Assembly: GCA_015064135.1 (NCBI GenBank)
Contig: SVSU01000001.1
Location: forward strand, 1-62,809
Reading direction: 5' to 3'
Length of the DNA: 62,809 nt
DNA from: Oscillospiraceae bacterium
GTDB lineage: Bacteria > Bacillota > Clostridia > Oscillospirales > CAG-272
Shown here: positions 1 through 62,809 of the stretch, one piece after another
Layout: the number at the start of each line of letters is the position of its first letter
How positions within the stretch are numbered: position 1 is the first letter of the stretch
Notes under the pieces: generated by a model
What the model saw: only the letters and a program-made list of their open reading frames with translations
Database searches by the model: none
What the model was told of the DNA's origin: nothing
Translations under genes and position numbers: made by a program

Positions 1-577
1 CAATGTAGCTCTGGGGATTGTCGAGGATGTCGGGGGTGGAGCGATACATATGGGTGCCGGTAGAGCGAATCCACTTGTGAACCTCGTCGCTTCCCCAGTT
101 GCAGGCGGAGAACAGGATCTCCCGTCCGGTAGCCTTCAGTGCCATGGACATTCTGTTGTAAAGAATGGGGCCGTTTGCAAGCTTTGGCTTGTTGCAGTAG
201 TCATATTTGAGAAAATCCACACCCCAGTCGGCGAAGGTTTGGGCATCCTCAAACTCGTGATCGAAGGAGCCGGGGTAATCTGCACAGGTTCTGTACCCTG
301 CACAGGAGTAAATGCCGAATTTCAGACCTTTTGAGTGAACATAATCGGAAAGGGCCTTCATTCCCGATGGAAATTTCACGGGATCGGGCACCAGTCTGCC
401 ATTCTCATCACGGTCACGCATGGCCCAGCAGTCATCAATGACCACATACTCATAGCCTGCATCGCGAAGTCCCTTTTCAACGATGGCGTCGGCAGTTTCA
501 CGGATCACCTGCTCGTTGATGTTTTCACCGAAGGTATTCCATGAATTCCACCCCATAGGGGGAGTTTGTGCGAGCAT
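1..577 (-). CDS. GH27 alpha-galactosidase / alpha-N-acetylgalactosaminidase family protein, paralogue 1 (N-terminal part only; C-terminus lies beyond the window edge)
   Basis: The reverse complement of 575-577 is ATG, followed by MLAQTPPMGWNSWNTFG as in the four complete paralogues. Bases 1-170 are about 80% identical to 3441-3610. An RBS-like ggagat lies upstream at 583-590. Confidence 0.85.
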   Translation of the reverse strand, partial: MLAQTPPMGWNSWNTFGENINEQVIRETADAIVEKGLRDAGYEYVVIDDCWAMRDRDENGRLVPDPVKFPSGMKALSDYVHSKGLKFGIYSCAGYRTCADYPGSFDHEFEDAQTFADWGVDFLKYDYCNKPKLANGPILYNRMSMALKATGREILFSACNWGSDEVHKWIRSTGTHMYRSTPDILDNPQSYI

Positions 578-598
578 TGTGTTATCTCCTTTGTTGAG

Positions 599-1735
599 TT
601 ACTTTTTCTTTGTCAGCTTTACGCGGAAGATCCTGCAGTCGTGGGAGGGGACTTCAGCAAACACTGTTGTGTCTGTCCACTCCAGCGTTTCGCCCGAGAA
701 GATCTCGTACCCTTCAAAGCCGTAGCCTGCTGTGACGGGAATACCGATGTCGTACAGATTCATGCCGGGACGGTACAATCTATCGTTGAAATTGAAGAAA
801 GCGATGATGTATTCGCCGTTTGCCAGATGCTTGAGGAAGATGGGTCTGATCTCCTGATAATCGGGATGCTCCTGATACAGCATGGGTGTGCGCGCTTCGG
901 GGTCACGGGCGATGGAGAGGAGTTCCTCATTCTTCAGCAGTGCCAGGTCGGTTTCGTTGAGCTTAGAGAGATCGGCGCCGATCATGAGGGGAGAGTGGAA
1001 CAGGCACCACAGAGCGAAGTGCATTCTGTATTCCGCATCGGTGCATCCGCCGTTGCCCACGTTACCTGCACCGCGCATACCGACGATGAGCATATCGAGG
1101 TCGTTGAAGCAGCCGGGGAGGGAGTATGCCATCTTGTCGAACTGGCTTTTTGCGATATCCACAAAGGACTGGAAGTTGTCGCTGATGTCGCCTGTGGAAC
1201 GGTAGATGTGCGCACCTGCGGAACGGATCCACTTTTCAACCTCATCACTGCCCCAGTTGCAGGCAGAGAAAAGGATCTCGCGGCCCGTGGACTTCAGCGC
1301 CATTGCCATTCTGTTGTAGAGCATGGGGCCGTCCGACAGCCACGGCTTGAAGCAGAAGTCGTATTTCAGGTAGTCAACACCCCAGTCGGCGAAGGTCTGC
1401 GCATCGATGAATTCATAATCGAAGGAGCCGGGATAGCCTGCGCAGGTACGCACACCTGCACAGGAGTAGATGCCGAATTTCAAGCCCTTGGAGTGGATGT
1501 AGTCGGCGAGAGCTTTCATGCCTGAGGGGAATTTTTCGGGGTCGGCCACCATTCTGCCGTTTTCATCTCTGTCCTCCAGCGCCCAGCAGTCGTCAATGAC
1601 CACATATTCGTAGCCGGCTTCCTTGAGCCCGAGATCGCAGATGGCATCAGCCGTGTCGCGGAGGAGTTTTTCGTCAATTCTTGAACCGAAAGTGTTCCAT
1701 GAGTTCCAACCCATAGGGGGTGTTTGTGCAAGCAT
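599..1735 (-). CDS. GH27 alpha-galactosidase family protein, paralogue 2 (378 aa, no signal peptide)
   Basis: The ORF carries GH27 hallmarks: PPMGWNSWN, YVVIDDCW, LKYDFC and RSTGDISDN. It lies 21 nt downstream of the preceding paralogue and has its own aaggagat RBS. Confidence 0.9.
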   Translation of the reverse strand: MLAQTPPMGWNSWNTFGSRIDEKLLRDTADAICDLGLKEAGYEYVVIDDCWALEDRDENGRMVADPEKFPSGMKALADYIHSKGLKFGIYSCAGVRTCAGYPGSFDYEFIDAQTFADWGVDYLKYDFCFKPWLSDGPMLYNRMAMALKSTGREILFSACNWGSDEVEKWIRSAGAHIYRSTGDISDNFQSFVDIAKSQFDKMAYSLPGCFNDLDMLIVGMRGAGNVGNGGCTDAEYRMHFALWCLFHSPLMIGADLSKLNETDLALLKNEELLSIARDPEARTPMLYQEHPDYQEIRPIFLKHLANGEYIIAFFNFNDRLYRPGMNLYDIGIPVTAGYGFEGYEIFSGETLEWTDTTVFAEVPSHDCRIFRVKLTKKK

Positions 1736-1756
1736 AGTTTTATCTCCTTTGTTTTC

Positions 1757-2881
1757 TTAAATCTTTGTCAGCTTCAGGCGGAACAGTCTGCAGTCGTGCA
1801 TGGGAACATCTACGATGACCCGTTCGCGCTCGCCTTCCAGCTTTTCGCCTGTGAAGATTTCGTATCCCGTAAAGCCGTAGCCGCCGTCATAGGGGAGACC
1901 GACATCGAAAAGTCCCTGATACATGGTGCGGTCGCAGTCGGTGAGATTGAAGAAGGCAAGAATGTATTCGCCGTTTGACAGGTGGCGGAAGAACACGGTT
2001 CTGTCGTCACCGTCGCGGGTCAGCTTCATGGGAGGACGGGCTTCGATGTCCTGATTGATGGAGAGAAGCTCCTTGTTCTTGAGAAGTGCCAGACATTCGT
2101 CGTCGATTTTTGAAAGGTCGCAGCCTATCATGAGAGGGGAATTGAAGAGACACCACATAGCGAAGTGTGTGCGGTATTCCGCCTCCGTGCAGCCGCCCAG
2201 TGCCACGTTTCCGTTGCCGTGCATACCGCAGATGAGCATATCAATGTCGTTGAAGCAGCCGGGGGTGGAGTAGGCAAGATTGTTGAACTGGCTGACGGCG
2301 ATCTCCTTGTAGCTCTGGAAATTGTCGCCGATGTCGCCTGTGGAACGGTAGATGTGCGCGCCTGCGGAACGGATCCACTTTTCAACATCCTCTCTGCCCC
2401 AGTTGCAGGCGGAGAAGAGGATCTCGCGGCCCGTCTGACGGAGAGCCAGTCCCATTCTATGATAGAGAAGAGCACCGTCTGCTCTGCCGGGCTTGTAGCA
2501 AAAGTCGTATTTCAGGTAGTCAACACCCCATTCGGCAAAGGTTTCGGCGTCGATGAATTCGTGGTCGAAGGAGCCGGGGTATTCGGCGCAGGTGAGGAAA
2601 CCGACGCAGGAATAAATACCGAACTTCAGCCCTTTTGAGTGGACGTAATCGGCAAGAGCCTTCATACCGGAGGGGAATTTTTCGGGATTTGCGACAAGGC
2701 GTCCGTTTTCGTCTCTCTTGCGCATGGACCAGCAGTCGTCGATGACAACATATTCATATCCTGCATCACGGAGACCGAGATTTACAATAGCATCGGCGGT
2801 GTCACGGACAACCTGTTCATTTATGTTTTCGCCGAAGGTGTTCCAGGAATTCCAACCCATAGGGGGTGTTTGCACTAACAT
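1757..2881 (-). CDS. GH27 alpha-galactosidase family protein, paralogue 3 (374 aa)
   Basis: It has the same GH27 motif set (PPMGWNSWN, VVIDDCW, LKYDFC, RSTGDIGDN). An RBS aaggagac lies upstream of the start. Confidence 0.9.
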   Translation of the reverse strand: MLVQTPPMGWNSWNTFGENINEQVVRDTADAIVNLGLRDAGYEYVVIDDCWSMRKRDENGRLVANPEKFPSGMKALADYVHSKGLKFGIYSCVGFLTCAEYPGSFDHEFIDAETFAEWGVDYLKYDFCYKPGRADGALLYHRMGLALRQTGREILFSACNWGREDVEKWIRSAGAHIYRSTGDIGDNFQSYKEIAVSQFNNLAYSTPGCFNDIDMLICGMHGNGNVALGGCTEAEYRTHFAMWCLFNSPLMIGCDLSKIDDECLALLKNKELLSINQDIEARPPMKLTRDGDDRTVFFRHLSNGEYILAFFNLTDCDRTMYQGLFDVGLPYDGGYGFTGYEIFTGEKLEGERERVIVDVPMHDCRLFRLKLTKI

Positions 2882-2903
2882 TGTTTTTTGTCTCCTTATT
2901 CTA

Positions 2904-4025
2904 TTAAATCTTCTGGAGCTTCATGCGGTACAGCTTGCAGTCATATGCGGGGACATCGACTTTCAGATAATCCTTGATCAGGCCTGTCTTTTCGCCTGTG
3001 AAGATTTCGTAGCCGCTGAGACCGTAGCCGCTGAAGGAGGGAACGCCAACCTCGGTGAGATCGACAAATGTCATGCCGTCACCCTGATCAGTGAAGTTGA
3101 AGAGCGCAATGAGCAGCTCGTTGTTGGCAAGAACCTTGACGAAGCTCCGACGGTCGCCTCCTCTGATGAAAGCGGCAGTGCGTGCTTCGGGGTCGTTCAG
3201 GATGGAGAGAAGCTCCTTGTTCTTCAGCAGCGCAAGAGTTTCCTCGTCGATGTTGCGGATATCAGCACCGATCATGAGGGGAGACTGATAGAGGCACCAC
3301 AGAGCGAAGTGGGACTTGTACTGAACGGGAGTGCATCCGCCTGCACCAACGTTTCCTTTTCCTCCCATGCCGCAGATCAGCATATCGATGTCGTTGTAGC
3401 AGCCGGGTGCGGAATACGCCAGCTTATCGATCTGGCTTGTGGAAATGTCAATGTAGCTCTGGGGATTGTCGCAGATGTCGCCTGTGGAGCGATACATATG
3501 AGCACCTGTGGAACGGATCCACTTTTCAACCTCGTCGCTGCCCCAGTTGCAGGCGGAGAAGAGGATCTCACGGCCCGTAGCCTTCAGCGCCATGGACATT
3601 CTTCTGTAGAGAGAGGGGCCGTCCACGTGCTTCGGAACATAGCAGAAGTCGTATTTGAGGAAATCCACACCCCAGTCAGCGAAGGTCTGTGCGTCAAGAT
3701 ATTCGTGATCAAAGGAACCGGGGCGGCGTGCACAGGTCATGCAGCCCGCACAGGAGTACATACCGAACTTCAGACCCTTGCTGTGGACATAGTCCGAAAG
3801 AGCCTTCATGCCGGAGGGGAATTTTTCGGGGTCGGGCACCAGTCTGTCGTTTTCGTCTCTTTCGTAAAGGGACCAGCAGTCGTCGATGACCACGTATTCG
3901 TAGCCTGCGTCACGGAGACCCAGATCGACCATGGCATCCGCAATTTCACGGATCACCTGTTCGTTGATCAGGTGACCGAAGGTGTTCCAGGAATTCCAAC
4001 CCATAGGGGGTGTTTGTGCGAGCAT
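2904..4025 (-). CDS. GH27 alpha-galactosidase family protein, paralogue 4 (373 aa)
   Basis: It has the same GH27 motif set. An RBS aaggagat lies upstream of the start. Confidence 0.9.
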   Translation of the reverse strand: MLAQTPPMGWNSWNTFGHLINEQVIREIADAMVDLGLRDAGYEYVVIDDCWSLYERDENDRLVPDPEKFPSGMKALSDYVHSKGLKFGMYSCAGCMTCARRPGSFDHEYLDAQTFADWGVDFLKYDFCYVPKHVDGPSLYRRMSMALKATGREILFSACNWGSDEVEKWIRSTGAHMYRSTGDICDNPQSYIDISTSQIDKLAYSAPGCYNDIDMLICGMGGKGNVGAGGCTPVQYKSHFALWCLYQSPLMIGADIRNIDEETLALLKNKELLSILNDPEARTAAFIRGGDRRSFVKVLANNELLIALFNFTDQGDGMTFVDLTEVGVPSFSGYGLSGYEIFTGEKTGLIKDYLKVDVPAYDCKLYRMKLQKI

Positions 4026-4040
4026 AATTGTATCTCCTTG

Positions 4041-4256
4041 TTATTTAAACAGTGTGCATCCCATATCGCGGAAATGCTCGATTTTTTCACGGAGCAAGTC
4101 CTCCGTTACTCTGTAATATTCTGCAAAACAGGTGAGGCAGAGAAATTCCGTTGCCCCACGGTTCACCATCCGCTTGTAGATGGCGATCTCGTCGTTTGTC
4201 AGCTCTCTTCCGCAGGTTTTGCAGCGGTCGGGAGAGAGTGTTTTGTTAACTTCCAT
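4041..4256 (-). CDS. Small zinc-ribbon protein (71 aa, CxxC...CxxC), function unknown
   Basis: The ORF has two CxxC pairs (CKTCG, CLTCF). It is packed tightly inside the GH27 operon, 15 nt upstream of paralogue 4. Confidence 0.5.
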   Translation of the reverse strand: MEVNKTLSPDRCKTCGRELTNDEIAIYKRMVNRGATEFLCLTCFAEYYRVTEDLLREKIEHFRDMGCTLFK

Positions 4257-4321
4257 TGTTTTTATGTTGTTTCTTGATAGTTGATGATAGAATCACTGCT
4301 TCGGTGAAGCATTTCGGAGAA

Positions 4322-5653
4322 TCATACGATTTTTTCGATGAGCAAAGCATCCCTTGCATTGGCGCGCAGAGATATTCTTCCGTCTGTGATCGTTGTTTCG
4401 TATAGAGGTTCTATGCCTCCGGACGTGATTTTTGAAACCTTGGCTCTCGTAAAGGTGCACTCGGTAATCTCCCGAGATCCGTTGAATCCGTTGTCACTGT
4501 AGAAAACATAGATGTCAGGTCTTATGGTCAGTGGAAGAAGGACAGAGTGTGCATCCTTGAGAGTAATTCCGTTTTTCGAGATCGTCTCGTCTGCGGAACG
4601 GCTTATGATTCCGTCGGAAAAGAACGCTGTCTTGCCGGATTCGTCGTTTTCAATGCCCTCGCGTTTGTGGTCGCAAAGATAGAAATACGGGAGCTGGATC
4701 ATGCAGAATTCGCGGAGGAACGGAGCAATCCATGCATCACCTTCCGCACCCCAGAGATGTTCTCCCTGGATGTTGCCGTAAAACGTATATAGAAAAGCAG
4801 GATCGCCCGGCATTCCTCCCGTAAGTTGCTGAGGAGGGTAGGCAAGGTATTCCTCATCACGGACATTGGTGATCCACCATACAGCCGGGATGCGTCCGAT
4901 GATGTCGATGGGGTATACGGAATGTGTTCGGCAGTATTTGTTGTAGTTATCACGTCCGTCGGGACCTTCACGATAGGCTAACTCGGAGGTGATATCCAGA
5001 CCGCGGGATCTTACATAATCAATGATGCTGCTGCGTGCTTTTTGAGCATCGGCAATATCGACCTCCGGTGCGTTGTTGTAGTAGCACTGGAAGTTGTCCA
5101 CATGGATTGTGCCTGTCTGTGCAGCAGGAATTGAAGCGAGGAATCGCTCGAAACGTCGGCGAAACAGTCCACTGTTCCATTCTTCATAGAACGATATTTT
5201 ATAGCATTCCTTGTCATTGTATTCCTCAATGGGATCGGGGGTACCATCAGGCTTTCGTATCAGCGCACCTGCTGAAAGATAATCTGTGAATTGTTCGGAA
5301 TCCGTATAAGCATCGGTGAAATTGACATGGAAGCTGACCGTGGTGTTGAATCGCTTTGATTCCTCCATGAGCCAAACGAGACTGTCGAGTGCGGTCGCAT
5401 CATCCGGGCGCTTTAAGGCTTTGTTGACTTCGAAAAGATCCGGATACCGATTGTCATGCCCGTTGTACTGCCAGCCGACAAGATAGATGATCTTTGGCAC
5501 ACCGAGAGTCAGCGCATCGGTTTTCTTTATAATATCCAGCGCTCTTTCAAAATTGATTTTGACATTTGAACCGCCATCTTTGTCGGGGACGGCGAGGAAC
5601 ATCTTCATCATCATAGTTTTGGTGTAGTCAAAATTGAACCCGTATTCTGTCAT
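4322..5653 (-). CDS. Putative glycoside hydrolase, GH101/GH129-like (endo-alpha-N-acetylgalactosaminidase-type TIM barrel), 443 aa, no signal peptide
   Basis: The segments IYLVGWQYNGHDNRYPD and SFHVNFTDAYTDSE resemble the remembered GH101 catalytic-domain pattern (KGY..GHD..HPDY, GVHINATEAYPE). The family assignment comes from memory only. Confidence 0.5.
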   Translation of the reverse strand: MTEYGFNFDYTKTMMMKMFLAVPDKDGGSNVKINFERALDIIKKTDALTLGVPKIIYLVGWQYNGHDNRYPDLFEVNKALKRPDDATALDSLVWLMEESKRFNTTVSFHVNFTDAYTDSEQFTDYLSAGALIRKPDGTPDPIEEYNDKECYKISFYEEWNSGLFRRRFERFLASIPAAQTGTIHVDNFQCYYNNAPEVDIADAQKARSSIIDYVRSRGLDITSELAYREGPDGRDNYNKYCRTHSVYPIDIIGRIPAVWWITNVRDEEYLAYPPQQLTGGMPGDPAFLYTFYGNIQGEHLWGAEGDAWIAPFLREFCMIQLPYFYLCDHKREGIENDESGKTAFFSDGIISRSADETISKNGITLKDAHSVLLPLTIRPDIYVFYSDNGFNGSREITECTFTRAKVSKITSGGIEPLYETTITDGRISLRANARDALLIEKIV

Positions 5654-5700
5654 GGTGGACTCCTTTTCTTACCGTCAAGGTGGGGGTGTTTTCCGAAAAA

Positions 5701-6843
5701 TTACTTTTTCAGCTGCAGACGGTAGATCTTGCAGTCGTGGGTGGGAACGTTGGTTTCGAAGAAGTTCTTAACCACACCCTTTGTCCGTTCGCCGGAGAAG
5801 ATTTCGTAGCCCTCGAAGCCGTAGCCGCTGGCAACTGTGATACCCAGGTCGTAAAGCTCAACCTTGAATGCAGCTTCATAGGAATCGTGGAAGTTGAAGA
5901 ACGCCAGGATGTATTCGCCATTAGAGAGGTGCTTGAAGAATACATGGCGGTCGATCCACTGAACCTGAGGATACTGCTGTGCCATTTTTCTGGGGGGACG
6001 TGCTTCGGGGTCCTTCAGGATAGAGAGAAGTTCCTTGTTCTTCAGAAGCTCGATGCAGGCGTCATCCATCTTGGAGAGATCGCCGCCGATCATGAGGGGA
6101 GACTGGAACAGGCACCACAGAGCGAAGTGCATTCTGTATTCGTTGTATGTGCATCCGCCTGCACCTACGTTTCCGTTGCCGTTCATGCCGACGATCAGCA
6201 TATCGAGGTCGTTGTAGCAAGCGGGTGCGGAGTATGCGATCTTTTCGATCTGGCTTTCCATGATGTCACGGAAGCTCTTCAGGTTGTCGCAGATATCGCC
6301 CGTGGAGCGATACATATGGGCACCTGTGGAGCGGATCCACTTTTCGCTTTCGTCAGCCCCCCAGTTGCAGGCGGAGAAGAGGATCTCACGTCCCGTAGCC
6401 TTCAGCGCCATGCTCATTCTGTTGTAGAGGATGGGGCCGTTTGCCAGTTTGGGTCTGTCGCAGTAGTCGTACTTCAGGAAGTCAACTTCCCAATCAGCGA
6501 AGGTCTGGGCGTCGATGAATTCGTAGTCGAAGGAACCGGGATAGCCGTCACAGGTAGTTGTACCTGCGCAGGCGTACATACCGAACTTCAGACCCTTTGA
6601 GTGGATGTAGTCGGCAAGAGCCTTCATGCCGGAGGGGAATTTTTCGGGGTCGGGGATGATGCGTCCGTCAGCACCTCTCTGCATGAGGGACCAGCAGTCG
6701 TCGATTACGACATATTCGTATCCCGCGTCCTTCAGACCGAGATTAACGATGGCATCGGCGGTGTCACGAACAACCTGTTCGTTGATGTTTCTGCCGAATG
6801 TGTTCCAAGAGTTCCATCCCATGGGGGGAGTTTGAGCCAGCAT
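5701..6843 (-). CDS. GH27 alpha-galactosidase family protein, paralogue 5 (380 aa), first gene of the operon
   Basis: It has the GH27 motif set. An RBS aaaggagat and a sigma-A-like promoter lie upstream. Confidence 0.9.
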   Translation of the reverse strand: MLAQTPPMGWNSWNTFGRNINEQVVRDTADAIVNLGLKDAGYEYVVIDDCWSLMQRGADGRIIPDPEKFPSGMKALADYIHSKGLKFGMYACAGTTTCDGYPGSFDYEFIDAQTFADWEVDFLKYDYCDRPKLANGPILYNRMSMALKATGREILFSACNWGADESEKWIRSTGAHMYRSTGDICDNLKSFRDIMESQIEKIAYSAPACYNDLDMLIVGMNGNGNVGAGGCTYNEYRMHFALWCLFQSPLMIGGDLSKMDDACIELLKNKELLSILKDPEARPPRKMAQQYPQVQWIDRHVFFKHLSNGEYILAFFNFHDSYEAAFKVELYDLGITVASGYGFEGYEIFSGERTKGVVKNFFETNVPTHDCKIYRLQLKK

Positions 6844-6915
6844 ATTTTTATCTCCTTTTTTTGGAAAAATTTTTCTTTGTTTTTCATTATTCGATGAGCA
6901 TAATGAGCCATAAAA

Positions 6916-6944
6916 ATCATATCATATACAATCGCTTTTGTCAA
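6916..6944 (-). promoter_or_regulatory. Sigma-A-type promoter of the GH27 operon
   Basis: On the minus strand, TTGACA (6939-6944) is followed by 17 nt and then TATGAT (6916-6921). Confidence 0.5.
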
Positions 6945-6994
6945 GCAATGCGGTAAAGTTATTTGTGAAAAATCACAGAAAAAAAGCGGTTTCG

Positions 6995-7555
6995 CTAATG
7001 TTCTTTCGTACTTTGCCAAAGGAAGTAGAAAGAAGCGGCAAGGATGGAGAGATTGGGGTGAACGCGAAGCTGGATCCATACGGCACCCATCCAGAAAAGG
7101 CCTGCGGTGATAAGGGAAACGACCTTTAAAAAGGCACAGGCGCGGTCGGGAAGCATGAAATGAGCGAGGAGACAGAAAAGGGCTTCACCCCCATCCAATC
7201 CCCGAATGGGGAGGAGATTGATAAGCGCCATAACAGCGGAAACCAGGGTGAAATAGGAGAGACGAGGGGACACCTTATAGGCAGCGAAGGCGGCGAGGAG
7301 ACCGACGGCACTGCCCGAGATGATAATGAAAAATTCCTTTATGTAGGAGACCGTGGTGAAGTCGAAGGAAAGGGAAAAACCGTGGATGCCGAGGGAGAGG
7401 GCGGTGACGGGGGCTTTCATCAATCGTGCGGCAAGAATGTGACCTCCTTCATGGATGAGCACCGCAAGGACGAGCATGAGAGGGGACTTTACCCCATGAA
7501 AGAGGGAGAGGGCGAAAAACAGGCATACAAAGGGGAGACCCAAGCGAAATGACAC
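6995..7555 (-). CDS. Site-2 protease family (peptidase M50), short SpoIVFB-like membrane metalloprotease (186 aa, GTG start)
   Basis: It has an HEGGH zinc motif and NLLPIRGLDGG in multi-pass hydrophobic sequence. GGAGG lies 7 nt upstream of the GTG start. Confidence 0.8.
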   Translation of the reverse strand: MSFRLGLPFVCLFFALSLFHGVKSPLMLVLAVLIHEGGHILAARLMKAPVTALSLGIHGFSLSFDFTTVSYIKEFFIIISGSAVGLLAAFAAYKVSPRLSYFTLVSAVMALINLLPIRGLDGGEALFCLLAHFMLPDRACAFLKVVSLITAGLFWMGAVWIQLRVHPNLSILAASFYFLWQSTKEH

Positions 7556-7582
7556 AGTTTATCCTCCGATTATCAACCAAAA

Positions 7583-7978
7583 TCAACCGACAAGGAGATC
7601 CGCCATCAAGTCCCCCAGATATTCCCAAAGGTTCCATTGTCCGCCCATGTAGCCGAATGGCTCACCCGATGTGTCTCGGACATTTTTGCGGAGGATTTCG
7701 CGCATCTCTTCTGCCGATTGCGGTATATTATCGGGGGTGGGGGCGAGGGAGGATGAGTCCACGGCGGTGCTCATGGCAGGGACGGAAGATGAGGCGAGGA
7801 CGGACTCGGCACGGTGTGCATCAGCGGTGAGGGAGCTGCCCGAGAGAGTGCCGACGAAGAACACCGCCGCGGTGATCGTGCCGCAGATGAGGGCGGTGTC
7901 GGCACAGCGGTTTCTTTGAGCCTGCGCGGATGGGGTGGAACGTCCTTTTCCGAATCGGAGTGTGGCTTTCTTTGGCAT
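7583..7978 (-). CDS. Hypothetical single-pass membrane protein (132 aa)
   Basis: The ATG at 7978 is preceded by aaggaggt. One hydrophobic helix (ALICGTITAAVFFVGTL) is present. I recognised no family. Confidence 0.5.
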   Translation of the reverse strand: MPKKATLRFGKGRSTPSAQAQRNRCADTALICGTITAAVFFVGTLSGSSLTADAHRAESVLASSSVPAMSTAVDSSSLAPTPDNIPQSAEEMREILRKNVRDTSGEPFGYMGGQWNLWEYLGDLMADLLVG

Positions 7979-8140
7979 AACATACCTCCTTGTGTGCAGG
8001 GATGAAATTGCGATTTCTTGATTTTTCTGCGCTTTCCCCTTCGGCTGTTGACAAGCCGGTGGTTGTAAAGTATAATGAAGAAAATGCAATATCAATATAT
8101 GAAATTTGTATTCTCAAAAGAACGCGGAGGTATTTTCGGG

Positions 8141-8932
8141 ATGACAGACTTGATCATTTTCAGCGGACAGAGCAATATGCAGGGGCAGACGGAGCGCCTT
8201 CTGGGCGATACACCGATTGACGGATGCGCGGAATACCGCTTTCTTACCGATTCACTTGTCCCCTTGAAGAACCCCTGTGGTGAGGACATCCGTTACGACG
8301 GCACCGAGGGTTTCGCTTTCGGCACACCGGGGACGGAAAACTGGCACGGTCAGATGGCACTGGGCAGTACGGTTTACGGCTATACCTCCCTTGTTCCCTT
8401 TTTTTGCGACGCATACCGAAAAACAGCCCCCCACCATCCATGTGTGACAGCAGTTCACGCCGCAAAGGGTGCCACACAGCTCGCGTATTGGATGCCCGAC
8501 AGCGAAGGCTATCCCATGCTTGTGCGCAAAGCGGAGGCTGCCATTGCAAAAACGGGGGAGATAAACCGCAGATATATGATCTGGCTCCAGGGCGAGAGCG
8601 ATGCCATTGCAGGGGTCAAAAAAGACGAGTATAAACGCTCTCTTCGCGAATTTGCATACAGCCTGAAGGCAAGATTTTCCCTTGATCGCTTCGGTATCAT
8701 CCGTGTGGGGCAGTTTACCATGGACGAGAGGGACTTCGAGATCATCCGCGCCCAGGACGAGCTTTGCTGTGAGGACGACTTCTTTCTCATGCTCACCACC
8801 GCAGCGTTGGATTTCTGCACAAAAGAGGAATATAAGCATTTCATGAACCCCGAGGCTCACGGACATTACAGCGCGGCAGGACTTTGCGAGCTCGGCAGAT
8901 TGGCAGGCACGGCTCTCGGCGAGTCGGTGTAA
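8141..8932 (+). CDS. Sialate O-acetylesterase-like carbohydrate esterase (DUF303/SGNH-type)
   Basis: The N-terminal IIFSGQSNMQG motif is typical of 9-O-acetylesterase-like proteins. GGAGG lies 10 nt upstream of the ATG at 8141. Confidence 0.65.
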   Translation: MTDLIIFSGQSNMQGQTERLLGDTPIDGCAEYRFLTDSLVPLKNPCGEDIRYDGTEGFAFGTPGTENWHGQMALGSTVYGYTSLVPFFCDAYRKTAPHHPCVTAVHAAKGATQLAYWMPDSEGYPMLVRKAEAAIAKTGEINRRYMIWLQGESDAIAGVKKDEYKRSLREFAYSLKARFSLDRFGIIRVGQFTMDERDFEIIRAQDELCCEDDFFLMLTTAALDFCTKEEYKHFMNPEAHGHYSAAGLCELGRLAGTALGESV

Positions 8933-9028
8933 AAGAAACGAAATTCGGTTCCCTTGATTTTTAAAAATTCTTGACTATTTTGAAATAATGGTGTATAGTT
9001 ATAATATACTGAAAAAATCGAGGCAATC

Positions 9029-18955: not shown

Positions 18956-19585
18956 ATGAAAAACACACTTCTCAAGAAAACAATATGTGCAGCATCTTCC
19001 GTTTTGATGCTTACCCTTACATCCTGCAGTTTAGATGCCGATAAAGTGGATGCAGGGCTTACATGGCTCAACGATATTTCGAAAGTTTACACCGAGACTG
19101 TCTCCACCATGGACAGCCCAGAAAATGCGGCACAGGAAGCAATTTCTCCGACAATGTGGAATAAACTCTCCTCGGGAACATATTTCCTTGATGTGTGCAA
19201 GCCGTATGATTCCTGTTGTGGTTATAGTTGTAGCCTTAGGGTATACTACGCTGCAGATGCCACTGCTTTTTTGATGGCTGGAGATGAATACACCAACGGA
19301 TTGGTATTGTCAGGTTGGAACGAAGGGGTATCATTTGCCCTCTTCAATCTTGAAGGGAAATACAAATCCCTCGAGATGGTGATTGCCCCGGTGGACGGAA
19401 GTCGTGGCCCCAGCGATATTGCCTTTGTGGTGGACGATGTAATTGTTGCCAAATATACGGTGGAGGACTCCGATTATCCAAAGACAATATCTGTTCCCTT
19501 GAAGAACGGCAATCAGTTGATGATCCGAACATTAGAAAATTGTGGGAATGCTTGTACGGGTCTCGGCAATATAATTGTGAAATAA
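18956..19585 (+). CDS. Lipoprotein, possible NPCBM-like carbohydrate-binding fold
   Basis: It has a signal peptide with the lipobox LTLTSC. The C-terminal beta-rich region resembles the NPCBM pattern only loosely. Confidence 0.6.
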   Translation: MKNTLLKKTICAASSVLMLTLTSCSLDADKVDAGLTWLNDISKVYTETVSTMDSPENAAQEAISPTMWNKLSSGTYFLDVCKPYDSCCGYSCSLRVYYAADATAFLMAGDEYTNGLVLSGWNEGVSFALFNLEGKYKSLEMVIAPVDGSRGPSDIAFVVDDVIVAKYTVEDSDYPKTISVPLKNGNQLMIRTLENCGNACTGLGNIIVK

Positions 19586-19635
19586 ACTCCCAAAAACGGA
19601 CAGTGGATAATAGGATTAAACACCTTTGCTCGTTT

Positions 19636-20619
19636 TCAATTCTGCTTAAAAATGCTCTGCTCTGTCAGCAGAGGATAATGCACAGGTTCCGTTCCATCCA
19701 AATCCACGTTGTGCATATCCACCGCCGTGATCTGGCGGTTTCCATAGGTGGTGTAGTAGTAGATTCCCCGTGACGCATTGCAGCATGAGGTGTAGAGGGT
19801 GATGTCGGGCTCACCGTTTTCAAGGATGCAGGAGCCGCGCACCATTTCCACCCCACCGAGGATATGGAAAAATTGTCCTACACAGTCAGCCTCACCCTCC
19901 CCCGAGAGGGAATTCAGCTTGAGAAAGGCGGCTTTGCGGAATCGGGACCCCGACGAAACATCCCCCGGCAGACCTATGGCGCCCATGCCCCTGCTGTAAG
20001 CCGAAAGGGGGTATTTCGCGGAAAAACGGTTCTCAGGCTCCCGTGGGGATAGGTTGATGAGGTCATTCAATCCCTGCATTTGCATGGGAAAGGGAGGATT
20101 GTTGGTAAGCACCCCCACGGGATCGTCGTATACCATAAGCCCATCCGCCACAGACTCAACTGCCACGGCACCCTCACGGTCGGCAATGAGCCAGTGAAGC
20201 TGTGCCGGGGGAACGGTGTCACTGAGGGGTGTGTTTGTTATGTTAAGCTCATCCACAGCATCCAGCACCTCCCTCACCGATGCACAGGTGCCCAGGATCC
20301 ACGGGATAAATTCAAAATGGCATAGGTTTGTCTTTGTGGGCGCCGCATCACGATACACCGCGTTTCCCACAAAATTAAGCCCGGCTATACCGAGCCCCTT
20401 TTCGTTTACCCCGTCGTAGTAAAGGGGGAAGCCGCAGGAGATCTTCTCACCTGCAGTCATGCCGATCATGGCGTAATGGTGTTCAGCGGTCTCCGTGTGG
20501 CGGAAAGGGAAGGGGTAATTCCGCGGCGTTACGGTTACTCTTTCGCCGAAGGATGTCTCATAGTCCAGTGTGCGGCCGAAATAATGGTCTCCGGTGGTGA
20601 TGGATAGGGCAGTGCACAT
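19636..20619 (-). CDS. Choloylglycine hydrolase family (bile salt hydrolase-like Ntn hydrolase)
   Basis: The N-terminal MCTALS provides the Cys2 nucleophile. The 327-aa length and overall sequence are typical of the BSH/PVA family. Confidence 0.8.
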   Translation of the reverse strand: MCTALSITTGDHYFGRTLDYETSFGERVTVTPRNYPFPFRHTETAEHHYAMIGMTAGEKISCGFPLYYDGVNEKGLGIAGLNFVGNAVYRDAAPTKTNLCHFEFIPWILGTCASVREVLDAVDELNITNTPLSDTVPPAQLHWLIADREGAVAVESVADGLMVYDDPVGVLTNNPPFPMQMQGLNDLINLSPREPENRFSAKYPLSAYSRGMGAIGLPGDVSSGSRFRKAAFLKLNSLSGEGEADCVGQFFHILGGVEMVRGSCILENGEPDITLYTSCCNASRGIYYYTTYGNRQITAVDMHNVDLDGTEPVHYPLLTEQSIFKQN

Positions 20620-20635
20620 GAAAATGCCTCCGAGA

Positions 20636-20684
20636 ATGAAAAAAGCGCTTTGGTTTTAGTTTAACCGAAAGCGCTTTGTTTTAT
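20636..20684 (-). terminator. Intrinsic terminator after the CNNM/CorC gene
   Basis: AAAGCGCTTTGG pairs with CCGAAAGCGCTTT, and T-runs lie on both strands. Confidence 0.5.
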
Positions 20685-20694
20685 TTGATTTGCG

Positions 20695-22086
20695 TCAGTC
20701 TTTGTCGTCGGATTTTTTATCCTTTTTTCTGTCACGGTCCCGTTCGTCCTCGTCATCATCGTCATCCTCCTCCTCGGACTCGGGGAGAGTGAGCACAACG
20801 GTCATCCTTTCGATGCGATGATCCTTGATTTCCGTTACCTTGATGTGAAGCGGTTCAAGCTCAAGCTCGAATTCCGTACCGTCCTCGGGAACGATACCGT
20901 AGTTGGAGAACACATATCCGCCCATGGTGTCATACTTGTCCGTGGGCATTTCGATTCCCAGCTCCTCCGCCACTTCTTCAAGGGGGGAGATGCCGCGGAT
21001 CACCCATGTATTCTCGTCGATTTTTTCCATATCGGGTTCTTCGTGCTCGGCGGCTTCCATGTCCGCAATGTCGCCCACAAGCTGCTGGAGGATGTCGTTC
21101 ATGGTAACGATGCCCATCAGTCCGCCGTATTCGTCAAGAACAACGGCAAAATGCTGCTTTGTGTCCTTCATCTGCTTGAACAGGACGTCAGCATGGATTC
21201 CTTCGGGAACGAAGTAAGCCTGCTTGACCGCCTCTTTTACGATGGTTTCCTTATCCGCGCTGCGGAGTCGGAAGAAGTCTTTGATATTCAGTACACCCAC
21301 AACCTCGTCAATGGTCTCGCCGCAGACGGGGTACATGAGGTGACGGGTTTCATGAATGATCTTTTCCCATTCCTCGATGCCGTCCTCCATCCAAAGGGGA
21401 GTGATGTCTGTTCGATGTGTAGCAAAGTCGCTGACGGTCAGGTCGTCGAACTCGAACACGTTCTCAATGAGCTCCTGCTCCTGCTCGTCGATGATACCCT
21501 TCTGGCTTCCCTCATCCACCATGAGGCGGATCTCTTCCTCGCTCACATCGTCCTCTGTTTCGTTGGGGTCAATGCCGAGGAGACGGAGAATACCGTTTGT
21601 TGACACGGAAAGGAGCCATACAATAGGTGTGAACAGTTTGGCAACGCCGCACAGCATACCCGACATAGCGAGAGCAAGCTTTTCGCTTTTGCGCATAGCC
21701 AGTCTCTTCGGAACAAGTTCGCCGAGAATGAGGGTGCAGTAAGAGAGAACCAGCGTGATAAGTACGACAGATATGGTTTCCACCATTGCCGCATTGAGCT
21801 TGATTCCCGCAGAGAGAACAGCATCCACAATAAGCCCCGAGAAATTATCCGCAGCGAACGCACTTCCGAGGAATCCGGAGAGGGTGATCGCTACCTGGAT
21901 TGTCGAAAGGAATTTTTCGGGTTTGTCTTTAAGTTTTTTTAGTTTTTTTGCCCTTTTGTCGCCCTGTTCTTCCAGTTTTGCCAGTTTTGCATCACTGACT
22001 GAAATTACGGCGATCTCCGCGCAGGCAAATATCGCGTTCAGTAGTATAAGTATAAGCTGCAGTAACAGTTGTCCCCAGATACCCAT
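20695..22086 (-). CDS. Hemolysin-family / CNNM (DUF21)-CBS-CorC_HlyC membrane protein with poly-acidic C-terminal tail
   Basis: The N-terminus (LNAIFACAEIAVISV) is DUF21-type. CBS-pair and CorC-like regions follow. The tail reads EEEDDDDDEDERDRDRKKDKK. Confidence 0.9.
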   Translation of the reverse strand: MGIWGQLLLQLILILLNAIFACAEIAVISVSDAKLAKLEEQGDKRAKKLKKLKDKPEKFLSTIQVAITLSGFLGSAFAADNFSGLIVDAVLSAGIKLNAAMVETISVVLITLVLSYCTLILGELVPKRLAMRKSEKLALAMSGMLCGVAKLFTPIVWLLSVSTNGILRLLGIDPNETEDDVSEEEIRLMVDEGSQKGIIDEQEQELIENVFEFDDLTVSDFATHRTDITPLWMEDGIEEWEKIIHETRHLMYPVCGETIDEVVGVLNIKDFFRLRSADKETIVKEAVKQAYFVPEGIHADVLFKQMKDTKQHFAVVLDEYGGLMGIVTMNDILQQLVGDIADMEAAEHEEPDMEKIDENTWVIRGISPLEEVAEELGIEMPTDKYDTMGGYVFSNYGIVPEDGTEFELELEPLHIKVTEIKDHRIERMTVVLTLPESEEEDDDDDEDERDRDRKKDKKSDDKD

Positions 22087-22367
22087 AAAATAAAACTTTC
22101 CTTATATAATGTATTTTGCGGCAGATATCCGCAATATGTGAAAAAGCAAAATTGAATTTTATGATGCCGATCAGGTCAACATATTATGTCCCGCAATGGG
22201 GAATGAGTATCCCGGAAACCGTTCCAGATACGACTTGAGCCTTGCGTGCTCCCTTGAAACAAAAAGCCTCACGGAACATCGCCCGTTGCAGCCTGTACTG
22301 TCTCCGCCGTCCACAATATACCTCCGTTTGAAAAATGGTAGAAGGTGTGTACACCTATGTGGTTATC

Positions 22368-22396
22368 ATTATATCATGCTGATATGCAAATGTCAA
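22368..22396 (-). promoter_or_regulatory. Sigma-A-type promoter driving a ~275-nt leader of the CNNM/CorC gene
   Basis: On the minus strand, TTGACA (22391-22396) is followed by 17 nt and then TATAAT (22368-22373). Confidence 0.5.
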
Positions 22397-22485
22397 GAGA
22401 TACGGGCGGAAAAGAAAATTTGGCTGAAAATCAAGTATTCGACAAATACATCCCCATCCCATAATGGGACAGTGGGACTTTTTTA

Positions 22486-22845
22486 TGACCCGAGGGGGAA
22501 TCGAACCCGGTCGCAATTTCCTTCGGAAACAGCTCCGGGGGTATCTCAAGCCCCACTTGAAATAAAAAAATAACTCCCATGTCTTTGACATGAGAGTTGC
22601 TTTTATGCCCCGAGGTGGAATCGAACCCTGTCGCAATTTCCTTCGGAAATAGCTCCGGGGGTATCTCAAGCCCCACTTGAAATAAAAAAACAACTCCCAT
22701 GTCTTTGACATGAGAGTTGTTTTTATGACCCGAGGGGGAATCGAACCCGGTCGCAATTTCCTTCGGAAACAGCTCCGGGGGTATCTCAAGCCCCACTTGA
22801 AATAAAAAACAACTCCCATGTCTTTGACATGAGAGTTGTTTTTTA
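22486..22845 (-). repeat. Three 120-bp tandem units, each a 67-nt tRNA-like module plus a 13-bp-stem terminator hairpin
   Basis: Units start at 22486, 22606 and 22726; the real tRNA-Glu follows in phase at 22846. The modules span 22486-22552, 22606-22672 and 22726-22792. The hairpins span 22571-22599, 22691-22719 and 22810-22838. Confidence 0.85.
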
Positions 22846-22917
22846 TGACCCGAGGGGGAATCGAACCCCCGTTACTGCCGTGAAAGGGCGGTGTCTTAGC
22901 CGCTTGACCATCGGGCC
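22846..22917 (-). tRNA. tRNA-Glu (UUC), CCA not encoded
   Basis: The sequence GGCCCGATGGTCAAGCGGCTAAGACACCGCCCTTTCACGGCAGTAACGGGGGTTCGATTCCCCCTCGGGTCA forms a cloverleaf with anticodon TTC. The 3' flank is TAAAAA. Confidence 0.9.
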
Positions 22918-22940
22918 TTAAAACACGATTTACCAAAGTT

Positions 22941-23015
22941 TGGTGACCCGAGGGGGAATCGAACCCCCGTTACTGCCGTGAAAGGGCGGTGTCTTAGCCG
23001 CTTGACCATCGGGCC
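22941..23015 (-). tRNA. tRNA-Glu (UUC), CCA encoded
   Basis: Its body is identical to the copy at 22846-22917, and it ends in CCA. Confidence 0.9.
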
Positions 23016-23038
23016 GAGTAACTTTGGTAAAATCGTGT

Positions 23039-23115
23039 TGGTAGCGGAAGTTGGACTTGAACCCACGACCTATCGGGTATGAACCGATTGCTCTAGCCAG
23101 CTGAGCTATTCCGCC
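23039..23115 (-). tRNA. tRNA-Met (CAU), elongator-like, CCA encoded
   Basis: GGCGGAATAGCTCAGCTGGCTAGAGCAATCGGTTCATACCCGATAGGTCGTGGGTTCAAGTCCAACTTCCGCTACCA carries a CAT anticodon loop. Confidence 0.9.
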
Positions 23116-23176
23116 ATTTGTTATCAAAAGATGAACTTTTTAATAACTTTCTGTGTTCTGTGCCGAACACGATGAT

Positions 23177-23205
23177 ATTATATCATAAAAGGATTCTTTT
23201 GTCAA
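23177..23205 (-). promoter_or_regulatory. Sigma-A-type promoter of the tRNA operon
   Basis: On the minus strand, TTGACA (23200-23205) is followed by 17 nt and then TATAAT (23177-23182). Confidence 0.6.
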
Positions 23206-23289
23206 CACCTTTTTTCAAAATATTCCTGTTTTTTTCATGTTGGTTTTTTTGCGTTTTTTCACCCGTTTTTTCCGCTGTGCTTTATTCTT

Positions 23290-23922
23290 TTAATATTCAA
23301 ATCCCAGAATATCGGAAAGCATTTCGAGGATCTTGAACCGAACTTTGTATGCGGCGGAAGAATCTTTTTGGATCATGCGGTACTGCTCCGGTGTAAAGCC
23401 TGCGGCAATATAATCTGCTTCGGCTGTCCCTTCATCCTTTTCCGCTTCTTTCACTATGGAGAAAGAATTGCAGATGGACGGGAACAAAACGCACCACCAG
23501 TTTTTTCCCGCCCCTTTTCCGATGATGATCTTCAAGGAGGTATACTGTCCCGAGGGAAGGGAAACATCTTCGTAAACACGGGTGGGATATTCTTCCCACA
23601 CCAGCTCTGCGGAGGCGGTATGGGCATATCCGTTTGCTTTTATTGTTTCCTCCGCTGTGGCTTTTATGCGTTCGCATTCCTCCTCAAGCAGTCGGCAGGC
23701 TTCGAGGTGATCGGTGCAGTCCTCAAGGAGGGGGGAAATATGGGCAAGAACCGCATCACGAACCTTCAGTTTCAGTGCCTGCTCCTCCGGGGAATCGGAC
23801 TCTGCGAGAACATGGAGGCGGATTGTGTTTTCATAGACGATCTCTTCTCCGTGAACGGGGAGAAAAGAAAGCAGAACGGCGGTAAGCAGAAGGGATGCGG
23901 CAAGGGAAGCGATAATTTTCAT
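23290..23922 (-). CDS. spoIIR: Stage II sporulation protein R
   Basis: It has a signal or anchor sequence followed by IRLHVLAESDSPEEQALKLKVRDAV and GKNWWCVLFPSIC, which are SpoIIR hallmarks. Confidence 0.85.
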   Translation of the reverse strand: MKIIASLAASLLLTAVLLSFLPVHGEEIVYENTIRLHVLAESDSPEEQALKLKVRDAVLAHISPLLEDCTDHLEACRLLEEECERIKATAEETIKANGYAHTASAELVWEEYPTRVYEDVSLPSGQYTSLKIIIGKGAGKNWWCVLFPSICNSFSIVKEAEKDEGTAEADYIAAGFTPEQYRMIQKDSSAAYKVRFKILEMLSDILGFEY

Positions 23923-24115
23923 ATGTACTCTCCTCATACTATAAATAGGTTGAAAAACGTATAAAGCAGGTATGCTCTTTGGTTAGGATGAACGAACAGA
24001 AGGGGCTTTATTCATGCAGTTTGACAATTTTTTATTGTTTTCTGATTAACTGTGGATATTTTCGGTCAAATGTGCTATACTGTGTCCATTCCAGTAAACA
24101 AAAATTGAGGTATAT

Positions 24116-25471
24116 ATGAAAATAATCATTGTGGGCGGCGGAAAAGTAGGCGTGACTCTTGCAGAATCTCTTCGTGCGGAAGATCACGACATTGCCATTG
24201 TGGACCCCGACGGTGATGTGATCGAGTATGTCTCTACGGAATACGATATTCTCGGGATTCAAGGTTCCGGCGTATGCTGCGGAGATTTGAGAGAAGCGGG
24301 GGCTGAGCGTGCGGATCTTTTGATCGCCACATCCTCCCTTGACGAGCTGAATATTCTCTCCTGTGTCATCGCCAGCCGAATGGGGACACATCGATGCATT
24401 GCCCGTGTCCGCGACCCCAATCTGACGGGGCAGCTTCCTTTCATGAGAGACAAGCTGGGGCTTTCCGCTATGGTGAATCCCGAGCTTTACGCGGCAGGGG
24501 AGATCTCCCGAATCGTGAGAATGCCCTCCGCGATCCGAGTGGACTCCTTTGCAAAGGGGCGAATCGACCTTGCCGAGATCAAGGTAGAGGCGGAGAGCAG
24601 GCTTTGCGGTCTGAAACTGAGTATGCTTCCTTCCATTTTCAAGTCAAAGCTTTTGATATGCGCGGTAAACCGTGATAATGACGTTATCATCCCGGGCGGT
24701 GACTTTGAGCTGAAGGCAGGAGACAAGATTCATGTAACAGCGCCTCATGCCGATCTCGCCTCCTTCTTCAAAGAGCTTGGGATGTATAATCAGAAGATAC
24801 GCAATGTTATGCTGGTGGGAGGCGGAAGGATCGCCTATTACCTGACGAAGCAGCTCCTTGATTCGGGTATTTCCGTAAAGATCATTGAGATGGATCATGA
24901 CCGATGCCTCGAGCTGAGCAGTGCCTTCCCGAAAGCAAAGATCATCTGCGCGGACGGAACCGATCAGGACATTCTTATAAGCGAAGGGCTCAGCACCGCG
25001 GATGCGTTTGTTGCCCTGACGGGAGTGGATGAGGAGAACATTATTCTTTCCATGTATGCAAAGCAGCAGGGGGCGGCAAAGGTCATTACAAAGATCAACA
25101 AGCCCACTCTGAAGCAGATGACGGAAAGTGTGGGACTTGACAGTCTCATCTCACCTAAGATGCTGACCGCGGATATGATTACTCAATATGTGCGCGCGGT
25201 GCAGAACTCCGGGGGAAGCAGTATTTCAACCCTCTATAAGCTCCTTGACGGACAGGTTGAAGCCATAGAGTTTGTGGCAAGGGAGGGAAGCCGAGTGCTG
25301 GATGTGCCGCTGTTCCATCTTCAGCTCAAGCCAAATCTGCTCATTGCCGGAATCATTCGAGGGGGGAAGGTAATCATCCCCTCAGGCAGAGACTGCATCG
25401 AAGCGGAGGACAGTGTCATCGTTGTAACCGCCAACCGCTATTTCATGGATCTTGACGAAATATTGGCGTAA
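24116..25471 (+). CDS. trkA: Trk potassium uptake system, NAD-binding subunit TrkA
   Basis: MKIIIVGGGKVGVTLA is a Rossmann motif, and a second one is VMLVGGGRIAYYL. The domain layout is double RCK. Confidence 0.9.
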   Translation: MKIIIVGGGKVGVTLAESLRAEDHDIAIVDPDGDVIEYVSTEYDILGIQGSGVCCGDLREAGAERADLLIATSSLDELNILSCVIASRMGTHRCIARVRDPNLTGQLPFMRDKLGLSAMVNPELYAAGEISRIVRMPSAIRVDSFAKGRIDLAEIKVEAESRLCGLKLSMLPSIFKSKLLICAVNRDNDVIIPGGDFELKAGDKIHVTAPHADLASFFKELGMYNQKIRNVMLVGGGRIAYYLTKQLLDSGISVKIIEMDHDRCLELSSAFPKAKIICADGTDQDILISEGLSTADAFVALTGVDEENIILSMYAKQQGAAKVITKINKPTLKQMTESVGLDSLISPKMLTADMITQYVRAVQNSGGSSISTLYKLLDGQVEAIEFVAREGSRVLDVPLFHLQLKPNLLIAGIIRGGKVIIPSGRDCIEAEDSVIVVTANRYFMDLDEILA

Positions 25472-25480
25472 ATACCTTTT

Positions 25481-26965
25481 TTGAAGTGGAGATGGTGTGT
25501 TTTGAATAAACGGATCATTGTATATAGTTTGGGAAAACTGATGGTTATGGCAGCTGCGTTGTTTCTTGCTCCGGCGCTGGTTTCCCTGATTTTCAGAGAG
25601 GGACGGGCATTCTGTTTTCTTATTCCCGGCTTTCTTATGTTTGCGGCAGGTGCCCTGTGCCTCAGATTCAAGCCAAAGAGACATAAATCCTATGCAAAAG
25701 AGGGATTTGTAACGGTTGCTTTCATGTGGATCGCTTTTTCGGTATTCGGAGCGCTTCCTTTTATGCTTGACGGCTGTATTCCTTCCTTTGTGGATGCTTT
25801 TTTTGAGACGGTTTCGGGGTTCACCACCACCGGTTCCACCATTCTCACCGATGTGGAATCTCTGGCAAGGTCTCTGCTGTTCTGGCGAAGCTTTACCCAT
25901 TGGGTAGGCGGTATGGGGGTACTTGCCCTTGCCATTGCCGTCCTCCCCAGCTCACGGGGAAATGATGATGAACGGGATTCCGCAGTTCATTTGCTGAGGG
26001 CAGAGTCTCCCGGCCCCACCTTCGGCAAGCTGGTTTCCAAACTGAGCAGAAATTCAAGGATCCTCTACGGTATATACACTGTCATGACCCTTTGTGAGAT
26101 CGTCCTTCTCCTCGCCGGCGGTATGCCCCTCTTTGACAGCATTGTAAATTCCTTCGGAACGGCGGGAACAGGAGGCTTCGGTATCAAAAATGCCAGTATC
26201 GGATTTTACGATAGTGCCTATTTTGATTATGTGATCGGCATTTTCATGATACTTTTCGGTGTAAATTTCAACGTTTACTATTTTCTTCTCACGGGAAATC
26301 TGCTGAAGTTTTTGAAAAGCGAGGAGATCAAGTGGTACTTCGGCATCATTGCGGCTGCAGTGGGTGTGATTACCGTCAATATCGCTTCCCTCTGCGATTC
26401 CGTCGGCGAGGCTTTGCGGTATGCATTTTTTCAGGTGGCATCCATCATCACCACCACGGGATTTGTCACCGCGGATTACGAGCTTTGGCCCACATTGTCA
26501 AAAACGGTGCTTGTTTTGCTTATGTTTATCGGTGCCTGCGCTGGCTCAACGGGAGGCGGATTGAAGGTTTCCCGTGTGATCATTCTGCTCAAAACGGCAG
26601 TGAAGGAACTGCGTTACCAGATCAACCCCAGGGAGGTTCGTGCGGTCCGCTGTGACGGCGAGCCCGTGGATCACAGCGTGGTAACGGGGGTCAGCTCATA
26701 TTTCGGTATCTACATGATTATTATGGCTCTGTCCACACTTCTCATTTCCTTTGATGGGAAGGATCCCACTACCACATTTACCGCGGTGACAGCCTGTCTC
26801 AACAACATCGGTCCCGGTCTTTCCGAGGTGGGGGCTACGGGAAATTTCTCGGGCTTCTCCGACTTTGCCAAACTGGTTCTGTCCTTTGATATGCTGGCAG
26901 GCCGTCTGGAACTGTACCCAATGCTCATTGCCTTCTCTCCGTCCATGTGGAAGAGATCCCTTTGA
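25481..26965 (+). CDS. trkH: Trk potassium uptake system membrane subunit TrkH (start uncertain: TTG 25481 or TTG 25502)
   Basis: It is a polytopic membrane protein with GFTTTGS and TTTGF selectivity-filter-like motifs. It lies immediately downstream of trkA. Confidence 0.9.
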   Translation: MKWRWCVLNKRIIVYSLGKLMVMAAALFLAPALVSLIFREGRAFCFLIPGFLMFAAGALCLRFKPKRHKSYAKEGFVTVAFMWIAFSVFGALPFMLDGCIPSFVDAFFETVSGFTTTGSTILTDVESLARSLLFWRSFTHWVGGMGVLALAIAVLPSSRGNDDERDSAVHLLRAESPGPTFGKLVSKLSRNSRILYGIYTVMTLCEIVLLLAGGMPLFDSIVNSFGTAGTGGFGIKNASIGFYDSAYFDYVIGIFMILFGVNFNVYYFLLTGNLLKFLKSEEIKWYFGIIAAAVGVITVNIASLCDSVGEALRYAFFQVASIITTTGFVTADYELWPTLSKTVLVLLMFIGACAGSTGGGLKVSRVIILLKTAVKELRYQINPREVRAVRCDGEPVDHSVVTGVSSYFGIYMIIMALSTLLISFDGKDPTTTFTAVTACLNNIGPGLSEVGATGNFSGFSDFAKLVLSFDMLAGRLELYPMLIAFSPSMWKRSL

Positions 26966-26998
26966 CGGACAGAATCTTTTGAAAGGAATGGTCTCTGT

Positions 26999-27469
26999 AT
27001 GGTAAAAACAAACGCACTCCGTCTCCTTGAGGTGGCAGGGATCACAACGGAGGTTACGGAATACACCGTGGACGAGAGCGATCTCTCGGGAGTCCATGTG
27101 GCGGAGGTGATCGGTGCCGACCCCGACACGGTATTCAAAACCTTGGTATGCCGCGGCGACAAAAACGGAATCAACGTGTTCGTTATTCCCGTGGCGGCGG
27201 AGCTGGACTTGAAGAAATGTGCCGCCGTGTCGAAAAACAAAAAGGTGGAAATGATCGGCGTGAAGGAGATCCTCGGCGTAACGGGGTATATCCGCGGCGG
27301 CTGCTCCCCCGTGGGGATGAAGAAGAAGTACCCCACCTACATGGACGAGACCGCAGTTCTCTTCGACGGAATTTATGTCAGCGCAGGGGTGAGAGGGATG
27401 CAGATGAAGGTAAACCCGGAGGAGCTGGCGGCATATGTGGGCGCGGAATTCTGTGACCTGACCATGTGA
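26999..27469 (+). CDS. ybaK: Cys-tRNA(Pro)/Cys-tRNA(Cys) deacylase YbaK
   Basis: The 156-aa ORF has a YbaK/EbsC-like sequence (FKTLVCRGDKNG, GYIRGGCSPVGMKKK). Confidence 0.85.
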   Translation: MVKTNALRLLEVAGITTEVTEYTVDESDLSGVHVAEVIGADPDTVFKTLVCRGDKNGINVFVIPVAAELDLKKCAAVSKNKKVEMIGVKEILGVTGYIRGGCSPVGMKKKYPTYMDETAVLFDGIYVSAGVRGMQMKVNPEELAAYVGAEFCDLTM

Positions 27470-27542
27470 GGCGGAAGGGGAACCCATGCATAATCCACTC
27501 GGCTTTAAGTGGGCTTCATGTTGAACAATATGGTGAATAGTA

Positions 27543-28112
27543 ATGGAAAACGAATTGCCGAAAAGAAAACCGACAAGGTTAAAGAATTTTGATTACAGTT
27601 CATCGGGAGCATATTTTTTGACGATATGTACGGAAAACAGGCGTCAGATATTGTCACGTGTTCTTGTAGGGGGCGACGTCCCCGACGCCCCGAAGCACTC
27701 TCAATTGAACGGTGTGCAGGTGTGTTTGTCGCAATATGGAATAATTGCCGATAAATACATAAATAGTATAAATGAATTCTATGAGTGGCTTTGTGTGGAC
27801 AGTTATGTGATTATGCCAAATCATATTCATATATTGCTGTTTGTGAAATCAGAGGATGACTTGTCGGAGCCATGCGGTAACGGGGCGTCGAGGACGTCGC
27901 CCCCTACGGTGAAGCAGCATTCGGCAGTTTCGCGGTTTGTTTCAACATTCAAACGCTTTTGCAACAAGGAATACGGCTGTAATATATGGCAAAGAAGTTT
28001 TTTTGACCATATTATTTGTGGCCGTGAAAATTACAGAAAGCATTTGCGGTATATATTTGACAATCCGATGCGATGGTTTTTTGATGAACTGTATGAAGAA
28101 TGTTCTGAATAA
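27543..28112 (+). CDS. REP-associated tyrosine transposase (RAYT) / IS200-like Y1 HUH transposase
   Basis: It has an HUH motif (MPNHIHILL) and a C-terminal Tyr motif (YRKHLRYIFDNP). The gene and its flanks are markedly AT-richer than the neighbouring sequence. No second IS ORF is present. Confidence 0.8.
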   Translation: MENELPKRKPTRLKNFDYSSSGAYFLTICTENRRQILSRVLVGGDVPDAPKHSQLNGVQVCLSQYGIIADKYINSINEFYEWLCVDSYVIMPNHIHILLFVKSEDDLSEPCGNGASRTSPPTVKQHSAVSRFVSTFKRFCNKEYGCNIWQRSFFDHIICGRENYRKHLRYIFDNPMRWFFDELYEECSE

Positions 28113-28310
28113 AAAAATTTACAGTTGGATTTTTTGCGAGTATCCAATCGGCACCTCTGCAATAAAATCGAAGTCCTTCCGGGCTTCTTTTTTATTCCCG
28201 AAAAATTTTCGACAAAAAACAAAAAAATGCGCAACTTTTCTTGTTTCTTTGCCGTCAGTATGATATAATATAAAAGATATACCAAAGATAGAAATCAAGG
28301 TTGATGTATA

Positions 28311-29741
28311 ATGAAGGCAAAAAAGATTTTCGTGTGCTCCGAATGCGATTATCAGAGCGCTAAATGGCTTGGCAGATGCCCCGAATGCGGTGCATGGAAC
28401 ACCTTTTCGGAGGAAACCTATGCCGCACCGTCGCCGAAGCCTCTCTCGGGAAGAACAGCGGCGGCGGAGGCAAAACGACAGGTGTTTTCCGAACGTGAAC
28501 GGGATGAAGCGGTGAAATTCCGCGACTTTTCGCCTCCTGAATATATGCGCATCTCTACCAACATCGGAGAGCTTGACAGAGTGCTGGGCGGCGGACTTGT
28601 GACAGGTTCTGCCGTTCTCCTCTCGGGTGAGCCGGGTATCGGCAAATCCACACTTCTCATGCAGCTTTGCGGCATCCTCGGGGAGAGGGAGACCATTCTC
28701 TATGTCTCGGGCGAGGAATCGAAGGGACAGCTGAAGATGCGCGCGGACAGGCTGGGTGCGGATGCGGAGAATCTTTATGTGCTTACCGCCACCTGCCTCA
28801 GTCATATCGTGGAGGAATACAACAAGGTCAAGCCCGATATCGTGATCATCGATTCCATCCAGACTATGTACAGCGAAAACTGCCCTTCAACTCAGGGAAG
28901 CGTTTCCCAGGTAAGGGAGTGCTCCCAGGCTATCATCGAGCTTGCAAAATATGACAGCGCATCGGTGATTATCGTGGGTCATGTGAATAAAGAAGGCGGC
29001 ATTGCAGGCCCGAAGGTGCTTGAGCATATGGTGGATGCGGTGCTGTATTTTGAGGGAGACAGACGGCAGTCCCACAGGATCGTGCGTGCCATCAAGAACC
29101 GATACGGCAGCACCAACGAGATCGGTGTGTTTGAAATGACGGAGGACGGACTTCGCGAGGTGCCGAATCCCTCCGCTATGCTCCTTGAGGGCAGACCTGT
29201 CGGTGTCAGCGGAAGCTGTGCGGTGTGCACCATGGAGGGAAGCCGCCCCATTATCGCGGAGATACAGGCGCTTGTCACACCTACTTCGTTCCCCTCACCC
29301 AGACGGACGGCAAACGGTGTTGAATATAACCGTATGTATATGCTCCTTGCCGTGCTTGAAAAAAGGCTGGGGCTGAAGTTTTCCGCCTGCGATGTGTATA
29401 TGAACGTGATCGGCGGTCTGAGGCTTGACGATACTGCCGCAGATGCCGCCGCCTGCCTTGCGCTGATCTCCTCCCTGCGCGATGTCCCCGTTCCTCCCGA
29501 TGTGATCGCGTTCGGTGAACTCGGGCTTTCGGGAGAATTCCGTTCGGTTTCCAATATCGAACAGCGCGTCAACGAGGCGCATCGTCTGGGCTTCACAAAG
29601 ATCGCATTGCCCGGGCGCTCCCTCGCCGCCGTGAAAAATGCGGAGCTGCTCGCGGAGGATGGAACAGAGTTTATCCCTCTCGGCGGAATTTACGATGCCC
29701 TGCGGCTTCTTGCCATGGGCGAACAAAAAAACGAGCAGTAG
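28311..29741 (+). CDS. radA: DNA repair protein RadA/Sms
   Basis: It has an N-terminal zinc finger (CSECDYQSAKWLGRCPECGAW), Walker A (GEPGIGKST), a KNRYG motif and a Lon-like C-terminus. Confidence 0.95.
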   Translation: MKAKKIFVCSECDYQSAKWLGRCPECGAWNTFSEETYAAPSPKPLSGRTAAAEAKRQVFSERERDEAVKFRDFSPPEYMRISTNIGELDRVLGGGLVTGSAVLLSGEPGIGKSTLLMQLCGILGERETILYVSGEESKGQLKMRADRLGADAENLYVLTATCLSHIVEEYNKVKPDIVIIDSIQTMYSENCPSTQGSVSQVRECSQAIIELAKYDSASVIIVGHVNKEGGIAGPKVLEHMVDAVLYFEGDRRQSHRIVRAIKNRYGSTNEIGVFEMTEDGLREVPNPSAMLLEGRPVGVSGSCAVCTMEGSRPIIAEIQALVTPTSFPSPRRTANGVEYNRMYMLLAVLEKRLGLKFSACDVYMNVIGGLRLDDTAADAAACLALISSLRDVPVPPDVIAFGELGLSGEFRSVSNIEQRVNEAHRLGFTKIALPGRSLAAVKNAELLAEDGTEFIPLGGIYDALRLLAMGEQKNEQ

Positions 29742-29768
29742 GGCTCACGAAGAAAGGCAATTATCCCT

Positions 29769-31175
29769 ATGGTTTTTTCAGACCTGTTATTTCTGTATAT
29801 TTTTCTGCCTGCACTGGCGCTCCTTTACTTTGTTACCCCCTTCAATGGGGTGAGACGGGGCGTCCTTACGGCGTTCTCCCTCCTCTTTTATGCATGGGGG
29901 GAGCCTGTTTATGTGTTCCTCATGCTTGGCATGGTGGCAGCGGATTACATATTCGGTCTGCTTATTGCAAAAGTCAGGGAACAGCGATTCCGGAAATTGT
30001 GGCTTGTCCTCGCGGTCATATTCAATCTCGGAATCCTCGGGGTTTTCAAATACCTCGGATTCTTTACGGAGAGCTTTAATTTTATCTTCAGCTTCAAGCT
30101 CCCCGAGGTGAGCCTTGCCCTGCCCATCGGTATCAGCTTTTTTACCTTTCAGACCATGTCCTATGTCATTGACGTATACCGAGGAGACACCGATGTGCAG
30201 AAGAACTTTCCAAAGCTTCTTCTGTATGTTTCCTTCTTCCCTCAGCTGATCGCAGGGCCTATTGTCCGCTATAAGGACATTGAGGCGCAGCTTGATAACC
30301 GCCGTGTGAACATTGAAGATATCAATGAAGGCATATACCGTTTCTCCGTGGGTTTGGCGAAAAAGGTGCTGATTGCCGATAACTGCGACGGAGTGGTAAA
30401 GACCCTTATGGGGCTGTCTGAGGCTACGGTGACGGCGAGATGGATGGGGGCGGTGTTCTTCACCCTTCAGCTTTACTTCGACTTCTCCGGTTATTCCGAT
30501 ATGGCAATAGGTCTCGGCCGCATCTTCGGCTTCCGCTTTAACGAAAACTTCAATTATCCCCTGATCTCGGGCAGTGCCACCGAGTTCTGGCGGAGATGGC
30601 ATATCTCCCTCGGTACGTTTTTCAGGGATTATGTGTATATTCCCCTCGGAGGCAACCGTCATGACCAGACGAGAAACATTCTTGTGGTGTGGTTTCTCAC
30701 GGGTATGTGGCACGGCGCAAGCTGGAATTTCATTCTGTGGGGACTGTATTACGCATTTCTGCTGCTTCTTGAAAAGCATAGGCTGCTTTCATTCCTTGAA
30801 AGGATGCCCGTGGCGTTATCCTTTGCTGTATCGAAGCTTTATGTGATCTTTATCACCGTATTCGGTTTTGCTGTTTTCTATTTTGATAAAGATCTTTTCC
30901 GCAACCTCGGCATTATGTTCGGTATGGGGGCATCCGGATGGACGGATATCGTTACAAACTCCGTTATTCTCGACAACATATTCCTCCTTGCCGCAGCCTG
31001 CATTTTTGCCGTTCCCGTGGTTCCTTTCCTTGCAAAACGGCTGACGGAGAAACTGCATCTTTCCTATGGGGTACAGCGCATTGTCAAGACGACGGCGGCA
31101 CTTCTTGTGATTCTGGCGGCAACAGTGCGCCTTTGCGGCAATACATACAGCGCGTTCCTTTATTTCCGATTCTGA
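29769..31175 (+). CDS. MBOAT family O-acyltransferase (AlgI/DltB-like)
   Basis: It is a polytopic protein with WRRWHISL and WHGASWNF motifs typical of MBOAT proteins. Confidence 0.9.
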   Translation: MVFSDLLFLYIFLPALALLYFVTPFNGVRRGVLTAFSLLFYAWGEPVYVFLMLGMVAADYIFGLLIAKVREQRFRKLWLVLAVIFNLGILGVFKYLGFFTESFNFIFSFKLPEVSLALPIGISFFTFQTMSYVIDVYRGDTDVQKNFPKLLLYVSFFPQLIAGPIVRYKDIEAQLDNRRVNIEDINEGIYRFSVGLAKKVLIADNCDGVVKTLMGLSEATVTARWMGAVFFTLQLYFDFSGYSDMAIGLGRIFGFRFNENFNYPLISGSATEFWRRWHISLGTFFRDYVYIPLGGNRHDQTRNILVVWFLTGMWHGASWNFILWGLYYAFLLLLEKHRLLSFLERMPVALSFAVSKLYVIFITVFGFAVFYFDKDLFRNLGIMFGMGASGWTDIVTNSVILDNIFLLAAACIFAVPVVPFLAKRLTEKLHLSYGVQRIVKTTAALLVILAATVRLCGNTYSAFLYFRF

Positions 31176-31198
31176 TATCCCCCTGTGAGGTGTTTACA

Positions 31199-32932
31199 TT
31201 GAAAAAGAAAATTATAGATATCGTGTCCCTGGCTGTTGTGGGGGCAGTGGTGGGCGGAATTGCCGTTGCCAATCTGGCTCAGCCCGACCGTCCCACCGTT
31301 TCCGAAATGGAAAACAGGGAGCTTGCCGAGGTGCCCGAGTTTACGGCAGATTCTCTGAAGGACGGCTCCTATTTCAAGGGGCTTTCCGCTTTCGTTTCCG
31401 ATACCTTTCTTTGTAGAGACCGACTTGTGTCCCTTTCAAAGAAAATGGATACCTTGAAAGGGATTGACTACAAATTGGGCGGAGAGGATTCTTTCGTTCT
31501 TCTTGACGGGTCGGGAAAAACGGAGGAAACCCTCGCTTCGGGGGCTGAGGATCTTTTGGATAAGGCATTTGAAAATCTGAACAAGCCCGAAACGGAACCT
31601 GTTGAAACGGAACCTACGGAGACAGAGCCTGTCGAAACGGAGTCAGCCGAGACAGAGCCTGCCGAAACAGAGCCTGTCGAGACGGAATCTGCCGAAACGG
31701 AGTCAGCCGAAACGGAATCTGCGGAGACAGAACCTGCTGAAACGGAATATTACATCAATGGACTGACCCTGAGCAAGAGCTCCGTGAAGCTGACGGTGGG
31801 AAGCGGAACCGTGGTTCATGCCTATCTTGATACCAACGATCCTATGGCGAAGAACGTAAAATGGAGCGTTTCCGATCCCGAGGTAGCGTCCATTGCCATC
31901 AACCCAAGCGGCGGTATCGATGTGAAGGGACTCAGCGAGGGCTCATGTACCTTGAAATGCAGATACGAGGACCTGTTCAGCGTAACCTGCGAGATTACGG
32001 TGACAGCCATCAAAGAGGTAACGACGACCCAAAACGAGCCGGCGGCTGACTTTCTGACAAACGGAATGTTTATCTACGGCGATGCGGTGCATACACAGGC
32101 ATTCTACTCTGCGGCGAACGCGGGGTATTACGCAAAGACGGCGGCATATTATAAATCCCTCTTCGGCGAGGACGTGCGTATGAATGTTGTGGTGGCTCCC
32201 GTATCCTCCGTTGTGGTGGAAAACGAGGCGGTGAAGTCAACCATTGCCGATCAGAGGGTGATCCTTGACGACATGGCGGCACTTATGCCCTCCGGCGTCA
32301 ACTTTGTGGATGCCTATACGCCCATTTATGAGCACAGGGATGAATACCTGTATTTCAAGAGTGACCACCACTGGACCCAGCGCGGAGCATACTATGCGTA
32401 CACCGCCTTTGCCGAGTCCGTGGGTCTTACCCCCACTCCTCTCAGTGATTTTGACTTTACGATCCGCAACGATTCTTACAGCGGAAGTATGTATATGTAC
32501 ACCCAGGATGAACGGGTCAAGAGCTTTACCGATGAGATCGAGGTATTCGTTTCAAGGAAGCCCCACACCATGACGGTAACGGGCGCAAACGGAGCCACAT
32601 ACAATTACGCCTCTGCGGTTGCGGAATCCAACAATACCTATGTGACCTTTATCGCAGGAGACAATCCCTATACGGTAATCAACGTTCCCGAGAACCCCCA
32701 GGATTTTAACGTGCTCGTGTTGAAGGACTCCTTCGGAAACGCTTTTGTGCCCTTCCTTTGCGAGCATTACGGCAATATCATCGTGGTGGATGTCCGTTAT
32801 TCTGCCTTCAATATTTACGAACACTTGAAGGATTACGGGCTGTCGGATATTATTTTTGTAAACAACATTCAGGCGGCAAATTCCTATTCATGGTCAAAGA
32901 TGTATCTTTCCGCTGTGGGTGTTTCGGAATAA
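31199..32932 (+). CDS. DHHW-motif protein (AlgX/AlgJ-like SGNH partner of MBOAT) with ETEPx repeat linker and Big_2-like domain
   Basis: The TTG start at 31199 has GAGGTG 6 nt upstream. An N-terminal anchor and the motif FKSDHHWTQRGAYYAY are present. It follows directly after the MBOAT gene. Confidence 0.8.
   Translation: MKKKIIDIVSLAVVGAVVGGIAVANLAQPDRPTVSEMENRELAEVPEFTADSLKDGSYFKGLSAFVSDTFLCRDRLVSLSKKMDTLKGIDYKLGGEDSFVLLDGSGKTEETLASGAEDLLDKAFENLNKPETEPVETEPTETEPVETESAETEPAETEPVETESAETESAETESAETEPAETEYYINGLTLSKSSVKLTVGSGTVVHAYLDTNDPMAKNVKWSVSDPEVASIAINPSGGIDVKGLSEGSCTLKCRYEDLFSVTCEITVTAIKEVTTTQNEPAADFLTNGMFIYGDAVHTQAFYSAANAGYYAKTAAYYKSLFGEDVRMNVVVAPVSSVVVENEAVKSTIADQRVILDDMAALMPSGVNFVDAYTPIYEHRDEYLYFKSDHHWTQRGAYYAYTAFAESVGLTPTPLSDFDFTIRNDSYSGSMYMYTQDERVKSFTDEIEVFVSRKPHTMTVTGANGATYNYASAVAESNNTYVTFIAGDNPYTVINVPENPQDFNVLVLKDSFGNAFVPFLCEHYGNIIVVDVRYSAFNIYEHLKDYGLSDIIFVNNIQAANSYSWSKMYLSAVGVSE
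31589..31747 (+). repeat. 15-bp in-frame tandem repeat (about 10.6 copies) encoding (E-T-E-P/S-V/A/T)n
   Basis: GAAACGGAACCTGTT-type units recur head to tail. The translation is ETEPVETEPTETEPVETESAETEPAETEPVETESAETESAETESAETEPAETE. Confidence 0.9.
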
Positions 32933-32956
32933 TTCTTATTGGCGGGAGGTGTGAAA

Positions 32957-33589
32957 ATGGGAGAAAGGAATATGCATAAAGACCACCGAGGGCGATTGAG
33001 GAGGCTGTATGAAAACGAAGGGCTGTCTTCCTTTGAGCCTCATGTGATTCTGGAGCTTTTGCTGTTTGATTCTATTCCGCGTATCGATACCAACCCCATC
33101 GGTCATGCGCTGATTGACAGATTCGGCTCCCTCGCCGGTGTTTTGGCGGCGGATGAGAAGGAACTGTGCGAGGTGCGGGGGATAGGCAAAGTATCCGCGG
33201 AAATGATTTGCAGTGTTCGTGACCATATGCTGTTCCGTATGCTTGCGGAATGTGATTTTTCGTCGGAGAATGATGTGCTTGATCTTGCTGCGGAGTATCA
33301 TATGCGGCGGCTTTCGGACGGTGACATGGTCTTGCTGAGCGAGGCTGCCGTGTGGGACTACACCTCTTGCGACGGCAGTTGGGAAGGTGTTGGCGAAGGG
33401 CTCCTCGAAACCCTTGATGAGGAAGAGGTCGAAAGCTATGCCGTTGTTTTCCGAAGCGATGACGGCAGTGTTCCGGGAGAGCTTATGTCTGAGTTGGCAT
33501 CAGCGGAAATCCCGTATGTGTTTGTCCTCACGGGAGGTCATGCGGTAAAGACAGCCACGGCGGAGCAGACCGAACGGACGGAACAATAA
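32957..33589 (+). CDS. RadC-like protein, N-terminal HhH part only (no JAB/MPN motif seen)
   Basis: HRGRLRRLYENEGLSSFEPHVILELLLF...RFGSLAGVL...GIG matches the RadC N-terminal pattern. The C-terminal half is acidic and lacks HNHPSG. GGAGG lies 7 nt upstream of the ATG at 32957. Confidence 0.6.
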   Translation: MGERNMHKDHRGRLRRLYENEGLSSFEPHVILELLLFDSIPRIDTNPIGHALIDRFGSLAGVLAADEKELCEVRGIGKVSAEMICSVRDHMLFRMLAECDFSSENDVLDLAAEYHMRRLSDGDMVLLSEAAVWDYTSCDGSWEGVGEGLLETLDEEEVESYAVVFRSDDGSVPGELMSELASAEIPYVFVLTGGHAVKTATAEQTERTEQ

Positions 33590-33611
33590 GAATAAATCTA
33601 TGAAAAAAGAA

Positions 33612-33651
33612 GGATGCGGTACATCAAATGAGGTGTACTGCATCCGTTTTT
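33612..33651 (+). terminator. Intrinsic terminator
   Basis: GGATGCGGTACA pairs with TGTACTGCATCC and is followed by GTTTTT. Confidence 0.6.
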
Positions 33652-33664
33652 ATTGCTTTGTGTT

Positions 33665-34690
33665 TCAGAACTGCATTTCGCGCTGTCTTGAGAGATTGAT
33701 GGAGCCCTCGGGGATTCTTGAAATGTTGTCGAGGCTTCGTCCCGTGCCGATGGCAACGCAGGAGACTGCTTTCTCTGCCACTCGGGTTCTGATTCCCGTG
33801 GCGTAGGTGATGAGTCGGTCAAGGCCAACGAGGAGGCTTCCGCCGCCTGTCATGACGATGCCGTTGTTCAGAATATCGCCCACAAGTTCGGGAGGGATTC
33901 GCTCGATTACGGAGCAGACCGCGTCAATGACCTGAGTGATGGGTTCTTCCAGCGCATCGGGAATCTCGTGGGAACTGATCTGCACCATTCTGGGGAGCCC
34001 CTGCACCAGACAGCGCCCCTTTACATTGACGGTACGGGGAGCATCGTTTGGCCAGACGGAGCCGATGCGGATTTTTATTTCCTCGGCGGTTCGTTCGCCT
34101 ATGAGAACATTGTGTTTTCTGCGCACATAGCGGATGATGGCTTCGTCGAATTTGTCTCCTGCCACTTTGATGGATTCGGCAACAACAACACCGCCGAGGG
34201 AGAGCACCGCAATGTCTGTTGTTCCGCCGCCGATATCAACAACCATGTGACCGACGGGCCCCGATATGTCGATTCCTGCACCGATGGCGGCGGCGACGGG
34301 TTCTTCGATGAGGTAAGTCCGTCTGGCGCCTGCCTGGGTGGCGGCATCAACAACAGCGCGCTCCTCAACCTCCGTGATTCCGCTGGGGACACAGATAACG
34401 ACACGGGGCTTGATGATGGAAAATCCGCCGCAGGCTTTTTTGATGAAGTGCTGGATCATCTGCTGTGTCACTTCATACTGGCTGATGACACCGTCGCGGA
34501 GGGGGCGGATGGCGGTGATGTTTCCGGGGGTTCTGCCGAGCATCCGCTGGGCTTCTCTGCCGTATTTCAAAATTCGGTTGGTAGTTTTATCTATGGCAAC
34601 AACGGAGGGCTCTTTGATCACAATACCCTTGCCCTTGACGTATACCAGGACAGTGGCTGTCCCCAGGTCAATTCCGATGTCTTTGCTCAT
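33665..34690 (-). CDS. mreB: Rod shape-determining protein MreB
   Basis: IGIDLGTATVLVY and DIGGGTTDIAV are actin-fold motifs. The product is 341 aa. Confidence 0.95.
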   Translation of the reverse strand: MSKDIGIDLGTATVLVYVKGKGIVIKEPSVVAIDKTTNRILKYGREAQRMLGRTPGNITAIRPLRDGVISQYEVTQQMIQHFIKKACGGFSIIKPRVVICVPSGITEVEERAVVDAATQAGARRTYLIEEPVAAAIGAGIDISGPVGHMVVDIGGGTTDIAVLSLGGVVVAESIKVAGDKFDEAIIRYVRRKHNVLIGERTAEEIKIRIGSVWPNDAPRTVNVKGRCLVQGLPRMVQISSHEIPDALEEPITQVIDAVCSVIERIPPELVGDILNNGIVMTGGGSLLVGLDRLITYATGIRTRVAEKAVSCVAIGTGRSLDNISRIPEGSINLSRQREMQF

Positions 34691-35112
34691 TTTGTCACCT
34701 TTCGTTCCGTCGGGGAAATATCCGACAGATTTTGTGTAAAAAATTCGTCATTTTAGTCTATCTATACTATTATACAACAGAAAGAATGATTTTGCAATGT
34801 TATACGATAAATTTTTTTGTGGGATTGTGGAGAGGGAATCGCTTGTGGGATTCCCCCCACACAAACTAAAAAGCCAATCCCCTGTCATTCTGCCTATAAA
34901 ATCCCTTTCCAAAACCTCCCCCATCCGTTTATCCGCCGAATCTTCCTGTTTATTTCATATATCACTTGATTATTTCAAAAAATTGTTGTATATTATTGGT
35001 ACAAGGGGAAAGAGTCCCTTTGTGCTGAATTTTTTGTTACTATACATTATTATCAATAATACAACTCCCCCGACATGGGAACGGAGCTGAATGATAAACA
35101 GAGGAACAGCTT

Positions 35113-36333
35113 ATGAAATACTTCGTTTTGATCCCCGACGGAATGGCGGACAGAAAATCTGATGTGCTGGGCGGCAGAACACCCATGGAGGCGGCAAATA
35201 AGCCCATGATGGACTCCCTTTGCCAAAAATCCAGATGCGGTACGGTTCTCAATGTGCCCAAGGGCATGGTTCCCGAAAGCGATACCGCTAACCTTGCCAT
35301 CCTCTCCTATGACCCCCGTGAGTATTCCAAGGGTCGCTCTCCCCTGGAAGCTGCAAGCATCGGCCTTGAGCTTGCCGAGGATGACACAGCCATCCGCTGT
35401 AACCTTGTGACTCTCTCCGACGAGGAGGGCGTGGCTTACGAGGACAGAACCATCATCGACCACAGCGCGGACGAGATCTCCACAGCGGAGGCAGACGAGC
35501 TGGTAAAGGCGCTGAATGCCGCACTTCCCATGGAGGGACGTATGCTTCACACAGGTATCAGCTACCGCCACTGCCTCGTTTGGAAGAACGCTTCTCCCAC
35601 ATACGATTTCAGCCGTCCCCACGACCATCTCGGCAAGCGCATCGGCGAATACCTGCCGAAGGAGGACAACGGCGGTGCCGAATTTCTTGAATTTATGAAG
35701 AAGGGCTTCGATGTGCTCAATCATCATCCCGTCAATGAGGCGAGACGAGCAAAGGGACTGCGCCCTGCAAACTCCCCCTGGCTCTGGTCTCCCGGAAGAA
35801 AGCCCTCTCTCCCCTGTTTTGATGAAAAATGGGGCGTAACATCTGCTATCATCTCCGCTGTTGACCTGATCAAGGGCGTTGGCTTCTGCGCAAAGAGCCG
35901 CGTTATCGATGTGGAGGGTGCAACAGGCACATACCATACCAACTACGAGGGCAAGGCTGAAGCTGCCATCAACGCTTTCCGCGACGGCTGCAATTTTATC
36001 TATGTCCATGTGGAAGGACCCGACGAGTGCGGCCACAGAGGGGAGTATGATGTAAAAACTGCCGCTATCGAGAAGATCGACAGCCTCATTCTCAAGCCCG
36101 TATACGAATACCTTCTGAATTGCGGCGAGCCTTTCAAGATCCTCGTTCTGCCCGATCACCCCACTCCCTGTGAGATCCGCACACACTCCTCCGACCCCGT
36201 CCCCTTCTTTATTTACGATTCCGAAAACGAGGTCAAGGGCGCTCCCCGTTACACAGAGGACGAATGCACAGCCATGAACGACTACATCCCTGAGGGAAGC
36301 ACACTCCTTGATGAAATGATAGTAAAGGGCTGA
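35113..36333 (+). CDS. apgM: Cofactor-independent phosphoglycerate mutase, archaeal-type (ApgM family)
   Basis: The N-terminus MKYFVLIPDGMAD and the motifs VHVEGPDECGH and VLPDHPTP are present. The product is 406 aa. Confidence 0.85.
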   Translation: MKYFVLIPDGMADRKSDVLGGRTPMEAANKPMMDSLCQKSRCGTVLNVPKGMVPESDTANLAILSYDPREYSKGRSPLEAASIGLELAEDDTAIRCNLVTLSDEEGVAYEDRTIIDHSADEISTAEADELVKALNAALPMEGRMLHTGISYRHCLVWKNASPTYDFSRPHDHLGKRIGEYLPKEDNGGAEFLEFMKKGFDVLNHHPVNEARRAKGLRPANSPWLWSPGRKPSLPCFDEKWGVTSAIISAVDLIKGVGFCAKSRVIDVEGATGTYHTNYEGKAEAAINAFRDGCNFIYVHVEGPDECGHRGEYDVKTAAIEKIDSLILKPVYEYLLNCGEPFKILVLPDHPTPCEIRTHSSDPVPFFIYDSENEVKGAPRYTEDECTAMNDYIPEGSTLLDEMIVKG

Positions 36334-36340
36334 CAGAAAT

Positions 36341-36946
36341 ATGGAAAACAAACCCGAAGTTGATATGAAACCCGAGGAAGGGAAGCCGACCGAAAGGAAT
36401 ATCCTCGGCGAGATCTACGACATCTGCGAAATGCTGGGGCTCGTCACCATCTGTGTTATGCTGCTCTTTGCTTTTGCGGCGAGACTCAATATCGTGGACG
36501 GACATTCCATGGATATGACCCTTGCCGATGGGGAGTACCTTGTGGTAAGCGACCTTCTCTACACCCCTGAAAGAGGGGATATCGTAGTCATCCACGATAA
36601 AACAGCGTACCCGTACAGCGAGCCCATCGTCAAGCGTGTCATCGCCACCGAGGGGCAGACCGTGGATATTGACTTTACCACATGGACGCTGACCGTTGAC
36701 GGAGAGGTGGTGGAGGAGCCCTACCGCTATCTTGACCCCTCCCGATACCTTGAAGCGGATTATGATTTTCCCATTACCGTACCCGAGGGTGAGATCTTTG
36801 TCCTCGGCGACAACCGCCACAATTCCGCGGACAGCCGCCAGTCGGAAATCGGTACCGTGGACGAGAGATGTGTGGTTGGCAAGGCTTATGCGAGAATTTT
36901 CCCCTTCAACAGATTGGAAATATTCAAAAACCCCTATGAAGAATGA
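36341..36946 (+). CDS. lepB: Signal peptidase I
   Basis: GHSMDMTL (Ser box), VKRVIA (Lys box) and VLGDNRHNSADSR are present. Confidence 0.9.
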   Translation: MENKPEVDMKPEEGKPTERNILGEIYDICEMLGLVTICVMLLFAFAARLNIVDGHSMDMTLADGEYLVVSDLLYTPERGDIVVIHDKTAYPYSEPIVKRVIATEGQTVDIDFTTWTLTVDGEVVEEPYRYLDPSRYLEADYDFPITVPEGEIFVLGDNRHNSADSRQSEIGTVDERCVVGKAYARIFPFNRLEIFKNPYEE

Positions 36947-36955
36947 GGTGACAGA

Positions 36956-37897
36956 ATGCCGTCACAAACAATACAGTGGTTTCCGGGGCATATGGCGAAA
37001 ACGCGCCGCCTTATTACGGAAAACCTCGGCAATGTTGATATTGTCATTGAGCTTCTGGATGCAAGGATTCCCCGAAGCTCCAAGAACCCCGAAATAAAGC
37101 GACTGACGGAGGGCAAGCCCACCCTTACTCTCCTTAACAAATGCTCCCTTGCCGACCCTGCTGCCACCGCAAAGTGGATATCTTCCTACGGTGGTATGGC
37201 ACTTGCCATCGACTGCATCACGGGTGAGGGAATAAAGCAGATCTACCCGGCGGTGAGAAAGATCCTTGCGGAAAAACTGCAGCGATATGAGGACAAGGGC
37301 ATGAGTGGCAGAAAGATCCGCGCCATGATGGTGGGAATCCCCAATGTGGGAAAGTCCTCCCTTGTGAATAAGCTGGGCGGCGGAAAAAAGGCACGAGTTG
37401 AGGACAGACCCGGTGTTACCATGACGAAGCAGTGGGTCACAACATCCGTCGGCATCGATCTTCTCGATATGCCCGGTGTGCTCTGGCCGAAATTTGACGA
37501 CAGACTCACGGGTGAAAACCTCGCCGTGACGGGCGCCATAAAGGATGCGGTGGTGGATATCGAAACACTGGCAGGCATCCTCTGCCGACGGCTTATGGAT
37601 GTGGCTCCCGATATGTTTATCGCTCGATATAAGCTGAATAACGACGGCGGCAGACTTTGCGATATGCAGCCCCACGAGCTCCTTTGTGAAGTGGCGAGGA
37701 AACGCGGCTTCCTCCTCTCGGGGGGTGAGCTGAATACGGAGCGTGCGGCGATCATCGTCCTTGACGAGTTCCGCGGCGCGAAGATAGGCAGAATAACCCT
37801 TGAGCTTCCCGAAGCAAAGGCGAAAAGGGAGCCTGCGGCAAAAACCGGGGAAGGGGAGACGGACTCTCCCGAAAACGAGGAGGGTGGTCATGCTTGA
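36956..37897 (+). CDS. rbgA: Ribosome biogenesis GTPase A (YlqF/RbgA)
   Basis: IQWFPGHMAK, a circularly permuted GTPase layout, and GIPNVGKSSLVN are present. Confidence 0.9.
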   Translation: MPSQTIQWFPGHMAKTRRLITENLGNVDIVIELLDARIPRSSKNPEIKRLTEGKPTLTLLNKCSLADPAATAKWISSYGGMALAIDCITGEGIKQIYPAVRKILAEKLQRYEDKGMSGRKIRAMMVGIPNVGKSSLVNKLGGGKKARVEDRPGVTMTKQWVTTSVGIDLLDMPGVLWPKFDDRLTGENLAVTGAIKDAVVDIETLAGILCRRLMDVAPDMFIARYKLNNDGGRLCDMQPHELLCEVARKRGFLLSGGELNTERAAIIVLDEFRGAKIGRITLELPEAKAKREPAAKTGEGETDSPENEEGGHA

Positions 37898-38549
37898 TTA
37901 CGGTTTTGATGCTTCCTTCCTTGAGAAGGGATACCGTGTGGTTTGCGGCGTTGACGAAGCAGGGCGAGGTCCGTTATGCGGTCCCGTTGTTGCGGCGGCG
38001 TGCGTGCTCCCTTACGACTGTGTGATAGAGGGACTTGACGACTCCAAAAAACTGACTGAAAAGAAACGGGAAAAGCTGTTTTGTGAGATTACCGAGAAAG
38101 CGTTGGCATACGGTATCGCCGAGGCTTCTCCCCTTGAGATAGACGAGATAAACATTCTGAACGCATCCCTTCTTGCCATGCGCCGCGCCATAGAGATGCT
38201 GGGGGAGGAATACGCTCCCGATTTGGTGCTTGTGGACGGCAACCAGACAAAGGGTTTTACGCAAAATGCCCTTTCCGTTGTCCACGGAGATGCGGTGTCC
38301 CAGTCCATTGCGGCGGCATCGGTGCTTGCTAAGGTGACAAGAGACAGAATGTGCGCCGACCTTGAGGAGAAATACCCTGGATACGGCATCGGCGGACATA
38401 AGGGCTACCCCACAAAGGCACACAAATTGGCGGTATACCGTCTCGGCCCGTCTCCCTGCCACAGAAAGAGCTTCCTTGCCTTCCTTGAGAGGGATAAAGA
38501 AAAGCTTGCGGCATGGGATGCGGAAGAAAAACTGAAAAGCAATGGATAA
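37890..38549 (+). CDS. rnhB: Ribonuclease HII
   Basis: The CGVDEAGRGPLCGPVV motif is present. The start at 37890 overlaps the end of rbgA by 8 nt. Confidence 0.9.
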   Translation: MLDYGFDASFLEKGYRVVCGVDEAGRGPLCGPVVAAACVLPYDCVIEGLDDSKKLTEKKREKLFCEITEKALAYGIAEASPLEIDEINILNASLLAMRRAIEMLGEEYAPDLVLVDGNQTKGFTQNALSVVHGDAVSQSIAAASVLAKVTRDRMCADLEEKYPGYGIGGHKGYPTKAHKLAVYRLGPSPCHRKSFLAFLERDKEKLAAWDAEEKLKSNG

Positions 38550-38958
38550 AATGACCGTCGGACGGCTTGGTGAACAGTTTGCCGCAGATCTCCTTCGCGA
38601 AAAGGGGTATGAGATCGTCGGCATGAACGTTTACGCAGGTCATGGGGAGACGGATATTGTGGCACGAAAGGGCGAGGTTCTCGTGTTTGCGGAAGTAAAG
38701 ACCCGACACGCAGTCAAAGGGCACACCAAAGTATACGGTGCCCCGAAGGATGCGGTGGACAGGCGAAAGCAGGAGAATCTGGTGAGGACCGCGGAGGAAT
38801 TTCTGCGACAGCATCCCGAGTTTTCCGAATGCTACCCGAGGATAGATGTAATCGAGGTCTACCTTGATTCAAGCCACAGACCGTCACATACAGAGCATTA
38901 CGAAAACGCCGTTAGGAAAAGAAACCTGCGGCAGAACAATAAAAACATACAATATTAA
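38542..38958 (+). CDS. YraN family (UPF0102) endonuclease-like protein
   Basis: GEQFAADLLREKGYEIVGMN...GETDIVA...VFAEVKTR matches the YraN pattern. It holds the conserved position downstream of rnhB. Confidence 0.8.
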   Translation: MDKMTVGRLGEQFAADLLREKGYEIVGMNVYAGHGETDIVARKGEVLVFAEVKTRHAVKGHTKVYGAPKDAVDRRKQENLVRTAEEFLRQHPEFSECYPRIDVIEVYLDSSHRPSHTEHYENAVRKRNLRQNNKNIQY

Positions 38959-38969
38959 GAGGTATTCAC

Positions 38970-40454
38970 ATGAGATACAGAAGTACAAGAGACATTGAAG
39001 CAAAGGAATATGTAACAGCGGCGGAGGCTATCAAGAGAGGCCTTGCTCCCGACGGAGGCCTTTATCTCCCCGAGGGAACCCCCGAGCTTACCGCGGCTGA
39101 TATTGAAAAGCTCTGCGGCATGACATACAGCCAGCGCGCGGCATACATCCTCTCCCTGTTCCTCGATGATTACGACAAGGCAGGGCTGAAGGCAGACTGC
39201 GACGGCGCATACAGCGAGGAGAAGTTCCCGGGAGGGGCTGCTCCCGTGGTTGACATCGGCGGCGGAATGTACTCCCTTGAGCTGTGGCACGGCCCTACCT
39301 GCGCTTTCAAGGATATGGCACTGCAGATCATGCCCCGTCTCCTTGTGCGTGCTCTCCGCATGACGGGTGAGGACAAGCTGGCGCACATTCTGGTTGCAAC
39401 AAGCGGCGATACAGGCAAGGCGGCTCTCGAGGGATACCGCGACGTGGACGGCGTAAAGATGACCGTGTTCTATCCCAACGACGGCGTCAGCAAGATGCAG
39501 CAGCGCCAGATGACCACTCAGGAAGGCAATAATGTGTATGTCTGCGCCGTTGAGGGCAACTTTGACGATGCTCAGACAGGTGTAAAGAAGATTTTCTCCG
39601 ACAAGGCTCTCGCTGAAAAGGCACTGGAGAAGGGTTTCTTCTTCTCAAGTGCAAACTCCATCAACTGGGGACGACTGGTGCCTCAGGTGGTATACTATGT
39701 ATCCGCATACTGTGACCTTGCGGCAAGCGAAAAGATCAAAATCGGCGACAGCGTGAACGTGTGCGTACCCACAGGCAACTTCGGCAATATTTTTGCGGCA
39801 TATATCGCCCGTGAAATGGGTCTGCCAATCGCTCACTTTATCTGCGCTTCCAACGCCAATAATGTACTCACCGACTTCATCAACACAGGTGTGTATGACC
39901 GTACCCGTGAGTTTTATAAGACCATGTCTCCCTCCATGGATATTCTCATTTCCAGCAACCTGGAGCGTCTCCTCTGCCGCATCGGAGGTGAAGCGGTGAC
40001 AAAGGAGCTGATGACCGCCCTCAACACCGAAGGCAAGTATCAGGCACCCGAGGATATGATGGCGAAGATTCGCGCGGTGTTCTCCGGTTACTGCATGAGC
40101 GAGGAGGAAACAGCGGCGGCGCTTCGCAAGACTTTCGAGGAGAGAGGCTACCTTGCAGACCCCCATACCACAGTAGGTTTCGGATGCGCTGAAAAGTACC
40201 GCCGTGACACAGGGGATAACACACCCATTATCCTCGCATCCACAGCAAGCCCCTACAAGTTCTCCGCAGACGTATGCCGTTCTCTCGGCCTGCCCGTTGC
40301 GGATGAGGACGATATCGAAGGAATTCTCAACACACTTTCCGCTGCTACAAAGACCGAGATTCCCGCACCTCTGGCGAGAACACTGACTCTCCCCGTTCGC
40401 TTTACCGAAGTGGTTGCTCCTGCAAAGATGGCGGAGATCCCCTTCAGAGACTGA
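38970..40454 (+). CDS. thrC: Threonine synthase (long form)
   Basis: YRSTR..., GGLYLPE and HGPTCAFKD (the PLP-binding lysine) are present. The product is 494 aa. Confidence 0.9.
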   Translation: MRYRSTRDIEAKEYVTAAEAIKRGLAPDGGLYLPEGTPELTAADIEKLCGMTYSQRAAYILSLFLDDYDKAGLKADCDGAYSEEKFPGGAAPVVDIGGGMYSLELWHGPTCAFKDMALQIMPRLLVRALRMTGEDKLAHILVATSGDTGKAALEGYRDVDGVKMTVFYPNDGVSKMQQRQMTTQEGNNVYVCAVEGNFDDAQTGVKKIFSDKALAEKALEKGFFFSSANSINWGRLVPQVVYYVSAYCDLAASEKIKIGDSVNVCVPTGNFGNIFAAYIAREMGLPIAHFICASNANNVLTDFINTGVYDRTREFYKTMSPSMDILISSNLERLLCRIGGEAVTKELMTALNTEGKYQAPEDMMAKIRAVFSGYCMSEEETAAALRKTFEERGYLADPHTTVGFGCAEKYRRDTGDNTPIILASTASPYKFSADVCRSLGLPVADEDDIEGILNTLSAATKTEIPAPLARTLTLPVRFTEVVAPAKMAEIPFRD

Positions 40455-40461
40455 GTCACGG

Positions 40462-41184
40462 ATGGCAATCTATTCCATTGCTGACCTGCACCTTTCAGGC
40501 TCCGTAGACAAGCCCATGGATGTGTTCGGACACCGCTGGCAGGGATATTTTGAGAAGATAGAGACCCGATGGCGCGCTGTCGTTGAGGAGAATGATACGG
40601 TGGTGGTGCCGGGGGATATCTCCTGGGCAATGACCCTCGATGAGGCGGAAACAGACCTCAGATTTATCGACTCACTGCCGGGGAAGAAGCTCATCGGCAA
40701 GGGAAACCACGACTTCTGGTGGCAGACCATGACGAAAATGAACCGCTTCCTTGAGGAACGGGATATCCGCACCATTCGCTTCCTTTACAACAATGCCTAT
40801 GCCGTGGAGGATAAGGTGATCTGCGGCACGAGGGGCTGGTATGTGGAGGAGAAATTTCAGCAGAAGGCGCGGAATAACCCCGATTATGACAAGATCGTGG
40901 CAAGGGAGGCAGGCAGGCTGGAGCTTTGTCTCGCGGAAGCCGAGAACCTTTGCTGTGAGACGGGAGCCGGGGAGATTGTGGTGTATTTCCACTTTCCGCC
41001 CGTGTTCGGCACTTTCGTATGCCGTGAGCTTGTGGAGGTCATGCAGCGGCATGAAATAAAGCGGTGCTTCTACGGCCACATTCACGGGGTTTACAATATC
41101 CCCTATCACATGGAGTTTGAAGGCATCGACATGACCATTATCTCTGCGGACTATCTGGATTTTGTCCCGATGCGGCTGAGATAA
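40462..41184 (+). CDS. Metallophosphoesterase family protein
   Basis: IADLHL, GDISW, GNHD and GHIH are metallophosphatase motifs. Confidence 0.75.
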   Translation: MAIYSIADLHLSGSVDKPMDVFGHRWQGYFEKIETRWRAVVEENDTVVVPGDISWAMTLDEAETDLRFIDSLPGKKLIGKGNHDFWWQTMTKMNRFLEERDIRTIRFLYNNAYAVEDKVICGTRGWYVEEKFQQKARNNPDYDKIVAREAGRLELCLAEAENLCCETGAGEIVVYFHFPPVFGTFVCRELVEVMQRHEIKRCFYGHIHGVYNIPYHMEFEGIDMTIISADYLDFVPMRLR

Positions 41185-41227
41185 TGTGAGAGGGCGGCGT
41201 AATTCGTAAATAATTTATCCTTATGTA

Positions 41228-41256
41228 TTGACATTTGACGCAAAAAAATGTACAAT
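41228..41256 (+). promoter_or_regulatory. Sigma-A-type promoter upstream of tig
   Basis: TTGACA (41228-41233) is followed by 17 nt and then TACAAT (41251-41256). Confidence 0.5.
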
Positions 41257-41317
41257 ATAGGGAGTTATGTCAATAATACAATTTTTTAAATAGAAATATC
41301 TCGGAGGGATATCACCA

Positions 41318-42619
41318 ATGAACGTTAAGTCCATCGAAACAATCGACACCAATAAGCAGAAGCTGACCATTGAGATCGAGCGCACCGTGTTTGACGCGGC
41401 GATCAACAAGGTTTTCAAGAAGGCTTCAAAGAACATTTCCATCCCCGGCTTCCGTAAGGGCAAGGCTCCCCGTGCCATCGTGGAAAAGATGTACGGCAAG
41501 GAAGTATTCTACGAGGATGCTATCAATGAAATCATTCCCGATGCATATACTGAAGCAATGAAGGACTATGACAAGGTAGTTGTAAGCCGTCCCGAATTCG
41601 ATATCGAAAGCATCGACGAAAACGGTGTTGTTCTCACTGCCGTTTTCTACACCAAGCCCGAAGCTGAAATCGCAGATTACCTGGGAATCAACGTAACACG
41701 CACCCAGGCTCCCGTAGGCGACGAGGAAGTTGACGCTGAGATTGCAAGAGTTCAGCAGAGAAACTCCAGAATGATCGAGATCACCGACCGCGCAGCGGCA
41801 GACGGCGACATCTGCAACATCAACTTCGAGGGCTTCGTTGACGGTGAAGCATTCGACGGCGGCAAGGCTGAAGGCCATGAGCTGAAGCTGGGCTCCGGTC
41901 AGTTCATCCCCGGATTTGAGGAACAGATCGTTGGCAAGAACATCGGCGATGAGTTCGACGTAAACGTAACATTCCCCGAAGAATACCATGCTGAAAACCT
42001 GAAGGGCAAGCCTGCTGTATTCAAGTGCAAGCTGAACGGCATCAAGTTCAATGAGCTTCCCGCACTTGACGACGATTTTGCCTGCGACGTTTCCGAATTC
42101 AATACATTCGCTGAATATAAGGCAGATGTTAAGGCAAAAATCGAAGAACAGCACGCAAAGCAGGCAGATGCCGAGGTTGATGAGCAGCTCATCAATGCCA
42201 TCAACGAAAAGCTGGTTTGCGAGATCCCCGAGGCTATGTTTGAGAATGAGACCGAAAACTTCGTTCGCGACTTCGACAATAAGCTCCGCATGCAGGGACT
42301 TGATCTTGCTACCTACTTCAAGTACACAGGCCTTGATCTCGATGCAATGAGAAAGCAGATGCGTCCCGATGCAGAGCGTCAGGTAAAGACCAGACTGGCT
42401 CTTGAGAAGATCGCTGCTCTTGAGAATATCGAAGCAACAGACGAGGACATTGAAGCAGAATTCGCAAAGCTGGCGGAGGCTTACGGCATGGAAGCCGACA
42501 AGGTTCGCGAGCTGGTTGCAAAGGATGCTATCGCTGAGGACATCAAGGTAAGAAAGGCTGTTGACCTCATCAAGGAAAAGGCAGTTGTAACAGAAGCTGC
42601 CCCCGAAGAGGCTAAGTAA
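41318..42619 (+). CDS. tig: Trigger factor
   Basis: GFRKGKAPR is the ribosome-binding signature and an FKBP-like middle domain is present. The gene lies upstream of clpP-clpX. Confidence 0.95.
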
Positions 42620-42640
42620 TCGAAAATCGACTATCGCTCA

Positions 42641-42688
42641 GGAACGCTTTTGCTCAGGTGAACACCTGTCGGAAGCGTTCCGTTTTTC
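42641..42688 (+). terminator. Intrinsic terminator after tig
   Basis: GGAACGCTT pairs with AAGCGTTCC and is followed by GTTTTT. Confidence 0.55.
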
Positions 42689-42722
42689 CCGAATGAAAGA
42701 GAATTCAATGGAGGTAAATAAT

Positions 42723-43307
42723 ATGGCACTTGTTCCAATGGTCGTAGAGCAGACCGGCAGAGGAGAACGTTCCTTTGACATTTATTCCAGACTTTTGAAC
42801 GACAGAATCATTTTTCTGACCGACGAGGTTAACGACGTAACATCATCCCTTGTTGTAGCGCAGCTTCTGTTCCTTGAAGCGCAGGATCCCGACAAGGATA
42901 TCAGCCTGTATATCAACAGCCCCGGAGGCTCCGTAACCGCAGGTATGGCAATTTACGATACCATGAATTTCATTAAATGCGACGTTTCCACCATCTGCAT
43001 CGGCATGGCGGCAAGCATGGGTGCGTTCCTTCTGTCCTCGGGGGCGAAGGGAAAGCGTCTGGCGCTCCCCAACAGCGAGATCATGATCCATCAGCCCCTC
43101 GGCGGAATGCAGGGTCAGGCTTCCGATATCAAGATCCACGCCGACCACATTCTTCGCACAAGGGAGACCCTCAACGGCATTCTGGCGAAGAACACAGGCA
43201 AGCCCATTGACATCATTGCTCACGATACGGAAAGAGATAACTTCATGAGCGCAGAACAGGCTTGTGAATACGGTCTCATCGACAAGGTCATCGAACGCAG
43301 ACCGTAA
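42723..43307 (+). CDS. clpP: ATP-dependent Clp protease proteolytic subunit
   Basis: [11 protein letters not shown], the catalytic-Ser context [11 protein letters not shown], and IHQPLGG are present. GGAGGT lies upstream of the ATG at 42723. Confidence 0.95.
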
Positions 43308-43400
43308 GAGGCGACGGCGACGGTTCTTTCCCCGGGCGCATTTTTATTGGGACAGCAAATTTGTTTTTGACTACTATTCCGATTTTTGAAAGGGATTATC

Positions 43401-44714
43401 ATGGCTCAGAATACACGAGGCGGACGCATCAATATTGAACGGAACTGCTCCTTCTGCGGCAGAGGTGAAAATCAGGTCGAGTTTCTCATCCCCTCTCCCA
43501 CAGGGCTGTATATCTGCGATAAATGCGTGGATGCCTGCAACGATATTATCTTCGACCACATGGATACGGTGGAACCCGGCGGAAACTTCTCCGACGGTGA
43601 GCTGCCCACCCCCATGGAGATCAAGGAAACACTGGATGAATATATCATCGGTCAGGATAAGGCGAAGATCGCTCTTTCTGTGGCGGTGTATAATCATTAC
43701 AAGCGCCTGATGCACAACGACGCAAAGCAGAAAACAGAACTGCGCCGTGCAAAGGCGAAGGCAAGAGGCGAGGAGACGGCAGAGGACGTGGAGGATGTGG
43801 ACATTCAGAAGTCCAATGTGCTCCTCATCGGCCCCACAGGTGTGGGAAAAACCTTCCTTGCCCAGACTCTCGCAAAGACTTTGAATGTTCCCTTTGCCAT
43901 TGCAGATGCCACAACACTGACGGAAGCCGGATATGTGGGCGAGGACGTGGAGAATATCCTCGTTCGTCTCGTTCAGGCTGCCGATTACGACATTGAGCTG
44001 GCGGAGAGAGGCATCATTTACATCGACGAGATCGATAAGATCTCAAGAAGAAGCGAAAATCGTTCTATAACCAGAGACGTATCGGGAGAGGGTGTTCAGC
44101 AGGCACTTCTGAAGATCCTTGAGGGTACGGTTTCCAATGTTCCTCCCCAGGGCGGCAGAAAGCATCCCAATCAGGAGTTTATTCAGGTGAATACGGAGAA
44201 TATCCTGTTTATCTGCGGCGGTGCTTTTGATACCCTCGATCAGATCATCGGCGAGCGCAAGGGTCAGTCTATCGTGGGCTTCGGCGGTGACATCAAAAAG
44301 AAGGAAGAAAAGCAGAAGGAAGGCATTTTCAAGGATGTAACGGCACATGATATTGTGAAGTACGGCATCATCCCCGAACTTGTGGGCAGACTGCCTGTTA
44401 TAGTGGGTCTTGAAAATCTGGATGCGGATGCTTTGGTGAGAATTTTAGGCGAACCGAAGAATTCCCTTGTAAAGCAGTACAAAAAGCTGTTTGAAATGGA
44501 TGGAGTGGAGCTTGAGATCACCCCCGAGGCGCTTTCTGCCATTGCCCAAAAGGCAATCGAACGGAATACGGGCGCCCGCGGACTTCGCTCCATTCTGGAG
44601 GAGACCATGACGGACATTATGTTTGAGATCCCTTCAAGAAAAGATGTGGAAAAGGTCATCATCACAGCGGACTGCATTGCAGGGAAAGCGGCACCGGAGC
44701 TTGTGAAAAAATAA
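43401..44714 (+). CDS. clpX: ATP-dependent Clp protease ATP-binding subunit ClpX
   Basis: It has a zinc-binding N-terminus (CSFCG...CDKC), Walker A (GPTGVGKT) and Walker B (IIYIDEIDK). Confidence 0.95.
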
Positions 44715-44720
44715 AATTTC

Positions 44721-44761
44721 GTGGAGGTTAGCCTATTCGGCGGCCTCCACATGATTTTTTG
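44721..44761 (+). terminator. Intrinsic terminator after clpX
   Basis: GTGGAGG pairs with CCTCCAC and is followed by ATGATTTTTT. Confidence 0.6.
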
Positions 44762-44814
44762 GACGATTCATCATGTTCAGTGGTAAATAAATATTGAATA
44801 AATCAAATTTTCTA

Positions 44815-44843
44815 TTGAATTTCTGAAGATAATATGATATAAT
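44815..44843 (+). promoter_or_regulatory. Sigma-A-type promoter of the SRP RNA gene
   Basis: TTGAAT (44815-44820) is followed by 17 nt and then TATAAT (44838-44843). Confidence 0.55.
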
Positions 44844-44852
44844 AGCCGAGTA

Positions 44853-45166
44853 TGCAGAATAACTCGTGAATCAAGGTCATACCAGTCGGGGGAGCAGCGG
44901 GTCCCTGTACTCGAAATCCGCTATAGCGAGGATGGTATCCCGAAACGAGGGTGAGATTTGTATGGTCTGTGCCGCAGTTGGACGTGTTGACGAATGGGTC
45001 CTGCGCGATCGGCGGCTGTGAACCATGTCAGGTGGGGAACCAAGCAGCATTAAGCAGTTTAGCCGATGCGCCGCAGGGCAGCCTGTTCTGAGCGTGCACT
45101 GCGGTGTCGCATATGGATTCTCATTCGACTTTCGGGTGTATGGCCTTGATTTGGGTGTTATTCTGC
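44853..45166 (+). ncRNA. ffs: Signal recognition particle RNA (large, Bacillus/Clostridium-type scRNA)
   Basis: The domain IV motif GTCAGGTGGGGAACCAAGCAGC pairs with a partner GGCAGCC segment. The termini pair over a long stretch (GCAGAATAAC...ATCAAGGTCATAC with GTATGGCCTTGAT...GTTATTCTGC). The position just upstream of dnaX matches Bacillus. The exact ends are approximate. Confidence 0.75.
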
Positions 45167-45252
45167 CTTGTTTTTCGGAATATGACATTTTTCGATGTAT
45201 TGTAACGTTATCCTGCGGTGCTTCCGCGAGAAACAAACGGGAGGGGTCTGCC

Positions 45253-46878
45253 ATGCATCAGGCACTGTACAGAAAATATCGTCCGCAGAGCTTTGATGAT
45301 GTGTGCGGTCAGGAGCAGGTTACCTCTGTCCTCCGATATGAAGCGGAACATGGAAAGGTGTCTCATGCCTACCTGTTCTGCGGTCCCAGAGGAACGGGAA
45401 AGACCACCTGCGCGAAGATCCTTGCAAAGGCGGTCAACTGTCTCAGCCCCGTGAATGGGAGCCCTTGCGGAAAATGCTTTGCCTGTCAGAGCATCGATGA
45501 GGGCAGCGCCGTGGATGTTCTGGAAATGGACGCCGCATCAAACAACGGTGTTGACTACATCCGCGATATCAGGGAGGCGGTCAATTACACACCCAATGCG
45601 CTGAATAAGCGCGTTTACATCATCGACGAGGTTCATATGCTTTCCACCAGTGCGTTCAATGCATTGCTGAAAACGCTGGAAGAACCTCCCGAACACGTCC
45701 TTTTTATTCTCGCTACAACGGAGCTTCATAAACTGCCTGCAACCATCATATCAAGGTGTCAGCGAATGGATTTCCGCCGCATGAAGGTGGATGTGCTTGC
45801 CTCTCGCCTTGTCCATATCGCCGAGCTCGAGGGGATCACCCTTGAGGAAAATGCCGCGAAGATCATCTCCAAGCAGGCAATGGGCGGTATGCGCGACGCC
45901 ATCAGCCTTTTCGAGCTGTGTGCAAGCGGCGGACATGATGTGACATCGGAGCGAGTGACGGAGATTCTCGGTCTCAGCGGTACGGAGATATCCTATAAGG
46001 CCGCCGTTGCCGTAAAGAGGCGTGATACAGCAGCTATTTTTAATATTGTAAGAACCGTGGCGTCCTCCTCAAAGGATATTGCGGTGTTCTGGCAGGAACT
46101 GTTGGAATTCTGGCGCGATATGCTTGTGTGCAAATACCTTCCCTCCGGGGAGCTGACGGATTATCTGGATCTTACCGAGCCTGAGCTTCGCGTTCTTGAG
46201 GACGCGGCAAGGAGATTCGATCAGGCAACGCTGACCTACCACTTTTCGATTCTGGACGATGCCATGCGTGAGATGACCCGTTCTCCTCAGACCAAACGGC
46301 TGACGGCAGAGCTCAGTCTCATGAAAATGTGTGATCCTTCCCTTGAAGCCACGGTGGAAGCACTGACGGCAAGGGTGACGGAGCTTGAGAACAAGCTGGC
46401 ACTTCTCAGAAGCGGAGGTTCCTGCGGTGGGGCGGTGCAGACCGATGAGCCCACAGCGGAGCCCGAGCCTTTGGTGTTCGAGGAAAAAAAGGTGACAGCA
46501 GAGCCCGACTCTTCGGATATTCCCCATGAGGAAAAAGGGGAGCATGAGGTGAAGAGTGCCCATGGGGCAGCTGAAAAAGCAGAGCCCACGAGGATTCGTG
46601 ATGTGGGAGAGATCGCGGAGAAGGTCGCATCGGCAAACCCCATGTACATGAGCTTCTTCCGTGATGCGGATTGCTATGTTTCTCCCGACAGGAAAGAGGT
46701 AACAGTCAAGACCACAAGCAGTTTTGCGGTGCAGATGCTGTCCTCCGATAGTGCAAAGAAAGTTCTTTTGTCGGCATTTGTCCTGTGTGATGTCTGCGAT
46801 TCCGATGCTGTGCTGGTAATAACGGCAGGTGCGGAACCGAAGGCGAAAAGCCCTGTGGATGAGCTGACAGAGTTTTAA
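45253..46878 (+). CDS. dnaX: DNA polymerase III subunit tau (gamma/tau)
   Basis: YRKYRPQSFDDVCGQE, GPRGTGKTT and a zinc module of four Cys are present. The ATG at 45253 has an upstream GGGAGGGG. The ORF extension upstream overlaps ffs. Confidence 0.95.
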   Translation: MHQALYRKYRPQSFDDVCGQEQVTSVLRYEAEHGKVSHAYLFCGPRGTGKTTCAKILAKAVNCLSPVNGSPCGKCFACQSIDEGSAVDVLEMDAASNNGVDYIRDIREAVNYTPNALNKRVYIIDEVHMLSTSAFNALLKTLEEPPEHVLFILATTELHKLPATIISRCQRMDFRRMKVDVLASRLVHIAELEGITLEENAAKIISKQAMGGMRDAISLFELCASGGHDVTSERVTEILGLSGTEISYKAAVAVKRRDTAAIFNIVRTVASSSKDIAVFWQELLEFWRDMLVCKYLPSGELTDYLDLTEPELRVLEDAARRFDQATLTYHFSILDDAMREMTRSPQTKRLTAELSLMKMCDPSLEATVEALTARVTELENKLALLRSGGSCGGAVQTDEPTAEPEPLVFEEKKVTAEPDSSDIPHEEKGEHEVKSAHGAAEKAEPTRIRDVGEIAEKVASANPMYMSFFRDADCYVSPDRKEVTVKTTSSFAVQMLSSDSAKKVLLSAFVLCDVCDSDAVLVITAGAEPKAKSPVDELTEF

Positions 46879-46923
46879 TAAAACAAAAAATAACAAAATC
46901 TAACAAAAGGATGGAAAAAGAAA

Positions 46924-47277
46924 GTGAAAGCAAGACTTCCGAAAGGTATGGGCGCAGGTCCCAATATGCAGACAATGATCAAGCAGGCTCAGAAGATGCA
47001 GGAGGATATGGAAACCCTTCAGGCTGAGCTCAACGAAAAGGAATACGAGATCGCGGCAGGCGGCGGCGCTGTTACCGTAAAGATCAACGGTAAGCTTGAG
47101 GTGCTCGGCATCGATATCAAGCCCGAGGTTGTTGACCCCGAGGATATCGAGACTCTGTCCGATATTCTGGTTGCCGCTGTAAACGAGGCGATCAAGAAGG
47201 TAAACACCATCAACAGTGACGAAATGGGCAAGATCACAGGCGGACTCAACGTTCCCGGCCTTCCCGGTCTGTTCTGA
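46924..47277 (+). CDS. ybaB: Nucleoid-associated protein YbaB/EbfC
   Basis: MQTMIKQAQKMQEDM... matches the family, and the gene sits between dnaX and recR. It uses a GTG start. Confidence 0.9.
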   Translation: MKARLPKGMGAGPNMQTMIKQAQKMQEDMETLQAELNEKEYEIAAGGGAVTVKINGKLEVLGIDIKPEVVDPEDIETLSDILVAAVNEAIKKVNTINSDEMGKITGGLNVPGLPGLF

Positions 47278-47280
47278 TAA

Positions 47281-47904
47281 ATGGCATCCGAGTACATCGA
47301 GCCCCTTGAACGGCTTGCCGATATGTTCCGCAGGCTGGACGGAGTGGGGAAGAAAACTGCCCTGCGCTATGCGTTCAGTGTGCTGAATTTCACGGAGGAC
47401 GAGGCGAGGGAATTTGCGGATGCGCTGGTTGCCTGCAAAACGGAGGTCGTCCTCTGCGGCGAGTGCCAGAACATCTCAACAGACGAGGTTTGCCCCATTT
47501 GTTCTTCCCCGAACAGGGATGGGAGTACCGTCTGCGTGGTGGAGGATCCGAGGGCTGTTTACGCTATTGAAAAAACGAGACAGTTCGGCGGCGTGTATCA
47601 TGTGCTTCACGGCACCCTTTCCCCCATGCGCGGCATAACACCCGACAGGCTGAAGATCAAGGAACTTCTCCAAAGGATCAGCAAAAGCATGGATGAGGGG
47701 CAGACGGAGATCAAGGAATTGATCCTTGCCACCAACCCAACCGTGGAAGGTGAGGCAACTGCCATGTACATCGCAAAGCTGCTGACCCCCCTTGGCGTGA
47801 AGGTGACCCGCATTGCTAATGGTGTCCCCGTTGGCGGAGACCTTGAATATGCGGACGAAGTGACCCTCAGACGTGCTATGGAGGGCAGGTATACCATTGG
47901 ATGA
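47281..47904 (+). CDS. recR: Recombination protein RecR
   Basis: A HhH N-terminus, a C4 zinc finger (CGECQNIS...CPIC) and a Toprim domain are present. Confidence 0.95.
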   Translation: MASEYIEPLERLADMFRRLDGVGKKTALRYAFSVLNFTEDEAREFADALVACKTEVVLCGECQNISTDEVCPICSSPNRDGSTVCVVEDPRAVYAIEKTRQFGGVYHVLHGTLSPMRGITPDRLKIKELLQRISKSMDEGQTEIKELILATNPTVEGEATAMYIAKLLTPLGVKVTRIANGVPVGGDLEYADEVTLRRAMEGRYTIG

Positions 47905-47937
47905 CCCAAAATTGGGTGAGCCGAAACAAAAAACAAA

Positions 47938-47966
47938 GCCGACATGATCTTTCATGCCGGTTTTTC
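47938..47966 (+). terminator. Intrinsic terminator after recR
   Basis: GCCGACATGA pairs with TCATGCCGG and is followed by TTTTTC. Confidence 0.5.
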
Positions 47967-47986
47967 TTCATTCAGAGGGATAGAAT

Positions 47987-48478
47987 ATGAATATCAGGGT
48001 AAGACCATACAGAAACGAGGACATCCCCCACATGATCCGCATCTGGAACGAGGTCGTGGAGGAGGGCGTGGCTTTTCCTCAGGAGGAGTATCTGGATCCG
48101 GACAGCGGTGCGGCCTTTTTTGCAGAACAGACACATACGGCAGTTGCTGTGGATGAAGATACCGGTACGGTGTTGGGGCTTTACATACTCCATCCCAACA
48201 ATGTCGGCAGGTGCGGCCATATATGTAATGCAAGCTATGCCGTGGCGGCTGAGGTGCGAGGGCTCCACATCGGTGAGAAACTTGTGCTCGACTGCATAGA
48301 ACGGGGCAGAGAAGCCGGTTTTACCATTCTGCAGTTCAACGCAGTGGTGGCAACAAATATCCACGCAAGGCATCTTTATGAACGCATTGGATTTATTGGG
48401 CTTGGGATCATCCCAAAGGGATTCCGCATGAAGGATGGCCATTTTGAGGATATCTGCCCATATTACTTTACACTTTAA
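47987..48478 (+). CDS. GNAT family N-acetyltransferase
   Basis: The 163-aa ORF has an acetyl-CoA-binding-like segment (RGLHIGEKLV) and LYERIGF. Confidence 0.8.
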   Translation: MNIRVRPYRNEDIPHMIRIWNEVVEEGVAFPQEEYLDPDSGAAFFAEQTHTAVAVDEDTGTVLGLYILHPNNVGRCGHICNASYAVAAEVRGLHIGEKLVLDCIERGREAGFTILQFNAVVATNIHARHLYERIGFIGLGIIPKGFRMKDGHFEDICPYYFTL

Positions 48479-48497
48479 CAGAAAGAAGGAAAAATTT

Positions 48498-49979
48498 ATG
48501 ACATTCAACGGATTTGATTTTGCATCCCCCGAGAGCGTGGGCGTTCCCTCGGGTGCTGTGCTTGACTTTATGAAGAGGCTCCGTGACGAGGGGCGAAACG
48601 TTCACGGATTTATGCTGTGGCGCCACGGAAAGCTTATCTCAAAATGTATCGCTCCCCCCTTCGATTACGACTCCAAACGCCATGCTTACTCCATTTCAAA
48701 GACTTTTACCTCCACTGCCATCGGTATAGCCCGTGATGAAGGACTTCTTACCCTAGGCGAACGGCTTGTGGATATTTTCCCCGAATCTGTCCCCGAAACC
48801 ATTTCCCCCAACCTTGCGAAAATGACCGTTCACGATGTGCTCTGTATGGGCTGCGGTCACGATAACAACTCGGATCCCGTGATGATGGCGGCCGAGGACG
48901 GCGACTGGGTGAAGGCATTCCTGGCGAAGGATGTACCCCATGTGCCGGGTACTCACTTCGCATACAATTCGGGCGCCACATATATGCTTTCCGCAATCAT
49001 TACAAAGCGGACGGGTATGAAATTGATAGATTACCTCCGCCCTCGCCTCTTTGAGCCTCTCGGAATCACCGATGTGGTATGGGACGAGTGCCCTCGCGGA
49101 ATCAATTTGGGCGGCTGGGGCTTCCGCTGCTCTCATACCGATATGCTGAAGCTGGGTATCATGTACCTCTCGGGCGGATATTGGAGGGGACAGCGTATCG
49201 TCAGCCGGGACTGGGTGAAGCTGGCAAGCTCCTATAAGATTTCAAACGGCGTTGACAGAGGTGATGACTGGGGCAGCGGCTATTGCTACCAGATCTGGCG
49301 CTGTCAGCATAATTGCTTCCGCGGAGACGGTGCCTTCGGTCAGCTTCTCATCATGAGCCCCGACCGCGATATGGTGCTTGCTCTCATCAGCGAGGACAAC
49401 AGCTTCCAGGATATGTGCAACACTTACTGGGACACCGTGTTCGCGTCCGCTGTGGGAACTCTCCACACCTACCGCATGGATCCCTTGTTCAGCGAGGATA
49501 TGGTGAAGGAGGATGTTCTCCCCGAGAATCCCGAAGTGCTGGCGGAACTGCGCAGTGCAGAGGAAAATTGGACCGCAACGGAGCTGCTCGGCGGCAGTGT
49601 GGGTGAGTTTGAAGGTAAGCTGACTGTTGACGGCGGCAGAGTTGGGGCGGTTGACGTGAAGGTTGAAGGTGAGAACGCTCTCTTTACCTTGTTCTTCCGT
49701 GACGGTCTTGTAAAGATGATAAAGGCAGGAAGCGGCAAGTGGGTGAAGAACAGCTTTGACGAATTTCCGCGCACCGAATTTGAGGTGATGGTTGCGAAGG
49801 ATATTGCTCCCGTGGAAATGTGCGTTTCCTTCCGCATGGATGGGGATAAGATTTTCGTCAACGCGCAGGCAACAAATTCTCCCCACGGTGCTCGTATTAC
49901 CATCGACCTCGGTGAGTGTACCGTTACAAAAGCAATGAACTATCAGACAGATACATTTGCGTTTAAGCTTGAAAAGTAA
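48498..49979 (+). CDS. Serine hydrolase, beta-lactamase (class C / PBP-like) family with C-terminal extra domain
   Basis: The SISKTFTS (SxxK) motif and a YNSGATY-like motif are present. The start at 48498 is chosen by its RBS and to avoid overlapping the GNAT gene. Confidence 0.8.
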   Translation: MTFNGFDFASPESVGVPSGAVLDFMKRLRDEGRNVHGFMLWRHGKLISKCIAPPFDYDSKRHAYSISKTFTSTAIGIARDEGLLTLGERLVDIFPESVPETISPNLAKMTVHDVLCMGCGHDNNSDPVMMAAEDGDWVKAFLAKDVPHVPGTHFAYNSGATYMLSAIITKRTGMKLIDYLRPRLFEPLGITDVVWDECPRGINLGGWGFRCSHTDMLKLGIMYLSGGYWRGQRIVSRDWVKLASSYKISNGVDRGDDWGSGYCYQIWRCQHNCFRGDGAFGQLLIMSPDRDMVLALISEDNSFQDMCNTYWDTVFASAVGTLHTYRMDPLFSEDMVKEDVLPENPEVLAELRSAEENWTATELLGGSVGEFEGKLTVDGGRVGAVDVKVEGENALFTLFFRDGLVKMIKAGSGKWVKNSFDEFPRTEFEVMVAKDIAPVEMCVSFRMDGDKIFVNAQATNSPHGARITIDLGECTVTKAMNYQTDTFAFKLEK

Positions 49980-50044
49980 AAATCTCAGAGTGTGAGTGTA
50001 CACAAACTGAGACTTGAAAACAGTATAAAAGTTTTTTCAGGGTC

Positions 50045-50090
50045 ATGGGGACTGTTGCAAGTCTAATTTGCAGCAGCCCCATATTTTATC
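50045..50090. terminator. Hairpin between convergent genes
   Basis: ATGGGGACTGTTGCAA pairs with TTGCAGCAGCCCCAT and is followed by ATTTTAT. Confidence 0.45.
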
Positions 50091-52059
50091 TTCCCTTATT
50101 CATGAAATCCTCGGCGGACATACCGTCGATGGGGGTGATGTACCGTTTCGCCTGGGTGGAGAACAGCTCGTAGTAGACGCCGTGCTTCTTCATCAGCTCC
50201 TCGTGATCTCCCGTTTCAATGACCGCACCGCTTTCGAGTACGATGATCTTATTGGCGACGGTGGCGCTGGAGAGACGGTGGGAGACGAAGATGGTGGTCT
50301 TGTCTTTTCTCAATCGGTCGAACTGGTTGTAGATCTCCTGCTCCGCAATGGCGTCAAGGGATGCTGTGGGCTCGTCCAGAATGATGATGTCACTGTCACT
50401 GTAAAACGCGCGGGCGATGGAGAGCTTTTGCCACTGACCGATGGAAAGCTCGATGCCGTTTTCCTCAAAGTAGCGCATGAGGGGGGTGTCGTAGCCATCG
50501 GGAAGGGCATCGATGAACTGCGCCGCACTGCTCTGCTCTGCCGCAAGGTGTACCTCGTCCTCACCTGCATCACGGTCAAGCTCGCCGAATACGATGTTTT
50601 CCCTGACATTCACCGCGTACTTGCCGAAATCCTGGAAAATGATACCGAAGAGGCTGTAAAGCTCCTCCACGGCATATTCCTTGATGTTGTGACCGTCAAG
50701 GAAAATCTCACCCTCCGTGGGGTCGTAGAGTCGGGTGAGGAGCTTGATGAGTGTGGTCTTTCCTGCGCCGTTGAGACCTACCAGTACCACGGTGTCACCC
50801 GGTTCAATGATGATGTTTACATCATTGATGACCCGTCGCTCAGTTCCCGGGTAGGCGAAGGAGACGTGGCGGAATTCGATGCGGTGTCCCGTGCGGTGCT
50901 GTACCTTTCTCGGCTCGGGGAGGGAGGGGACAACGGTGGGCTTTTCCTTCATGAACGCGATGAGGTTGTCGATAAACAGCGTTCCCTCATAAATGGAGGC
51001 TGTGGTGCTGAGGATGGTGCCGATACCGCCTGCAATGGCAGTGAGCGCCCCTGTGTAGAGGGAGAAGTCGCCTACTTCATGCCGCCCTTCCACAACGCCC
51101 TTTGCGATGTAGAGGAAGAGCAGACAGTTGACTACGGTGGTAATGATACCCGTTGCAATATGCCAGAGACCCTCTCCCACAAAGAGCTTCTTCAGCCCCT
51201 TGAAATAGGTTTTGAAGGTTTCGTGATAGCGGGAAATAAAGAGATCGGACAGCCCGAAGAGGCGTACCTCCTTTACCATGTCCTTGTTGGTCATAAGTCC
51301 CGAATAATAATTCATCTGCCTGCGCTCTTTGGAGTGGAAGCGGATGTAGTGAAAGTTCTTTTTTCGATAGGAGAAGTTAATGATGGCGGTGGGGACGGAC
51401 ATGAGGAGAATAACAACGGGAGCCACTGTGCTCACCGATGCCAGAATACCCACAAATGTCACCATGCTGATGACGGTACTGATGATGGTGAAGTTGCTGT
51501 TCAGTATCTGTATGGGGCGGTTGCCTGCCTCCCGCTTTGCGTTCTCAAATTTCTCGTAGAAATCGGGCAGATCAAAACTGGCAAGGTCAACCTCTCTCGC
51601 CTTCCGCATGATTTTCAGATTCACATGGTTGACCACCAATTCGCTTTCGATGTTGTTGAGAATGCCGCTTATTCTGCCGATGAGACTTGCCAAAAATGTG
51701 TAGGCGAAACGGATCACAAGAATGGTCATGACAGGCTCAAATTGCTGAGGGGTCCCGTTTACCGCCGCCATGAATGCTTCCGCGAGGCGGTTCAGCAGGG
51801 TGGCATCAATGAAGGTATTGATTACGGGGTTGACGCCGTTGAATACCGCCATGAACACCATGTGTATAAGGATCCAGGGCTTTGTGTCCCATACGATGCG
51901 GAATATGTAAAAGAGGCGGGAGAAAAATTTTGTTACCACGCGGAAAATATAGCCCGGTACCTCTTTGATGCTTTTCGGCTTTGGTTCCTTCAGCTGCTCC
52001 CTGATTCTTTCAGCTTTGATAAAGTGGGGCGGTCCTCCGGGGCCCATGATTTTCACCAT
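50086..52059 (-). CDS. ABC exporter, fused permease/ATP-binding protein (MsbA-like)
   Basis: An N-terminal region of six TM helices is followed by Walker A (GLNGAGKTTL), the signature LSIGQWQK, and Walker B (IIILDEPT). Confidence 0.9.
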   Translation of the reverse strand: MVKIMGPGGPPHFIKAERIREQLKEPKPKSIKEVPGYIFRVVTKFFSRLFYIFRIVWDTKPWILIHMVFMAVFNGVNPVINTFIDATLLNRLAEAFMAAVNGTPQQFEPVMTILVIRFAYTFLASLIGRISGILNNIESELVVNHVNLKIMRKAREVDLASFDLPDFYEKFENAKREAGNRPIQILNSNFTIISTVISMVTFVGILASVSTVAPVVILLMSVPTAIINFSYRKKNFHYIRFHSKERRQMNYYSGLMTNKDMVKEVRLFGLSDLFISRYHETFKTYFKGLKKLFVGEGLWHIATGIITTVVNCLLFLYIAKGVVEGRHEVGDFSLYTGALTAIAGGIGTILSTTASIYEGTLFIDNLIAFMKEKPTVVPSLPEPRKVQHRTGHRIEFRHVSFAYPGTERRVINDVNIIIEPGDTVVLVGLNGAGKTTLIKLLTRLYDPTEGEIFLDGHNIKEYAVEELYSLFGIIFQDFGKYAVNVRENIVFGELDRDAGEDEVHLAAEQSSAAQFIDALPDGYDTPLMRYFEENGIELSIGQWQKLSIARAFYSDSDIIILDEPTASLDAIAEQEIYNQFDRLRKDKTTIFVSHRLSSATVANKIIVLESGAVIETGDHEELMKKHGVYYELFSTQAKRYITPIDGMSAEDFMNKGR

Positions 52060-52142
52060 GCCTTTCTTTTAATTTTATATGTAATTTGATAGGGCACCAC
52101 CGAATGATGACGATGGTGCCTTTTTTGGGTATGGCGAGTCCC

Positions 52143-54425
52143 TTACGGCATATAAAGCTGAACCAGCCTTGTTACGGTATCCGTATCGGGGTCGATGACG
52201 ATTCTCCAGACAGGCCACTTGCTGCCGAGAGGCCAGATCCGTCGGAACTGACCGTATGTGGTCTTCATCCAGGGGGAGTAGTCCATGGCAAGAACCCAGA
52301 CCTCGGTGTCGTCGGAGATTCGGTAGTTCTGCTTTGCTTCATCCTCGTTGTCAATGCGCTGACCGTTCTCCGCCGTGTCATCCTTCATCAGCAGGAAGGG
52401 GTCGCCGACGAGGGTGCCTTCGTGGGTGTCCTTCAGGAAAATGTTGGTGTATGCTCCCTCCCCCGGCTCCTTTTTGTCGAGGGTGTATACACAGTCGAAG
52501 GCGTTTTCTGTGACCACGGAATTGATAACGTTTTCCGCCGCCTCTCTTGTTCGCTCGTCTGTGTTTTCGTAGATGATGGCGTAGTATATACCGTCCTTCA
52601 GTGCGAAAATGCGGTTGTGCTCATGGTTTCCGAAATACTTTTCGTGATTTTTGAAGTACACGGAAGGGGCGATGGTGACAACGCTGAACGCCGTGGCCCT
52701 GGTGGAGAATACACCGCGGAACAGAACTTCATTCTCCCCTTCCATGAGGGCAATAAGGGAGGAATCCTTTGCGGAAATGGTGATGTTCAGCCCCGACAAT
52801 GTGCCCTTCAGAGGCTCCTTGATGTCGGATGTAACCGTATTGTTGTCGGGGGCGGCGGAGATGTTTCCGTTTGCGGCACCGATGCTGATGCTGTATTCCA
52901 GGGAGTCTCCCGTGGGGGTGGGGATGCTGTAATAGAGGGTGGCTCCGTCCGCGCTTACATGAATGTCGTCAAGCTTTGCGGCGGAAATATCCTGAACCGA
53001 TCCGTCACCATAGATAAATCTGAGAAGATATTCATCCGCAGTTCCGTTTTTCCGTGTTCCGTAGAGGGCGGTAAGACGGGATGCTTTGTGTTCAAACAGG
53101 ATGGTGTAGCCTTCGTTTTTAAACGCTGCGGCTTCTGCGGTCGCTGTGGCGGCGGTTCCCGTGTTCGACGGGGAGGAGGGAGAGGCTCCCGTCTTTGCAT
53201 CCGTACCCCAGGCAGCAGCTTCAACGGCGGCCTTTGCGGCGGAGGAATATTCATCGGGAATATCACCGCAGATAAAAGCTATATCCGTGACTGCGTTCAT
53301 TCTGTAACTGTCGTAAAGGGTGAAGGTGTATACCATGTCTCCGTCGTGGGATGTGATGGAAAGGGAGGCGATATTCGCCTTTCTTCCGTTTATGTAAAGG
53401 GCGGTGCGGCTGTCAAGAAGCTCTTTTGTTTCCGCCGCGCTCTTGCTTGAGGGGACTCCGTCCGTTTCCGATGCGGCATTGTTGAGCCAGCCTCTGACGA
53501 TACCCATCGCCGTCAGTCCCACGTCCTTTTTCAGGCGGAAGGCAATGGTGTCGGGGGTGAGCACCGCATCATTGATGCATTCCGTGCTATATCCCGTAAC
53601 CCCGTTTTTTCCGTAGATCAGGGAGAAGCCTGTCAGCCCCGTGAAGGGAACATTGGCGGTGCCTCCCTTGTGGAAGAAGAGGGGATCGGTTTCACTGTCT
53701 GTGTTTGTGGTGGGGGTGTCGTCGGTCTCCTCGGGGGGATTTGGTGTGCCCACAGCGGCGAGGGAAACGGAAACGCGCCCGGATTCATCAAGGAGACGTA
53801 CCACCACAGCGGCGATCTCGCTTCTCTTGATCTTTCCCTCGGGATTGAAGTTTCCGAGATCATCCCCCGTCATAATTCCGCAGGCATACATTTTATAAGC
53901 ACTGCCGTAATACCAGAGGGAGGGATCCGTCACATCTCCGAAAGGCTTCTGCCATACAGCCTCCGCGTTGATCTGCTTCTCATCTGCAGAGAGCACACGG
54001 GAGAAGATGACGGCAACCTGCGCGCGGCTGGCTGAGACGGTGTAATCTTCATAGGGCTCGGAGATAATGCCGTTTTCAAGGGCGTAGGAAACATAGGTGT
54101 CATACCAGTTCACCGTTCCGTTTCCGAGCGTGACCGCACCGCCGTTTTTCAGCTGATGAACACAGCAGGCGAGCTTGATGCAGGCGGCAAGGTCGAGTGT
54201 CTTGTCGGGGGCGAATTCCGTGGCTGTCACACCGCTGATGATATTCATGGAATAGGCATCGGCAACGCTTTGGTAGAACCAATCGTCCTTTGCCACATCG
54301 CGAAAGTTGTCGTTGTAGGTCAGCTTATGATACTGTGTCACCGAGGAGACGGACACTGCGGAGGAGAGAAGAAGTGCGGCGCAAAGGAGAGCAGAGGTGC
54401 ATCTTTTGCAGCAGTGTTTTTTCAT
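52143..54425 (-). CDS. Secreted SLH-domain cell-surface protein, large C-terminal region of unknown function
   Basis: It has a signal peptide and SLH-like repeats. Its N-terminal module is paralogous to that of 10500-11867 (GNGTVNWYD.Y..YALENGII). GGAGG lies upstream of the ATG at 54425. Confidence 0.8.
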   Translation of the reverse strand: MKKHCCKRCTSALLCAALLLSSAVSVSSVTQYHKLTYNDNFRDVAKDDWFYQSVADAYSMNIISGVTATEFAPDKTLDLAACIKLACCVHQLKNGGAVTLGNGTVNWYDTYVSYALENGIISEPYEDYTVSASRAQVAVIFSRVLSADEKQINAEAVWQKPFGDVTDPSLWYYGSAYKMYACGIMTGDDLGNFNPEGKIKRSEIAAVVVRLLDESGRVSVSLAAVGTPNPPEETDDTPTTNTDSETDPLFFHKGGTANVPFTGLTGFSLIYGKNGVTGYSTECINDAVLTPDTIAFRLKKDVGLTAMGIVRGWLNNAASETDGVPSSKSAAETKELLDSRTALYINGRKANIASLSITSHDGDMVYTFTLYDSYRMNAVTDIAFICGDIPDEYSSAAKAAVEAAAWGTDAKTGASPSSPSNTGTAATATAEAAAFKNEGYTILFEHKASRLTALYGTRKNGTADEYLLRFIYGDGSVQDISAAKLDDIHVSADGATLYYSIPTPTGDSLEYSISIGAANGNISAAPDNNTVTSDIKEPLKGTLSGLNITISAKDSSLIALMEGENEVLFRGVFSTRATAFSVVTIAPSVYFKNHEKYFGNHEHNRIFALKDGIYYAIIYENTDERTREAAENVINSVVTENAFDCVYTLDKKEPGEGAYTNIFLKDTHEGTLVGDPFLLMKDDTAENGQRIDNEDEAKQNYRISDDTEVWVLAMDYSPWMKTTYGQFRRIWPLGSKWPVWRIVIDPDTDTVTRLVQLYMP

Positions 54426-54732
54426 GTTTATCCTCCAAAAATGAACAAAATTATCTTTATAAATATAGTATAACACATTTTTTGTCGAAACACAAGGGGG
54501 AAAAGGGGAGTTGGGAGATTTTACAATGTGAAATAATGAGAAAATGTGGAAAAAGTCGTGGAAAACCCACTTGAAAGTGAGTTATCAACAGCGGATTGTG
54601 GAAAAATCACGGGCAAGTGTGAAACAAGATGTGTTTTTTCAAAAAAGAGCCTGTGGAGAAGATGTGGGAAAGGAAAAAGTGGGGAGTTTTCAACAGTCGG
54701 TTGTGGGAAACTTTGCAGGGAGGCGGAAAAAC

Positions 54733-54761
54733 TTGACCCTTGTGCGGAAGTGTGGTATAAT
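54733..54761 (+). promoter_or_regulatory. Sigma-A-type promoter with extended -10
   Basis: TTGACC (54733-54738) is followed by 17 nt and then TGgTATAAT (-10 at 54756-54761). Confidence 0.6.
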
Positions 54762-54817
54762 GAAACAAAAAAACGCCGTGGGAGACTGTGCCGCGGCCCA
54801 AAAGAAGGAGCGAGTAT

Positions 54818-55354
54818 ATGATGGAATTGGTAAAGGGCAGACCTGCGGATTTGGGAGGACGGCTTCCGAAGGAGGTTCGTGTGTACGATTTTCTCGACAA
54901 GCTGGGCATTGACTACGGCAGGGTAGATCACGAGGTCGCCATGACCATGGAGGACTGCGAGGCGATCGACCGCGTGCTCGGCGCGCCCACCTGCAAGAAT
55001 CTGTTTTTATGCAACAGACAGCAGACGGAATTTTATGTACTGCTGATGCCCGGGGACAAGCCCTTCAAGACGAAGGACCTGTCGGCGCAGATCAACTCGT
55101 CCCGTCTTTCCTTCGGCACCCACGAGCACATGGAGGCGCTTCTCGACATCACCCCGGGCTCACTGACCGTCCTCGGTCTGATGAACGACAGGGAGGGGAA
55201 GGTGAAACTGCTTATTGACGAGGACGTGGTAAAAACGGAGTATATCGGCTGTCATCCGTGCATCAACACATCTACGCTGAAGTTCACGGTGAAGGACATG
55301 ATGGAGAAGATCATCCCGGCGCTGGGGCATGAGCCGGTTTTTGTGAAGCTGTGA
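54818..55354 (+). CDS. YbaK/ProX-type aminoacyl-tRNA trans-editing domain protein
   Basis: The sequence is ProX-like (CKNLFLCNRQQTEFYVLLMPGDKPF, LGLMND). AAGGAG lies upstream of the ATG at 54818. Confidence 0.75.
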   Translation: MMELVKGRPADLGGRLPKEVRVYDFLDKLGIDYGRVDHEVAMTMEDCEAIDRVLGAPTCKNLFLCNRQQTEFYVLLMPGDKPFKTKDLSAQINSSRLSFGTHEHMEALLDITPGSLTVLGLMNDREGKVKLLIDEDVVKTEYIGCHPCINTSTLKFTVKDMMEKIIPALGHEPVFVKL

Positions 55355-55455
55355 GGGGGAGGGTTATGTGGGGGACACTTTTTGGAAAAAGTATCCCCCA
55401 TGCCCCCGTCAAAAACTTTTAATATGAGGGGAACGAAAAAAAGCAGGCGCGGTGC

Positions 55456-55484
55456 TTGCATTTTTATTTATTGTATGGTATAAT
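55456..55484 (+). promoter_or_regulatory. Sigma-A-type promoter with extended -10 for the LRR/dockerin gene leader
   Basis: TTGCAT (55456-55461) is followed by 17 nt and then TGgTATAAT (-10 at 55479-55484). Confidence 0.55.
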
Positions 55485-55621
55485 ATTCATGCTACACAAA
55501 TTGCATATTTTATTTCAATACTGGGAAAAGTGCCTTGGCAAGAGGTGTTTCCTTTTTTCCGCATTCCGGTGTTGAAAAAAACGCGTTTGTGTAGCAGCTA
55601 ACGAAGGGATAACACTTTTGC

Positions 55622-55650
55622 AGTGCGTTCCTTCGGGGGCGCACTTTTTG
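55622..55650 (+). terminator. Leader terminator-like hairpin 22 nt upstream of the start codon (possible attenuator)
   Basis: AGTGCG (55622-55627) pairs with CGCACT (55640-55645) and is followed by TTTTTG. The RBS GGAAGGAG lies downstream. Confidence 0.5.
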
Positions 55651-55671
55651 ATTTTGGAAGGAGTTTGAGGT

Positions 55672-58600
55672 ATGAAAAGGATTTTGAGCTTTATTCTGAC
55701 TTTATGTATGGTAGCATCGGCGGTTCCGTGGGGTGTGGTTGCGGAGGAGGTTTTCAGCGAGACTGCAATTACGGCGGAAGCCGGTGTTACGGCATCAGGC
55801 AAGTGCGGCGATAATTTGACGTGGGTACTGTATGGTGATGGGGAATTGGTGATCAGCGGTACAGGGGCGATGTGGGATTGGGCATATAATTCAAAGGTTC
55901 CGTGGTACCCCTATCGTTCTGCCGTTGTCAAGGTTACCATTGAAGATGAGGTTACTTCCATTGGCGATTATGCATTCGACGCCTACAGCTTGACAAGCGT
56001 AGCGATAGGCGACAGCGTTACTTCCATTGGCGATCACGCATTCTCCGGCTGCGGAAGCTTAACAAGCGTAACGATAGGCGACAGCGTTACTTCCATTGGT
56101 GCTTCTGCATTCTTAGAATGCACCAGGTTGACAAACGTAACGATAGGCGACAGCGTTACTTCCATTGGTGCTTCTGCATTCTGGTACTGCAATAGTTTGA
56201 CAAGCGTAACGATACCCGACAGCGTTACTTCCATTGGCTATAGGGCATTCAGGCACTGCGTCAGCTTGACAAGCGTAACGATACCCGACAGCGTTACTTC
56301 CATTGGCGATGAGGCATTCTGGCACTGCGTATGTTTGACAAGCGCCACCGTTCTCAGCAGAGATGCTGAGTTTGGCTCAGGTGTTTTCATGAAGAGTGGC
56401 TTCTCCGACGTCGTCACCCTCTACGGCTACGCAGGCTCCACAACCGAAGCTTATGCGAAGGAGAACGGGAATAAATTTGTTGCATTGGAGGAGCCGGAGG
56501 AGGAAAACACCCTTCCAATCTTCACTCACTTCGGTCAATACAACGGGTGTACCAGAGAACACCTCCCCATAGGTGAAAATGGTTTGAAAGAATACAGGGT
56601 GACAAGCATAACCATAGACGGGGTTACATATAACGTTGCAGATCCATACAATCATGACATCTATCAGCCCATCTTAATGTATGAGGGTTATCTTGCAAAT
56701 TACTACTATACAGCATTTAACCTTAACGAAAACAATGAGATTACCGCTGCAGCTACTACGTTTGGCACTGTATGCGGGCTTGATGGATGGGATCCCGTGG
56801 CGAAGGTTATTGATACGGATTTGGTATATTTGACACCGGTCGGAAACCAGACCAATTCAACATTGCCCGGCGGAAGCTACTATGTAAGCGATATTGTTGC
56901 CGACAGTTTCCCCTTGGATAAGATAGGAAACTGGATTGGCGATCAGGTGCGCGTGTATACGTTTGGTGAGCAGGTGTTTAAGGTTATTCATATAACGAAA
57001 AGAGAAGGTGTTGTGACATCTTACGATAAAAACAACTCACCCAATACCGTTTATATCAATAATATTCCATACAAGGTTGCCGCTGATGAACTGTTGTATG
57101 AAACGATTGAGAGTCCATTTGTTAATGGCAGCCAATACATAAAAGATGCAGAATGTACACTATATGACGATGTTATTGTTGAGGTGGTTTATGTAAATCA
57201 AAAACTTGACCCGGAGCAGTTCAACGAATACATATACCACGCCAAAGTCTCCCTTGACCCGAATGATGAACACTATCCTACTTTCCAAAATTATCTTATA
57301 GGGGAAAGAAGTTCTCCGGCTAAAGATACTGTGAACTCCTGCAAAGAAACAGCTTTTGCTGCAGAAGCGGCTGTATGGTCGACTACAACCAATATATTTG
57401 ATGCTCTTATTGAAGGCCCGGCAGGGACTATGTACAATGAGTCTATCAAACAAAAAGATATCTACACAGCGATTATTCTTGCTTCACTTGAAACATCGTA
57501 TAAAGAAGTAATCAATGATTCATTGGATGAGGTCGCAAAATATGGTCTCGATATGCTTTCGTTGCCATTTGAAATACATGACACTGCATCTAAATATAAA
57601 ACATGGAAAGAAATTGACTTTAAATCATTGAATTCTGCCACGAAAGACAAATTAAAAGGACAACTTAAAACCTATGTTAAAGATAAATTCTTTCATAAAA
57701 GTGCAGATTCCTCAGATGTATTTTCAATGATTGATGTTGCTTTTAAAACTGCTGACTGCATCGAGACAATCACGGAAACCGTATCGGCATACTGTAAAAT
57801 AAGAATGTTAAATGCAGAGATGAAAACTGTGATTGAATATATGTATGAAGCTTGTCCTTCATCAAATCAGCACTTAAAGGATGCTCTATCGGATTGCGTA
57901 AAGGCAATCACATTGGCAGACGATAAATTTAAAGGTGCAATGTTAAAGGATTCCCTTTCCTTTGCCGGTGCATTTGCCGGAGTACAAATGGCAGATTTTC
58001 TGTGGGGCTGCTGCGGTGATATTTTGGGGACATTTTTTCCTGTTGTAAATGCAATCAAAATAGCATACTCGGCAGGAAAAATGCTACTGGAATTAGCTAC
58101 CGGGATAAAACAAAAGTCAGAGGCATATTACCGATTAACTTCTTTGCTGAATTACCAAGAATTGGCAAGGAGGGTTTTGGATAATCTCGGGAACCAATTC
58201 GAGAATTCACAGACGGAAGCGAATGCAAAATTGTATTTGGAAGCGGCAAGAATGGGTTGGCAGATTTTGAAAACGGATGCCAATTATACTGTCGATTTCT
58301 TTAAGACATTTAAATATTCAGCAAGTGATTTGTTTAATAGTGAGGAAATTGATTCTCTGATTTCGACATATACCAATATGTATCAAATCTACAGTGAATT
58401 TGAAGTGAAATTCGATGTTTTGTGGATCGACAATCTTAGAGAAGACTATCCGGAATTAGTTTCCGAATATGAGTACAGGATGTATAACGCGATACTGAAA
58501 CTCGAAGAGATAACTGTTGCCTGTCCCGTAAATGTGTATGTCTATGACGAATCCAACAAAATGGTAGCATATGTTGTAGATGGAAAGCCATATGCTACGG

Positions 58601-59319
58601 ATAACGTATCTGTTTTTGTAGAAGGAGAAAAGAAGCATTTCGATTTTTACGATGATCAAGAGTACAGAATTGAGTGTGAAGGCTATGATACAGGGGATGT
58701 TGATATTGTAGTTACCCAATACGACGAAAACGGCGCTGTTGCACGATCTCTCAATTATATTGATCTTCCCATAGATAGTCTGAGCAGTTACAGCGTGGAA
58801 ATGGGTATTGAAAACGCTCAGGTTGAAGATAATAATGGTCAGATAACCGCCCCGAATTATGATTCAAACAACAAAGGGAAACCGTTTACAGTCCAGATTT
58901 TCAATGGATTTGCCACATCAAACAATACTCATGAACATACCTTTACAGCATATCCGGGAGAGATTATTGATATATCTTCTTTTATAAAAGAAAACCATTA
59001 TTTTGCAGGATGGACTTCAGATAATCCATCAATTACATTTGAAGATTCTGATGCGCTTGCAACGAATTTCGTTATGGTTGATTCGGATGTGGTAATATAT
59101 GCCGAAATGATCGAATATCTTCCCGGTGATATCAATGATGACAGCATGGTTGACATAGATGATGCGTTGCTGCTTTTCCAGAACAGCATCCTTCCCGAAA
59201 CATATCCTGTTGATTATCCGTGCATTATCGATTTCACAAAGGACGGCAAGGTAGACATCGACGATGCCCTCCTCCTCTTCCAGTACAGCATCCTCCCCGA
59301 CGTATACCCCATTTCATAA
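55672..59319 (+). CDS. Secreted 1215-aa protein: BspA-type leucine-rich repeats, large unknown central region, Listeria-Bacteroides-type repeat, C-terminal type I dockerin
   Basis: It has a signal peptide and six 23-aa LRR units (LTSVTIGDSVTSIGxxAF). HYFAGWTSDN is present. The dockerin duplicated Ca-binding segments are GDINDDSMVDIDDALLLFQ and DFTKDGKVDIDDALLLFQ. Confidence 0.85.
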   Translation: MKRILSFILTLCMVASAVPWGVVAEEVFSETAITAEAGVTASGKCGDNLTWVLYGDGELVISGTGAMWDWAYNSKVPWYPYRSAVVKVTIEDEVTSIGDYAFDAYSLTSVAIGDSVTSIGDHAFSGCGSLTSVTIGDSVTSIGASAFLECTRLTNVTIGDSVTSIGASAFWYCNSLTSVTIPDSVTSIGYRAFRHCVSLTSVTIPDSVTSIGDEAFWHCVCLTSATVLSRDAEFGSGVFMKSGFSDVVTLYGYAGSTTEAYAKENGNKFVALEEPEEENTLPIFTHFGQYNGCTREHLPIGENGLKEYRVTSITIDGVTYNVADPYNHDIYQPILMYEGYLANYYYTAFNLNENNEITAAATTFGTVCGLDGWDPVAKVIDTDLVYLTPVGNQTNSTLPGGSYYVSDIVADSFPLDKIGNWIGDQVRVYTFGEQVFKVIHITKREGVVTSYDKNNSPNTVYINNIPYKVAADELLYETIESPFVNGSQYIKDAECTLYDDVIVEVVYVNQKLDPEQFNEYIYHAKVSLDPNDEHYPTFQNYLIGERSSPAKDTVNSCKETAFAAEAAVWSTTTNIFDALIEGPAGTMYNESIKQKDIYTAIILASLETSYKEVINDSLDEVAKYGLDMLSLPFEIHDTASKYKTWKEIDFKSLNSATKDKLKGQLKTYVKDKFFHKSADSSDVFSMIDVAFKTADCIETITETVSAYCKIRMLNAEMKTVIEYMYEACPSSNQHLKDALSDCVKAITLADDKFKGAMLKDSLSFAGAFAGVQMADFLWGCCGDILGTFFPVVNAIKIAYSAGKMLLELATGIKQKSEAYYRLTSLLNYQELARRVLDNLGNQFENSQTEANAKLYLEAARMGWQILKTDANYTVDFFKTFKYSASDLFNSEEIDSLISTYTNMYQIYSEFEVKFDVLWIDNLREDYPELVSEYEYRMYNAILKLEEITVACPVNVYVYDESNKMVAYVVDGKPYATDNVSVFVEGEKKHFDFYDDQEYRIECEGYDTGDVDIVVTQYDENGAVARSLNYIDLPIDSLSSYSVEMGIENAQVEDNNGQITAPNYDSNNKGKPFTVQIFNGFATSNNTHEHTFTAYPGEIIDISSFIKENHYFAGWTSDNPSITFEDSDALATNFVMVDSDVVIYAEMIEYLPGDINDDSMVDIDDALLLFQNSILPETYPVDYPCIIDFTKDGKVDIDDALLLFQYSILPDVYPIS
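55939..56349 (+). repeat. 69-bp tandem DNA repeats (6 units) encoding the LRR units
   Basis: Units start at 55939(approx), 56005, 56074, 56143, 56212 and 56281. They share the core GACAGCGTTACTTCCATTGG. Confidence 0.85.
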
Positions 59320-59330
59320 CTTCATAACAA

Positions 59331-59387
59331 AACGACCGAGCCATCCACTCCATTTTTGGAGTATGGGATAAGCCCGGTCGTTTTTTA
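59331..59387. terminator. Hairpin terminator between convergent genes
   Basis: AACGACCGAGCC pairs with AGCCCGGTCGTT and is followed by TTTTT. Confidence 0.6.
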
Positions 59388-59401
59388 CTTAAAGGGGGGG
59401 A

Positions 59402-60865
59402 TCACGAAATAATATACACCTTTCCCGTCCGGTTCACCCCGTTGTCTCCCACGCGGTACCGCTTCATCACGTCCCACTCGCTTTCCCCCTCATCCGGGAC
59501 GCAGATGGTCAGCACGTTCTTCCGCCGCGCCGTGGGTGCGTTTTCGTCGATGGTCATGGTCTCAAGATACCGCAGTCCGCGCTCGCCGAGGAATACGCCG
59601 TTGATGGCAAGCTCCGCCGTCACGTTCAGGGTCTCACCGTCGCATCTACCGCCTACGTCGCAGACGGAGAACTCGCATTTTCCCACAAGCTCGCCGCCCG
59701 ATTCCTTCCCGTCTGTCTCACATTCGTATTTCACGGGGATGACGCATTCCTCCGCTGTCGCCTCTCCCTCTCCGCAGAGAATGGAGGTGATCACCGCGTT
59801 CCCCGTCAGCGTAAGTCGTCTGCCGTTTTGCTCCGCTTTGTCAAATGCAGCCTTTCCCCATCCGCCTGCCCACGTCATTCCGGGGCGGACAGCCTTCGTG
59901 CCCGAGACGGTCAGCCTGCCGTTTACTCCCTTCAAGGCAGAAAGGGCGGCGGCATCGGTGTAGGTGCATTCGTCACGATAGTCTGCACAGTAGCCGTCGG
60001 TGCTGATCTCTGTCTCGCCGCCCATCATGCAGTCGCAGTCGATGTCGCATTCCATATTCCATGTAATGAGACCGTCCTCCGCCGTGTCAATTTCGCACAT
60101 GAGACAGCGCCCGTATGCCGCGGCACCCATCGCATTTGCCGTGTCGCAGGGGATCACCGTATCCACAGCGCACCGCCCCTTTGCCGTGGTGTAAACACCG
60201 TCGGGGGTGAGCAGGAGCAGGGAGATCCTCGCCTCCCCCATGACGGAAATGCCGTCCTTTGTCACTTTTGCGTCGTTTATGCTGAGGCTTCCCACCGCGG
60301 AGATCACTTTTGTGCCCTCTCGCTCGCGCAGCTCTCCTCCGCATTCGATATTGCTGCGCAAGGCCTTTACCGCGGCGTATTCCGCTTTGTCCTTTTTCAG
60401 CTTTACGGATGCTTTTTTGTCCTCTGCGCTGATTTTCTCCGCACAGTCCACGGTTTTCTGGGAAAAAAGACGCATCTTCACCTTTGAGGAGAGAGTCAGC
60501 CGTCTGGGTGCTGTAACACGGCAGATCACATTCTCAGCCGAGGAGGAGAGGGAGAGGTCATCTGTGCCGAAAACATCCCCTTCCGTGGATTTTACGGGGA
60601 TCCTGCCGTCAAATGCCGTGGTGAGTGGGACAGAGCAAAGACCGCCGTCTCCTCCGAGGTAGAGAACGGTGTAGGATACGGTGCCGTCCGCTTCAAGCTC
60701 GTCTCCGTTCAGGTATTTTCCGTCAACGGAGGGGGAAGCCTGCACTCCCACGATGCGCCTTACCTCGGGGATATAGTCGGGGAGGGAAAAGTCCTCGGTT
60801 ACGTCCAGGGTGTGTGTGGTGTCGAACCGTTTTAGTGCCAGTTTTCTTGTGATTTCGTTTTCCAT
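59402..60865 (-). CDS. DUF3794-like protein (487 aa), function unknown
   Basis: The ATG at 60865 is preceded by GGAGGA. The N-terminal pattern FSLPDYIPEVRRIV is as remembered for DUF3794 proteins of spore formers. The family call comes from memory. Confidence 0.65.
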   Translation of the reverse strand: MENEITRKLALKRFDTTHTLDVTEDFSLPDYIPEVRRIVGVQASPSVDGKYLNGDELEADGTVSYTVLYLGGDGGLCSVPLTTAFDGRIPVKSTEGDVFGTDDLSLSSSAENVICRVTAPRRLTLSSKVKMRLFSQKTVDCAEKISAEDKKASVKLKKDKAEYAAVKALRSNIECGGELREREGTKVISAVGSLSINDAKVTKDGISVMGEARISLLLLTPDGVYTTAKGRCAVDTVIPCDTANAMGAAAYGRCLMCEIDTAEDGLITWNMECDIDCDCMMGGETEISTDGYCADYRDECTYTDAAALSALKGVNGRLTVSGTKAVRPGMTWAGGWGKAAFDKAEQNGRRLTLTGNAVITSILCGEGEATAEECVIPVKYECETDGKESGGELVGKCEFSVCDVGGRCDGETLNVTAELAINGVFLGERGLRYLETMTIDENAPTARRKNVLTICVPDEGESEWDVMKRYRVGDNGVNRTGKVYIIS

Positions 60866-60993
60866 AAGAATCCTCCATCTGTCACTGTGGGTGACGAGTA
60901 AATTTAATGATATTTCGGTACCCGAATGGGTGGAATGATGTTCATGGAAAATATATGCACAGTGGGGGAAGTTTATGCGGTGAGTGGGGTGGG

Positions 60994-61041
60994 GGAAAAA
61001 GAAAACCGAGCCATCCGCTTTTTTACAGATAAGCTCGGTCG
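60994..61041 (-). terminator. Intrinsic terminator downstream of the acyl-CoA synthetase gene and its 3' repeats
   Basis: On the minus strand, CGACCGAGC pairs with GCTCGGTT and is followed by TTCTTTTTCC. Confidence 0.55.
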
Positions 61042-61078
61042 TTTGTTTGATGTGATTCCCATGAAAGTTTTTTCTCAT

Positions 61079-61274
61079 GAGTGGGGCGCTTTGGTTACAA
61101 TTTATACTGCACGTTATCCCCAAAGAAGCAGATGGCACATGGGAGAAAAACGGTCGCCCAAAAGACTCTTTCGGAGGCTTTTGGGCGATGAAAGATGGTC
61201 GGTCCCATCTTTCAAGTTTTTTCTCATGAGTGGGGCGCTTTGGTTACAATTTATACTGCACGTTATCCCCACTC
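61079..61274 (-). repeat. Second locus of the reiterated structured element (H1-H2-H3-H1'), minus-strand orientation
   Basis: H1 spans 61228-61274, H2 spans 61189-61214, H3 spans 61154-61188, and a partial H1' spans 61079-61122. The period is 149 nt. H1 begins at the G of the stop codon TGA. Confidence 0.7.
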
Positions 61275-62809
61275 AGGCAGTTTCAATCTTTGAAGCCTCA
61301 ATAAACTCGGGCAGTTTTTCTGCCTCCTCGCGCATCTTGTACTTCAGGATCTTTCCTGCCGCGTTCATGGGGAAACTGTCTACAAATGTCACATATCTGG
61401 GGGTCTTGTGCTTCGCCATGTGGGTCATGACATATTCCTTGATCTCCTCCGCGGTGCACTCCTCGCCCGGCTTCAGGATGACGCACGCCATGATCTCCTC
61501 GCCGTACTGCTTGCTGGGTACGCCGATGACCTGTACGTCGGATACCTTCGGATGGGTGTAGATGAAGTCCTCGATCTCCTTGGGGTAGATGTTCTCGCCG
61601 CCGCGGATGATCATGTCCTTGATTCTGCCCGTGATCTTGTAGTTTCCGTCGGGGAGACGTCTTGCAAGGTCGCCCGTGTGGAGCCAACCGTCCTTGTCGA
61701 TGGCAGCCGCTGTTGCTTCGGGCATCTTGTAGTAGCCCTTCATAATGTTGTAGCCGCGCGCCACGAATTCGCCGTCCACATTGTCGGGCAGCTCCTCGTA
61801 GGTTTCGGGGTCAACGATTTTGCATTCCACACCGAAAATCGCACTTCCAACGGTGTTGACCCTGGTTTCGATGGAGTCCGTGGTCTTTGACATGGTGGTG
61901 GCAGGGGATGCCTCCGTCTGACCGTAGGTAATGCAGATCTCGTCCATGTGCATTTTTGAGATGACCTCCTCCATGACCTTGATGGGACAGGGGGAGCCTG
62001 CCATGATGCCTGTTCTCATGTGGGAAAAGTCGGTCTTGTCGAAGTCCTCGTGACCCAGCATGGCGATAAACATGGTGGGAACGCCGTGGAATGCGGTAAT
62101 CTTCTCCTTTGTGATGCACGCCAGTCCTTTCTTCGGGGAGAAGGCGGGGATGGGAGACATGGTAACACCGTGGGTCATGGACGCGGTCATAGCGAGAACC
62201 ATGCCGAAGCAGTGGAACATGGGCACCTGGATCATCATGCGGTCTGCGGTGGACAGATCCATGCAGTCGCCGATTGCCTTACCGTTGTTGACAACATTGT
62301 AATGTGTCAGCATAACACCCTTGGGGAATCCCGTGGTGCCCGATGTGTACTGCATATTGCATACATCGTGCTTGTTTATCATGGCGGCGCGGCGGTACAC
62401 AGCCTCAACGGGGGTACGCTCTGCCTGTGCCAGCGCTTCTTCCCATGTGTAGCAGCCCGGACGGTCGGATTCGCAGGTGATAACGTTTCTGAGGAAGGGA
62501 AGCCGTCTTGCGTGGAGAGGCTTGCCCTTTTCCAGAGATTTCAGTTCGGGGCAGATCTCGTTGATGATTGCCACATAGTCGGAATCCTTGTAGCCGTCCG
62601 TCATAACAAGGGTGTGTGTGTCGGACTGGCGGAGCAGGTACTCAAGCTCGTGAATCTTGTACGCGGTGTTGACCGTGACCAGCACCGCACCGATCTTTAC
62701 CGTCGCCCAGAATGTGATGTACCACTGAGGCACATTCGTTGCCCAGATGGCAACATGGTCGCCCTGCTTGACCCCCATGGAGATGAGCGCCCTTGCAAAG
62801 GTGTCAACA
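61273..62809 (-). CDS. AMP-binding acyl-CoA synthetase / fatty-acid--CoA ligase (N-terminus beyond the window edge)
   Basis: YTSGTTGFPKGV (the AMP-binding signature), TGDLARR and GGENIYPKEIE are present. The reading frame stays open to position 62809. Confidence 0.9.
   Translation of the reverse strand, partial: VDTFARALISMGVKQGDHVAIWATNVPQWYITFWATVKIGAVLVTVNTAYKIHELEYLLRQSDTHTLVMTDGYKDSDYVAIINEICPELKSLEKGKPLHARRLPFLRNVITCESDRPGCYTWEEALAQAERTPVEAVYRRAAMINKHDVCNMQYTSGTTGFPKGVMLTHYNVVNNGKAIGDCMDLSTADRMMIQVPMFHCFGMVLAMTASMTHGVTMSPIPAFSPKKGLACITKEKITAFHGVPTMFIAMLGHEDFDKTDFSHMRTGIMAGSPCPIKVMEEVISKMHMDEICITYGQTEASPATTMSKTTDSIETRVNTVGSAIFGVECKIVDPETYEELPDNVDGEFVARGYNIMKGYYKMPEATAAAIDKDGWLHTGDLARRLPDGNYKITGRIKDMIIRGGENIYPKEIEDFIYTHPKVSDVQVIGVPSKQYGEEIMACVILKPGEECTAEEIKEYVMTHMAKHKTPRYVTFVDSFPMNAAGKILKYKMREEAEKLPEFIEASKIETA

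Follow-up and report, generated by a model that had tools for sequence, protein, structure and literature searches.

Tandem repeats that end in the tail of a tRNA gene are already known in bacteria, and the closest known analogue of the array described here is, as far as layout can serve as a guide, the set of tyrT-tyrV (rttR) repeats of Escherichia coli. Those repeats are transcribed as the trailer of their tRNA operon, and termination there is Rho-dependent. Our re-analysis of the locus in NC_000913.3 with TRF returned 3.1 copies of a unit with a period of 178 and a 95% match; every repeat unit closes with the final 19 nt of tRNA-Tyr, and the first unit carries the annotations rttR and tpr. 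According to PMC3318445, which cites Bosl and Kersten (1991), rttR is encoded by one repeat unit. Partial copies of tRNA genes are, moreover, a common leftover of the integration of mobile elements (PMC9897764); crossover within the T loop is documented for phage Ms6 (PMC1762012), and both CIMEs and tandem accretion have been documented as well (PMC5704250).

The array considered here lies behind a Met-Glu-Glu tRNA operon in the window, by which we mean the whole 62,809-nt stretch of Oscillospiraceae DNA that was analyzed. As in E. coli, a tandem pair of identical tRNA genes precedes about three head-to-tail repeats in phase with them (3.1 copies in E. coli), and the unit ends in the 3' end of that tRNA, represented by 19 nt of tRNA-Tyr in E. 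coli and by 23 nt of tRNA-Glu in the window. The two loci nevertheless differ in phylum, in the tRNA involved and in unit length (120 versus 178 bp); the units in the window each have their own intrinsic terminator and contain no conserved small ORF comparable to tpr. There is no sequence or covariance-model similarity between them, and cmscan over 22300-23250 gave no match to RtT at E<=10. The two loci share an architecture but no homology.

Anatomy of the array behind tRNA-Glu

The features of the locus are all read on the minus strand. The operon is headed by a promoter (23177..23205; TTGACA-17-TATAAT, with a TG) that agrees with the consensus at 12 of 12 positions and that relatives, too, retain ahead of the operon. 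It is followed by tRNA-Met (CAU) at 23039..23115, called by ARAGORN and given 61.7 bits by the Rfam tRNA model, and by two identical tRNA-Glu (UUC) genes recognized by both ARAGORN and Rfam, namely copy 1 at 22941..23015, the only one with an encoded CCA, which sits within a flank-to-flank helix, and copy 2 at 22846..22917. The helix enclosing copy 1 (23016-23038 with 22918-22940) is covarying.

TRF reports one array, which extends over 22480-22868, with a period of 120, 3.2 copies, 95% matches, no indels and a score of 720. Its hallmark is a 23-mer, R23 (GGGTTCGATTCCCCCTCGGGTCA), which spans the tRNA from the 5' strand of the T stem to the discriminator and has minus-strand copies at 22486, 22606 (with 2 mismatches), 22726, 22846 and 22944. 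The occurrence at 22944 belongs to tRNA-Glu copy 1 and that at 22846 lies inside copy 2, of which it forms the last 23 nt (22846-22868); from there the spacing to 22726, 22606 and 22486 is exactly 120 bp. No match to R23 was obtained in 100 shuffles. The non-tRNA part of the unit (GGAGCTGTTTCCGAAGGAAATTGCGAC) occurs three times when the whole window is searched, always in the array, and is absent from shuffled sequence. The segment 22400-23210 is, in addition, 100% identical in three further metagenome contigs (L001, L002, L088), and the array is therefore not a one-off assembly artefact. The phase of the repeat, the absence of matches in shuffles and the identical contigs together make the observation a real one, so that the sequence-only reading, which had described three units at 120-bp spacing in phase with tRNA-Glu, each reproducing the part of that tRNA from the T loop to the discriminator, is borne out on both points.

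The same reading had placed a terminator at the end of each unit, and here the order has to be corrected. After tRNA-Glu copy 2 the minus strand runs through terminator T0 (22804..22844), an inverted repeat evident in the sequence with a 13-bp G+C core at 22810-22838 between an A run and a T run, into unit A (22726..22797), which repeat comparison resolves into the remnant of a longer element, E, described below (5' motif GGGGCUUGAGAUACCCC and hairpin P3 at 22756-22770), followed by R23 at 22726-22748. A second terminator (22684..22724; 18-pair stem and T run) leads into unit B (22606..22677), whose R23 at 22606-22628 carries the 2 mismatches, and a third (22564..22604; 12-pair stem and T run, closing pair lost) leads into unit C (22486..22557), with R23 at 22486-22508. 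Because this order begins with a terminator, three terminators precede the three mini-structures, and unit C ends without one, being followed by a different, unique flank (22397..22485) with a weak hairpin at 22454-22472, no terminator and no homologue in the fetched loci of other species. A 19-nt similarity between this flank and the 3' flank of CBAH (16/19) was judged to be due to chance. The downstream limit of the feature is the promoter of the sORF-CNNM/CorC unit (22368..22396; 12/12 consensus, conserved in L003-L005), which is co-directional with the array and lies 90 bp downstream of it. The sORF in front of CNNM, of 47 codons, is conserved.

Units A and C, described earlier as near-identical, are in fact identical over 72 nt. 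The count of four substitutions in unit B holds for the 67-nt part, but relative to unit A this unit differs at 6 of 120 positions, the two further changes being in the terminator. A 121-aa "gene" called across the array is a spurious ORF; used as a protein query for further arrays, it yielded no candidates.

A longer parent element in related genomes

The contig belongs to the MAG of an uncultured member of the Ruminococcaceae. The gene order trkH-trkA-spoIIR followed by tRNA Met-Glu(-Glu) is widespread in the order, and three related MAGs, L091, L178 and L095 (SpoIIR identity to the window 75%, 67% and 51%, respectively), carry an element of about 160 nt, which we call E, directly after the terminator of the spoIIR/tRNA Met-Glu-Glu operon. 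The window units are located likewise, behind the terminator of the Met-Glu-Glu operon. The 5' ~18 nt of E, GGGG(T/A)TGAGAA(T/C)NCC, agree with the window units on their 5' side (GGGGCTTGAGATACC), and its 3' ~50 nt resemble their 3' part (units A and C are 92% identical to E of L091 over 52 nt in blastn). In L091 and L095, E ends in the 3' 23 nt of the host genome's own tRNA-Glu (…CCCCTACGGGTCA), while the copy in L178 stops at the T loop, immediately behind TTCGATTCC. These similarities at both ends identify the 44 nt at the 5' side of each window unit, which had been regarded as unrelated to tRNA-Glu and as possible scar sequence, as the two ends of a conserved element, comprising the 5' ~18 nt and a further ~28 nt from the 3' side of E. 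What the window units lack is a stretch of ~95 nt made up of P2, a helix formed over long range (AAAGUUCC/GGAACUUU), and an inner domain that varies.

A covariance model, R1, built from the three full-length copies of E (L091, L178, L095), was run over 179 Oscillospirales loci and 70 viral loci, where it recovered nothing beyond its training copies and the units of the window. Unit A scores 53.6 bits and unit C 48.1 bits (E about 1e-12), as partial matches with P2 and the inner domain deleted; the alignment of the two units is not to be trusted at the 5' end, where the model anchors on the T arm of the preceding tRNA, and for this reason pairs were counted by hand. Rfam holds no match for E. 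No match was found by blastn in 50,697 phage records, and 72,556 plasmid records gave a single 34-nt match, shared by two Priestia plasmids and lying mainly over the terminator. The 3' pattern of E is absent from IMG/VR, and the 70 IMG/VR loci that share a 15-mer with E are no more than chance would give and are not recognized by the covariance model. Exact and degenerate pattern searches with the novel 27-mer and with the junction of hairpin and T arm likewise returned nothing from genome, metagenome (evidently without samples of the host species) and viral contigs.

The distribution of E is patchy, since it is missing from the close relatives L093/L094, L175/L176 and L011, and in every species in which it occurs it is followed by a terminator. 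In L095 the block of R23, terminator and E is repeated with a period of 202 before the contig ends, and the same terminator follows again; L091 holds a second, truncated copy of E (E2). Duplication is accordingly recurrent in the E family and not peculiar to the window. The possibility that the body of E itself derives from tRNA-Glu, as a degenerate copy in direct or inverted orientation, was considered and rejected, as local alignments against shuffles gave p = 0.04-0.68 and the best match was trivial. Clearer inverted T-arm fragments were seen at three other loci (L024, L047, L050).

Folding and expected transcription of the units and of E

The sequence-only reading had also proposed that each unit may yield a tRNA-like molecule of 67 nt with an acceptor stem and a weakened T arm. 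The 7-bp pairing of GGCUUGA with UCGGGUC is indeed possible (7/7 in the window, three of the pairs being G-U), and the acceptor-like stem of the 67-mer has a predicted probability of 0.99. The weakened T arm, in contrast, is not predicted to form: only three pairs of a T stem are possible, and its pairing probability is 0.002 because its 5' strand, CCGGG, is taken up by a CCCGG upstream, with which it pairs at a probability of 0.98. The cloverleaf-like fold comes to -12.8 kcal/mol, 12 kcal/mol worse than the minimum free energy (MFE) of -25.1 kcal/mol, and this MFE is in turn no better than that of shuffled sequences (z = -1.16).

A relaxed tRNA search of the units by ARAGORN and Rfam produced no tRNA or tRNA-like call. 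ARAGORN reports the three real tRNAs and nothing in the units, the tRNA-clan model of Rfam (RF00005) has no hit there at the gathering threshold or at E<=10, and the only weak Rfam signal comes from tmRNA fragments of 7-11 bits confined to the T loop. Additional matches of 22 nt, in L035, L055 and L063, turned out to be true ssrA genes with no relation to the units. Across homologues the acceptor pairing falls off, from 7/7 in units A and C to 6/7 in unit B, 5/7 in L091 and 4/7 in L095, and its 3' strand is absent in L178. Two of the unit B substitutions, at 57 and 65, break pairs of the tRNA-like model; that at 44 affects a T-stem position that is already unpaired, and the remaining one preserves a pair of the hairpin. 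On this comparison, the 7-bp "acceptor" pairing is a lineage-specific accident.

The units may be set beside tRNA-like domains and minihelices such as the TLD of tmRNA and the substrates of RNase P and the CCA-adding enzyme, since they too contain an authentic T-loop sequence along with a discriminator base and, in the species of the window only, a 7-bp acceptor-like helix. They depart from them in that the T stem has three possible pairs and is predicted to remain unformed, in that the acceptor helix is not conserved, and in that ARAGORN is blank and the tmRNA signal of Rfam stays at 7-11 bits over the T loop alone. The suggestion that the units are tRNA-like RNAs acted upon by RNase P, RNase Z or the CCA-adding enzyme is therefore not sustained, given the lack of calls, the poor fold, the unconserved acceptor, the absence of a promoter and the terminators ahead of the units; their resemblance to tRNA is rather inherited from a partial gene duplication.

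With regard to transcription, the earlier claim that the terminators pair better on minus-strand RNA proved correct, the hairpins having stems of 18 and 12 pairs on the minus strand versus 6 pairs on the plus strand; the G-U pair formed in the minus-strand RNA shows that the hairpin is oriented with the tRNAs. Each unit is preceded by a strong intrinsic terminator with a 13-bp G+C-rich stem and a run of 6-7 T, and no promoter-like site was found in 22486-22845 on either strand, so that at most traces of read-through RNA are to be anticipated. We thus expect little RNA beyond the first terminator, and the only predicted activity of the array is likely to be redundant termination between the very strong tRNA promoter and the co-directional promoter downstream.

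Full-length E presents a different picture from that of the units. Its GAA-loop hairpin, P3, is paired in 30 of 30 cells across five distinct sequences, and at three of its positions both partners have changed (UA/CG/GU/AU, UA/CG and CG/AU). The body of E is 72-73% identical between SpoIIR clades that share about 50% amino-acid identity, compared with 52-63% for the inter-tRNA spacers. The three full-length copies have the same MFE layout, consisting of an outer helix that pairs the 5' motif with the T-arm region, P2 and P3, and the fold of L178 stands out from shuffled sequences (z = -3.3). The z-scores of the other two (-0.41 and -0.68) are not significant, and P1 and P2 are invariant among the three sequences and show no covariation. 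On balance, full-length E may be a real structured RNA. The window copies, for their part, have 2 mismatches in P1b, and in unit B, whose changes mostly break pairs, a further pair of P1a and the T stem is lost; on these changes the window copies look like decaying derivatives of E.

These observations bear on the view that the units are functional small RNAs, with E being a structured RNA made by operon read-through or from an unrecognized promoter and released by tRNA-maturation nucleases that would use the copied T-arm and acceptor tail, and the window holding a minimized form in three copies. We consider this unlikely, though by no means negligible. The compensatory changes in P3, the common MFE architecture with the z-score of L178, the terminator that follows E in every species and the acceptor-like stem of the 67-mer all speak for it; the G-U pairs in units A and C and in the terminators fit an RNA of tRNA sense, and the rttR RNA, encoded by one tyrT repeat unit according to PMC3318445, provides a precedent. 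Weighing against it are the lack of a promoter and the strong terminator upstream of each copy, the fold z-scores that are not significant (those of the other two E copies and of the 67-mer), the invariance of P1 and P2 in a model drawn from three sequences, the unconserved acceptor pairing and the missing 3' tail in L178, the truncated pseudo-copy E2 in L091 and the patchy occurrence of E. A more specific proposal is doubtful to a greater degree, namely that full-length E represents an undescribed Oscillospirales RNA family located just past the terminator of the spoIIR-linked Met-Glu-Glu operon, in which the 5' motif would pair with the copied T-arm region and the tail would be maintained as an exact match to the tRNA-Glu of its host for maturation by tRNA-processing enzymes or for contact with the tRNA-Glu machinery, the window retaining a minimized core (5' motif, GAA hairpin and tRNA tail) in triplicate. 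If transcribed, E would resemble 3'ETS-type RNAs in being a non-tRNA RNA from the trailer of a tRNA operon. The E. coli example, 3'ETS-leuZ, is an RNA from the 3' external transcribed spacer of a tRNA operon and precedes the operon terminator, whereas E follows the terminator.

The predicted redundancy of termination could also be viewed as the very reason for the array. The CNNM-CBAH block, which is next to the array in the window, is inverted and four genes away from the tRNAs in L091 and lies elsewhere in L093; the block has moved, and its close homologues (76-86% identity) are therefore not beside tRNAs. A rearrangement might have put the regulated sORF-CNNM/CorC unit co-directionally behind the very strong tRNA promoter, with expansion of a selected fail-safe terminator insulating the promoter and leader of that unit. 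Three intrinsic terminators within 280 bp, with the next promoter 90 bp after the array, would suit such a role, as would the orientation of the downstream genes, which are convergent in L091 and L178 (one E copy) and co-directional only in the window. This support is, however, purely circumstantial: a single 13-bp G+C-rich terminator with a run of 6-7 T is probably efficient already, the third terminator is weakened in unit B, and tandem units occur also in L095, where the contig ends after them. We regard selection for fail-safe termination as very unlikely to account for the array.

Origin of the array

The sequence-only reading had offered, as its second interpretation, that the units are scars of integration or excision at the tRNA 3' end that were later amplified. 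This survives in part, inasmuch as the units do contain partial tRNA-gene duplications at a hypervariable, rearranged flank; it fails for the 44 nt, which are a remnant of E, and neither an integrase nor an integrated element was found among the ORFs covered in the window or beside E in the relatives examined. In its strongest form, the interpretation would take the body of E, R23 and the terminator as the attP of an element that targeted the T loop of tRNA-Glu and decayed into a gene-less, CIME-like remnant between att sites, its copies having arisen by accretion or by exchange between attL and attR with an integrase acting in trans. To this we assign a low probability. The identity with the tRNA runs from the T stem and T loop to the 3' end, and E of L178 stops right after TTCGATTCC, at the T loop; both fit an integrase crossover, and an att or CIME origin is for that reason kept alive for the step in which R23 was joined to E. 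The patchy distribution of E points the same way, as do the flank, where the CNNM-CBAH block is inverted or relocated between the genomes of the window, L091 and L093 with a breakpoint at this place, and other lineages in which tRNA tails are repeated together with a terminator (L024 and L050, and L008 at tRNA-Gly). Like the partial tRNAs of integrative elements and decayed CIMEs, the direct repeats consist of the 3' part of a tRNA from the T arm onward, stand in tandem and occupy a hypervariable tRNA flank (PMC9897764; PMC5704250).

The gene content of these loci nonetheless argues against this origin. The 62.8-kb window has 46 ORFs of at least 170 aa, of which 44 are covered by Pfam scans (41 ORFs) or by precomputed labels, the other two being 22355-22936, which runs over the array, and 18956-19585, which has no confident Pfam match. 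Among the 44 of 46 there is no integrase, recombinase or transposase, nor is there a phage gene; the window encodes housekeeping and carbohydrate-active functions, and between the R23 repeats there is nothing other than a terminator and the E remnant. Beside E of L091 lie genes for a sigma-70-like protein, an HTH protein and unknowns, and those flanking E of L178 carry DUF3021 and LytTR Pfam labels only. In L024 and L008 the genes that come after the arrays encode MecA, a metalloenzyme, FtsW/SpoVE or a sigma factor, and none of them is an integrase, recombinase or phage gene. No full element at an att site was seen in any relative among about 20 loci with this tRNA-Glu, a small sample in which many contigs end at tRNA genes; the boundary pattern for islands under the att model is GGGTTCGATTCCCC(C/T)(T/A)CGGGTCA. 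In contrast to described integrative elements, moreover, no cargo genes were found in any relative, an "element" of 120 bp is far below the size of any described CIME, and the part of the unit that is not tRNA belongs to a conserved element in which a hairpin covaries and is not an arbitrary element end. E is absent from the phage records and its plasmid match is limited to 34 nt, mostly terminator; the compensatory evolution of P3 is, in addition, not what would be expected of an att arm.

The explanation that we find somewhat probable is that the array arose when a 120-bp segment was amplified in tandem, the segment reaching from the 5' strand of the T stem of tRNA-Glu copy 2, through the terminator, to an internally deleted E. 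The ancestral state would have consisted of tRNA-Glu with its R23, a terminator, the body of E, a second R23 and the flank, thereby already providing two copies of R23. Comparison shows that the P2 domain was lost, and slippage across the base of a hairpin would fit the clean character of this loss. Unequal homologous recombination or replication slippage between the repeats of R23, with or without the terminator, would then have produced three blocks of R23, terminator and E remnant; expansion between R23 repeats leaves one extra R23 at the end, as is seen. Signs of decay are apparent in unit B, which breaks a pair of P1a and the T stem as well as an acceptor pair, and in the 2 P1b mismatches of the window copies.

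Two considerations temper the reading of the array as an inert, amplified duplication. First, judging from the compensatory changes in P3 and from a body that is more conserved than the spacers, the parent E is not neutral, and what the window units have kept is precisely its conserved portion (5' motif, P3 and T-arm region), which makes a minimized functional form conceivable; the identity of units A and C could reflect selection or very recent conversion. Second, 23 bp is short for RecA-dependent recombination, and the first duplication step is therefore not accounted for.

Taken as an amplified and decaying duplication, the array resembles the old E. coli tyrT repeats and does not look like a new kind of tRNA-like RNA; if this ordinary reading is right, it supplies a clear example from the Firmicutes of a phenomenon described decades ago at tyrT. 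It would illustrate that the tails of tRNA genes seed short tandem repeats, which gene callers render as spurious ORFs and which may be taken for novel tRNA-like RNAs. The 3' flank of this tRNA-Glu emerges as a rearrangement hot spot in gut Oscillospirales, and E, with its covarying hairpin in four species, is a candidate new RNA motif that may turn out to be a more useful by-product of the analysis than the array itself.

Coding predictions and upstream sequence around the array

Gene callers place a predicted protein of 121 aa on the minus strand over the three-unit array (22431-22796), as seen in the three metagenome contigs that are identical to the window over this region (L001, L002 and L088); this prediction is a spurious open reading frame, the product of a 120-bp period that stays in frame. 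Another metagenome contig, L089 (JGI 3300024270, 1024-1136), carries a SpoIIR gene identical to that of the window, and from 8 nt past the stop codon its sequence is entirely unlike; this divergence, which lies upstream of the tRNA operon, could reflect either rearrangement at strain level or chimerism in the assembly.

Repeats and breakpoints at the 3' side of tRNA genes

Behind the array lies the CNNM-CBAH gene pair (window 19636-22086), whose position was compared with that in L003/L091, which are one contig, in L005/L007 and in L093. In the L091 genome the pair is inverted, with four genes between it and the tRNAs, and in that of L093 it sits at another locus; in each case the 3' flank of tRNA-Glu is a breakpoint. 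Array unit B (22606-22628) and the truncated copy, in L178 (3760-3773), of E, the element of about 160 nt found behind the operon's terminator in related genomes, independently show the same replacement of C by A in the T stem's 3' strand (GATTCCAC).

Repetition of a tRNA tail together with its terminator, downstream of the tRNA, also occurs in other Oscillospirales lineages (L024 4819-5270, L050 4814-5041, L047 4848-4963 and L008 4880-4990), with periods of 226-289 and 196 nt for tRNA-Glu and about 145 nt for tRNA-Gly. These repeat units bear no relation to E and start with the T-arm sequence copied in inverted orientation (GGGGAATCGAA, GGGGGAATCGAACCC, GGGAATCGAACCC); among these loci, two contigs terminate within the repeats.

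A small open reading frame ahead of CNNM/CorC

A conserved minus-strand open reading frame of 47 codons (22171-22314) separates the promoter at 22396-22368 from the CNNM/CorC start at 22086. It is preceded by a GGAGGT Shine-Dalgarno sequence and is present also in L003, L004 and L005; its peptide follows the pattern (M/V)DGGDSTGCNGRC...EHA.YK.Y..R...H.MLT*, and Pfam, NCBIfam and Rfam returned no match for it. Its initial 45 nt or so are near-invariant across four species, synonymous sites included, and another conserved site resembling a promoter (TTGACC...CATAAAAT) overlaps its end. The frame could encode a small protein or serve as a leader.

Elsewhere, the window holds a T-box leader ahead of a valyl-tRNA synthetase gene (15869-16108), a large SRP RNA (44877-45143), a 15-nt repeat of 10.7 copies within a DHHW-family open reading frame (31587-31747) and a 69/207-nt repeat within a BspA-type LRR protein of 1215 aa (55951-56344).

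A helix enclosing the first tRNA-Glu

The 5' and 3' flanks of the first tRNA-Glu (minus strand, 23016-23038 and 22918-22940) are complementary in nine of nine species checked (the window, L091, L178, L175, L093, L095, L011, L016 and L019), forming a helix of 17-20 bp at -17 to -27 kcal/mol; the strands themselves are wholly unlike between clades, e.g. CAACACGATTTTACCAAAGTT/AACTTTGGTAAATCGTGTT versus AAAAAATTCAGCG/CGCTGAATTTTTT. The helix appears to be a covarying stalk for processing, enclosing a single tRNA of the operon.

Follow-up and report, generated by a model that had tools for sequence, protein, structure and literature searches.

A RAYT-like gene in a stretch of 62,809 nucleotides from an Oscillospiraceae bacterium (hereafter the window, i.e. 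the whole 62.8-kb stretch) was found to carry two GTAG-tagged hairpins inside its own reading frame, in inverted orientation and on either side of the segment encoding its HUH motif. The element formed by each of these hairpins, or arms, also makes up a dispersed and mainly intergenic REP family in sister genomes. The explanation that we favor, with a probability of roughly 55%, is that the gene is a REPtron with both of its bordering REPs inside the ORF, by which enzyme and substrate are linked; that this is their function is inferred.

The ORF (27543..28112, plus strand) translates into 189 aa. Its HUH motif, H94-I95-H96 (27822..27830, plus strand), and the candidate catalytic tyrosine Y170, situated in RYIFDNP (28050..28052, plus strand), are invariant in an alignment of homologues (A1), as are N174 and P175. 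The best family-model matches of the protein were Pfam PF01797 Y1_Tnp, at 19.6 bits with a cut-off of 23, and NCBIfam NF047646 REP_Tyr_transpos, at 62.6 bits with a curated cut-off of 80. Both are below threshold, and the protein is a member of a divergent clade. An AlphaFold model of the protein, built with 30 homologues as input (mean pLDDT 72.7), had 4er8_A, i.e. E. coli TnpA_REP bound to a REP hairpin, as its top PDB match (E 2.4e-6), followed by the ISDra2, IS608 and IS200 transposases. The family profile also matched 4er8 (E 4.6e-9), in an alignment spanning the HUH strand and the YIxxNP tyrosine helix, where the RYIFDNP segment of Y170 is aligned with YIYINP. Since 4er8 is the top match of both the structural model and the family profile, we conclude that the gene product is a divergent RAYT-like Y1 HUH nuclease. 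It meets the RAYT criterion of a Y1 HUH fold with an HUH motif and a tyrosine in the C-terminal helix, at an identity to 4er8 of only about 20%. A homology search gave 2488 close homologues, and the number of clusters at 50% identity matching the family was 16,406 at E<=1e-3 and 4,760 at E<=1e-10.

The gene is situated in a low-GC island (27470..28310) between ybaK-like and radA-like genes, which encode a YbaK-type tRNA_edit protein and a RadA-like protein, respectively. GC is 0.33-0.46 over positions 27450-28350, comprising the gene and its downstream spacer, versus 0.50-0.58 in the flanks, and a terminator-like hairpin followed by a T run is found 3' of the ORF (28170..28197, plus strand). 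No partner ORF for the HUH gene was identified in the window, nor any GTAG hairpins flanking the ORF, both hairpins being internal to it. The locus thus does not meet the REPtron criterion (REPs flanking the gene), and with no flanking hairpins and one copy in the window it does not meet the IS200/IS605 criterion (subterminal hairpins outside the ORF and on one strand, multicopy) either. Gene neighborhoods of RAYT-like genes vary between genomes, and conserved synteny was rejected as the neighbors differ among the loci L001, L002 and the window. Contigs encoding the exact YbaK protein of the window, searched for an empty site or strain variants, gave only the same arrangement (L203). Among the 21 loci having at least 3 kb of flanks, the window included, RAYT-like genes with masked arms had a GC content below that of their flanks in 21 out of 21 cases (mean -0.13), and nonetheless the GC content of these genes climbs with that of the host.

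The two arms form a 27-nt inverted repeat in which 26 out of 27 positions (96%) are complementary and whose halves are 188 nt apart. Arm 1 (27666..27692, plus strand) consists of GTAG, then GGGGCG, A, CG, the loop TCCC, CG, A and CGCCCC, and then G, and it encodes VGGDVPDAP (residues 42-50) in loop 1. Arm 2 (27881..27907) is the same element on the minus strand (GTAGGGGGCGACGTCCTCGACGCCCCG) and encodes GASRTSPPT (residues 114-122) in loop 2. According to the secondary structure of the AlphaFold model, the segment between them (27693..27880, plus strand) encodes helix 64-79 and strands 83-101, the latter bearing the HUH motif. Each arm folds alone as ....((((((.((....)).)))))), at -12.7 and -13.3 kcal/mol, i.e. 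into a 6-bp stem, an A.A mismatch, 2 bp and a 4-nt loop within the 22 nt after GTAG, and each meets the REP criterion of a GC-rich imperfect palindrome of 20-40 nt with a GTAG tag at one end. When up to three mismatches were allowed, the 27-mer was found at just two sites in the 62.8-kb window, with 0 expected from 100 shuffles. Further copies of the 27-mer or of a 12-mer core were not found in the window beyond the two arms, and neither was an excess of GTAG-plus-hairpin sites, control tetranucleotides being similarly frequent. The first-pass annotation had already pointed out most of this outline, namely an ORF at 27543-28112 with HUH (HIH) and Tyr motifs, without a partner ORF or obvious IS ends, in an AT-rich stretch between ybaK and radA, and within it two 27-mers that are reverse complements with one mismatch, encode VGGDVPDAP and GASRTSPPT and can each fold locally; all of these points were borne out. 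The lone mismatch between the arms (27682 versus 27891) coincides with a recurrent T/C dimorphism in the hairpin loop, at REP position 17. Arm 1 has C and arm 2 has T in eight genes, while the reverse occurs in three, and the extragenic REP copies among the matches listed have 114 T and 27 C at this position.

By scanning genomes, one per species, with GTAGGGNNCGACGTCCNCGACGNNCC, we obtained matches in at least 120 stretches, a scope from which the copy number per genome cannot be derived. Among the matches listed, almost all were from MAGs of gut and rumen Clostridia, i.e. Oscillospiraceae, Acutalibacteraceae, Ruminococcus and unclassified Eubacteriales; only two were from outside the Clostridia, neither of which pairs, and these serve as an internal control. 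The same listed matches contain at least 166 REP copies, 20 of them in RAYT-homologous DNA at E<=1e-5, with unrelated, AT-rich flanks around the copies outside such DNA. In a recount at E<=1e-3, also restricted to the matches listed, 16 copies were RAYT-associated and 146 were not, and out of the latter 106 (73%) were located outside or at the edge of long ORFs (at least 120 aa), versus 20% of random positions. Among the matches listed, some copies are singlets and others form inverted doublets, of which both arrangements were seen. With at least 142-146 non-RAYT copies, the REP criterion of many dispersed, mostly extragenic copies with inverted doublets is met in the related genomes. Four positions of the REP are free and make up two stem pairs, for which eight complementary combinations were seen among the matches listed; both pairs are Watson-Crick in 96% of the copies, versus 34% upon permutation (maximum 43% in 2000 permutations). 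The REP is flanked by a pyrimidine pair ahead of GTAG and by a G after the hairpin. Several MAGs have at least four copies, on different contigs, and at least three MAGs (JAGAVH, JAFUJB and SVUJ) have the gene as well as extragenic copies of its REP. No extragenic cognate REP was found in the window (62.8 kb), nor in L001, L002, L166 and L194 (~20 kb each). The REP family is accordingly established for the sister genomes, and a functioning RAYT-REP system has not been shown for the genome of the window itself. In the locus L032 (5173-5524), two REPs belonging to this family are found in +/- arrangement just upstream of a radA homologue that is 59% identical to the one in the window, without a RAYT gene between them; the same spacer contains further palindromic repeats.

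There is a match between the internal arms and the extragenic REPs close to the gene that carries them. When loci were picked on the basis of the protein only, 47 out of 105 extragenic GTAG hairpins were at most three mismatches from the arms inside the RAYT gene of the same locus, and the median distance between extragenic REPs and arms was 7 within the own locus versus 11.7 for unrelated loci, again with loci chosen by protein alone. Examples of such matching are L157, L176, L183 and L145-149, and in L176 two REP subtypes are paired in extragenic REPINs, both of which also make up the pair inside the gene. The possibility that extragenic REPINs were recently copied from the coding unit was rejected after a profile search and a sensitive blastn search, which detected homology to the spacer only in L024. 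This locus has, at 3366-3558, an orphan, frame-shifted fragment consisting of REP, HUH-coding spacer and REP without any N- or C-terminal RAYT sequence, and the RAYT homology stops no more than about 15 nt away from where the arms end on the outside. As this was the sole orphan copy found, there is little sign of the internal unit moving as a whole. An intergenic inverted doublet of another REP, GTAGGGGCGGATTCCATATCCGCCCG, occurs at 7130-7203 in L001 and is identical to the arms of the RAYT gene in L160, which suggests that one genome can host several RAYT/REP pairs.

To extend the family, 80 further relatives (30-60% identity) were collected by means of peptide patterns that exclude the REP-encoded peptides. 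A pair of arms, defined as inverted GTAG-tagged hairpins with at least 20 out of 26 matching positions, was found inside the ORF in 69 out of 96 RAYT-like regions (30-100% identity). The 58 distinct arm pairs among these include many unrelated stem and loop sequences. In relatives down to about 35% identity, one arm follows the first strand and the other the HUH strand, both in loops, while some relatives at 30-34% identity have both arms in the second loop, in-frame and with intact ORFs. In the distant relatives L190 and L191 the loops contain no inserts, and REPs are instead located on the flanks of the ORF, which is the arrangement of a classical REPtron; through these two the family is continuous with classical REPtrons.

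The arms are held constant at the nucleotide level and change together with their local hairpin. Both peptides are nearly invariant in close homologues, where the consensus VGGDVLDAP corresponds to the exact reverse complement of GASRTSPPT, and variants co-change, e.g. VGVDVLDDP with GSSRTSTPT and VGRDV with TSRPT. When 20 genes were aligned by codon, the frequency of the majority base at third positions was 0.93 within the arms versus 0.57 elsewhere (p = 2e-10). Where the arms differ within a gene, ~46 of ~51 stem differences still pair inside their own arm (tally of per-locus rows), and because these differences mostly pair locally, it is the local hairpin and not the arm-to-arm pairing that constitutes the conserved unit.

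The peptides themselves are passengers, i.e. dispensable inserts, because they lie in low-confidence loops of the AlphaFold model (residues 47-58 and 108-121), because GASRTSPPT has no counterpart in 4er8, being a nine-residue insertion between G69 and D70 just before the DNA-binding helix, and because the peptide signature is missing from both loops in a fair number of relatives. The signature was present in both loops in 64, in one loop in 47 and in neither loop in 31 out of 142 usable cluster representatives, and representatives without it in either loop tend to be shorter. The count in a shuffled control was 1. In some lineages arm 2 is read in another frame (L181). The insert around GASRTSPPT (residues 113-123, nt 27879-27911) directly precedes the helix that contacts REP DNA in 4ER8 (K82 region).

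The central proposal of the first-pass annotation, that a RAYT-like gene embeds REP-like hairpins in its own coding sequence, is supported by the dispersed REP family, the synonymous-site conservation and the hairpin covariation. It suggested a search for the 27-mer, and many copies of the motif, taken as a 26-mer, turned up in related genomes, with no extragenic copy in the 62.8 kb of the window; the two segments, whose place in the structure it wished to see predicted, fell in low-confidence loops. As to its question of whether both are insertions, the second segment is one relative to 4er8, and the signature is absent from both loops in about one-fifth of the relatives. The proposal would have failed if the motif had no further copies and if homologues showed both segments to be ordinary conserved protein sequence. 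Motif copies do exist elsewhere, and the segments are not ordinary conserved protein sequence, because of their nucleotide-level conservation, the hairpin covariation, the insertion of the second relative to 4er8 and the absence of the signature from both loops in some relatives. These findings speak against passive insertions undergoing decay, without revealing what role the hairpins have.

A role may be lacking altogether if the arms are selfish REP insertions that are merely tolerated. In that case REPs would insert into or close to the gene of the enzyme by which they are moved, persist in no more than two permissive loops, and be renewed from the extragenic population through gene conversion or re-insertion. 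REPs within ordinary genes have been documented, and are thought to occupy loops (PMC3733652), which agrees with the low confidence of the loops that hold the peptides here and with the 31 out of 142 relatives that lack the signature in both. Tandem partial copies, as a DNA-level process predicts, are found inside genes (A1, L072 and L181) as well as outside (L025), and the positions of the REPs vary by clade, from one arm per loop to both in loop 2 or outside the ORF. However, despite many changes of the REP sequence, relatives with as little as about 35% identity still have the pair in the same loops, in frame and with unchanged orientation, and the synonymous sites of the arms are almost frozen. 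Moreover, the perfect arms without a nearby extragenic copy in the window, L001 and L002 are hard to square with refreshment from outside. Due to this poor fit we regard tolerated insertions refreshed by gene conversion as rather doubtful, but they cannot be excluded, since re-insertion or gene conversion from extragenic REPs would yield the same conservation without any benefit to the gene, which also weighs against our favored explanation. The evidence does not decide between self-recognition or autoregulation on the one hand and tolerated insertions on the other.

Less credible is a role at the RNA level, in which the arms would pair in the mRNA as a 27-bp stem, or fold as two stable hairpins, and thereby limit translation or direct RNase cleavage, so that the level of a potentially harmful nuclease would be kept low. 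The predicted minimum-free-energy fold of 27650-27925 does pair the arms (-113.1 kcal/mol, z-score -6.4 versus shuffles), and strong down-regulation by other means is known for TnpA_REP (PMC3479197). On the other hand, arms that differ from each other keep their local hairpins and break the arm-to-arm pairing (L195, L181, L168, L176 and L135), the same element is abundant as intergenic singlets, and distant relatives have their REPs outside the ORF. No known RNA family in Rfam was matched either, apart from a weak match to Atu_C8 located 3' of the gene, which we attribute to chance. As a secondary effect, an RNA-level role is compatible with a REPtron with internal REPs.

We rejected an invertible DNA switch, for which the 27-bp repeats would be recombination sites and a flip of the 188 bp between them would turn the gene off. 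Inverted repeats do bracket a short segment with the catalytic motif, but the inverted state would truncate the ORF (the minus-strand reading ends in a stop), no recombinase gene adjoins the repeat, and in none of the RAYT-like regions examined was the middle segment on the opposite strand. Finally, an origin of the repeat by chance, or as a side product of two peptide motifs under conservation, for which the near invariance of both peptides in close homologues could speak, is refuted by the 0 matches expected in shuffles, the conserved synonymous sites, the different frame of arm 2 in some relatives (L181) and the at least 142 copies outside any such gene.

For a REPtron with internal REPs, we envisage the following. 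The REP, composed of a pyrimidine pair, GTAG, a 6-bp GC stem, an A.A mismatch, 2 bp, a 4-nt loop and G, would be recognized by the RAYT-type enzyme, and is written twice in the reading frame, in opposite orientations, in two flexible surface loops on either side of the HUH strand. In single-stranded DNA, each strand would then display one GTAG hairpin. The product of the gene is inferred to bind or process its internal hairpins, there being no biochemical or expression data for any member of the family, and this would keep the internal copies matched to the active REP population; according to this proposal the arms would be kept intact because they are the presumed substrate of the enzyme. With enzyme and substrate inherited as one unit, the gene would always carry the seed of its own substrate. 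Equivalently, it could be viewed as a REPIN whose spacer encodes the catalytic core. Binding and cleavage by the protein of the window are inferred by analogy to E. coli TnpA_REP, which acts on single-stranded DNA, where REP hairpins with a GTAG tag are bound and cleaved by it in a strand-specific manner, and whose groups co-evolve with their REPs (PMC3479197, PMC8266576). A side effect of the hairpins on the expression of the gene itself is likely. Weighing against a REPtron with internal REPs are, in addition to the re-insertion argument above, the lack of an extragenic cognate REP in the window, L001, L002, L166 and L194, the scores of the protein under the curated cut-offs of the RAYT and Y1 transposase models, and the single orphan copy of REP, spacer and REP (L024).

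A bolder extension, which we put forward only tentatively and consider possible rather than probable, is that the ORF is itself a master REPIN, i.e. that enzyme and working substrate template form one self-encoding unit. If so, genomic REP populations would be seeded from the in-gene pair, and re-seeded from it after loss or horizontal transfer, and the REP sequence would be doubly constrained, as a recognition hairpin and as an in-frame translated loop. This would account for the occurrence of perfect arms in solitary genes where the genome is poor in REPs, as is that of the window, and for the orphan REP-HUH-REP fragment in L024, and the REP specificity of each such gene would be readable from its own sequence.

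When compared to known systems, the family shares with the E. coli REPtron (TnpA_REP, 4ER8) the fold, including the HUH motif and the catalytic Tyr, an imperfect palindrome with a GTAG tag and a mismatch inside as the cognate element, inverted REPs around the catalytic gene, and a solitary gene without a TnpB partner. The REPs of the E. coli REPtron are situated in the flanking DNA, whereas both are in-frame and translated into two loops in the window gene, and the hosts are Proteobacteria in the former case and gut Clostridia in the latter. The RAYT-REPIN system of Pseudomonas (Bertels and Rainey) likewise combines an inverted two-REP unit and a RAYT with a matching dispersed population, and compensatory evolution maintains the hairpins in both. 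However, Pseudomonas REPINs have a short, non-coding spacer and flank the RAYT, while the internal pair described here has a spacer of 120-190 nt encoding the HUH core, a long unit that was seen as an orphan only once (L024). The IS200/IS605 elements (IS608 and ISDra2) share the Y1 transposase fold, hairpins that bracket the catalytic gene and recognition of single-stranded DNA hairpins, if the inferred binding is counted for the window family. Their ends lie outside the ORF and on one strand, and the element is multicopy, whereas the window gene has its hairpins inside and in inverted orientation, and we found no flanking ends in the window and no multicopy gene there. For REPs within genes, the only descriptions are of sporadic insertions in other genes, in presumed permissive loops (PMC3733652). 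Those known from housekeeping genes (Di Nocera et al. 2013, PMC3733652) are also GTAG REPs that are translated, but they are sporadic and found in unrelated genes, while the pair in the RAYT family is conserved at fixed positions across a very large family, and in a gene of the kind expected to recognize the REP. Known REPtrons and REPINs have their REPs outside the RAYT gene, and we found no description of REPs inside a RAYT ORF in the RAYT/REP papers searched, subscription-only literature not being covered.

The field has yet to explain how REPs spread and why RAYT genes persist as single copies, and in the family described here enzyme and substrate share one reading frame. Thousands of related genes carry signs of the same internal-hairpin layout, and the cognate REP of thousands of uncultured RAYT-like genes could be read directly from the gene without a genome census. 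RAYT/REP systems would also extend to gut and rumen Clostridia, a group that is not mentioned in the accessible REP surveys. For a selfish or domesticated pair of enzyme and repeat, the layout suggests a way to escape separation by recombination or transfer. Even if the arms are passive, the family would still illustrate with unusual clarity that selection at the nucleotide level, or concerted evolution, can override selection on the protein within an ORF.

Some loci display further variation in their REPs. L072 has two RAYT paralogues within 8 kb (490-1047 on the plus strand and 5324-5878 on the minus strand), each with its own internal REP variant, of the GGGGGCGACG type and the GGGACCGGCG type. 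Partial copies of the REP, repeated in tandem and derived from its 3' half, are present in an intergenic position (L025, 5687 onward) and in-frame inside RAYT loops, the latter in L072 (607 and 664), L181 (4202-4825) and the homologues P0021, P0057, P0087 and P0093. At the peptide level these repeats appear as e.g. DVLDAP two to four times, or GNRPEN five times in L181. Hairpin-driven slippage or RAYT activity may be behind this expansion. The RAYT-like protein of L181 (4202-4825) may, judging from its motif, be catalytically inactive, as it has HIY in place of the HUH motif, yet both REPs are retained in its loop 2.

Follow-up and report, generated by a model that had tools for sequence, protein, structure and literature searches.

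Families of hairpin-forming repeats have been studied in detail in Proteobacteria and streptococci. Most REPs are located downstream of genes, and their termini often provide stop codons (PMC3733652); those placed fewer than 16 nt from a stop codon reduce translation (Liang 2015, summarised in PMC12306157), and mRNA is stabilised by REPs (Newbury 1987, summarised in PMC12306157). Pneumococci carry BOX elements, which are built of modules and have boxB units in tandem; another repeat, SPRITE, resembles a terminator and shows enrichment at 3' ends (PMC3049150). Our search of the literature found no description of hairpin repeat families in the uncultured gut Clostridia that dominate metagenomes. 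Here we analyse a hairpin element that occurs at two loci in a 62,809-nt stretch of Oscillospiraceae DNA (the window), one downstream of an LTA-synthase-like gene on the plus strand (locus A) and the other downstream of an acyl-CoA synthetase gene on the minus strand (locus B). Judged by its sequence, the element looks like a copy of a small, dispersed, non-coding modular repeat family, and the family in turn looks like an undescribed example of a familiar class of bacterial intergenic repeats rather than a novel type of system.

At both loci H1 comes first, followed by a branched module, another H1 and finally a terminator (Table 1), with a repeat period of 153 nt at locus A and 149 nt at locus B. 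More generally, a unit of the family consists of H1, which is a conserved hairpin, followed by a hairpin module whose sequence varies and by a short tail, and units are joined head-to-tail in arrays of one to at least four. The module is either a simple stem-loop (Y) or, within this window, a three-way junction (X) made of the stems P1, H2 and H3. The original prediction had described H1, H2, H3, the partial second H1 and the terminator, and we found that its coordinates and hairpin sequences, the two periods and the 35-nt length of both H3 copies hold at both loci. The first H1 of locus B has an 8-bp stem (GAGTGGGG/CCCCACTC) around an interior of 31 nt, and by itself folds with -17.4 kcal/mol (z -4.0). 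In the second H1 of this locus the 5' GAG is missing, which leaves a stem of just 5 bp (TGGGG/CCCCA), and this H1 plus the 14 nt that follow it (61065-61122) repeats 61214-61271 directly and without a mismatch over 58 nt. This part of locus B is recent. The claim that the similarity does not come from recent duplication stands for locus A against locus B, which align with a mean column identity of 77%, but not for the H1 pair inside locus B. The small hairpin after the second H1 occupies the place expected for a module, and the right edge of the insert at locus B is probably at 61059. The terminator-like hairpin beyond it, which a simple terminator scan missed, is presumably the upstream gene's own terminator. 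Orthologues of this upstream gene are 844 aa long and have AP_endonuc_2, AMP-binding and AMP-binding_C domains; the LTA-synthase-like gene upstream of locus A is called in related contigs with a length of 528 aa and a start at about 16937.

Table 1 Parts of the element at loci A and B and their flanks, in window positions
Feature	Locus	Position	Strand	Remarks
H1 copy 1	A	18512..18558	+	contributes the last two codons and the TAA stop (18521-18523)
Branched module X	A	18561..18642	+	-37.6 kcal/mol, z -6.35
P1	A	18561-18569 pairs with 18634-18642	+	
H2	A	18571-18596	+	
H3	A	18597-18631	+	35 nt
H1 copy 2	A	18665..18711	+	same stem as copy 1, different interior
Simple module Y	A	18712..18760	+	CCGAG, hairpin, then CCGAGGTGCAGCTGAATTT
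Native terminator of LTA-synthase-like gene	A	18778..18826	+	recognisably orthologous to the L080 terminator
Upstream gene, 3' part	B	61273..62809	-	runs past the window end; stop TGA 61273-61275
H1 copy 1	B	61228..61274	-	GAGTGGGGATAACGTG...CGCCCCACTC; 47-nt hairpin
Branched module X (three-way junction)	B	61143..61225	-	-37.2 kcal/mol, z -6.6
P1, closing stem of X	B	61218-61225 pairs with 61143-61150	-	
H2	B	61189-61214	-	TGAAAGATGG/CCATCTTTCA
H3	B	61154-61188	-	35 nt
Unit tail/linker	B	61123..61142	-	CCATGTGCCATCTGCTTCTT; weakly conserved against locus A
Second (partial) H1	B	61079..61122	-	TGGGG...CCCCACTC
Small hairpin after second H1	B	61060..61079	-	CATGAGA...TTTCATG; -6.2 kcal/mol, z -3.45
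Intrinsic-terminator-like hairpin	B	60994..61041 (hairpin about 60996-61040)	-	long hairpin, then UUUUCUUUUU

Structure at both loci is more than chance. The whole of locus B folds with -103.5 kcal/mol (z = -7.55) and the whole of locus A has z = -5.33; taken by themselves, H1 reaches about -17 kcal/mol (z about -3.4 to -4) and X about -37 kcal/mol (z about -6.5). The stems had been reported to differ between the loci while keeping their pairing, and this proved to be stronger than claimed. In a MAFFT alignment of the two X modules, 97.9% of the cells in H2 and H3 are paired, with six pairs in which both sides have changed and no one-sided change, and when we slid the partner by 1-3 columns as a control, only 38-56% of cells paired. 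A closing stem that was absent from the original prediction, P1, joins H2 and H3 into the three-way junction. A structure-aware count that includes P1 gave 32 helix positions for locus A against locus B, 22 of them identical, ten differing on both sides and none differing on one side only. Nine of the ten two-sided differences are still Watson-Crick, and the remaining one is a mismatch in A that is paired in B. We also redistributed the 20 changed stem bases at random 200,000 times, and no placement preserved all pairs. Since every stem difference is matched on the other arm, something preserves the hairpins, and the A/B pair, with ten matched and no unmatched changes, offers a clean natural test of selection on stem pairing.

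The original prediction attributed this to selection on the fold as RNA or single-stranded DNA. Its first half, that the hairpins are preserved, stands, whereas the choice of cause does not follow: since the core stems are Watson-Crick throughout, with no G-U pair, and the sense and antisense strands fold equally well both as RNA and as DNA, a role as RNA, a role as single-stranded DNA and simple maintenance of the palindromes cannot be separated on present evidence. It is possible, though we think it unlikely, that the element is a structured RNA selected for its fold, with X as the functional part of a cis-regulatory 3'-UTR element or a processed small RNA. Such an RNA would be consistent with the changes on both sides at 10 of 32 helix positions and on one side at none, with the z-scores of X, and with arrays that are co-oriented with the gene in five of five cases, independent of replication strand; two minor hairpins, Y at locus A and the one after the second H1 at locus B, moreover use G-U pairs on the sense strand. 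The X junctions, however, have no conserved unpaired bases and keep neither length nor sequence, and the antisense strand of the core stems folds just as well. In addition, there are only two copies of X (A and B), neither of them at an orthologous locus, other arrays have a simple hairpin in place of X, and a search of Rfam gave nothing at the gathering threshold, the best matches to the element having E above 0.3, far below threshold. We also considered a hammerhead-type three-way junction and a K-turn in H1, and rejected the former for its lack of conserved core bases and the latter because no GA adjoins the stem.

Quasi-palindrome correction is an established mutational process, and hairpin-templated repair or strand switching that copies one arm to the other could produce paired changes without any selection. 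As such copying would have it, every changed pair has switched completely from one Watson-Crick pair to another, G-U intermediates are absent and both strands fold symmetrically, but we regard this origin as doubtful, as it leaves unexplained why arrays are so strictly co-oriented with genes, why the non-palindromic interior of H1 is conserved and why P1, whose arms are about 70 nt apart, is paired. X might instead be a pair of back-to-back intrinsic terminators, with H3 and a T-run in the sense direction and H2 and an A-run in the antisense direction, P1 being a by-product of the flanking A/T runs. At both loci the terminator scan calls antisense H2 plus its T-run, which qualifies as a GC-rich hairpin with a U-run, and sense H3 has a GC-rich base followed by TTTTT. 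Yet this T-run begins 3-5 nt beyond H3, a spacing that suits an intrinsic terminator poorly, the H2 stem is AT-rich at its base, a full terminator still lies 3' of the array at both loci and H1 would have no explanation, so that we find the idea improbable. The same features define how the element relates to SPRITE: both have a hairpin followed by a T-rich tract, are dispersed and are enriched at gene 3' ends (PMC3049150), but in our element only the H2/H3 part is terminator-like and a separate full terminator lies 3' of the array.

The element is absent from all nine orthologous loci that were fetched, of which seven belong to the acyl-CoA synthetase gene and two to the LTA-synthase-like gene. 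The seven synthetase orthologues (88-96% protein identity) end with the same ...IETA and stop, and the sequence beyond is unrelated; for the empty-site comparison at locus B, no relative has both flanks in common. At locus A, a 76% orthologue of the gene (L080) ends with ...TTE TAA and has a terminator 6 nt after the stop codon, which aligns with the terminator 3' of the array. Comparison of these loci identifies the element as an insertion, lying at locus A between the gene's last codons and the gene's own terminator. The insert there begins with GAGTGGGG and finishes with ...GAATTTGTG, and would comprise 249 nt (18512-18760), ending with Y. Its presence at some loci and absence from others suggest that the element may be mobile.

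We found no terminal inverted repeats bracketing the arrays, as the 8-bp arms enclose H1 only, and no transposase or recombinase associated with the element. There was no convincing target-site duplication, just a 2-nt GA ambiguity at the junctions: array starts read GA(G) and the right flank reads GA(A) at locus A, in array L001 and, by inference, at locus B, a match of two bases only, and array L002 has two extra bases between the array and the right-flank GA. The empty sites reconstructed for A and B both read CT^GAA. A mobile element with terminal repeats and target-site duplications had been named as the finding that would speak against a selected fold, and this is borne out in part, in that we see a dispersed inserted repeat with nine empty loci and other arrays, but not in its bracketing inverted repeats or target-site duplications. 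In size (100-250 bp), highly base-paired predicted transcripts, empty and filled sites among relatives and a capacity to fuse to or end reading frames, the element is like the bacterial MITEs Correia/NEMIS, ERIC, RUP and YPAL (PMC2229807); it differs from them in having no terminal inverted repeats around the insert, no clear target-site duplication and units that run head-to-tail. A simple inversion between oppositely oriented elements was considered for the gene order of the relatives and rejected, as the gene orders do not fit.

The 8-bp stem of H1 is nearly invariant across 11 copies, four in the window, six in one uncultured Eubacteriales MAG and one in a metagenome contig. The MAG has no other DNA similarity to the window, and its arrays sit 3' of unrelated genes. 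Conservation extends to the borders of H1, ATAAY and AAAMCG, and to its non-palindromic interior. Within every array the H1 copies lie on the same strand, head to tail; some arrays have three or more units and others are single units with one H1. Modules of the Y type, which at locus A form only a weak hairpin (-7.4 kcal/mol, z +0.5), are also found 3' of H1 in the MAG arrays and in metagenome contig L013. This contig and a 14.5-kb JGI contig encoding the called protein P0242 hold further members of the family, P0242 being an antisense reading of at least four Y-type units with 93-nt spacing. A full HMMER search with the antisense ORF recovered P0242 as its one real relative, and two long repetitive proteins that also matched were taken as unrelated; a word-indexed protein search with the same ORF gave nothing.

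We also scanned sequence collections with the H1 pattern. In the genome scan it found one MAG and one chance match in coding sequence (L004), and in the metagenome scan one of 20 matches was a member (L013), the other 19 being unrelated GGGGAGT-repeat hairpins on soil contigs. None of the 45 matches in viral contigs was a member, BLAST of the element against plasmids and phages gave no match, and an H1 covariance model run on 188 kb of loci found no diverged copies. The density in the window is two loci per 62.8 kb. A CRISPR-like array was rejected because the X 'spacers' at A and B are homologous to each other, and no cas or other mobile-element genes were present among the 35 window ORFs scanned. 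An integron attC site was likewise rejected, since GGATAAC and GGATAAT misfit RYYYAAC and the far end lacks GTTRRRY; there was no integrase among the window ORFs scanned. A promoter formed by the tail plus GATAAT was dismissed because it is present only at locus A.

Set against BOX by description, the family shows a likeness in architecture only. Like BOX of S. pneumoniae and S. suis, it belongs to Firmicutes, is modular, its internal modules (boxB in BOX) being variable in number and arranged head-to-tail, has module types that differ between species and modules predicted to fold independently, mirrors the coding strand in its orientation and is enriched downstream of genes (PMC3049150). Unlike BOX, the H1 arrays have no boxA/boxC-like terminal modules that pair with each other, and their unit is a conserved hairpin plus a variable hairpin.

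The arrays hold a regular position relative to genes. All five with a clear upstream gene (the two window loci and three MAG arrays) share its orientation, and these upstream genes are mutually unrelated. Counted from the first base of H1, the positions of the stop codon are +9, -1, +9, -6 and -40, and four of the five arrays begin 0-6 nt from it. Two of the genes have GAG TGG GGA TAA from the element in place of their own last codons, and H1 provides stops in two of the three frames. The original prediction that the element takes the same place and orientation relative to the upstream gene at both loci thus extends to the three MAG arrays, and the reported overlap of the locus B TGA with the start of H1 was confirmed, its GA being the first two bases of H1; at locus A, by contrast, the stop is a TAA within H1 and not an overlapping TGA. 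GC skew stays positive from one end of the window to the other, yet A and B occupy opposite strands (n = 2), so that orientation follows the gene and not replication. The starts at a stop codon in four of five arrays, the GAG TGG GGA TAA ends, the stops in H1 and the CT^GAA sites would also allow the H1 arrays to be a new kind of element, able to move or expand and targeted to sites of translation termination instead of just being tolerated there, with X as a selected three-way-junction RNA or single-stranded DNA cargo, a reading to which we give little credence.

On balance, and with somewhat more confidence than doubt, we favour a modular dispersed 3'-end repeat with a cis role in the 3' untranslated region as the best explanation as a whole; the function is proposed from sequence features and from the behaviour of known repeats. 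The array would be transcribed within the 3' untranslated region of the upstream gene, where its stable hairpins could act in cis as barriers to 3'-to-5' exonucleases, and perhaps as partial or bidirectional terminators. As H1 spans the stop codon, it may also slow translation termination of the upstream gene. That use, or a tolerance of hairpins but not of half-hairpins, would maintain pairing while the stem sequence drifts, and the invariant H1 stem with its ATAAY/AAAMCG borders might be a handle that is recognised by the process that spreads or expands arrays.

A cis role of this kind would parallel the REP/BIME sequences of Proteobacteria, which are also small extragenic hairpins, mostly just downstream of genes, often touch or provide the stop codon, are clustered in mosaic arrays with other short motifs and are co-transcribed, as the H1 arrays probably are. 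The family allows a test of whether expression in Firmicutes is tuned by a hairpin over the stop codon, an effect that REPs are reported to have in E. coli. The host differs, being Clostridia for the H1 arrays, and the repeats themselves differ in several respects. H1 is 47 nt long and has an interior of 31 nt, without self-complementarity, inside a stem of 8 bp, whereas a REP is an imperfect palindrome of 20-40 nt that is mostly stem. H1 has no conserved GTAG or CGTC tag, and the five bases before it vary: CGTC precedes H1 only in two L003 copies, and GTAG occurs only inside some interiors. Neighbouring palindromes have opposite orientations in BIMEs, whereas all H1 copies have the same orientation, which also sets them apart from REPINs.

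A further difference from the REP/RAYT pair concerns the transposase. The original prediction had suggested testing whether the RAYT encoded at 27543-28112 binds single-stranded H1 DNA. This gene is indeed RAYT-like (NCBIfam REP_Tyr_transpos E = 3.7e-17; PDB 4er8 E = 2e-5), with a score under the curated cut-offs, but the proposed link found no support, as there is no H1 near the gene and its ORF contains its own GTAG-tagged inverted pair (27666-27692 and 27881-27907), unrelated to H1. The result bears on whether the element could be a single-stranded DNA element in which H1 is recognised by an HUH/Y1 enzyme, either the RAYT-like protein or an IS200/IS605-type TnpA encoded elsewhere in the genome, and H1...H1 forms the left and right ends of a transposase-less derivative. 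We consider this quite unlikely. Hairpins with identical stems on the same strand do bracket a cargo, as at IS200/IS605 ends, the invariance of the H1 stem and bordering bases across genomes would suit recognition by a protein, the DNA folds well on either strand and a RAYT-like gene is present in the window. Apart from the unlinked, low-scoring RAYT-like gene and the lack of a GTAG/CGTC tag at H1, however, A and B are in the same replichore but on different strands, and arrays of at least three units and units with a single H1 misfit a two-ended element. The likeness to IS200/IS605-derived transposase-less elements is thus limited to the pair of hairpins, on one strand and with the same stem, that enclose a short cargo, and the H1 arrays differ in their multi-unit and single-hairpin forms, in being without a cognate Y1 transposase and in showing no replication-strand bias, judged on two window copies only (n = 2).

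Coding potential was considered as well. Two sense ORFs that run across H1 and X, 18514-18657 (+) with 47 codons and 61114-61272 (-) with 52, have the same relative frame, which raised the possibility of a small protein. We find this very improbable: the two peptides have no 5-residue word in common, the 149-nt period is not a multiple of three, in the MAG copies a stop closes the frame seven codons into H1, and matched double changes in the stems are the opposite of codon-level constraint. The family nevertheless leaves marks on annotation and assembly. It seeds spurious ORFs, of which P0242 is an example, and same-strain metagenome contigs start inside or just after the element, which suggests that it may break assemblies. 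It also alters the ends of genes, and we found the same ...EWG end on two unrelated proteins.

At locus B, the array that runs down the minus strand 3' of the acyl-CoA synthetase gene, the stop codon of that gene overlaps the start of the conserved 47-nt hairpin H1, as the original prediction had it, and the sequences it quoted for the first locus (locus A, on the plus strand from 18512, 3' of an LTA-synthase-like gene) were correct on re-reading. A direct-repeat finder reproduced the repeat periods of 149 nt at locus B and 153 nt at 18493-18718. One point needs correcting: at locus A the stop codon of the gene is a TAA inside H1 (GAG TGG GGA TAA) rather than a TGA at its start. A perfect 58-nt repeat within locus B (61214-61271 identical to 61065-61122) shows a recent event there.

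Features of locus B, listed in the direction of the upstream gene
Feature	Position	Strand	Basis
Stop codon TGA of the upstream ORF	61273-61275	-	sequence reading
H1, first copy, 5' arm GAGTGGGG from 61274	61228-61274	-	sequence reading
H2, TGAAAGATGG-GACCGA-CCATCTTTCA	61189-61214	-	sequence reading
H3, 35 nt	61154-61188	-	sequence reading
Second H1, without the first GAG, beyond a linker	61079-61122	-	sequence reading
Long hairpin, then UUUUCUUUUU	~60996-61040	-	sequence reading and fold

Folding gave -103.5 kcal/mol (z = -7.55) for the whole of locus B and a z of -5.33 for the whole of locus A. At both loci an A-rich stretch 5' of H2 pairs with a T-rich stretch 3' of H3, forming a stem, P1, that was absent from the original prediction. 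It makes a three-way junction of ~83 nt out of H2 and H3 (-37 kcal/mol, z ~ -6.5 at both loci), the branched module that we call X. On a plain MAFFT alignment of the two loci, 97.9% of the H2 and H3 cells were paired, with six two-sided and no one-sided changes, as against only 38-56% in a control with slid partners. P1 has to be counted in a structure-aware register instead; with it included, the 32 helix positions comprised 22 that were identical, nine two-sided switches and one mismatch made into a pair, with no one-sided changes; when the same 20 changed bases were placed at random 200,000 times, no placement retained all pairs. The compensatory changes proposed between the two loci are real, and the case for them is stronger than was claimed. 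Known copies number only two for X and eleven for H1.

These paired changes had been read as selection on the fold, as RNA or single-stranded DNA. Hairpin-templated correction of quasi-palindromes is a further process able to yield paired changes. All pairs in H1, P1, H2 and H3 are Watson-Crick (G-U pairs are confined to two weak accessory hairpins), the antisense strand folds as well as the sense strand both as RNA and as DNA, and the X junctions have no conserved unpaired bases. The paired changes are thus compatible with three explanations: that selection acts on the transcript, that it acts on single-stranded DNA, or that quasi-palindromes are corrected.

Orthologs of the locus A gene and of the synthetase gene show the element to be an insertion. 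The 76% ortholog of the locus A gene ends ...TTE TAA, and its terminator begins 6 nt on. When 18512-18760 is removed, the window reads ...ACA ACT^GAA CCG TAA, and the terminator after it can be aligned with that of the ortholog. The 249-nt array therefore separates the last codons of the gene from its native terminator, and it altered the protein end from a predicted ...TTEP to ...TTEWG. For locus B we infer an empty site reading ...GCC T^GA ATCACATC... and then the terminator, with an insert at 61274-61059; no relative shares the right flank, so the right edge there is putative, and so is the GA motif at the junctions. Synthetase orthologs at seven loci (88-96% identity) have in common ...IETA and a stop, and then continue into unrelated sequence, different in each, with an IS transposase in one of the seven; the synthetase 3' flank is a hotspot for small insertions in this lineage. 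These flanks hold a GTAG-tagged inverted pair nested in a longer inverted repeat (TATGGGGCTGTCGCA...TGCGACACCCCCATA; L025, 10080-10300), an IS with a DDE_Tnp_1 transposase (L085, 4927-6027) and other perfect hairpins (L026, 11375-11440; L086, 2755-2830). In the relative represented by L025 (96%), the CNNM and CBAH genes directly follow the synthetase gene; in the window both adjoin locus A, ~39 kb away (18-23 kb against 59-62.8 kb), which places loci A and B near rearrangement breakpoints. A simple inversion between the two loci did not reproduce the relative's gene order.

An exact-pattern scan for H1 over one genome per species found members in a single uncultured Eubacteriales MAG, which has no DNA similarity to the window outside the repeat. 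There, three tandem units lie 3' of a glycoside-hydrolase-like gene, whose protein is ended by the TAA within H1 (...IEWG); a single unit lies 3 nt past the guaA stop, and at least two units lie 37 nt past the stop of a glycosyltransferase-like gene. Another H1 unit is on one metagenome contig (L013), and P0242, a called "protein" on a JGI contig, came up in a full HMMER search whose query was the antisense reading of locus A; it is the antisense translation of the simple one-hairpin module, in four repeats spaced 31 residues. The eleven H1 copies hardly differ in their 8-bp stem or in the ATAAY and AAAMCG that border it, but vary in the remaining interior; 3' of H1 follow NCGAG, a hairpin with a genome-specific stem sequence, CCGAGGTGCAGCT and a short tail. 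X takes the place of this hairpin, and CTGAATTT recurs in its tail and in the simple module of that locus; we therefore regard X as the same module in branched form.

Where an array has several units, the 3' arm of an H1 can also bind the 5' arm of the H1 that follows, enclosing the intervening module, so that arrays could switch between two foldings; at L013 (40-136, minus strand) the alternative pairing of CGCCCCACTC with GAGTGGGGCG (10 bp) beats H1 itself. The guaA end in the MAG (L002, 2637-2655, minus strand), ATT GAG TGG TGC TGA (...IEWC), resembles the array linker and H1 start ATT GAG TGG GGA TAA of L001 and L003, and ATTGAGTGGTGGTAATA, a degenerate H1 start where contig L003 ends, is also like it; the likeness may be chance, or a hint at the origin or target of H1. 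Several same-strain metagenome contigs (L029, L034 and L031-L033) have their position 1 within the element or directly past it; L029 starts at GTGGGG of H1 and L034 in the simple module. Such starts would fit a repeat that breaks short-read assemblies, although the local 58-nt repeat alone could explain locus B.

Five arrays have a clear upstream gene; all five are co-oriented with it and start 0-40 nt from its stop codon, four of them within 6 nt. GC skew is positive throughout the window and loci A and B are on opposite strands, so orientation, in these two copies, tracks transcription and not replication. Sequence comparison shows a modular, hairpin-rich repeat that was inserted in the space from stop codon to terminator and is co-oriented with the gene; that it actively homes to stop sites seems very improbable. 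The array would be transcribed as a 3' UTR, in which H1 (-17 kcal/mol) and X (-37 kcal/mol) would be barriers to 3' exonucleases, and H3 with its T-run on the sense strand and H2 with its T-run on the antisense strand may cause partial termination in both directions. E. coli REPs <16 nt from a stop codon are reported to hinder termination (Liang 2015, as summarised in PMC12306157), and by analogy a hairpin beginning at the stop codon may do so here. REP termini can supply stop codons, and REPs lie mainly downstream of genes (PMC3733652); pneumococci have both modular arrays and terminator-like repeats (PMC3049150). BOX elements are closest by architecture (head-to-tail modules, Firmicutes) and REP/BIME by position. 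The element does not pass the defining tests of a REP, BIME/REPIN, MITE, IS200/IS605 derivative, CRISPR or attC, and it had no match in phage, plasmid or viral collections or in Rfam, the last searched at loci A and B with gathering and permissive thresholds. We rate it a new family of an already known kind, the small interspersed hairpin repeats.

The ORF at 27543-28112 (plus strand) is RAYT-like (NCBIfam REP_Tyr_transpos, E = 3.7e-17, 62.6 bits against a cut-off of 80) and also matches PDB 4er8; H1 does not flank it. Two GTAG-tagged, REP-like hairpins of 27 nt (27666-27692 and 27881-27907) lie within its reading frame as an inverted pair; they are 96% complementary, lie 188 nt apart and bracket the HIH motif region. 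This arrangement reads like a REPIN within a RAYT-like gene, with the frame intact. GTAG-tagged inverted pairs are present in a relative too, and it is plausible that they, not H1, are the partners of the RAYT-like protein.

Otherwise the window is unremarkable chromosomal DNA from a Clostridia bacterium, with valS and its T-box leader, clpP, clpX, the trigger factor gene, mreB, SRP RNA and sporulation genes. The genes upstream of the two loci are unrelated, with AP_endonuc_2 and AMP-binding domains at locus B (nearest named relative Ligaoa zhengdingensis, Oscillospiraceae, 86% protein identity) and a sulfatase/LTA-synthase-family protein at locus A. Positions 1-6900 encode Melibiase_2 (alpha-galactosidase-like) proteins from five tandem paralogous units of ~1.15 kb each, 71-80% identical. 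Directly downstream of tRNA-Met, tRNA-Glu and tRNA-Glu (22846-23115), three tandem 120-nt units (22481-22840, minus strand) each consist of a terminator-like hairpin and a segment that has the final ~25 nt of tRNA-Glu(UUC) (GGGTTCGATTCCCCCTCGGGTCA) at its end. They resemble either repeated duplications of a tRNA 3' end, of the type that integration or excision at a tRNA gene leaves behind, or a tandem duplication.
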